Shown in pieces: positions 1-32,941 of a stretch of 32,941 nucleotides of DNA. Each line of letters starts with the position of its first letter. Positions within the stretch are counted from its first letter, which is position 1. The stretch comes from a virus. Lineage: Duplodnaviria; Caudoviricetes. The translations under genes and the position numbers were made by a program. The stretch is taken from positions 1 through 32,941 of the IMG/VR virus record IMGVR_UViG_3300035562_000032. The stretch is one strand, 5' to 3'. A model generated the notes under the pieces. The model had not been told where the DNA came from. It did not search any database and saw nothing but the letters and a program-made list of their open reading frames with translations.

Positions 1-1
1 T

Positions 2-271
2 ACCTTCGAAAATGCGGTAGTTATCCTGGATGAAGCCCAGAACGTTACCGCCAGCCAAATGAAGATGTTCCTGACCCGTTTGGGTGAGAACGTCACGGTA
101 ATCGTCAATGGTGACATAACCCAGTGCGACTTGCCGCGCGGCGTGAAGTCCGGCCTCAGCGACGCGATGGAGCGCTTCGAAGAGGATGAAATGATTGGCA
201 TCATCCGCTTTGATAAACAAGACTGCGTCCGCTCCGCCCTGTGCCAGCGCACGCTCAACGCCTACAGTTAA
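2..271 (+). CDS. phoH: PhoH-family ATPase, 3' end of a host gene (5' truncated by the window)
   Basis: Frame reads TFENAVVILDEAQNVTASQMKMFLTRLGE...NGDITQCDL...VRS, the PhoH Walker-B, LTRLG and GD-x-x-Q-x-D motifs. Confidence 0.9.
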   Translation, partial: TFENAVVILDEAQNVTASQMKMFLTRLGENVTVIVNGDITQCDLPRGVKSGLSDAMERFEEDEMIGIIRFDKQDCVRSALCQRTLNAYS

Positions 272-287
272 AACCAGCCTGTTAACC

Positions 288-311
288 AAAGGCCGCCTCG
301 GCGGCCTTTTT
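288..311. terminator. Bidirectional intrinsic terminator for convergent phoH and int; overlaps the att core
   Basis: AAA-GGCCGC-CTCG-GCGGCC-TTTTT hairpin with an A-tract on the left and a T-tract on the right. Confidence 0.8.
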
Positions 312-416
312 GTTGCCTTGAATATCAGTGCTGTCTATATAAAACAGGTGGTTAAGTTGCGCTACAGACAACTACAACCCCTAGAAAACTATCCATGTGT
401 GGACGCTATGTGGACG
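290..416 (+). repeat. Left junction (attL): core plus phage arm, first copy of a 127-bp direct repeat
   Basis: Identical base for base to 32815..32941; the upstream flanks differ (ccaa versus tact). Confidence 0.9.
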
Positions 417-419
417 CTA
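398..419 (+). promoter_or_regulatory. Tandem integrase arm-type sites (TGTGGACGCTA x2)
   Basis: Perfect 11-bp tandem repeat resembling the P2 Int arm consensus TGTGGAC(A); overlaps the int stop codon. Confidence 0.75.
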
Positions 420-1400
420 AACATAGATTTTCCCTCCCAGCGGATTATAGGAAATTGCATCCTGAAGAAAATCAGGTGCAAAGTGAGCGTAGTTCATTGT
501 CTGCTCAATCCGCGCATGGCCAAGTATTCGCTGGAGCGTGATGATATTGCCCCCGTTCATCATGAAATGAGTTGCGAATGTATGGCGTAACGAATGGGAT
601 GCTTGCCCGTGAGGTAGGTTGGGTTTGGTCGCCTTAAGAATCTCTCTGAAATTGCTGTAAGAGGCTTGCGGAAACAATAACCCAGATTTTTGGGAAACGA
701 TCTCGTCAGAGACTTCCTGAGAAATGGGGACGCTGCGCCGTTTACCGTTTTTCGTCTGCACAAAGGTCACACGGTTATGAATGACATGCTCAGCTTTGAG
801 TTTGATCGCCTCTCCCCAACGTGCGCCAGTGCTAAGACACAGAACAGCCACCCGGCGGTTATCGCCATCTAATGCCAGTAGCAATGCGCTTATCTCATCA
901 CGGGCAAGATAAGTCATTTCCGTATTGGCTTCTTTGAGCTTGCCGCTGCCGCGAATTGGATGCTCACCACAGTAAAGCCCCGAGTCGACAAGGTCGGTAA
1001 ACATCCCGCTTATCGCTGTCATTTCGCGGTTAATGCTGGATGCTTTAATGCCTTCGGCTAACCGCGCCGATCGATAAGCTGTAATGCGAGATTTATCAAT
1101 CTGAAATGCGGCTGGGTTGTCCATCATTCGCGTAATGCGCTCCAGTTTTCTTAGGTAGGACTGCCCGTGGTCATTGTTCTTACCATGGTAATTCCACCAC
1201 AATTTAACCAGCTCAGATAATGACCTTTTATCCGTAGGCTTTGAGAGCCATTCTTTGTCGTGATAGCTGACAGTTATGTACTTCTCAAAAGCTTGTGCTT
1301 CATGTTTCCTATCAAATTTCCGACGGATGCGCTTTCCGTTGCGCCCGTTCGGCCTAATGTCCACTTCATATCGACCATCTTCGAGCTTCTTAATCGCCAT
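417..1400 (-). CDS. int: Tyrosine integrase, P2 Int family
   Basis: MAIKKLEDGRYEVDIRP N-terminus; catalytic TGARWGE, HSLRH, LGH and YAH motifs. Confidence 0.96.
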   Translation of the reverse strand: MAIKKLEDGRYEVDIRPNGRNGKRIRRKFDRKHEAQAFEKYITVSYHDKEWLSKPTDKRSLSELVKLWWNYHGKNNDHGQSYLRKLERITRMMDNPAAFQIDKSRITAYRSARLAEGIKASSINREMTAISGMFTDLVDSGLYCGEHPIRGSGKLKEANTEMTYLARDEISALLLALDGDNRRVAVLCLSTGARWGEAIKLKAEHVIHNRVTFVQTKNGKRRSVPISQEVSDEIVSQKSGLLFPQASYSNFREILKATKPNLPHGQASHSLRHTFATHFMMNGGNIITLQRILGHARIEQTMNYAHFAPDFLQDAISYNPLGGKIYV

Positions 1401-1487
1401 CGCGAAGCCCTCCAAGGAAGATTTTACTTTCAGGTATACAGCATGTTCTTACCCGAAAAGTGTTAAATAAATAACTTAGGTGAATGC

Positions 1488-1787
1488 TTAACCAATCTTT
1501 TGGTCTGAGTGCTGCGAGGTTGTTGCATCTTGCCCAAAGTGTGCGAGTGCCGGTGCTATTTGCCCGGATTCTGGGGATATTCGATCACTCATAAACCACA
1601 ATGTGTATTTTTCGAACCGTGGGTGACTTAGAATTTTCATTGCGGCATCTAATCCCATCCCTTTAGACCTTGTTTCATAACTAGATAGTGAACTGTATGG
1701 AACGCCAGTTAACTCACTGAATTCCTTTCTATTCAGTCTTTCTGACTCTCTAATCAACTTTAACTTCTCTGCTATGTCTATTGACAT
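1488..1787 (-). CDS. C: Immunity repressor C (XRE HTH)
   Basis: 99 aa; EKLKLIRESERLNRKEFSELTGVPYSSLSSYE HTH; YTLWFM...GQIAP motif; lies between int and cox. Confidence 0.9.
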   Translation of the reverse strand: MSIDIAEKLKLIRESERLNRKEFSELTGVPYSSLSSYETRSKGMGLDAAMKILSHPRFEKYTLWFMSDRISPESGQIAPALAHFGQDATTSQHSDQKIG

Positions 1788-1894
1788 GGGACTCCCTTTG
1801 CGTGATTATTTGCAAATCGTAGTAACAAGGTGTTTATGGTAGTAATAAAAGCTCTATAGGTGGCTATAAGTCCCTATAAGCAACTGATTACTAC
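1781..1894. promoter_or_regulatory. Lysis/lysogeny switch region (Pe/Pc) with candidate operators
   Basis: TTGACA (1781-1786), 17 bp, then GATTAT. GTAGTAA direct repeats at 1819 and 1839 with an inverted copy at 1888. CTATA(A/G)G three times at a 10-bp period (1854, 1864, 1874). Confidence 0.6.
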
Positions 1895-1912
1895 AATCGG
1901 AGAGGTTACCAG

Positions 1913-2188
1913 ATGGAAAAGCAAGTAGTAAGGCTTTCTGATGCATTGCCGTATCAAGAATTTGCCAAAGTCATCGGCAAAACCCCGGAAGCCGTGAAAG
2001 GGATGATTGATAAGGGCAAGTTGCCAACGGTTGAGATGCGTAATCCTGAGACGCCAACGGCGCGCGCAGAGCATTGGGTTTACCTTCCAGCATGGAATGC
2101 GGGAATGAAATTAGCCTATGAGCGTCGCCCGAAAGAAATTCGTGACGGGTGGCTTTTGTGGCTAGGGCTTGGTGAACCATTGTCTTGA
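1913..2188 (+). CDS. cox: Cox excisionase/repressor
   Basis: 91 aa; LPYQEFAKVIGKTPEAVKGMIDKGKLP...WVYLPAWN...GWLLWLGL; divergent from C; GGAGAGG RBS. Confidence 0.92.
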   Translation: MEKQVVRLSDALPYQEFAKVIGKTPEAVKGMIDKGKLPTVEMRNPETPTARAEHWVYLPAWNAGMKLAYERRPKEIRDGWLLWLGLGEPLS

Positions 2189-2212
2189 TTCCAGTAAAAC
2201 AGGGGTAAGAAC

Positions 2213-2383
2213 ATGCAACAACCTATCTCAATCGTCCCGTTGCTCTGGAACCACCAGACCGGGCGCAAGCTTGATATCACCATCACCCATGGTAAGGGCC
2301 GGAAAGGTATCGTCATTCGTACTCGCCGGGCCAGCCGCTGGATCTCCTCCATCAATTCAGTGTTGCGAGGTTTATCAAAATGA
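2213..2383 (+). CDS. P2 Orf78-like early protein (56 aa; absent from the ORF track)
   Basis: MQQPISIVPLLWNHQTGRKLDITITHGKGRKGIVIRTRR...; ATGA overlap with B; syntenic with P2 orf78. Confidence 0.7.
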   Translation: MQQPISIVPLLWNHQTGRKLDITITHGKGRKGIVIRTRRASRWISSINSVLRGLSK

Positions 2384-2880
2384 CAGCTATCACCGCCGGT
2401 TTTGTTCGCAACCAGCCCGCTGGGCTGCGTGCTTTGGTTGGGGAACGCCTCGCGGCTCCTCGCTGGAAAAGCACCTGCAATTTTTACAATCAGATGATGG
2501 AGCGTGAGCGCCTGACGGTCTGCTTTCACGCGGACTTAAAACAGCGTCACGCTGTTATGCGTCTGGAGGAAATGAGTGACTGCGAACGTGAGCGCGTTGT
2601 TTGCGCCATTGATGAGCTTCGCAGTGCCTTCGCTACCTATCGTAAACACGGCATTAGTAAATCTGGTTTTATTGGTCGACTGACTATCAGCCAAAGGCGC
2701 ACTTTATTTCTGCATGCTGGGTTAACTGAGGCTGAATACAATCAGCCGTACTGGCGTATTGATGATGAGTCTTGCACATGGCGCGAGGCTTTATTTAGAG
2801 CGTTGCGTGAGCTATTTAATTTATTTGACCATGCGCCAACTATATTGACCTCGGTTAAACCCGAAGCATATTTCCATTAA
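2380..2880 (+). CDS. B: Replication protein B (helicase loader)
   Basis: 166 aa; ERERLTVCFHA and QRRTLFLHAGL...QPYW motifs; position in the early operon. Confidence 0.85.
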   Translation: MTAITAGFVRNQPAGLRALVGERLAAPRWKSTCNFYNQMMERERLTVCFHADLKQRHAVMRLEEMSDCERERVVCAIDELRSAFATYRKHGISKSGFIGRLTISQRRTLFLHAGLTEAEYNQPYWRIDDESCTWREALFRALRELFNLFDHAPTILTSVKPEAYFH

Positions 2881-2943
2881 TTAACCTTCTCTGATTTTAA
2901 AGGCGCTTTATTGCGTCGGGCATTCTTTTATCTGGAGTTCTCT

Positions 2944-3201
2944 ATGCACATGTATAAAACCGTAGGCCAAGAAATGAGAAATAGGGCTGATGCGGACTCA
3001 CGTAATTTTATGTTGAACAACGCACGTGTTGAGGCAAAGGCTGATGCCGCTGTTAGCTTCTCATCTCACCTTGACCGCCTCGCAACACATGCCGCCGTCA
3101 ATCACCTGTCTAGCGTTGAGATTATCGAACTACTGCGTCAAGAGTCGGAGAAATTTGACCATGAAGCCCGCGCGCATAAGCAGGGGGTTAATCATGGCTG
3201 A
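2944..3201 (+). CDS. P2 Orf80-like (DUF2732-like) early protein
   Basis: [25 protein letters not shown]...[11 protein letters not shown] pattern; GGAG RBS; synteny. Confidence 0.7.
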
Positions 3202-3493
3202 GCGTCCACGCGTAGAGATTAATAACGTGTTCGCCATCATGAAAGTGAGGGCGGGCGATTTAATTCTGTCTGATGTGATAACGGACAAAGAGTCAAAAGA
3301 AAAATATTACGCAACCAGAGCTATTTATTCGAATGAATTAAATCTGGTTTCTGACCTTATTAATCTTTCTGTGAAGCGTGGTGTTTATCTTAAAACGATT
3401 ACCAGCATTAGCGAAGTGATGAAGGAATCGCACCGCATTGCGGAATTAGGTCAGCAGGCACTCAATCAACTGAATAACGAATCGGAGCTATAA
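3194..3493 (+). CDS. P2 Orf81-like early protein
   Basis: 99 aa ORF overlapping the previous stop, GGGGG RBS, syntenic position. Confidence 0.6.
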
Positions 3494-3495
3494 CA

Positions 3496-3711
3496 ATGCC
3501 GGATTTAATGGATTTGGTGCAACAGCGCCAGCAGGAGACGCTCACCGCACAAATTAACGCGGCACGCATTAAAGCGGGAGTGTCTGCGTCAATTTGCGAG
3601 GAGTGCGACCAAGCTATCCCGGCCGCGCGTCGTGCAGCTTTTCCCGGTGTGACTCGTTGCGTGTCATGCCAAACCATCCACGAACCACAAACCAAGCATT
3701 TCAGAGGTTAA
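3496..3711 (+). CDS. TraR/DksA C4 zinc-finger protein (P2 Orf82-like)
   Basis: MPDLMD...CEECDQAIPAARRAAFPGVTRCVSCQ. Confidence 0.9.
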   Translation: MPDLMDLVQQRQQETLTAQINAARIKAGVSASICEECDQAIPAARRAAFPGVTRCVSCQTIHEPQTKHFRG

Positions 3712-3713
3712 TC

Positions 3714-4004
3714 ATGCTGCGCATTCCTATCGGCAAGGATTGGGTCGTCACCAGCGATGCCCATCAGTTCATTTTAAACCAGAAAAAACTGGTTAAAACC
3801 GGCAGCAAGAAGGGCGAGGTGTGGCTCGACGTAGTTGGTTATTACCCGACGGTCACGCAGTTGGTTTCCGGGTTGGTGCATTACCACGTTCGTGACTCAA
3901 CCGTCACCAGCATTGCCAGTTTGACCGCTGAGATTGAACGCATCGGCAAGCTGTGCCAAGAGGCTTTTTCCACTCACTACTCGGTTGAAAAAAATGACAA
4001 TTAA
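3714..4004 (+). CDS. P2 Orf83-like (DUF5405-like) protein
   Basis: IPIGKDWVVTSDAHQFILNQKK...GYYP motif; GAGG RBS. Confidence 0.7.
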   Translation: MLRIPIGKDWVVTSDAHQFILNQKKLVKTGSKKGEVWLDVVGYYPTVTQLVSGLVHYHVRDSTVTSIASLTAEIERIGKLCQEAFSTHYSVEKNDN

Positions 4005-4206
4005 GCAGCAATTTTTAATGGCGGTGACATCACATTTTTCATGGGGCGCTTATACCGCCGCTATTGTTTTATCAATCCTAAAAGTCATGGGTTTTGTTCC
4101 CCATGGCTCATGGTTGCAGGTCACGTCTCCGGTGTGGGGTGTCCCGCTGATTTTGTTCTTAATGGTGGCGTCGTTCGAGTGGCAGGCTAACCGGAAGCAA
4201 AAATGA
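3994..4206 (+). CDS. Small two-TM membrane protein (70 aa), accessory
   Basis: Two hydrophobic segments around ILKVMG..SWLQVTSPVW; overlaps both neighbours (ATGA overlap with A). Confidence 0.6.
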   Translation: MTIKQQFLMAVTSHFSWGAYTAAIVLSILKVMGFVPHGSWLQVTSPVWGVPLILFLMVASFEWQANRKQK

Positions 4207-6401
4207 ACAACGCCAGCGAACAAAGAGAGGCAAGGGGGCGTATAGCCCCCTCACCGCCGCCGCCATTCGCTACAACTTCTGGCGAGACGTTCGTCGGTGT
4301 TCATTCATGGAACGCCCCAAAACCCGCCATTGGCAAAGAAAGACCGCTTACCCGTGAGCAACACGCTCAGGGGCAAGCTGTTTTGCGTAAAATCCACTCC
4401 TTGCCGCATTTCCTCAGCAGTATCTTTTTGGGGCGTCATTCTTTCTTGCTGAAAGAGCAGGGGCTGCACGCCGCCAACAAATGGCTTGTACTCCAGTTTG
4501 AGCGCCGCATCTGGCCGCGCATTGAAATCGTTAACGATAAAAATGCGATGAACCTTAACGCATCGCTGTGCTTTATGGCGGAGGTGGACAACTATGCGCG
4601 CCTGCCGGGTATGGATGACAAGGAATTGCGGCGTTTTGCTGACCGCGTCGCCGGTCAATTGCTGCAAAATTATGACCGCTATTGCGAGGAGTTCATCGCT
4701 GAAAATAACGGGGATAATTCAGAGTTAATCAGCGCCTTTGTTCAGGTTGAATTCTATGGCCGTATCGCGCTTATGGCGCGGGCGTTTAACATTACTCCGA
4801 TGCATTGGCGCAAATATCTCAAAGGTAGTCTGGACACTACGTCAGCGGTTGCCAGTCTGTCACGGCTGGTTAACTCCGAGTGGTGGGAACGCCAATTGAA
4901 AGCGCAGCGCACCCGCTGGCGTGAAGCGTTGCTTATTGCAGCCGGTGAAGTGAACCTCAAAAAACACCCTTACGCGAGTAAGCAAGCTATCCGTGAGGTG
5001 CAGGCCCGGCGGCTTGCCAATATGGACTATCTGAAAGGGTGCGAGCTGGAGAACGTTGCTACCGGCGAGCGTGTTGACCTGATTGATAAAGTAATGGCCA
5101 GCATTTCTAACCCAGAAATCCGCCGCATGGAGCTGATGAGTACAATCGCAGGGATAGAGAAATTTGCCGCCAGCGAGAAGCATGTCGGCATGTTTATCAC
5201 TATCACCACCCCCTCGAAATACCACCCGACCCGCGTCGTCGGCAAAGAAGGGGCTGAAAAAGTCCAGTTTAACCACAACTGGGATTTAGAGGCTTTTTCA
5301 CCAAAAGACGGCCAGCGTTATCTTGTGCACATCTGGAGCAAGATGCGCACCGCGTTTAAAGACAACGATTTGAGCGTTTACGGCATGCGCGTCGTTGAGC
5401 CACACCATGACGGTACTCCGCACTGGCATATGATGCTTTTTTGCCAGCGAAAGCAGCGTCAGGACGTCATCGATATCATGCGTCGCTATGCCTTGAAAGA
5501 GGACGGCGACGAGCGAGGTGCGGCAAAGAACCGGTTTGAAGCCAAACACATGAACAAGGGCGGCGCGGCAGGGTATATCGCCAAATACATCGCTAAGAAC
5601 ATCGACGGTTATGCGCTCGACGGCCAGATTGACCACGACACCGGCAAGCCGCTGCGAGACATGGCTGCGGCGGTGACCTCCTGGGCGTCAACGTGGCGCA
5701 TCCCGCAGTTTCAGCCTATTGGCGTTCCCACAATGGGCGCTTACCGTGAGTGTCGGGCCGCTTGCCTTCGTGGCGTGAGCCTGTCCGATTCCTTTGATGA
5801 GCGAGTCGAGGCAGTGCGTGCGGCGGCTGATGCTGGAGACTTTGCCGCCTATATCGCCGGGCAGGGTGGCGCAAATGTTCCTCGTGATGTGCAGACCGTT
5901 CGCGTAGCCCGCAAGGTGGCCGATGAGCCGAACGCTTATGACGAAGAGGTGCAAAAGGTTGTCGGCATTTTTGCCCCGCACCTTGGCGTAGGTCATATCC
6001 ATGAAACCCGGTCAACAGAATGGCGCATTGTTCGCAAGGCTGTTGACGTTGACGTTAATCCTTTGACTTTAAAAAGCGCCTCCGGCGCGCCTCGGAGTCC
6101 TGTCAATAACTGTGGGGAGGTTCAGCGAGAACCTGATCCAGATATGCAGGTAGCGACGCCTGAGTATGTCACGGCGGTGATGAATTTGATTGAGGGTGGG
6201 GATGTTAGTTGGAATGACGCCGACGTTGCCAAGGTGTTTAGAAATGCATTAAGACAAAGGGGGAAAGGGGCTCAGCATAACCGTTCGTTAAATTTCCCAT
6301 GTGACGGGAGGGGTACCTTTAACAAAACTGACAAGGTAGTCACTCATAAGGATGGTAACTATTACTCACGATTAAGCTTAGCAAAACACGTTTTCGATTA
6401 G
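4203..6401 (+). CDS. A: Rolling-circle replication initiator A (HUH endonuclease)
   Basis: TITTPSKYH, VEPHHDGTPHWH (HUH) and GYIAKYIAKN (twin Tyr) motifs; contains ori. The C-terminus appears degenerate. Confidence 0.95.
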   Translation: MNNASEQREARGRIAPSPPPPFATTSGETFVGVHSWNAPKPAIGKERPLTREQHAQGQAVLRKIHSLPHFLSSIFLGRHSFLLKEQGLHAANKWLVLQFERRIWPRIEIVNDKNAMNLNASLCFMAEVDNYARLPGMDDKELRRFADRVAGQLLQNYDRYCEEFIAENNGDNSELISAFVQVEFYGRIALMARAFNITPMHWRKYLKGSLDTTSAVASLSRLVNSEWWERQLKAQRTRWREALLIAAGEVNLKKHPYASKQAIREVQARRLANMDYLKGCELENVATGERVDLIDKVMASISNPEIRRMELMSTIAGIEKFAASEKHVGMFITITTPSKYHPTRVVGKEGAEKVQFNHNWDLEAFSPKDGQRYLVHIWSKMRTAFKDNDLSVYGMRVVEPHHDGTPHWHMMLFCQRKQRQDVIDIMRRYALKEDGDERGAAKNRFEAKHMNKGGAAGYIAKYIAKNIDGYALDGQIDHDTGKPLRDMAAAVTSWASTWRIPQFQPIGVPTMGAYRECRAACLRGVSLSDSFDERVEAVRAAADAGDFAAYIAGQGGANVPRDVQTVRVARKVADEPNAYDEEVQKVVGIFAPHLGVGHIHETRSTEWRIVRKAVDVDVNPLTLKSASGAPRSPVNNCGEVQREPDPDMQVATPEYVTAVMNLIEGGDVSWNDADVAKVFRNALRQRGKGAQHNRSLNFPCDGRGTFNKTDKVVTHKDGNYYSRLSLAKHVFD
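6087..6106 (+). other. P2-type replication origin (A nick site, CG/GA at 6094/6095)
   Basis: GCGCCTCGGAGTCCTGTCAA matches the P2 ori sequence located inside gene A. Confidence 0.85.
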
Positions 6402-6696
6402 ATGAAGCATAAGTTACAGGTTTGTGGTGTAACGATTAGTATTGATTGCGTAACATTTATGACTTCAATAGCTTTTAAATGGACGTTTTACGCGCTATCG
6501 CGCATTTGCAAAGTAAAGAAAACAACTGGTACCGATTAAGACAAAAAATGGGCTACAATTTCTATCAGTATTGGTACCTCAGATTTTAGAAATGTTTCGA
6601 TATTTCAGTACCTAAATCTGTTAATGATCTCTTTCATACGTGATAACATTCCCGTTGTCTTACCCTATTTTATCCATTACACCATTAGGAGGCGCG

Positions 6697-7911
6697 GTGA
6701 AACCAGAACCTTGCCGAATGTTAGTTGAACAACTTCATAGTTGGTTGCATAGAAAAACCATATCCAGTTCAATCAGAAGGATTGCTACCTTACCTATCGC
6801 TTTGGCTACAGACATTGGTCTTAGTCGAGATGAGAACCAAGATAGGGTTGCAGTGATGAAGTATCGTTCACTGAATCGAAGCCATGATACGGTCGTTATC
6901 GCCCTGGCTGATGGAATGGGCGGGATGGTTGGTGGTGCAAATGCTGCATCTTTGACAATTTCATCTTTTTTTAGCTCAATGATAGAAAATGCTCATATTG
7001 ATTTGAGCGAGAGACTGGTCGATGCAGTCCAAAGTGCTACAAATGCAGTTTATAAACATTACCAAGGAGAGGGAGGGGCGACTTTATCTGCGGTTGTAAT
7101 CGAAGATGGTGATTCTATTACAGGCGTGAATGTCGGTGATAGTAGAATTTATGACATTTTCAACGGTTCTATTAATCAAATAAGTGAGGATGATACAGTT
7201 GCGGCTTTAGCTCAGAAATATAATGAAAAAAAACTGGAGCTAGATGGAAGGTTTAATCATGAATTGGTTCAGTTTATAGGCCTTGATGGTGCTTTAGAAC
7301 CTCATTTTTACATGATTCAGCCGGAGAAATTTAAAACTGTAATACTTACATCTGACGGCGCACATATAATCGGTAATGACAATATCATAAGGTTAATGGC
7401 GCATTCAAATAATATAGGTGTTTTTGTTAAACGCACCATCGATCTGGCTAATTGGTTCGGTGGTGGTGATAATTCATCAATTGCTGCGATTGATTTGTCC
7501 TATTTTAATAAGGGCAATGTTGGATCTCAAAATGGCGTCATAAATATTTGGGATCCATACGGTGAATTGCAAGTGGTGAATGTTTTTAGTGACGGTTCAC
7601 AAGATGCACCACTGACTGAAAGTAATGTTCCAGAGGTGCTTAAGGGTAGCTCGGAAGAGGCTTGTGAGAAACCAAAAGATTTAATTGGTGATGTTTGTGA
7701 ATCGAGCGCCCAAAAAGAATTACCAGAGCAATCGGATTTGGAAAATAGCACTCATCTCGCCAAAAAGAATAGTGGTTCTATGGAGGGAAAGAAAAGAATT
7801 CGTTTTAAAAGCAAACGGCAAATTACTACTCCTGCAGTTAAAGATAATAAGAAAAACAAGGTTCAATTAGATATTTCATTTCTTGATAAAAATGATGGTA
7901 AAAGCAAATGA
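6697..7911 (+). CDS. PP2C/PPM-family Ser/Thr phosphatase with a long disordered C-tail
   Basis: R-x-x-NQD, LADGMGG, GGATL, NVGDSRIY, LTSDG and GGGDNSS motifs. GTG at 6697 follows AGGAGG (alternative starts 6640 and 6718). Confidence 0.92.
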   Translation: MKPEPCRMLVEQLHSWLHRKTISSSIRRIATLPIALATDIGLSRDENQDRVAVMKYRSLNRSHDTVVIALADGMGGMVGGANAASLTISSFFSSMIENAHIDLSERLVDAVQSATNAVYKHYQGEGGATLSAVVIEDGDSITGVNVGDSRIYDIFNGSINQISEDDTVAALAQKYNEKKLELDGRFNHELVQFIGLDGALEPHFYMIQPEKFKTVILTSDGAHIIGNDNIIRLMAHSNNIGVFVKRTIDLANWFGGGDNSSIAAIDLSYFNKGNVGSQNGVINIWDPYGELQVVNVFSDGSQDAPLTESNVPEVLKGSSEEACEKPKDLIGDVCESSAQKELPEQSDLENSTHLAKKNSGSMEGKKRIRFKSKRQITTPAVKDNKKNKVQLDISFLDKNDGKSK

Positions 7912-8972
7912 AAAGAATGAGATTGCCAACTAGATATCAGCCAACTGAAAAATATAGTTCTGGTGGGTTTGGTGATGTTCTAATTTGTAAAGATACTCAC
8001 TTGGATAGACTAGTAGCTATAAAGTTTATAAAAGACTTGGAAGAAATGCCAAGAATGCAGGATGAAATTAATGCATTGATGACACTTCGCTCAAAGCATG
8101 TAGTGCAGCTTTTCGATATAATTGAAAAAGATGGGCAATTAGCTATTGTTGAGGAGTATATACCTGGCCCTGACTTGGTTACGTATACTGATTCAATTGA
8201 AAATGTGCTGGATTTTATAAAGGTAGTTTGGCAAATATCAGCAGGTATAGCTGAAATACATGCTCATGAAATTGTTCATCGAGATATAAAGCCAAATAAT
8301 ATCAAGTTAGATGGTGAGGGAATAGTTAAAATTTATGATTTTGGATTATCACGCAGTAATGATAATGCCAAAACCGTAGGTTTTAAGGGAACATTGATTT
8401 TTGCTGCTCCCGAATTATTTAAGGGGCGTGGAGCGGTTAGTTTTACTTCTGCTGTTGATACATTCGCCTTTGGAGTGACTGCGCTTTGCCTTGCTAAAAT
8501 TCCTCCACCTCAAGCGCTCAATACTGCAACGAAAATTTTAACAGAAAATCCATTCTTAGCCTCTCCTTTCAAAATACCTAGATCTATTCAAAATATCTTG
8601 TTTAAATGTTTGTCGGTTGAACCGGACTTACGTCCTGAAATGTCATCTGTAAGTTTGTTACTACAGCGACAGTTATTGAAAAACTCTCATCGCGCTCTAC
8701 TTATTCATAAAAATTCGCAACATATCTTAGATAAGGATAATAAAGGGGTTACTCTTAGACGTGTTGGAGTTGGAAGCGTAAGCGTTTCATACAATGGGTT
8801 TGAGTTTTTCATACAAGAATTAGATGGCGAGGTTACTGTAAATAATAGGACGCCTCGGGTTGATGATATTTTGCCAGAATCATGTGTGATAATAATTGGC
8901 AAAATTTCACGCCCATCGAGAGAGCGGAGTGCTATAACATTTGACATTTCCCATCCGGAGGTTGTTTTATGA
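7908..8972 (+). CDS. Hanks-type Ser/Thr kinase with a C-terminal FHA-like beta domain
   Basis: SGGFGDV, VAIK, alphaC Glu (QDEI), HRDIKPNN, DFG and APE motifs; ATGA overlap with the phosphatase. Confidence 0.93.
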   Translation: MKRMRLPTRYQPTEKYSSGGFGDVLICKDTHLDRLVAIKFIKDLEEMPRMQDEINALMTLRSKHVVQLFDIIEKDGQLAIVEEYIPGPDLVTYTDSIENVLDFIKVVWQISAGIAEIHAHEIVHRDIKPNNIKLDGEGIVKIYDFGLSRSNDNAKTVGFKGTLIFAAPELFKGRGAVSFTSAVDTFAFGVTALCLAKIPPPQALNTATKILTENPFLASPFKIPRSIQNILFKCLSVEPDLRPEMSSVSLLLQRQLLKNSHRALLIHKNSQHILDKDNKGVTLRRVGVGSVSVSYNGFEFFIQELDGEVTVNNRTPRVDDILPESCVIIIGKISRPSRERSAITFDISHPEVVL

Positions 8973-10036
8973 GTGGCTCTGACAGTGCAATGCTAGGTAA
9001 TCGCTACAATATAATTAGAAAAATAGGTGAGGGAGGGATGCAGAATGTATTTCTTGCGCATGATGATATTCTTAATAGAAATGTTGCACTCAAAACACCT
9101 AAAAATCAATCTGCTTTGAAACGGTTTCATCGAAGTGCAATACTATCTTCAAGAATAAATCATCCCAATGTTGCTAAAACCCTAGATTATTTTCATGCCG
9201 ACGGGTGTGAGTATTTGACAGAGGAATTTATAGATGGAGTCGATTTGGATAAGGCTATCCTTGGTAAATATAAATATGTTGATCCATGCTTGACGGCAAG
9301 TATTTTTCATCGTTTATCTAAGGCTCTATCCGCTTCGCACCATGCTGGTGTTATTCATCGTGACCTAAAGCCATCCAATATTATGATTACAGGTGGGATT
9401 AATGCCTCGGAAGTGAAAATAACAGATTTCGGAATATCAAAAATGGCTGGGGAGGAAATTGATGAGGCAGCTAAAAATGGCGATGCTTCAATTACGACCT
9501 CACAAACAGCGATGGGTGCATTACCATATATGGCACCGGAAATCATTGAGCGTCCAAAGGATGTTTCAACTCAAACTGATATTTGGGCTATTGGGGCTAT
9601 AATATATAAACTTTTAACTGGTGAGTATCCGTTTGGCAATGGGTACAGAGCTATTCCAAATATTTTACTCGGTACTCCAGTGCCTTATCCTGATTTCGTT
9701 TTAGGAAATCCACAGTTTAGAACGCTTTCAAAGCAAATAATCGATATTATCACTCTATGTTTCAGTAAAAATCCTGCAGATAGACCAACTGCAGATGATT
9801 TGGTACATATGTGTGGGAAACTTTGTTATAGCTTAGCGCCTAGGTATTTGGGGACGGTAGGAGATATTCCATATGGTTCATACGGCTTTATTTTTAGTGA
9901 AAATGGTGAGCGAGTATTTTTCCATTTCGATAGCGTATATGGAGAAACTTTAACTTCAGGTGATGAGGTTATACTGTCAAAATATTTAGGTGGAGGTTAT
10001 GACCGAGCTCATCCTGTCATTAAGGTCAAGGGATAA
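8969..10036 (+). CDS. Hanks-type Ser/Thr kinase with a C-terminal cold-shock (OB-fold) domain
   Basis: GEGGMQNV, VALK, HRDLKPSN, DFG, YMAPE and DIWAIG motifs; the tail has RNP1 YGFI and RNP2 VFFHF; ATGA overlap. Confidence 0.93.
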   Translation: MSGSDSAMLGNRYNIIRKIGEGGMQNVFLAHDDILNRNVALKTPKNQSALKRFHRSAILSSRINHPNVAKTLDYFHADGCEYLTEEFIDGVDLDKAILGKYKYVDPCLTASIFHRLSKALSASHHAGVIHRDLKPSNIMITGGINASEVKITDFGISKMAGEEIDEAAKNGDASITTSQTAMGALPYMAPEIIERPKDVSTQTDIWAIGAIIYKLLTGEYPFGNGYRAIPNILLGTPVPYPDFVLGNPQFRTLSKQIIDIITLCFSKNPADRPTADDLVHMCGKLCYSLAPRYLGTVGDIPYGSYGFIFSENGERVFFHFDSVYGETLTSGDEVILSKYLGGGYDRAHPVIKVKG

Positions 10037-10177
10037 GCGAGGATAGTGTTGTATGGATGCATTTGTTTGCATGGTTTCGCATGCTTTATGAGGCTGAATA
10101 AATACTAGCCATATCAAGACCGGGGCGGTTTTTATCATATCGTGCAACTGCATTAAAACCGACCCATGAAGCGGGCA

Positions 10178-10196
10178 GGCGTGGCGGGGATAGCAT
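10178..10196 (+). other. cos site (19-nt cohesive end)
   Basis: GGCGTGGCGGGGATAGCAT closely matches the P2/186 19-nt cos, at the expected position next to Q. Confidence 0.88.
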
Positions 10197-10337
10197 TGCG
10201 CGCAGGCACGTATTTAATTATCAGAATTGACGGCGTCAGCGCGTCGTGATGGCGTTTCGATATTCTGTTTTGATTTGCGGGTGCGTGCGGTGGGGTGGGC
10301 CGTGGTGGGCGGCCGAGAGCGTTTGCGGGTGGGTATG

Positions 10338-10360
10338 AAAAGGCCGCCAATCAGGCGGCC
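10338..10360 (-). terminator. Intrinsic terminator of the P-Q operon
   Basis: GGCCGCC-aatca-GGCGGCC stem followed by TTTT on the minus strand, just after the Q stop. Confidence 0.7.
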
Positions 10361-10366
10361 GGTTTA

Positions 10367-11398
10367 TCATTCGTCGTCGTTGTCGAGGGTGTATTTTTTA
10401 AAGCGGATGACCTCCTCGCCGATCCAGTCATTCACCTCGGTGATGCGCTGCTGTAGCGGCGTCAGCTCGTTGCGGACAAATACCATTGCAGCCTTCACCA
10501 CGTCACCCGTTGACCCGACGTTCTCCGGCTTACCGCCCATCAGTTGGTAGGGGATGCGGTGGGCGTCCAGCAGGTCGGCGGCGCTGACCTTTTTAATGTT
10601 AAAGAAATCATCCTTCGTCGCCACTTCGCTGAGCGGCACAATCTTGATGCCGTCGGGCTTTCCGTTCGGTGCGTAGAAAAACAGGTTTTTAAAATTCCCC
10701 ATGCCTTTCGAGTCGCTCATCGCATCACGCAGCGCTTCCACGTCGGTATTGTTCTGCGCAGCGTCCGTCACGTACATGATATAGCCCGCGTGTGCGCCGT
10801 TCTGGTAATACTTGCGGCGGAATAGCGTGGCGGACTCATTCAGCCAGGCTGAATTAAGTGCCGACAGGTACTCCGGCATTCCATACAGCTCTTGGTTGAT
10901 ATCCGGCTCCAGCAGGTGGAAAACGCTGTTAGCGGCGAACGGGTGCGGCTCCACGAACGATTGCACAAACCAATAAACGCCGGGTTCAACCCCGCGCCGG
11001 GTGTATTTGGCCGGAGAGGTCTCCAGCTTTAACAGCTTGCCGCTGACGCTCTGCCGCTTTTCCAAAAAGGCGTTGCCGAACACCAAATAATCCAGCACAA
11101 ACCGGCTGAAATCTTGCTGTGAAAGCAGGGGGTGCGTGATGTAGGTGCTCGCTAAAATATTGCGCTTTACATAAATCGGCGAGCTGTGGTGAACGGCAGC
11201 GCGCAGGCTTTTCGCCAGCCCGGAGAAGCTGATAGGCGGTTCAATCCATTTGCCGTTACCCACACACTCGGTGTAATCCAGAATTTCGCGCCGATCCAGA
11301 ACGGCAGACGGCTCGCCAAAGGTAAACGCCTGCATTTTCTGGTCAGGCTCTTTGACGGCCAGATTCTCTTTTGCCTTGTTGCGATTGCGTTTTCTCAT
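10367..11398 (-). CDS. Q: Portal protein
   Basis: AFTFGEP, HHSSPIYVKRN, QELYGMPEY and FRRKYYQNGAHAG motifs; 343 aa. Confidence 0.95.
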   Translation of the reverse strand: MRKRNRNKAKENLAVKEPDQKMQAFTFGEPSAVLDRREILDYTECVGNGKWIEPPISFSGLAKSLRAAVHHSSPIYVKRNILASTYITHPLLSQQDFSRFVLDYLVFGNAFLEKRQSVSGKLLKLETSPAKYTRRGVEPGVYWFVQSFVEPHPFAANSVFHLLEPDINQELYGMPEYLSALNSAWLNESATLFRRKYYQNGAHAGYIMYVTDAAQNNTDVEALRDAMSDSKGMGNFKNLFFYAPNGKPDGIKIVPLSEVATKDDFFNIKKVSAADLLDAHRIPYQLMGGKPENVGSTGDVVKAAMVFVRNELTPLQQRITEVNDWIGEEVIRFKKYTLDNDDE

Positions 11399-13167
11399 CG
11401 GTTGAAGTCCAGAATAGATTTTGAGGGCTGGCCGTTGGCGGCGGTCAGGGGTTCATTTAGCAGGGCGTGCATTGTGGCCCACGCGACGTCGGCGTGACTG
11501 GCTTCCTCACTGCGGCTCGCCTCGTAGGTCATGCCTCGGCCGCTGGCGGTCATGGTTTTGCGGATGGCCATAAACGATTTTGTGATGTCGGTATAGGCGG
11601 TGTCGTACTCCAGCCGGCCGCTGCCGATAGTGTCTTTTGCCTTGAGTACCATGGCGGTCTTCACCTCGGCGCTGTAGCGGATTTCGCGGGCGGCCGGGTA
11701 GAAGGCGCGCACCAACTGGAAAACGCCTTGCCCGATGCCGGTGGCATCGATGCCGATATATTCCACGTTGTATTTCGCGGTCAGTTTGCGGATGGACTCG
11801 GCCTGCGTGGCAAAGTCCATGCCTTTCCACTGGTGGCGCTCCAGTATGCGGAACTTACCGCCCGTCACCATCGGCGGGGCCAGCACCACGCAACCGGCGC
11901 TGTCACCGGAGTGCGCCGGGTCATAGCCGACCCACACCGGACGGTCACCGAATGGCCGGTCTGCGTAGGGGTTAACGTCAGTCCACTCGACCAGACTGTC
12001 GACCATACAGCCCTGCAACTCCTCAAACGGGAACACTGACGCGCTATCGTCGACAAATTCACACATGAACAGGTTGCGGAAATCCTCGGCGCTGTTCTCG
12101 CGTTTCAACACGTCGAGGTCAAACAGGTTACAGCCGCCACGCAGGGCGTCTTCAATGGTAACGATTTGCCGCCATTGACCGTCGTCGCACAGCTTACCGG
12201 CGGCTAACGCGCGGTGGCTGATATCGATCTCGACGTGTTCGCTGGCGTTTTTGCGGCCTTTGTTAAACAGCTCGCCAGACCAGAACGGAAACGCGCCATG
12301 TGCCAGCGTTGACGGGGTAGAGAAATAGGTCGACCGGAGGTGCTTTTGCGAGGCCATGCCGGAGGCGACTTTGCGCAACTTCTGAAAGTTGGGGATCCAA
12401 AAGATTTCATCGACCAGCAGGTCGCCGTTATGGCTCTGTGCGGTGTTGGAATTGGTGCCGAGAAAAATCAATTTCGCGCCGTTGTTGCCGAGCACAATCG
12501 GGTCACCGGTCAGCTCAACGTCAACCCGCCGGGCAAACTGAATGATGTATTCGCGGAATACATACGCCTGCGTTTTGCTGGCCGACAGGAATATCTGGTT
12601 ATGGCCGGTTTTAAGCGCGTGCAGCAGTGACTCGCGGGAAAAATAGAAGGTCGCCCCAATCTGGCGCGATTTCAGAATATCGCGGATGCGGTGGGCCAGT
12701 CCGGCCTTGTGCCAGCCGAGCTGATAATCGAAAGACTCGTCATAAAAAATCTCTTCCAGCTTCGCAATAGCCTCGTCACTGAAATAGTTCTTTGTCGGCT
12801 TTTTGCGCTCGCCTTTGTTGCGGTTGGCAACGTTGGGATTGAGGTCGGCTTCGTTGCCGGAATTCATGTAACGGCTGACGCGCGCAAGGCGCTCAATCTG
12901 GCGGCCTAACAGGTCAATTTCTTTGTAGTCGCTGCCCTCTTTTTTCGTCTTGAGAACGAGCTGCACCATTCGCGCCTCAATGCTGGATTCGACGCGGGAA
13001 ATTGGCGCGATATCGTCCCATTTTTCCCGCTGTTTCCAGCTCTGCACCGTAGGCGCTTTCTGCTTCAACATCTCCGCGATTTGCTTCACGGAGAAACCTT
13101 GCCAGTACAGCAACGCAGCCTGTCGGCGCGGGTCGCTGAGTAACGAGGTGTCGGTCTGGATTTGCAT
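11395..13167 (-). CDS. P: Terminase large (ATPase) subunit
   Basis: DPRRQAALLYWQG HTH, KSRQIGAT Walker A, VDEIFW Walker B and GYDP nuclease motif; 590 aa. Confidence 0.96.
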   Translation of the reverse strand: MQIQTDTSLLSDPRRQAALLYWQGFSVKQIAEMLKQKAPTVQSWKQREKWDDIAPISRVESSIEARMVQLVLKTKKEGSDYKEIDLLGRQIERLARVSRYMNSGNEADLNPNVANRNKGERKKPTKNYFSDEAIAKLEEIFYDESFDYQLGWHKAGLAHRIRDILKSRQIGATFYFSRESLLHALKTGHNQIFLSASKTQAYVFREYIIQFARRVDVELTGDPIVLGNNGAKLIFLGTNSNTAQSHNGDLLVDEIFWIPNFQKLRKVASGMASQKHLRSTYFSTPSTLAHGAFPFWSGELFNKGRKNASEHVEIDISHRALAAGKLCDDGQWRQIVTIEDALRGGCNLFDLDVLKRENSAEDFRNLFMCEFVDDSASVFPFEELQGCMVDSLVEWTDVNPYADRPFGDRPVWVGYDPAHSGDSAGCVVLAPPMVTGGKFRILERHQWKGMDFATQAESIRKLTAKYNVEYIGIDATGIGQGVFQLVRAFYPAAREIRYSAEVKTAMVLKAKDTIGSGRLEYDTAYTDITKSFMAIRKTMTASGRGMTYEASRSEEASHADVAWATMHALLNEPLTAANGQPSKSILDFNR

Positions 13168-13236
13168 GATATGCCCTTATGTGGATGACGAGGGCAAGGC
13201 TACGCAAGCCGCGGCGGCCGTGCGCTAAGGTGCTGT

Positions 13237-13254
13237 TGTCTGGGGGATAGTCCA
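13237..13254. promoter_or_regulatory. Candidate Ogr-binding site of the divergent P/O late promoters
   Basis: TGT-N12-CCA in the P-O intergenic region; the same motif occurs upstream of V and FI. Confidence 0.6.
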
Positions 13255-13327
13255 TCGCGAGTCGCTGGTCGTGAGGGTGGGCAGTCGGGAAACTAGCCCC
13301 GACCTTAACCACTCAGGACAATGGCTC

Positions 13328-14173
13328 ATGGCAAAGAAAGTATCTAAATGGTTTCGCATTGGCGTCGAGGGCGACACCTGTGACAACCGCGTAATTGACG
13401 GTAACGATATTCAGGAAATGGCAGGCGGTTTTGACCCGCGTGTTTATGGTTGCCGTATCAATCTGGAGCACATCAAAGGGCTGTTTCCCAACGGCGATTT
13501 TAAGCGCCTCGGCGACGTGGTCGAGTTGAAGGCCGAGAAGATTGATGACGACTCTATCCTCAATGGAAAGTGGGCGCTGTTCGCCAAAATGACCCCGACC
13601 GACGAACTGGTCGGCATGGTCAAGGCCAGCCAGAAAGTTTACACCTCCATGGAAATCCGCCCGAATTTTGCCAACACCGGCAAATGCTACTTAGTCGGTC
13701 TGGCGGTCACTGATGACCCGGCCAGCCTCGGCACCGAATACCTCGAATTCTGTTCCCGCGCCAAGACTAACCCGCTGGCCGGTAAAAAAGCCGAGCCGGG
13801 TGATGTGTTCTCGGTGGCGACTGAGGTGCTGCTGGAGTTTGAGGAGCTGCCTGACAGTCTGCTGACCAATCTGACCGACCGCGTGAAAGGCATGTTCAGT
13901 CGCAAACAAGTCAGCGATGACGCGCGATTTAGCGATGTGCATGACGCGGTCACCGTTATCGCCGAGCAGGTGCAAACCAACGGCGACAGCGCCGAAACCC
14001 GCTTTGCGCAGCTTGAGCAGGAAATCGCGGGGCTGAAAGGTGAGGTAACGGCCGGTCAGGAACAGCTTTCCGAGCTTCAGACCACCCTCGACACCACCGA
14101 GAACCTGAGCCAGCAACGCCGCCCGAAAGCCTCCGGCGGCAACGGTGAAGACAGCCTGTTGACCAACTGCTGA
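13328..14173 (+). CDS. O: Capsid scaffolding protein/protease
   Basis: SKWFRIGVEGDTCD.R, INLEH and YLVGLAVTDDPASLGTE motifs. Confidence 0.94.
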   Translation: MAKKVSKWFRIGVEGDTCDNRVIDGNDIQEMAGGFDPRVYGCRINLEHIKGLFPNGDFKRLGDVVELKAEKIDDDSILNGKWALFAKMTPTDELVGMVKASQKVYTSMEIRPNFANTGKCYLVGLAVTDDPASLGTEYLEFCSRAKTNPLAGKKAEPGDVFSVATEVLLEFEELPDSLLTNLTDRVKGMFSRKQVSDDARFSDVHDAVTVIAEQVQTNGDSAETRFAQLEQEIAGLKGEVTAGQEQLSELQTTLDTTENLSQQRRPKASGGNGEDSLLTNC

Positions 14174-14243
14174 TACCAGCCAGGGCGGGGCGCGTTGCGC
14201 GCCGCTGTGAAGTAACCCGAATTCATCGAATCAGGATAATGTA

Positions 14244-15449
14244 ATGAAGACAAAGACCCGCTTTCAATTTAACGCCTATCTGAAACAGGTTGCCAAGCTG
14301 AACGGCATCACGGACGTCGGCGATGTCGGCAAAAAATTCAGCGTAGAGCCGTCAGTGACGCAATCGCTGATGAACATCGTACAGGAGTCCTCCGAGTTTC
14401 TGACCCGTATCAACATGACCCCGGTTGCTGAGTTGAAGGGCGAGAAGGTCGGCGTGGGTGTTAACGGCTCGATTGCCAGCACCACCGACACCGATGGCGG
14501 CAAAGAGCGTCAGACCGCTGATTTCACTTCGTTGGAGTCCAATAAATACGAGTGCCAGCAGGTGAACTTTGATTTCCATCTGCGCTATAACCAGCTTGAT
14601 TTGTGGGCACGCTATCAGGATTTCCAGTTACGAATCCGCAACGCTATCGCCAAGCGTCAGGCACTGGATTTCATCATGGCCGGGTTCAACGGCACCAGTC
14701 GCGCGGCGACCTCTGACCGTGCCAAAAACCCGATGCTGCAAGATGTTGCTGAGGGCTGGCTGGAAAAATACCGCAAAGAAGCCCCATCCCGCGTGATGAG
14801 CAAAATTACTGGCGAAGATGGTGCGGTAATTTCGACGGTCATTCGCATTGGCAAGGGCGGCGATTACGCCAACCTCGACGCGGTGGTGATGGATGCGACC
14901 AACAACCTGATTGCGCCATGGCATCAGGAGTCGCCTGACCTTGTGGTTATTTGTGGCCGTAAACTGCTGGCCGACAAATATTTCCCGCTGGTTAACCAAG
15001 CGCAACCCAATACCGAGGCACTGGCCGCCGATGTGATTGTCAGTCAAAAGCGCATCGGTAACCTGCCCGCGGTGCGTGTGCCGTTCTTCCCGGCTAACGC
15101 CATCTTTATCACCACGCTCGCTAATCTGTCGATTTACATCATGGATGACAGTCACCGTCGTCACATCGAAGAGAACGCCAAGCGTGACCGCGTCGAGAAC
15201 TACGAGTCGATGAAAATTGACTATGTGGTCGAAGACTATCCGGCCGGTTGCCTGATTGAGAACATCGAGCTGCTGCCTGCACCGACAGAAAAATCGGCCG
15301 CGCTGGTATCTAACGTGATCCAGCAGTCATCCGGTGCGGATATCACTGCGTTGGCTGACGCTATCGTGCTGGCAGTTCAAGGCGCTGCGGCTCAACCGAC
15401 AGCAACCCCGGAAACCACGCCGGAAACTCAACCAGAAGGCGGCGAGTAA
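14244..15449 (+). CDS. N: Major capsid protein (C-terminally extended)
   Basis: KFSVEPSVTQ, LDFIMAGFNG, NPMLQDV and IGNLPAVRVPFFP motifs. Confidence 0.95.
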   Translation: MKTKTRFQFNAYLKQVAKLNGITDVGDVGKKFSVEPSVTQSLMNIVQESSEFLTRINMTPVAELKGEKVGVGVNGSIASTTDTDGGKERQTADFTSLESNKYECQQVNFDFHLRYNQLDLWARYQDFQLRIRNAIAKRQALDFIMAGFNGTSRAATSDRAKNPMLQDVAEGWLEKYRKEAPSRVMSKITGEDGAVISTVIRIGKGGDYANLDAVVMDATNNLIAPWHQESPDLVVICGRKLLADKYFPLVNQAQPNTEALAADVIVSQKRIGNLPAVRVPFFPANAIFITTLANLSIYIMDDSHRRHIEENAKRDRVENYESMKIDYVVEDYPAGCLIENIELLPAPTEKSAALVSNVIQQSSGADITALADAIVLAVQGAAAQPTATPETTPETQPEGGE

Positions 15450-15452
15450 ACC

Positions 15453-16199
15453 ATGACGAGTCCTGCACAGCGTCACATGATGCGGGTCTCGGCCGTGGAG
15501 GCTGCGCAGCGGGTGGATAACCCGCTGCGCCATGCCACCGCCTACGAGCAAATGCTCGTCAAGCTGGCCGCAGACCGCACCAAGCTAAAACTTATCCATT
15601 CCGTCGAGAGAAAGGCTGAGCACAAACGCGCGATGTTGCCGTCATACGCACCATGGGTGGCGGGTGTGCTGGCCGAAGGTCGGGGCGCACAGGATGACAT
15701 CCTGATGACGGTCATGCAGTGGAAACTCGACGCCGATGACATTCCCGGCGCGCTGGAAATTGCGCCCTATGCCCTGAAATACCGTCTCAAGGTGCCGAAC
15801 AACAAACGGCCGGTCGCGTATCTGTTTGCCGAGGAAGTGGCGCTGTCGGCAGAACGCAGTCGCAAGGCGGGAAGCCCGGCCAGCATCGATGACCTGCGCG
15901 TCGCCATTGAGATGACCGCCGCCGAGGATATGCCTGACATGGTCAAGGCCAAGCTCTACAAGGTGGCCGGTCTTATGTTGAGCGACAGCGGTGACCCGGC
16001 GCAGGCGCTGGAGTACCTCGTCCGCGCAATGCAGCTCGACAGCAATGCCGGGGTGAGAAAAGAGATCCAAAAATGCGAGAGCGCCCTCAAGCCGAAGCCT
16101 GCGCCCGCCGCCAAAAGAACAACCACGCGCACGCGTAAGGCCGCCGCCACTCCGGCCAAACGCGGGCGACCACGCAAGGCGGTAAAAACCGCCGGTTAA
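15453..16199 (+). CDS. M: Terminase small (endonuclease) subunit
   Basis: MTSPAQRHMMRV, YAPWVAGVL, QDDILMTVM.W and DMPD.VKAKLYK motifs; basic C-tail. Confidence 0.93.
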   Translation: MTSPAQRHMMRVSAVEAAQRVDNPLRHATAYEQMLVKLAADRTKLKLIHSVERKAEHKRAMLPSYAPWVAGVLAEGRGAQDDILMTVMQWKLDADDIPGALEIAPYALKYRLKVPNNKRPVAYLFAEEVALSAERSRKAGSPASIDDLRVAIEMTAAEDMPDMVKAKLYKVAGLMLSDSGDPAQALEYLVRAMQLDSNAGVRKEIQKCESALKPKPAPAAKRTTTRTRKAAATPAKRGRPRKAVKTAG

Positions 16200-16292
16200 C
16201 AGAACGCACCCCGTGCCGGGCGGCACGATGGCCGCGAGTGTCTTTTGACTTATCAACGCCATCGTCCACCGCCCACCCATTTTGAGGTTGTC

Positions 16293-16799
16293 ATGACGAC
16301 AGTGATTATGCGTAACCCGGTCGAACCGCAGGACGAGCCGACGGCCATTATTCCGCAGCCGGATGCGCCAGAGCCGGTGATTAAAAACACGTTCTTTTTC
16401 CCGGACGTTGACCCGAAGCGCATCCGCGAATTGATGCGGCTGGAGTACACGGTCACGCCTGAGCGCCTGCGCTTTGCCATTCGCAGCGGTATCGCGGAGG
16501 CGAATGCGGAGCTGTATCTCTATCGTGAGAAGCAAATCGCGGCCGGGTTCAAGACGCTGGCCGACGTTCCTGCCGATGAAATCGACGGCGAAAGCGAGAA
16601 GTGTTTTCACTACCTGAGCGCGGTCTGCGCCATGACCACAGCCACGTTGTACGAACGTTACCGGGGCGCGGATGCCAGCGCCAAGGGGGACAAAAAAGCC
16701 GACAGCGTCGAGGTGTCCATTGATGAGCACTGGCGGGATATGCGCTGGTCAATCGCCCGGTTGCAGGGCAAGCCGCGCTGCATTGTCGGGCAAATCTGA
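16293..16799 (+). CDS. L: Head completion protein
   Basis: IKNTFFFPDVDP, AEANAEL and WRDMRWSI motifs; GAGG RBS. Confidence 0.9.
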   Translation: MTTVIMRNPVEPQDEPTAIIPQPDAPEPVIKNTFFFPDVDPKRIRELMRLEYTVTPERLRFAIRSGIAEANAELYLYREKQIAAGFKTLADVPADEIDGESEKCFHYLSAVCAMTTATLYERYRGADASAKGDKKADSVEVSIDEHWRDMRWSIARLQGKPRCIVGQI

Positions 16800-17002
16800 T
16801 GAACGTCATCGCGCTTCAAGGGGACACGCTCGACGCGCTGTGTTATCGCGCCTACGGCCGCACCGAGGGCGTGGTCGAGGCTGTGTTGCTGGCTAATCCG
16901 GGGCTGGCTGAGCTGGGTGTCATCTTGCCGCATGGCACGGTGGTCACGCTGCCAGTGATTGACACTGCTCCGGCATCCGAAACCGTTCAGCTATGGGATT
17001 AA
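16799..17002 (+). CDS. X: Tail protein X (LysM-like)
   Basis: ALQGDTLDALCYRAYG...ANPGLA...VQLWD. Confidence 0.93.
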   Translation: MNVIALQGDTLDALCYRAYGRTEGVVEAVLLANPGLAELGVILPHGTVVTLPVIDTAPASETVQLWD

Positions 17003-17004
17003 CC

Positions 17005-17214
17005 ATGGAGAAAGTCACCTCGTTTATTGCCTACGTCGTTGCGGTGCTGCTGGCGTGGGCTGGGAAGTATTCCGCGCAGGATATTGCGTTGATTGTTGGT
17101 GCTGTGGTCGGCGTCGGCACTTTTTTAACTAACTGGTATTACCGCCGCAAAAGCTATTTGCTGCTGAAAAATGTCGGCATCCCCCGGGAGGTTTTCGATG
17201 AAATCAATCGTTAA
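17005..17214 (+). CDS. Holin (HP1/186-like)
   Basis: 69 aa with hydrophobic segments and TFLTNWYYRRK; directly upstream of the endolysin. Confidence 0.85.
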   Translation: MEKVTSFIAYVVAVLLAWAGKYSAQDIALIVGAVVGVGTFLTNWYYRRKSYLLLKNVGIPREVFDEINR

Positions 17215-17707
17215 ACGTTGCAGCGTCGCCGTCGTGCTGGCGCTGGCGGCCCTGTTGCCGGACTTTACCCGGCTGCATACGTCGATGGCGGGCCTTGAGC
17301 TGATTGCCAATCTGGAAGGGTGCCGCCTGAGTCCGTATCAATGCAGTGCGGGCGTCTGGACAAGTGGCATCGGTCACACGGCCGGGGTTAACCCAGGGCG
17401 ACCCATTACCGAGCGGGAAGCGGCGGTCAATCTGGTGGCTGACGTCATGCGGGTCGAGAAACGGCTCGCGCAGTGCATGCCGGTGACCATGCCGCAACCG
17501 GTCTATGACGCCGTGGTCAGCTTTGCGTTTAACGTCGGTACCGGCGCGGCCTGTTCGTCGACGCTGGCGCATTTCATCAATAAAAAACAGTGGTCGTCCG
17601 CGTGCAATCAGCTTCCCCGCTGGGTGTTCGTGAGCGGCGTCAGGTCTGCCGGACTGGAGAACCGCCGGGAGCGGGAAGTGGCGTTATGCATGACGGGGGC
17701 ATTATGA
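17198..17707 (+). CDS. Endolysin, GH24 lysozyme with an N-terminal signal-anchor (SAR-like)
   Basis: Hydrophobic N-terminus KRCSVAVVLALAALL; catalytic E-x8-C-x5-T (LEGCRLSPYQCSAGVWT); FAFNVG. Confidence 0.9.
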   Translation: MKSIVKRCSVAVVLALAALLPDFTRLHTSMAGLELIANLEGCRLSPYQCSAGVWTSGIGHTAGVNPGRPITEREAAVNLVADVMRVEKRLAQCMPVTMPQPVYDAVVSFAFNVGTGAACSSTLAHFINKKQWSSACNQLPRWVFVSGVRSAGLENRREREVALCMTGAL

Positions 17708-18141
17708 GTCGCAGTAGCAAACTTTTTCTGGCGCTGGTGTTGCTGGCGGTCATTGCCTTGATGAAATGGCAGGTGCTTACCCTCGGCGAACGACTGGATG
17801 CCGCGACGCTGGAAAACGTCAGGGTAGCGGCAGCATTAACCGAAAGCCGCACAGCAATCGCGGCGTTGCAGGAAAGTGCCCTGAGTAATGAACGAGAACA
17901 GGTCATTTTGCGTCAGCGTATCACCGCCGCTGACCAACTGGCGAACCGCCGAAACCACACCATTACGAGGCTGCTCAATGAAAATGAAGTGCTGCGCCGC
18001 TGGTATCAGTCTGCTTTGCCTGATGACGTTATCGGGCTGCACACCCGCCCCGATTTTGCCACCCCCGACGATTATTTACGCTGGTTGTCCGAGGGTCAGC
18101 AGTTGCCCGCTGCCCGGCAGCAACCCGAAAACCAACGGTGA
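17704..18141 (+). CDS. lysB: Inner-membrane spanin (Rz-like)
   Basis: N-terminal TM, coiled coil, and LLNENEVLRRW..SALPDDVI motif. Confidence 0.88.
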   Translation: MSRSSKLFLALVLLAVIALMKWQVLTLGERLDAATLENVRVAAALTESRTAIAALQESALSNEREQVILRQRITAADQLANRRNHTITRLLNENEVLRRWYQSALPDDVIGLHTRPDFATPDDYLRWLSEGQQLPAARQQPENQR

Positions 18142-18268
18142 TTTAAGCGCGGATATTTTCAATCTTGAGCGTGCGCTGGTGAGCTGTGCGCTACAGGTTG
18201 AGACCGTAAAAAAATGTCAGGAGGAACACGATGTTAAAGCCGAAAAGTCTGCGCAAAGCGCTCTATGA
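17978..18268 (+). CDS. lysC: Outer-membrane spanin lipoprotein (Rz1-like)
   Basis: Lipobox LSGC, Pro-rich stretch, CP.V..C.LP...TNGDL motif; overlaps lysB in another frame. Confidence 0.85.
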   Translation: MKMKCCAAGISLLCLMTLSGCTPAPILPPPTIIYAGCPRVSSCPLPGSNPKTNGDLSADIFNLERALVSCALQVETVKKCQEEHDVKAEKSAQSAL

Positions 18269-18698
18269 CGCAGTGCCGAAACTCAAGGCCAACCCGGATA
18301 TGCTGCGCATTTTCATCGATAGCGGTGTCATCGGTGCAACGCTGGCCGCGTCCTTATCCTTTGAAAATCGCTACACGCTTAACGTCATGGTAACCGACTA
18401 CCCGGATGATATTGATTTTCTGCTGGTGCCCATTGAGGCATGGTTGCGGGAAAATCAGCCCGATATCATGACGGCGGACGAGGGCAAGAAAAAGGGCTTT
18501 ACCTACATCGCCGATATTAATAAAGACGACAGCTATGACCTCAGTATCAGCCTGCAACTGACGGAGCGCACGATAGTGAAAGAGGTCAATCGCGAGCTGC
18601 ACGTCTCGCACGCGCCGGAGCCACCCTTACCGATACCGGTGGAAAGCCCGACACATCTTTATGCTAATGGCGAGTTGGTGAGTAAATGGGATGAATGA
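18231..18698 (+). CDS. R: Tail completion protein R
   Basis: MLKPKSLRKAL, WLRENQPD and LQLTER motifs. Confidence 0.92.
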   Translation: MLKPKSLRKALYDAVPKLKANPDMLRIFIDSGVIGATLAASLSFENRYTLNVMVTDYPDDIDFLLVPIEAWLRENQPDIMTADEGKKKGFTYIADINKDDSYDLSISLQLTERTIVKEVNRELHVSHAPEPPLPIPVESPTHLYANGELVSKWDE

Positions 18699-19140
18699 AT
18701 TAAAGCCCTTTGATGACAAGCTGGCTGTGCTGGTTGCGGGGATGTCCGCCTCCAGCCGTCGCCAGATGGCCGCCGAGATTGCGAAACGCCTGCGCACCAG
18801 TCAACAGGGGCGAATTAAGCGCCAGCAGGCACCGGACGGCACGCCTTATGCCGACCGCAAGCGTCAACCTATTCGTAGCAAAAAAGGGCGGGTTAAGCGC
18901 GAAATGTTCGCCAAGCTGCGCACCAATCGCTACATGAAAGCCAAAGGGTCGGCTGATGAGGCGCTGGTCGAGTTTGCGGGCCGTGTGCAGCGCATTGCGC
19001 GCGTGCATCAGGAGGGTTTACGTGACCGGCCGAATCGCCATAGCCGCGACGTGCAATATGACGCGCGGCCGTTATTGGGCTTTAGCGAAGCTGACCGGCA
19101 GATTGTGGAAGATGTGATTATTACCCGATTGAGCGAATAG
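18691..19140 (+). CDS. S: Tail completion/virion morphogenesis protein S
   Basis: QQAPDGTPY, MFAKLR, RIARVHQEG and RPLLGF motifs. Confidence 0.92.
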   Translation: MNELKPFDDKLAVLVAGMSASSRRQMAAEIAKRLRTSQQGRIKRQQAPDGTPYADRKRQPIRSKKGRVKREMFAKLRTNRYMKAKGSADEALVEFAGRVQRIARVHQEGLRDRPNRHSRDVQYDARPLLGFSEADRQIVEDVIITRLSE

Positions 19141-19145
19141 CGCGT

Positions 19146-19163
19146 TGTCTGGCGGGCCATCCT
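19146..19163 (+). promoter_or_regulatory. Candidate Ogr-binding site of the V late promoter
   Basis: TGTCTGGCGGGCCATCCT upstream of V. Confidence 0.55.
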
Positions 19164-19209
19164 ACGCCCGCAAATTGCCGCTGGATCTCTTCAGCGGCAT
19201 CCTTTCCCC

Positions 19210-19851
19210 ATGAACACACTCGAAACGATTTCAGAACTCGCGCGCGCAGTGCGCAACCTCATCCGTATTGGCGTCATCGTAGACGTTGACACCGTGCAGG
19301 CGCGTTGTCGCGTTCAACTTGGCGGTAATACGTCGGACTGGTTGCAATGGCTGACCTGTCGCGCCGGTGGTGCGCGCACATGGTGGGCGCCGTCCATGGG
19401 CGAGCAGGTATTGCTGTTGGCGTTAGGCGGCGAACTCGACACCGCTTTTGTGCTGCCGGGTATTTTTTCCGACGACTTTCCGGCCCCGTCGGCGTCGGCC
19501 CATGCCTATCACGTTAGCTTTCCCGATGGTGCTGTCATCGAATACGAGCCGGAAACCGGCGCGTTGGCCGTTACCGGTATTAAAACTGCTGACGTGCAAG
19601 CGTCCGAGTCGATAACCGCCAATACCAAAGTGGTGATGGTAAAAGCCGCAGAAAGCATCACCCTCGACACACCGGAGGTGGTCTGCACTAACAAACTGAC
19701 CACCGGCACGCTGGAGGTGAAAAAAGGCGGGAAAATGTCGGGGGATATCGAGCATGGCGACGGCACCTTTAAATCGAACGGTGTGCAAGTTGATAAACAC
19801 GGTCACGGTGGTGTGCAGCGCGGCAATGACTGGACGGAGGAAACTAAATGA
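19210..19851 (+). CDS. V: Baseplate spike protein V
   Basis: NLIRIG, WWAPSMGEQV, FPDGAVIEYEP motifs and a C-terminal HGH metal-binding motif. Confidence 0.93.
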   Translation: MNTLETISELARAVRNLIRIGVIVDVDTVQARCRVQLGGNTSDWLQWLTCRAGGARTWWAPSMGEQVLLLALGGELDTAFVLPGIFSDDFPAPSASAHAYHVSFPDGAVIEYEPETGALAVTGIKTADVQASESITANTKVVMVKAAESITLDTPEVVCTNKLTTGTLEVKKGGKMSGDIEHGDGTFKSNGVQVDKHGHGGVQRGNDWTEETK

Positions 19852-20198
19852 CCGTGAGATACACCGGCATGAACCGGGACACCGGCCGGACTCTGACGGA
19901 TAGCGAGCATATCAGCCAGAGCGTGCGCGATATCCTCATCACACCAATTGGCTCGCGGGTGATGCGTCGTGAGTATGGCTCGCTTCTGTCAGCTCTGATT
20001 GACCAGCCGCAAAGCCCAGCAGTGAACGGGCAGGTGATGGCCGCGTGCTACATGGCAATCCTCAAATGGGAGCCGCGCGTCAGGTTGACGTCTATCACCT
20101 TCGAGAAAGCCTTCAACGGTCAGATGTTCGTTGATATTACCGGCGTGCGCCAAGACACCACTGGCGGCACATTTTCGCTAACCGTTCCACTGAGCTGA
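19848..20198 (+). CDS. W: Baseplate protein W (gp25-like)
   Basis: HISQSVRDILITPIGSRVMRREYGS and WEPR motifs. Confidence 0.94.
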   Translation: MTVRYTGMNRDTGRTLTDSEHISQSVRDILITPIGSRVMRREYGSLLSALIDQPQSPAVNGQVMAACYMAILKWEPRVRLTSITFEKAFNGQMFVDITGVRQDTTGGTFSLTVPLS

Positions 20199-20202
20199 CA
20201 CC

Positions 20203-21111
20203 ATGGCAACTATCGATTTAAGCCAGTTACCCGCACCGAATGTCGTTGAACCGCTGGACTATGAAACCCTGCTTGCCGAGCGCAAGGCAACGCTGATTTC
20301 TTTGTACCCGGCAGACCAGCAGGAAGCCATTGCCCGCACTTTGTCGCTGGAGTCCGAGCCTATCGTCAAGCTCCTTCAGGAGAATGCCTATCGTGAGGTT
20401 ATCTTGCGCCAGCGTGTCAATGAGGCTGCACAGGCGGTCATGGTGGCCTATGCGGGGGGTGCTGACCTCGACCAACTCGGCGCGAACAACAACACCCCGC
20501 GACTGACCATTGCCCCGGCGGATGATTCAGCTATCCCGCCCGTTGCTGCCGTTATGGAGTCAGACGAGGATTTTCGCCCTCGCATCCCGGCAGCCTTCGA
20601 GGGTATGTCAGTCGCGGGGCCGGTGGGGGCGTATGAGTTTCACGCCCTGAGCGCTGACGGCCGTGTAGCAGATGCCTCGGTATTTAGCCCAGCACCTTCG
20701 GAAGTGGTTGTCACCATTCTCTCACGCGAGGGTAACGGTACAGCCTCGCCGGAGCTATTGGAGATAGTCAGAACCCGATTGAATGATGAGGCCGTGCGGC
20801 CGGTCGCTGACCGGGTAACGGTACAGTCTGCGAAAATTATTGATTACCAAATAGAGTCAACGCTATTTGTCTTGCCTGACCCAGCGGTTGAGCCTATTAA
20901 GGCTGCTGCTGACCAACGCCTGATGGCATATACCAAAGCGCAGCGTCGCCTCGGCCGTGACATTCGTCGCTCAGCCATTTATGCCGCGCTGCATGTGAGT
21001 GGTGTGCAGCGCGTTGAGCTGCCAGCCCCTCAAGCTGATTTGGTGCTGGATAAAACGCAAGCATCAAATTGCACCGGCTATCAAATCTTAATCGGTGGCT
21101 CTGATGAATAG
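20203..21111 (+). CDS. J: Baseplate protein J
   Basis: IDLSQLPAP, LESEPIVKLLQENAYRE and VRPVADRV motifs; 302 aa. Confidence 0.94.
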   Translation: MATIDLSQLPAPNVVEPLDYETLLAERKATLISLYPADQQEAIARTLSLESEPIVKLLQENAYREVILRQRVNEAAQAVMVAYAGGADLDQLGANNNTPRLTIAPADDSAIPPVAAVMESDEDFRPRIPAAFEGMSVAGPVGAYEFHALSADGRVADASVFSPAPSEVVVTILSREGNGTASPELLEIVRTRLNDEAVRPVADRVTVQSAKIIDYQIESTLFVLPDPAVEPIKAAADQRLMAYTKAQRRLGRDIRRSAIYAALHVSGVQRVELPAPQADLVLDKTQASNCTGYQILIGGSDE

Positions 21112-21703
21112 CGTGTTACCAGCGGGGTCATCTACGCTGGAGCGCCGCGCGGCCGAGGCTTGCGCGGTGGGCATGGATTTACATGTGCCGCTGCGCGACT
21201 TGTGGAACCCGATGCGATGCCCGGTCAAATTCCTGCCGTATCTGGCATGGGCGTTTTCCGTTGACCGCTGGGATGAGGACTGGCCGGAGGCGGAAAAACG
21301 CAAGGCCGTCAGCGATGCGTTTTACATTCACCGTCGCAAAGGCACGGTTGCCGCAATTCGCCGCGTGATTGAAAACATGGGTTTCAGCATGAGCATTGCC
21401 GAGTGGTGGGAAGTGGCTGACCCTGCCGGGACGTTTCGCCTCACCATTGACGTCAATGAAATTGGCATCACTGAGGAGCTTGTTAATGAACTTGAACGAT
21501 TAATCGGCGAAGCAAAGTCAGCAAGTCGTCATATAGCTCATTTGTCTATTTCTACACAAACCAGCGGAAATATATATGTCGCTGCATCCGCATTTGATGG
21601 CGATATCGTGACGATTTATCCATCGGGCTATGAACCAAAAGTGAAGGTGAAATACAACGGCTTGCCAAGTTTCGGCGGCAATTACAGATACTCCGGGGAG
21701 TAG
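21104..21703 (+). CDS. I: Baseplate/tail protein I
   Basis: LWNP..CP..FLPYLAWAFSVDRWD and HRRKGT motifs; extended C-terminus. Confidence 0.92.
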   Translation: MNSVLPAGSSTLERRAAEACAVGMDLHVPLRDLWNPMRCPVKFLPYLAWAFSVDRWDEDWPEAEKRKAVSDAFYIHRRKGTVAAIRRVIENMGFSMSIAEWWEVADPAGTFRLTIDVNEIGITEELVNELERLIGEAKSASRHIAHLSISTQTSGNIYVAASAFDGDIVTIYPSGYEPKVKVKYNGLPSFGGNYRYSGE

Positions 21704-21704
21704 C

Positions 21705-23852
21705 ATGACGAAAATTACTGAAAATGGCCGCTGGGAAAATGGTGTTTATCAAATTCAGCGCGGTGATGAGGTTTCGGGCGGGCGTGACGGTATCGCAAAT
21801 ATACAGGCGCAACAACTGGCAAATCGCACCCAATATCTGAAACAGACTATAGAAGGGCTTTCTATCGGTGAGCAGCCTTTTGATAATGAAGAAAAGGCAC
21901 AGGCAAAAATCAATGATGGCAGTATTCCATTAAATGCACGTTTTTCTGTGCGGATTGAGAACGCCGACGCATGGGTGGCTGAATATAAAAATATTAATGG
22001 CATAGCTACACCAACGGGAAGAACATTACCGACAGGTGAGCTTGTTAAAAAAGTAACGGAGTATTTTCACGTCAATGAGGCAATGAGTAATCTGTTGTTG
22101 GATATTGTTGACGATGATTATTTTTCTGTGTGGCGGCTGTTTGATAACGGTGCCTTTGGCACCATTAAAAGCTTGCTCTCTCCGCAGGGGGTTTTTCTTG
22201 ATGACCTGAAAATTACCCACGCAGGCGACAAGCCCGGCGTTATTTATCAGGATGCAGATGATTTTACCGTTGAGATTGTCAGCGAGTCAGGTGATGTTGC
22301 GCCGAAAGCATTACAAGGGCATGGCGTATTTTCAACTCAAACAACATCTGATGCATGGTTGCGGCTAGAAGACGTAGACGGATTTTTTAAAGACTATATC
22401 GATCTCGCTGGGAACATGCTCGGTGGCGGTAGTTCCGCGCAAGAGTTTGACCTTGTTGGTTACGACGCGCAAAACAAAGCCTATTCGCAGTCGGTGCGTG
22501 ACCGCTATAACGCAGATATTCAGCGACTTGTTTCCGCTTTAAATCATCTGGTGATATACAGCCAAAGCCTCGGCACACAACAGGAAGGACACCCGGCACT
22601 CAGCAAAGAACCTATCGACGGTTACGATAATCTGATGTTGGGTGACAGCGTGCGTCCGAAAAGTCGAACCGCCGCCGAGTTTGTTCCTGTCGGTGAGGCC
22701 GTTCTCAAGCCCTTGAAAGCCGTTGTTCAATCGGGAGATGGCAGCAATGTCCTTACTGATTCGGAAGTTGCCGCACTGGCCCCGAATGCAGGGAATGAAG
22801 GTGAAGGTGGTGCGGCGCTGGGGAATTTTCTGCGCAAGCTGTGGCTGCAAAGTAATTGTCTGGAGCGTGATGCGGCGCGTCGAGTTGTGGTATCAAGCAC
22901 CGGGGTGAACGGTCGAACCATTGAAGAACTTTCAAAAGGTGCAAAGCCTGAGCTGTATCAGCGTCCACTTCAAGCTGTACAGCAAGTAAAAGATATTGCG
23001 GCTCAAATGGGGGTAAGTTATTCCATAGCAGCCTTCGTTTTCCTCCAGGGTGAATGGAACTATAACGGTACACGTGGCGGCGTACAGACCAAAGATGGCT
23101 ATGAAGGAAAGTTAGAAACGCTATTCCCGAATATGACAGATGACATGGCGTATGGCATCGCGGGCCAAAAATCCCCGCCAGCGATATTCATGTACCAGAC
23201 TGGCGGCGGATATACCGTTGATAAATTCGATTTGGCGATTGGGATGGCGCAATGGGAGTTCTGCAAAAAGAATAAGAATGCATACCTTGTCACTCCGGCT
23301 TACCCATATCCAGATAAAGGCGGCCATTTAACAAGTAATGGCTACCGCTGGATGGATATGCAGTTTGCCAAAGTTATGCACCGTGTATTGAACGAGGGGC
23401 AGGGATGGGAGGCGCTCGGCCCTATTCGAATCATTCGTATTGGTCGGGTGGTTTATGTTCTGTATCACGTACCAAGCCCGCCGCTGCAATTCCGGCCTGC
23501 CTACGTGGGAAGGGTGCCGACAATGTATGCCGATAAGGGATTCAGGGTCACGGACTCAACAGACTCAGTCGTCCCAATAGAGTCCGTTGAGATTGCGGCT
23601 GACACCATTATAAAAATCACTCTTGCGGCTGAGCCTATGGGGGCGGCGAAATTATGGTACGGCGATAAAACGGCTCATAACGGCAACGGAAACATATTTG
23701 ACAGTGATTCTTTTGCATCACTGGCTAATTACGAATATCAGGCAGGTTCAGGCCAAACAGCGGATGAAAATATTGCCGAACTGGTTGGTAAACCTTATCC
23801 ATTAAATAACCCATCGGTGCAATTTTGTGAGCCGATCGAAATCGGAGTGTAA
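21705..23852 (+). CDS. Putative tailspike/receptor-binding protein with an SGNH (SASA-like) carbohydrate esterase domain
   Basis: Fibre-type N-terminus W..GVYQI...V.GG.DGIAN.QAQQLANRT.YLK; SQS (22560), QGE (23046) and D-x3-H (23313-23327) esterase blocks. Confidence 0.7.
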   Translation: MTKITENGRWENGVYQIQRGDEVSGGRDGIANIQAQQLANRTQYLKQTIEGLSIGEQPFDNEEKAQAKINDGSIPLNARFSVRIENADAWVAEYKNINGIATPTGRTLPTGELVKKVTEYFHVNEAMSNLLLDIVDDDYFSVWRLFDNGAFGTIKSLLSPQGVFLDDLKITHAGDKPGVIYQDADDFTVEIVSESGDVAPKALQGHGVFSTQTTSDAWLRLEDVDGFFKDYIDLAGNMLGGGSSAQEFDLVGYDAQNKAYSQSVRDRYNADIQRLVSALNHLVIYSQSLGTQQEGHPALSKEPIDGYDNLMLGDSVRPKSRTAAEFVPVGEAVLKPLKAVVQSGDGSNVLTDSEVAALAPNAGNEGEGGAALGNFLRKLWLQSNCLERDAARRVVVSSTGVNGRTIEELSKGAKPELYQRPLQAVQQVKDIAAQMGVSYSIAAFVFLQGEWNYNGTRGGVQTKDGYEGKLETLFPNMTDDMAYGIAGQKSPPAIFMYQTGGGYTVDKFDLAIGMAQWEFCKKNKNAYLVTPAYPYPDKGGHLTSNGYRWMDMQFAKVMHRVLNEGQGWEALGPIRIIRIGRVVYVLYHVPSPPLQFRPAYVGRVPTMYADKGFRVTDSTDSVVPIESVEIAADTIIKITLAAEPMGAAKLWYGDKTAHNGNGNIFDSDSFASLANYEYQAGSGQTADENIAELVGKPYPLNNPSVQFCEPIEIGV

Positions 23853-23857
23853 TTACT

Positions 23858-24601
23858 ATGGTCATGGTCATTAAATCAAATGTTGCCGGTGCGTCAATTT
23901 CAAAACCAGATGGCTGGAATCCGCCGTTTAGCACTGAGGGGTTGAAATATGCCAATATTTTCGGGCGTGGAAATCTGACCGCTAATTTAGCACCCGGCGG
24001 TGTACCTGCAATAGCCTATGGAAACCCAACTCAGAAAGGTGAGGCTTTCGAGTTTTCGACTAATAATTATTTGGATACTCGCGTGCCGACAAGCGAGAAA
24101 GCCACACTGATTTCAATCGCCACCAATACCGACTCAACGCAGACGGGACGTTGCTTTTTAATTTCGAGCTTCAAAGGTAGCGTTGATGCAGGAAAGTCGC
24201 TGTTAACACAAGGGTCCCCACCATCAACGCTTTTTATGTATTCACACTATAAAGGAACCGGCGCGGATGGCAGTCCATGGAGTAATGCATACAGTACGAG
24301 CCTCAATACGCTGAGCACATACCGCAGCCCGGCATTTTTCTATGGCAAAGATATGGGTAACGCACTGCACCTCGGTGACCTGACAAACGCGAAAGCAAAA
24401 GTTTCGCCACCGGGGCTGCCGATAACCTCTTTCGCAAACCCCGCGCTCACTTATCTGATTGGCCAGAGTAGGGTTGAAGGTTCACCAAAACACCTCCAGT
24501 ACGCCGACCTGATTTTTGACCGCGCATTGAGTGATGAAGAGTTGATGCAGATTTACCAGTATTTCCAGATGTATTACAGCCGTCGCGGGATCCACATTTA
24601 A
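23858..24601 (+). CDS. Hypothetical tail-associated protein, possibly a ConA/LamG-like beta-sandwich
   Basis: 247 aa, beta-rich; C-terminal IFDRALSDEEL resembles the LamG-3 terminal motif; 5 nt after the tailspike stop. Confidence 0.55.
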   Translation: MVMVIKSNVAGASISKPDGWNPPFSTEGLKYANIFGRGNLTANLAPGGVPAIAYGNPTQKGEAFEFSTNNYLDTRVPTSEKATLISIATNTDSTQTGRCFLISSFKGSVDAGKSLLTQGSPPSTLFMYSHYKGTGADGSPWSNAYSTSLNTLSTYRSPAFFYGKDMGNALHLGDLTNAKAKVSPPGLPITSFANPALTYLIGQSRVEGSPKHLQYADLIFDRALSDEELMQIYQYFQMYYSRRGIHI

Positions 24602-24641
24602 TTAGCCATTGGGGCACTTATAAGATTGTGGAGGTCTGAGA

Positions 24642-25805
24642 GTGAATGATAAAAAATTCAGCGCGTTAATCACTACGGCTGGCGCAGAAAGACTGGCAAA
24701 TGCAGCGGTAACAGGTATGCCGGTTGCTATATCGGAAATGGCCGTCGGCGATGGCGGCGGCGCACTGCCAATACCGACAAAAATCAGCCGTGGTCTGGTG
24801 GGTGAACATTATCGCGGCGCACTGAACAAGCTGGTGATAGCTGACATTGACGCCAGCGTCATCGAGGCTGAAATGATTATGCCGCCACAAATCGGCGGGT
24901 TCTGGCTGCGTGAGTTGGCGCTCTATGCTGATGATGGTGAGTGTATTGCCGTCGGCAACATGCCTGAAACCTATAAGCCGCAGCTTTCCGAGGGGGCTGG
25001 ACGCTTTCAGATTATCAGGGTGCAGTTGAAAATCAGTAGTACCGAAGCGGTAGAATTGATTGTTGATCCGTCCGTTATTTTAGCAACGTCCGAGGACGTC
25101 AGGGCCGCTGAAAATACTGCGAAGGATTATGCAGATGAGCAGCTTAGCGAGCACGCGCATTCACGCAACCACCCTGATGCTACGCTGAAAGAAAAAGGAT
25201 TTACTCAGCTTAGCAGCGAAACGGACAGCGATAGCGAAGCGTTGGCCGCCACCCCGGCCGCCATTAAAAAGGCCATTGCGGCCGCAGTACGCGAGAGTTG
25301 GGAGTTATCAAACCCCGTCGGCATCAGTCATTTCTTTTTTGCCAACGTCGACCCTAACGCCCGCTGGCCGTGGTCAAAGTGGGAATATACCGGCGAGGGG
25401 AGGACGGTGCGTATCGCCAAGCGGGATGGCTCCAATGTGGGGCAGCCCGGCGGCAGTGATACCGTGATAATCAGCCGCGCAAATTTGCCTGCCGAAAAGA
25501 TTGCGGTGAGTGGCACGGCCCAAGATACCGACCTTGGCACCAAGAGAACTAGGGCGGCCGGGAAGCACGTTCACCATGGCACGCCAAAGCGTAATAGCAA
25601 TTATGAACTGGGTGGGAATAACCGCGTATTCTTTGACCCGTATGCCGAAGGTGATACGGATGAAGCTGGCGAGCATGACCACGAAATGGACCTCGGGACG
25701 CACGGTCACAATGTTACAGGGGAAACGGATGCGCTGGGTAGCGGTCAGGCTGTCAGCGTTGTCGAAAGCCATGTACTGCAAATGTGCTGGCACCGCATAG
25801 CATAA
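24642..25805 (+). CDS. H: Short tail fibre H
   Basis: P2 H N-terminus (MAVGDGGG, GGFWLRE, VGNMPETYKP), fibre repeat HPDATLKEKGFTQLSS..ALAATP, three HxH motifs; GTG start after GGAGG. Confidence 0.85.
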   Translation: MNDKKFSALITTAGAERLANAAVTGMPVAISEMAVGDGGGALPIPTKISRGLVGEHYRGALNKLVIADIDASVIEAEMIMPPQIGGFWLRELALYADDGECIAVGNMPETYKPQLSEGAGRFQIIRVQLKISSTEAVELIVDPSVILATSEDVRAAENTAKDYADEQLSEHAHSRNHPDATLKEKGFTQLSSETDSDSEALAATPAAIKKAIAAAVRESWELSNPVGISHFFFANVDPNARWPWSKWEYTGEGRTVRIAKRDGSNVGQPGGSDTVIISRANLPAEKIAVSGTAQDTDLGTKRTRAAGKHVHHGTPKRNSNYELGGNNRVFFDPYAEGDTDEAGEHDHEMDLGTHGHNVTGETDALGSGQAVSVVESHVLQMCWHRIA

Positions 25806-25832
25806 AAAAATGGCCCGCATGTGCGGGCCGTT
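25804..25832. terminator. Hairpin/terminator after H
   Basis: A7 followed by GGCCCGCA-TG-TGCGGGCC; the U-tract is on the minus strand. Confidence 0.6.
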
Positions 25833-25905
25833 GTCTACCTACGGCATTTCCCTGATGTTGCCGGATAGATAAGCCACCCTAACCGCTACGGCTAAATTTC
25901 GTCCA

Positions 25906-25951
25906 ATCGATTACGTAGATCAATGCGTCGATATTGATCGGCCAAATCGAT
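25906..25951. repeat. Hyphenated perfect inverted repeat
   Basis: ATCGATT-N5-GATCAAT-N8-ATTGATC-N5-AATCGAT. Confidence 0.75.
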
Positions 25952-25991
25952 CGTAGTGCCTTCTCACCCCCTTCGTGTTTCTTCGCTCCGT

Positions 25992-26009
25992 TGTCTGGTG
26001 GGTCATCCA
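25992..26009 (+). promoter_or_regulatory. Candidate Ogr-binding site of the F late promoter
   Basis: TGTCTGGTGGGTCATCCA upstream of FI. Confidence 0.6.
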
Positions 26010-26079
26010 CCGGCCATTGCGTGCGCCTGCGTAAGCCCGGCGGCAAGCTAGGCACACCACCAACAACTGGAGTCACAAT

Positions 26080-27249
26080 ATGGGTGATTATCACCACGGC
26101 GTGCGCGTCCTTGAAATCAACGACGGTACGCGCGTCATTTCCACCGTATCGACAGCCGTCGTCGGCATGGTCTGCACCGGCAAAGATGCCGACCCCAAGG
26201 TTTTCCCGCTCAACACCCCGGTATTGATTACTGATGTGATTGCCGCTGCCGGTAAGGCGGGGAAATCCGGCACGCTGGCGAACGCTTTGGCAGCTATCGG
26301 CGACCAGTGCAAACCGGTGACGGTTGTCGTGCGTGTCGAAGAGGGTAAAGACGCCGCGGAAACCACGTCGAACATCATCGGCGGTGCGGATGAAAACGGC
26401 CGCTATACCGGCCTGAAAGCCTTGCTTACCGCACAGGCTGTTACCGGCGTGAAACCGCGCATTCTGGGCGTGCCGGGACTGGATACGCTGGAAGTGGCGA
26501 CGGCGCTGGCGGGTATTTGCCAGCAGTTACGCGCGTTCGGTTATATCAGTGCGTATGGCTGCAAAACCATTTCCGAGGCCATCGCCTGCCGCGACAATTT
26601 CAGTCAGCGTGAACTGATGCTCATCTGGCCGGATTTCCTCGCATGGGATACCACCGGCAACGTGAGCGCCACGGCCTATGCCACCGCTCGCGCGCTGGGC
26701 CTGCGCGCCAAAATCGACACGGAAACAGGCTGGCATAAAACCCTGTCTAACGTCGGCGTCAACGGTGTGACCGGCATTTCCGCCAGCGTGTTCTGGGATT
26801 TACAGGCACCCGGCACCGATGCCGACCTGCTCAATGAGGCCGGGGTCACGACGCTGGTGCGTAAAGACGGTTTCCGCTTCTGGGGTAACCGTACTTGCTC
26901 TGATGACCCGCTGTTCTTGTTTGAAAACTACACCCGCACCGCGCAAGTGTTGGCTGACACCATGGCAGAGGCGCACATGTGGGCGGTGGATAAGCCGGTC
27001 ACTGCAACGCTCATTCGCGACATTGTCGAAGGCATTAAAGCCAAATTCCGTGAGCTGAAATCGAACGGCTACATCATCGACGCCGATTGTTGGTACGACG
27101 AGTCGGCCAACGACAAAGAGACCCTGAAAGCCGGGAAGCTGTATATCGATTACGACTATACCCCGGTTCCCCCACTGGAAGACCTGACCTTGCGCCAGCG
27201 CATCACCGATAAGTATCTGGTGAATCTGGCCGCAGGCGTCAACAGCTAA
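26080..27249 (+). CDS. FI: Tail sheath protein
   Basis: YHHGVRVLEINDG, GWHKTLSN and GFRFWGNRT motifs. Confidence 0.96.
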   Translation: MGDYHHGVRVLEINDGTRVISTVSTAVVGMVCTGKDADPKVFPLNTPVLITDVIAAAGKAGKSGTLANALAAIGDQCKPVTVVVRVEEGKDAAETTSNIIGGADENGRYTGLKALLTAQAVTGVKPRILGVPGLDTLEVATALAGICQQLRAFGYISAYGCKTISEAIACRDNFSQRELMLIWPDFLAWDTTGNVSATAYATARALGLRAKIDTETGWHKTLSNVGVNGVTGISASVFWDLQAPGTDADLLNEAGVTTLVRKDGFRFWGNRTCSDDPLFLFENYTRTAQVLADTMAEAHMWAVDKPVTATLIRDIVEGIKAKFRELKSNGYIIDADCWYDESANDKETLKAGKLYIDYDYTPVPPLEDLTLRQRITDKYLVNLAAGVNS

Positions 27250-27265
27250 GAGGACGCGTTAAACC

Positions 27266-27784
27266 ATGGCACTCCCGCGCAAACTGAAGTACCTCAACCT
27301 GTTTAACGACGGCCTGAGCTATATGGGCGTGGTCAGCTCTGTGACCCTGCCGAAATTGACCCGCAAGCTGGAGAACTACCGCGGCGGTGGCATGAACGGT
27401 GCGGCCCCGGTGGATATGGGGCTGGACGATGACGCATTGAGCATGGAATGGACTGTCGGCGGCTTCCCGGATGACCAGCTTTGGGAGCAGTACGCCGCTG
27501 CCAGTGCGGCATCGGTACCGCTGCGATTTTGTGGCTCCTACCAGCGCGATGACACTGGCGACATGGTGGCCGTGGAAATCGTGATGCGTGGCCGTCACAA
27601 AGAGTTTGATTTTGGCGACCAGAAACAGGGCGAGGATACCGAGACTAAAATCTCGACCCAATGCACCTATTTCAAACTGACCGTTGACGGCAAAGAGCGT
27701 ATCGAAGTTGACACCGTCAACATGATTGAGCGCGTGAACGGCGTCGACATGCTGGAACAGCATCGCCGCAACATTGGGCTGTAA
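27266..27784 (+). CDS. FII: Tail tube protein
   Basis: MALPRKLKYLNLFNDG and YRGGGM motifs; 172 aa. Confidence 0.96.
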   Translation: MALPRKLKYLNLFNDGLSYMGVVSSVTLPKLTRKLENYRGGGMNGAAPVDMGLDDDALSMEWTVGGFPDDQLWEQYAAASAASVPLRFCGSYQRDDTGDMVAVEIVMRGRHKEFDFGDQKQGEDTETKISTQCTYFKLTVDGKERIEVDTVNMIERVNGVDMLEQHRRNIGL

Positions 27785-27847
27785 TTACCGGACGGTCAGC
27801 GACGCTGGCCGCCACTCCTCCTGACTTATTTAATTTGAGAGCGCACC

Positions 27848-28150
27848 ATGAAAAACGAAAACACCAACGCCGCCATCGAAAACCCTAACGTCGTGAAACT
27901 GGATACCCCGGTCAAACGCGGTGAAACCTTTATCGATACGGTCACTCTGACAAAACCGAATGCGGGAACCCTGCGCGGCGTGGGTCTGGCCTCGCTGGCA
28001 AACTCTGACGTTGATGCGCTGATTAAGGTGCTGCCGCGCATGACGTACCCGGCATTGACCGAGAGCGAAGTCACTGCGCTGGAGTTACCTGACCTTGTGG
28101 CGCTGGCCGGGAAGGTTATCGGTTTTTTGGCACCGAGTTCGGCACAGTAG
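27848..28150 (+). CDS. E: Tail assembly chaperone E
   Basis: LDTPVKRG, KPNAGTLRG and LIKVLPR motifs. Confidence 0.92.
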   Translation: MKNENTNAAIENPNVVKLDTPVKRGETFIDTVTLTKPNAGTLRGVGLASLANSDVDALIKVLPRMTYPALTESEVTALELPDLVALAGKVIGFLAPSSAQ

Positions 28151-28302
28151 ATTTCCCGGCTGGCTTGTCGGTTGATGACCTGATGGCGGATATCGCGACG
28201 ATTTTTCACTGGCCGCCGTCAGAGCTTTACCCGATGACCCCGCAAGAACTCCTCAACTGGCGCGACAAAGCGCTCCAACGAAGCGGACAAACGAATGAGT
28301 AA
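28126..28302 (+). CDS. E': E' extension of the E+E' product made by -1 programmed frameshift
   Basis: Slippery TTTTTTG at 28123-28129; the -1 frame reads ...VDDLMADIATIFHWPPSELYPM...WRDKALQRSG to TAA at 28302. Confidence 0.88.
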   Translation, partial: FGTEFGTVDFPAGLSVDDLMADIATIFHWPPSELYPMTPQELLNWRDKALQRSGQTNE

Positions 28303-30742
28303 CAACGTCAAGTTGCAGGTGCTACTCAAAGCCGTTGACCAAGCGACCCGCCCGTTTAAAAGCATCCAGACAGCGAGTAAATCGCTGTCTGCCGAAATCC
28401 GCGACACCCGGCAGAACCTGAAAGAATTGAACGCGCAGGCCGGGCGCGTCGAGGGATTCCGCAAATCGAGCGCGCAGCTTGCCGTCACCGGTCAGGCGCT
28501 GGCAAAGGCTAAGCAGGAGGCCGCCGCGCTGGCGGTGCAGTTCAAAAACACCGAGAAGCCGACTCGCGCACAGGCGCAATTGATGGACGCGGCCAAGCGC
28601 TCGGCCGCCGAGCTGCAACTCAAATACAACGGGTTGCGCCAGTCGGTACAGCGTCAGCGCCAAGAGCTGGCACAGGCTGGGATTAATACCCGCACCCTGG
28701 CCGCCGACGAGCGCCGCCTTAAATCGTCCCTGAGTGAAACCACTAACCAGCTTAACCGCCAGCGTGAGGCGTTATCTCGCGTCAGCCAACAGCAGGCCAA
28801 ACTCAGCGCAGTGAGCCAGCGTCATCAGGCCGGGAAGCAATTGGCGGGCAGTGTAGCCGGTGCGGGTGCGGCGGGTGTAGGGGTAGCGACAGTGGGGGGC
28901 TTTACTGCAAAAAAACTCCTGACGCCGGGGTATGATTTTGCGCAAAAAAACTCAGAGTTGCAGGCTGTACTCGGTGTGGCAAAAGACTCGGCTGACATGG
29001 TGGCACTCCGCACGCAGGCGCGGGAGCTTGGTGATAACACGGCCGCATCCGCCGATGACGCGGCCGGGGCGCAAATCATTATTGCCAAAGCGGGTGGCGA
29101 CAAAGACGCCATTACCGCCGCAACGCCGGTCACGCTCAATATGGCGCTGGCGAACCGTAAAACCATGGAGGAAAACGCCACCCTGCTGATGGGGGTAAAG
29201 TCGGCTTTCGGACTGACAAACGACAAGGTCGCGCACATTGGTGACGTGATTTCTCAGACCATGAACAAGAGCGCCGCTAACTTTGAGGGCCTCAGTGACA
29301 CCCTGACCTATGCCGCACCGGTAGCGAAAAATGCCGGTATCAGTGTTGAAGAGACAGCCGCCATTGCCGGTGCGTTGGCCGATGCCAAAATCACCGGCTC
29401 CATGGCCGGTACGGGCAGTCGGGCGGTGATTACCCGATTACAGGCTCCAATGGGGAAAGCCAAGGATGCGCTGGGGGAGCTGGGCGTCAAGACCGCTGAC
29501 CGCAAAGGCAATATGCGGCCGCTGTTCAGCATCCTGAAAGAGATGCAAAAGAGCTTCGATAAAAACAAGCTCGGCACCGCTCAACGCGCGGAGTACATGA
29601 AGGTCATCTTCGGTGAGGAGGCATCGTCAGCCGCCGCTGTGCTGATGGGGGACGCTGCATCCGGCAAGCTTGACCGCCTGACCAAATTGCTCCAGGAGTC
29701 TGACGGCAAGACTGCTGAGCTGGTCAAAATCATGCAGGACAATCTGGGCGGGGACTTGAAAGAACTCCAGTCTGCATATGAGGCCATTGGTATCGACCTG
29801 TATGACCAACTGGAAACGCCATTTCGTGAGCTGACAAATCGGGCGACAAAGTTCCTGCTAAAAATAGACCTTTGGATCAAGAACAACAAAGAGCTTGCCG
29901 GAACGCTGGCGAAAGTTGCGCTCGGCGGCCTTGCGATTGTCGGCACGCTGGGGGCGATTGGCTTGGCATCGTGGCCGGTCATCATGGGGATTAACGGCAT
30001 CATTGCGGTCGCTGGCGTTATGGGGACGGCTTTTAGTATTGCGGGAGGTGCCATCATGGCGACACTCGGTGCGCTGACATGGCCGATTGTGGCAGTGGGT
30101 GCTGCCATCGTGGCCGGGGCATTGTTGATTCGCAAATACTGGCAACCTATCAGCGCCTTTTTTGGTGGCGTGGTTGAGGGGTTAAAAGCCGCCTTTGCAC
30201 CCATTAGCGATATGTTTTCCCCTTTGAAACCTATGTTTGATGCTCTCGGAAAGTGGCTTAAGGATGCGTGGCAATGGTTCACTGACCTGATTGCGCCGGT
30301 AAAAGCCAGCAAGGAAACACTCGACAGTTGTAAAAATGCCGGGGTGGAGTTTGGGCGGGCATTGGCTGATGTGTTGACCGCGCCAATCCGACTTTTTAAT
30401 ACCCTCGGTGAGGGACTTGATTCAATTCTGAAAAAGCTTGGTCTCGTAAAAAGTGAAACGTCCGATATTGACGTCAAGGCGGAGAAAATGAACCCCTACG
30501 CCAACGGCGCTAATGGTCGCGGCTATTCCCCGTCTGGCGGCCTGTTGACGGGTGGCTATGTGCCGGTTACGGCCGGGGGTGGGAAAGCCTTTGTCGATAA
30601 CAGCGTCAATAATTTCCACGTCGGCAGCCAGCACCCCGGCGGCACCAGCGCAGCAGAAACCAAACGGATGTTGCTGGAAGTGGTGGAAGAGCGGGAGCGC
30701 AAACGCCGTGCTGCACAGCGCTCAAATATGGCGACGGATTAA
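28295..30742 (+). CDS. T: Tail tape measure protein
   Basis: LKAVDQATRPF N-terminus, Ala-rich helical body, DNLGGDL motif; 815 aa. Confidence 0.94.
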   Translation: MSNNVKLQVLLKAVDQATRPFKSIQTASKSLSAEIRDTRQNLKELNAQAGRVEGFRKSSAQLAVTGQALAKAKQEAAALAVQFKNTEKPTRAQAQLMDAAKRSAAELQLKYNGLRQSVQRQRQELAQAGINTRTLAADERRLKSSLSETTNQLNRQREALSRVSQQQAKLSAVSQRHQAGKQLAGSVAGAGAAGVGVATVGGFTAKKLLTPGYDFAQKNSELQAVLGVAKDSADMVALRTQARELGDNTAASADDAAGAQIIIAKAGGDKDAITAATPVTLNMALANRKTMEENATLLMGVKSAFGLTNDKVAHIGDVISQTMNKSAANFEGLSDTLTYAAPVAKNAGISVEETAAIAGALADAKITGSMAGTGSRAVITRLQAPMGKAKDALGELGVKTADRKGNMRPLFSILKEMQKSFDKNKLGTAQRAEYMKVIFGEEASSAAAVLMGDAASGKLDRLTKLLQESDGKTAELVKIMQDNLGGDLKELQSAYEAIGIDLYDQLETPFRELTNRATKFLLKIDLWIKNNKELAGTLAKVALGGLAIVGTLGAIGLASWPVIMGINGIIAVAGVMGTAFSIAGGAIMATLGALTWPIVAVGAAIVAGALLIRKYWQPISAFFGGVVEGLKAAFAPISDMFSPLKPMFDALGKWLKDAWQWFTDLIAPVKASKETLDSCKNAGVEFGRALADVLTAPIRLFNTLGEGLDSILKKLGLVKSETSDIDVKAEKMNPYANGANGRGYSPSGGLLTGGYVPVTAGGGKAFVDNSVNNFHVGSQHPGGTSAAETKRMLLEVVEERERKRRAAQRSNMATD

Positions 30743-30755
30743 GGAGGGTGTGCTG

Positions 30756-31241
30756 ATGATGTTAATTCTTGGGCTGTTTGTATTCCAGTTGCAGACCGTG
30801 CCCTATCAAACGCTGGCGCGTTCGGTGGATTATCGCTGGCCGTCAAACAGCCGCGTCGGCCAGCGGCCGGCTCTGCAATTTCTCGGCGTCAATGAGGAGA
30901 AAATCACGCTATCCGGCGTCCTGCTACCGGAAATTACCGGCGGTAAAATTTCGATGCAGTTGCTAAACGCGATGGCTGACGAGGGTAAAGCGTGGCCGCT
31001 GCTGGAAGGCGCCGGCACCATTTACGGTATGTTTGTTGTGAACAGCGTCAACGAAACCCGCACGGAGTTTTTCTCCACCGGCAGCGCCCGGCGCATAGAG
31101 TTCACGCTCACGCTCACTCGCGTGGATGAGTCCTTTACGGCGATGTACGGTGATTTGCAGGCGCAAGCGGAGGGGATGCTCGGTCAAATGAGCGAATGGA
31201 CAGCCAAGGCCGGAAACATGGCGGGAGGGCTGCTCCAATGA
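30756..31241 (+). CDS. U: Tail protein U
   Basis: MMLILGLFVF.LQT.PYQ, ITLSGVLLPE and IEFTLTL motifs; AGGAGG RBS. Confidence 0.92.
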   Translation: MMLILGLFVFQLQTVPYQTLARSVDYRWPSNSRVGQRPALQFLGVNEEKITLSGVLLPEITGGKISMQLLNAMADEGKAWPLLEGAGTIYGMFVVNSVNETRTEFFSTGSARRIEFTLTLTRVDESFTAMYGDLQAQAEGMLGQMSEWTAKAGNMAGGLLQ

Positions 31242-32407
31242 TTACCGGGATGACATTAGATGCCGGGGCAACCATTACCCCGGCGTTTATGCTCAAAATG
31301 GGCGACAAGGATATCACTCATAATGTCAGTGACCGCCTGCTCTCGCTGACACTGTCGGACAATCGCGGATTTGACGCCGACCAGCTCGATATTGAGCTGG
31401 ATGACGCCGACGGACAGGTCATTATGCCTAACCGGGGCGCAGTGCTGACGCTCCACCTTGGCTGGCAAAATGCGCCACTGTTCAATAAGGGCAATTTTAC
31501 TGTTGACGAGATAGAGCACCGGGGCGCGCCAGACACGCTGACGATTCGGGCCCGTTCTGCTGATTTTCGCGGTTCGCTCAATGCACGCCGGGAGGAGTCC
31601 TATCACGACACCACGCTCAGCGCGGTGATTAGCAAAATTGCCGAGAGGAACAAGCTGACGGCCAGTGTCGCGAAAGGATTGGCCGAGATTAAAGTCCCGC
31701 ATATCGACCAGTCGCAAGAGTCTGATGCCAAGTTCCTGACGCGCCTCGCCACCCGTAACGGCGCGGAGGTCTCGATAAAAGCCGGGAGGCTGTTATTTAT
31801 CCGGGCCGGGAATGGCGTGACCGCCAGCGGCAAGCCTATCCCGCAGATGACGATTGAACGCCGAGACGGTGACGGGCACCAGTTTGCTATTGCAGACCGG
31901 GCGGCCTATACGGGCGTTACGGCTAAATGGTTGCACACCAAAGACCCTAAGCCACAAAAACAGCAGGTGAAACTCAAGCGCAAACCGAAGCCGCAGCACC
32001 TGCGTGCGCTGCAACACCCAAAGGCAAAGCCGGTGGCGGTCAAGAAGGCAGCGAGCAAACCGAAAGAGGCGCGGGAAGGCGAATACATGACCGGCGAGGC
32101 CGACAATGTGTTTGCTATCACCACGGTTTACGCCAGCAAGGCGCAGGCGATGCGCGCCGCACTGGCGAAGTGGGACAAATTGCAACGCGGTGTTGCGGAG
32201 TTTTCTATCAACCTTGCCATGGGGCGAGCGGATTTATTCCCAGAAACGCCGGTAGCGGTGAGAGGGTTTAAGCGCGTCATAGACGAGCAGGCGTGGACAA
32301 TCACTAAGGTGACCCATTCACTCAGCAATAGCGGCTATACGACGGCGTTAGAGCTTGAGGTTAGGCTTTCGGATGTGGAGTATGAGGAGGAAAGTAAACA
32401 AGACTGA
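31238..32407 (+). CDS. D: Late control/baseplate hub protein D
   Basis: DNRGFDADQL, HRGAPD, HIDQSQESD and LFPETP motifs. Confidence 0.93.
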   Translation: MITGMTLDAGATITPAFMLKMGDKDITHNVSDRLLSLTLSDNRGFDADQLDIELDDADGQVIMPNRGAVLTLHLGWQNAPLFNKGNFTVDEIEHRGAPDTLTIRARSADFRGSLNARREESYHDTTLSAVISKIAERNKLTASVAKGLAEIKVPHIDQSQESDAKFLTRLATRNGAEVSIKAGRLLFIRAGNGVTASGKPIPQMTIERRDGDGHQFAIADRAAYTGVTAKWLHTKDPKPQKQQVKLKRKPKPQHLRALQHPKAKPVAVKKAASKPKEAREGEYMTGEADNVFAITTVYASKAQAMRAALAKWDKLQRGVAEFSINLAMGRADLFPETPVAVRGFKRVIDEQAWTITKVTHSLSNSGYTTALELEVRLSDVEYEEESKQD

Positions 32408-32486
32408 ATGATTAATAATTAATTGATATTAAAGGGAAAAAGACTAAAATCACTTTATCAATGTTGAATGGTGGAGGTGATAAATT

Positions 32487-32705
32487 ATGTTTCATTGCAA
32501 TATCTGCGGAACTGCTGCACATGCTCGTTCAAGTCGTTATCTCAGCGAGAACACCAAGGAGCGTTATCACCAGTGTCAGAACATCAATTGCAGTCATACA
32601 TTTGTCACCATGGAAACCATTGAACGTACCATTGTGAAACCCGGCCATGTGGTGCCGGTGATGCCTCACCCGACCCATTACGGCCAGCAAAGCATGTTGA
32701 TGTAG
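32487..32705 (+). CDS. ogr: Late gene activator Ogr (C4 zinc finger)
   Basis: MFHCNICGTAAHARSS...ERYHQCQNINCSHTF; 72 aa; GGAGG RBS. Confidence 0.95.
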   Translation: MFHCNICGTAAHARSSRYLSENTKERYHQCQNINCSHTFVTMETIERTIVKPGHVVPVMPHPTHYGQQSMLM

Positions 32706-32716
32706 CTAAAACGAAG

Positions 32717-32742
32717 AATCCCCGGAAATCCGGGGATTTTTT
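32717..32742 (+). terminator. Intrinsic terminator after ogr
   Basis: AATCCCCGGA-AA-TCCGGGGATT followed by TTTT. Confidence 0.85.
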
Positions 32743-32747
32743 CGAAG

Positions 32748-32767
32748 TGTGGTCAATGCGTGGACGC
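32748..32767 (+). promoter_or_regulatory. Second pair of integrase arm-type sites
   Basis: TGTGGTCA and CGTGGACG with the same 11-bp spacing as the pair at 398/409. Confidence 0.65.
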
Positions 32768-32814
32768 GATGTGAAATAAATCCTTTTATTTCAAATGACT
32801 AAGATATCTTTACT

Positions 32815-32941
32815 AGGCCGCCTCGGCGGCCTTTTTGTTGCCTTGAATATCAGTGCTGTCTATATAAAACAGGTGGTTAAGTTGCGCTACAGACAACTAC
32901 AACCCCTAGAAAACTATCCATGTGTGGACGCTATGTGGACG
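32815..32941 (+). repeat. Right junction, attP-like: second copy of the 127-bp repeat, running off the window
   Basis: Identical to 290..416, including the terminator/core and the phage arm sites. Confidence 0.9.

What the first reader, a model, noticed from the sequence alone, without database searches (positions are those of the whole stretch)
6697..10036. Phosphatase-kinase-kinase operon in the P2 anti-phage hotspot: a candidate phosphorylation-switch defence or lysogeny-control system
Seen: three visibly AT-rich genes between A and cos, joined by two ATGA overlaps (7908-7911 and 8969-8972). They encode a PP2C phosphatase, a Hanks kinase with an FHA-like tail and a Hanks kinase with a cold-shock domain; catalytic HRD/DFG and metal-binding Asp motifs are intact. 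Known: the A-cos interval of P2-like phages (tin/old in P2) is a hotspot for anti-phage genes. From memory, and to be verified, kinase-kinase-phosphatase (KKP; PfkA/PfkB/PfpC) toxin-antitoxin-like modules have been described in Pseudomonas Pf prophages, so the architecture may not be wholly new. Inference: the kinases are jointly toxic and held in check by the phosphatase until infection tips the balance, causing abortive infection or controlling prophage induction. The trigger and targets here cannot be read from the sequence.
Basis: partly seen in the sequence, partly recalled or inferred. Interest (0 to 1): 0.9.

Follow-up and report, generated by a model that had tools for sequence, protein, structure and literature searches.

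The report
Serratia prophage KKP kinase-phosphatase defence module
These three genes in a P2-like prophage, likely of Serratia, are a new copy of the already described KKP system, in which a phosphatase likely restrains two jointly toxic kinases until an invading phage tips the balance and growth stops; the copy is ordinary apart from a conserved, unexplained motif on the phosphatase tail.

Summary
Three intact, AT-rich (38% GC against 54%), ATGA-coupled genes lie between A and the portal gene of a P2-like prophage whose named relatives are Serratia-type. They are pfpC-pfkB-pfkA, the KKP module of Guo et al. 2024 (PMC11341870), which already reports over 1200 clusters, including P2-like prophages. 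All sequence criteria are met in substance. The cold-shock kinase is about 57% identical to P. aeruginosa PfkA (hand count), with GGM/HRD/GFI in register. The three proteins are 46/54/68% identical to an E. coli allele that carries both cloning primers of the phage-tested KKP-EC039. Likely mechanism, by homology: PfpC keeps the PfkA-PfkB pair dephosphorylated; a phage protein inhibits or destabilises PfpC, and kinase activity arrests growth. Lysogeny control is shown only for Pf phages and is less likely here. New details: no Serratia row in the published catalogue, and a conserved Q-L-x-I-x-F motif ending PfpC's disordered tail (99 of 120 homologues, shuffles 0.27). It is more likely a docking strand than a beta-clamp motif; its partner is unknown. 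The scan's earlier notes showed no KKP on other DNA. New member of a known kind.

The parts
6697..7911 (+). pfpC: PP2C-type Ser/Thr phosphatase, the predicted antitoxin, 404 aa; folded domain about residues 1-296, then a disordered Lys-rich linker
   Evidence: PP2C_2 33.7 bits on residues 1-288; Stp1-type HMM E 2e-30, below its cut-off; metal-binding Asp residues invariant in 107 homologues; model pLDDT mostly 80-98 up to about residue 290 and 50-64 after residue 300; 46% identical to the L002 allele
7864..7881 (+). conserved C-terminal motif of PfpC, residues 390-395 (QLDISF), partner unknown
   Evidence: pattern in the last 40 aa of 99 of 120 homologues, shuffles mean 0.27; 63 of 131 further distant representatives, shuffles mean 0.30
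7908..8972 (+). pfkB: Hanks kinase (residues 1-256) with an FHA-fold tail (about 257-350), 354 aa
   Evidence: Pkinase E 4e-39; model mean pLDDT 94 with an all-beta tail; atlas structure matches to FHA-containing clusters TM 0.77 and 0.73; tail corresponds by eye to the published PfkB FHA construct
8969..10036 (+). pfkA: Hanks kinase with a cold-shock domain carrying GFI at 306-308, 355 aa
   Evidence: Pkinase E 7e-46 and CSD E 4e-5 on the tail; GGM 22-24, HRD 130-132 and GFI 306-308 sit one residue from the MPAO1 positions 23-25, 131-133 and 307-309; 172 of 300 positions identical to MPAO1 PfkA by hand count
6687..6692 (+). ribosome-binding site AGGAGG before the GTG start of pfpC
   Evidence: sequence; the GGAGG core is conserved in four relatives
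4203..6401 (+). gene A (replication), left flank; its C-terminus is replaced after about residue 692
   Evidence: Phage_GPA; 92% identical to a 769-aa Serratia relative over residues 1-692, no good match beyond
10143..10206 (.). conserved block right of the cassette, at the expected place of the P2-type cos region
   Evidence: run of invariant columns in 5 aligned loci; the hotspot is described as cos-proximal, between gpA and gpQ; naming the block cos is partly recalled
10367..11398 (-). portal gene Q, right flank
   Evidence: Phage_portal; named 90% cluster members are Serratia phage portals, apart from one metagenome label

Best explanation
This is a KKP (PfpC-PfkB-PfkA) module in the defence slot of a P2-like prophage, and it likely protects the lysogen by phosphorylation-driven growth arrest when a lytic phage infects. 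Shown here: identity, intactness and position of the three genes. Inferred from experiments on homologues: PfkA and PfkB pair up and are toxic only together, needing the CSD (GFI) and FHA-fold tails. PfpC keeps them and their targets dephosphorylated in the resting lysogen. A phage protein that binds and inhibits or destabilises PfpC (T4 Gp59 for the E. coli allele, RepG4 for the Pseudomonas allele) releases kinase activity onto many replication, translation and division proteins, and the infected cell stops growing and yields few phage. The ATGA overlaps likely fix the ratio of the three proteins. The trigger and the phage range of this allele are not known. My inference for the conserved tail motif is that it is a beta-strand that docks PfpC onto a partner, most likely one of its own kinases.
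For: Gene order, lengths (1215, 1065, 1068 bp) and domains fit the paper's search definition. PfkA aligns without gaps to MPAO1 PfkA over 300 positions, 172 identical by hand count, with tested motifs in register. Both pfpC cloning primers of the phage-tested KKP-EC039 match L002 and L005 exactly, 2 of 163 loci. L002 lies in the same A-Q slot and is 46/54/68% identical to the window proteins. The window PfkA falls in an 18-row enterobacterial clade (support 97/100) with catalogued members. Catalytic residues are invariant or nearly so in 120, 120 and 107 homologues. [quoted passage not shown] The A-Q slot is a known defence hotspot.
Against: There is no experiment on this allele. No sigma-70 match lies upstream of pfpC, and matches over the region are at chance level (13 against 13.8 in shuffles), so expression in the lysogen is not shown. 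The three autophosphorylation sites mapped on MPAO1 PfkA (T34, S37, T271) are D33, N36 and A270 here (by eye). Tested KKPs had no effect on lambda, EEP or M13, so protection is selective. In vitro inhibition of PfpC by Gp59 was only modest.
Confidence: 0.85

Rival explanations
1. The main job is control of this prophage's own lysogeny, or of a co-resident element, by phosphorylating H-NS or a phage regulator, as KKP does for Pf4/Pf6.
For: Shown for the Pseudomonas allele through MvaU, PfiA and RepG4. The authors propose that it extends to other prophages. The contig holds both a host junction and an attP-like end, so the prophage probably excises.
Against: The prophage has its own C/Cox-type switch: an HTH repressor at 1488-1787 and Cox at 1913-2188. 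The slot is swapped rapidly among related phages, which fits accessory defence cargo. MvaU is a Pseudomonas protein (recalled). No lysogeny effect was reported for non-Pf KKPs in the parts of the paper I read.
Confidence: 0.15
2. The PfpC tail motif is a beta-sliding-clamp-binding motif that tethers the phosphatase to replication forks, where it meets phage replication proteins.
For: It starts with Q-L, ends in F at position 6 and lies in a disordered C-terminal tail, like hexameric clamp motifs Q-phi-x-[L/M]-x-[F/L]. Both known triggers are linked to phage replication. 18 of 120 homologues fit the canonical pattern exactly.
Against: Position 4 is Ile in 78 of 99 and never Leu among close homologues, and Ile in 46 of 63, Leu in 4 of 63 among distant ones; the canonical motif wants Leu or Met. 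Distant members drift to Q-L-x-I-x-I, or lose the Gln while keeping the alternating hydrophobic pattern, as a beta-strand would. Deleting the tail did not affect neutralisation.
Confidence: 0.1
3. The module is only an addiction cassette that stabilises the prophage, or is silent cargo, with no useful defence in its host.
For: It has toxin-antitoxin logic and an unstable antitoxin. No promoter was recognised.
Against: All three frames are intact. A 94-98% identical copy is on record in S. marcescens. Homologues from four other prophages defend. Defence loci in these hotspots are replaced before they decay.
Confidence: 0.07

Closest known systems
KKP (PfkA, PfkB, PfpC) of P. aeruginosa Pf6 and other prophages; Guo et al. 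2024, PMC11341870
   Same: Same gene order, sizes and domains; GGM/HRD/DFG/GFI motifs in register; PfkA about 57% identical to the MPAO1 protein over 300 positions; prophage location, including P2-like phages.
   Different: Likely Serratia host, a genus with no row in their catalogue; PfkB has GGF where MPAO1 has GGM (as do 86 of 120 homologues); the three mapped PfkA phosphosites are not kept; untested.
KKP-EC039-type allele (L002, E. coli VG12A2 prophage; L005)
   Same: Same A-Q slot of a P2-like prophage; 46/54/68% identical proteins; same tail motif; this allele type carries both pfpC primers of the module that blocks T4 and is triggered by Gp59.
   Different: PfpC is only 46% identical, so Gp59 sensing may not carry over. 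The link to the tested strain rests on two primer matches, not on the full sequence.
Stk2 of staphylococci
   Same: Hanks-type kinase causing abortive infection.
   Different: Single host-encoded kinase, no phosphatase, Gram-positive (as contrasted in PMC11341870).
PD-T4-6 and MADS (Mad6) kinases
   Same: Their PADLOC models hit the kinase domains.
   Different: Hits cover only the kinase fold; the NCBIfam Mad6 scores are 103 and 126 against a cut-off of 460; the cassette has only these three genes.
PknB/Stp1 (PrkC/PrpC) housekeeping kinase-phosphatase pairs
   Same: PP2C gene directly upstream of a Hanks kinase.
   Different: Scores far below cut-off; no transmembrane-strength hydrophobic segment (maximum 19-residue hydropathy 0.9-1.5); two kinases; phage cargo.

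Membership tests
KKP | Three adjacent co-oriented genes in the order PP2C, Pkinase, Pkinase | tested here: met
   definition
KKP | Each gene between 900 and 1300 bp | tested here: met
   1215, 1065 and 1068 bp; definition
KKP | Phosphatase domain PF13672/COG0631 with catalytic Asp motifs | tested here: met
   33.7 bits against cut-off 24 on residues 1-288; the full-length scan reported no hit; D49, D72, D220, D258 invariant in 107 sequences
KKP | PfkA: kinase plus cold-shock domain with GFI/GFA motif | tested here: met
   CSD E 4e-5 but below the gathering score; GFI at 306-308 against 307-309 in MPAO1
KKP | PfkB: kinase plus the C-terminal domain that the authors call FHA | tested here: met
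   tail corresponds by eye along its length to the printed MPAO1 FHA construct; predicted structure TM 0.77 and 0.73 to FHA-containing clusters, under the atlas bar for naming a family
KKP | A Pfam PF00498 (FHA) HMM hit on PfkB | tested here: inconclusive
   no hit on the window tail or on two E. coli alleles; FHA is not among the 25 of 49 families shown for 120 homologues, so the HMM seems to miss the whole family
KKP | HRD and DFG intact in both kinases; GGM-type Gly loop | tested here: met
   PfkB has GGF, the majority state (86 of 120)
KKP | Gram-negative host, prophage or mobile-element location | tested here: met
   P2-like prophage integrated after phoH; named cluster relatives are Serratia or close kin
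KKP | Joint kinase toxicity neutralised by the phosphatase | not testable with these tools
   shown for the MPAO1 and Shewanella alleles
KKP | Protection against lytic phage, triggered through PfpC | not testable with these tools
   shown for five other alleles; trigger Gp59 shown for one
KKP | Lysogeny control by phosphorylating an H-NS-like silencer | not testable with these tools
   shown only for Pf phages
Hexameric beta-clamp-binding motif | Q-phi-x-[L/M]-x-[F/L] | tested here: not met
   the window has Ile at position 4; 18 of 120 and 14 of 131 homologues fit
Stk2 | Single stand-alone kinase gene | tested here: not met
   three-gene operon
MADS (Mad6) | NCBIfam NF047741 above cut-off | tested here: not met
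   103 and 126 bits against 460
PknB/Stp1 housekeeping pair | Membrane-anchored PASTA kinase; family HMMs above cut-off | tested here: not met

The most novel reading that the evidence does not exclude
The conserved Q-L-x-I-x-F motif at the end of PfpC's disordered tail, which I found undescribed in the KKP papers searched, tethers the antitoxin phosphatase to the host beta sliding clamp. KKP would then be a replisome-mounted sensor: phage replication proteins arriving at forks, or competing for the clamp, would disable or displace PfpC and fire the kinases. This would explain why both known triggers are linked to replication.
Probability: 0.1. Interest if true: 0.6.

Novelty: new member of a known kind. 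Interest (0 to 1): 0.2.

Why it matters
As a system it adds little: KKP is described, tested in five alleles and already catalogued in P2-like prophages. This copy extends it to Serratia-type phages and gives a divergent allele (46% PfpC identity to the T4-sensing type) for asking whether the trigger is conserved. The one new handle is the family-wide tail motif on PfpC. The published work calls this tail a domain of unknown function and dispensable for neutralisation, yet six residues at its end are kept across very divergent members, after a linker of about 90 residues that is not. Finding the motif's partner would show how the antitoxin is positioned or turned over, which is still open in the KKP mechanism.

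Tried and rejected
Complex prediction of the PfpC tail (residues 370-404) with PfkA, PfkB and part of the E. coli clamp gave no answer (scores 0.00 and 0.01); it is no evidence either way. Fold searches with the full PfkB model returned only kinases, so they did not test the tail. The Atlas feature search gave no usable hit for the PfkB tail and only scores of 0.78 or less for the PfpC tail. No RNA holder was listed for the operon. The single-protein scan of viral contigs confirmed no relative; the alignment scan did. PADLOC 2.0 returned no KKP-named model among the hits shown; those hits are generic kinase matches. DefenseFinder was not available. The promoter scan was at chance level. The only Rfam match was in the host flank. 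I rejected the longer GTG start at 6640: relatives and the ribosome site point to 6697, although one database record has the 423-aa form and others a 397-aa form. MPAO1 and the other tested alleles were not held as sequences, so those comparisons are by eye or through primers.
Full report
Observation. The three genes are there as described: 6697-7911, 7908-8972 and 8969-10036, all on +. The GTG at 6697 follows AGGAGG, and four relatives start at the same codon. Both overlaps read ATGA. The operon is 38.1% GC against 54.2% for the rest of the window; third-position GC is 0.26-0.29 against 0.59 and 0.66 for gene A and the capsid gene. It lies between gene A and the portal gene, the interval described as a defence hotspot of P2-like phages (PMC9122126, passages; PMC13586616, passages). 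Both kinases hit Pkinase strongly, the third protein has a weak CSD hit, and the first hits PP2C_2 above cut-off once its tail is trimmed. HRD, DFG and the catalytic Lys are kept and are invariant or nearly so in 120 homologues of each kinase. Four phosphatase Asp residues are invariant in 107 homologues.

Context. The window is a whole P2-like prophage: integrase, HTH repressor, Cox, A, portal, terminase, tail genes and Ogr. Bases 1-271 match the 3' end of host phoH. A 127-nt stretch at 290-416 is repeated exactly at the contig end, 32815-32941, after a different upstream sequence. I infer that the assembly held both the integrated form and an attP junction, so the prophage probably excises; a tandem double prophage would look the same. 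Named members of the 90% clusters of the backbone proteins are Serratia, apart from one Gibbsiella and some metagenome labels. All three cassette proteins have 94-98% identical copies labelled S. marcescens.

Identity with KKP. Of PMC11341870 I read parts 1-5 of 11 of the main text and the bioinformatics section, parts 3, 4 and 6 of 7 of supplementary file 1, part 1 of the data file and term searches. Its alignment figure and the source-data file were not readable. The paper defines KKP as adjacent PP2C, Pkinase, Pkinase genes of 900-1300 bp, with an FHA tail on PfkB and a CSD with GFI/A on PfkA. It reports over 1200 clusters, more than 90% in prophages including P2 and P4. The window meets this definition. 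The supplement prints MPAO1 PfkA: it lines up without gaps with window residues 12-311, and I count 172 of 300 identities by hand. The motifs the authors mutated lie at 23-25, 131-133 and 307-309, against 22-24, 130-132 and 306-308 here. The tail of the middle kinase corresponds by eye along its length to their FHA construct. Pfam FHA hits neither this tail nor two E. coli alleles, and is not among the 25 of 49 families shown for 120 homologues. The predicted structure does match FHA-containing clusters at TM 0.77 and 0.73, below the atlas bar for naming a family. The canonical phosphothreonine-binding Gly-Arg and Ser-x-x-His residues (recalled) are not evident in the tail, so it may be a protein-interaction FHA fold rather than a phosphopeptide reader.

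Relatives. 18 of 5426 E. coli genomes hold a DNA match annotated with the same three products; the three I opened lie between A and the portal gene. One, strain S40, is named in the paper's catalogue, though with different coordinates, so the match is likely rather than proven. Of 13 viral loci with full-length PfkA matches, all 13 also had pfpC and pfkB upstream, and 7 lay between A and the portal gene. Four of those 7 (L005, L008, L010, L011) carry genome ids listed in the catalogue. Both primers used to clone pfpC of the phage-tested E. coli allele match L002 and L005 exactly and none of the other 161 loci. L002 is 46, 54 and 68% identical to the window proteins. In a tree of 34 rows, the window PfkA falls in an 18-row enterobacterial clade with support 97/100 that includes these catalogued members. 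The first Serratia occurrence in the data file is in the genome list, not the KKP table, and the main text has none. A paper search for Serratia with these terms listed 10 of 40 papers, none on this topic.

Mechanism. Shown for homologues: the kinases are toxic only together, need the CSD and FHA tails, and interact; PfpC neutralises them through its catalytic motifs. [quoted passage not shown] T4 Gp59 binds and modestly inhibits PfpC of the E. coli allele. RepG4 promotes degradation of the Pseudomonas PfpC (PMC12328805, passages). Inferred for this allele: the same switch, giving growth arrest on infection (0.85). Against it or open: no experiment, no promoter above chance, and the three mapped PfkA phosphosites (T34, S37, T271) are D33, N36 and A270 here. 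Lysogeny control is shown only for Pf phages, through MvaU and PfiA (PMC13048266, passages). This prophage has its own repressor/Cox switch, and the slot is exchanged rapidly among related phages, so I rate lysogeny control as the main role at 0.15.

The one new detail. PfpC ends in a disordered Lys-rich linker (pLDDT 50-64) whose mean conservation is 0.08, against 0.42 for the catalytic domain. Near its end, Q390, L391, I393 and F395 are kept in 84, 80, 84 and 93% of 107 aligned homologues. The pattern Q-[LIVMF]-x-[ILMV]-x-[FL] occurs in the last 40 residues of 99 of 120 homologues; shuffles give a mean of 0.27 (maximum 3), and the kinase controls give 0 of 120 and 1 of 117. It occurs in 63 of 131 new representatives at 50% clustering, shuffles 0.30; that profile included the motif, so this count leans upward. 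14 of 18 loci examined have it. I chose the pattern after seeing the sequences. It resembles the hexameric beta-clamp motif Q-phi-x-[L/M]-x-[F/L] (PMC11139829 and bioRxiv 10.64898/2026.05.27.728225, passages). However, position 4 is Ile in 78 of 99 and never Leu, only 18 of 120 fit the canonical form, and distant members drift to Q-L-x-I-x-I or lose the Gln. That alternating pattern fits a docking beta-strand better. My rough odds: docking on the module's own kinases or on PfpC itself 0.5, a protease or adaptor signal 0.2, the clamp 0.1, other 0.2. [quoted passage not shown] The word clamp does not occur in either main text, and a combined search listed one unrelated review. The library lacks most subscription papers, so the motif may be noted elsewhere.

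Other kinase systems. PADLOC and NCBIfam hits to PD-T4-6, Mad6, PknB and Stp1 cover only the shared folds, and the NCBIfam scores are far below cut-off. None of the three proteins has a strongly hydrophobic segment. Stk2 is a single gene.

Verdict. A real, intact, horizontally acquired cassette; a new Serratia-type member of the known KKP family in a slot where KKP was already known. Interest 0.2. The tail motif is worth a small experiment.

Noticed in passing
window 290-416 and 32815-32941: An exact 127-nt repeat follows different upstream sequences: the host phoH end and its terminator on the left, phage DNA after ogr on the right. It suggests integration just downstream of phoH and an attP junction in the same sample, so an excising prophage.
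   Followed up: partly
window 6279-6401: Gene A is 732 aa against 767-772 aa in its closest relatives; it matches them to about residue 692 and then ends in an unrelated AT-rich tail, so the cassette's left junction seems to lie inside the 3' end of A.
   Followed up: partly
window 21705-25805: The tail-fibre locus has a 715-aa fibre (phrog_4201), a 247-aa unknown protein (phrog_4390) and then a second gene with a P2-type tail-collar N-terminus (387 aa): two fibre genes where P2 has one (recalled).
   Followed up: no
window 73-266, - strand: Rfam Ysr251 antisense RNA match (188 bits) inside the host phoH fragment.
   Followed up: no
window 3026-4206: Two DUF5405 genes flank the TraR/DksA zinc-finger gene, and a 90-aa hydrophobic ORF at 3934-4206 with no credible family hit sits directly before A.
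   Followed up: no
window 8750-8972 (PfkB tail): The FHA-fold tail seems to lack the usual phosphothreonine-binding residues (recalled), while Y295, N312, G331, R340, D346 and P350 are invariant in 120 homologues and the last residues are unstructured in the monomer model; they may form the PfkA-binding surface.
   Followed up: partly
L006 3779-4920: pfpC aligns in two pieces (residues 1-156 and 159-296) while both kinases look intact, suggesting a frameshift or sequencing error in the antitoxin of that record.
   Followed up: no
L084 1-7032: A Pseudomonas MAG has a full PfkA but only a partial PfkB match (residues 133-354) and no PfpC match upstream: a possibly decayed KKP.
   Followed up: no
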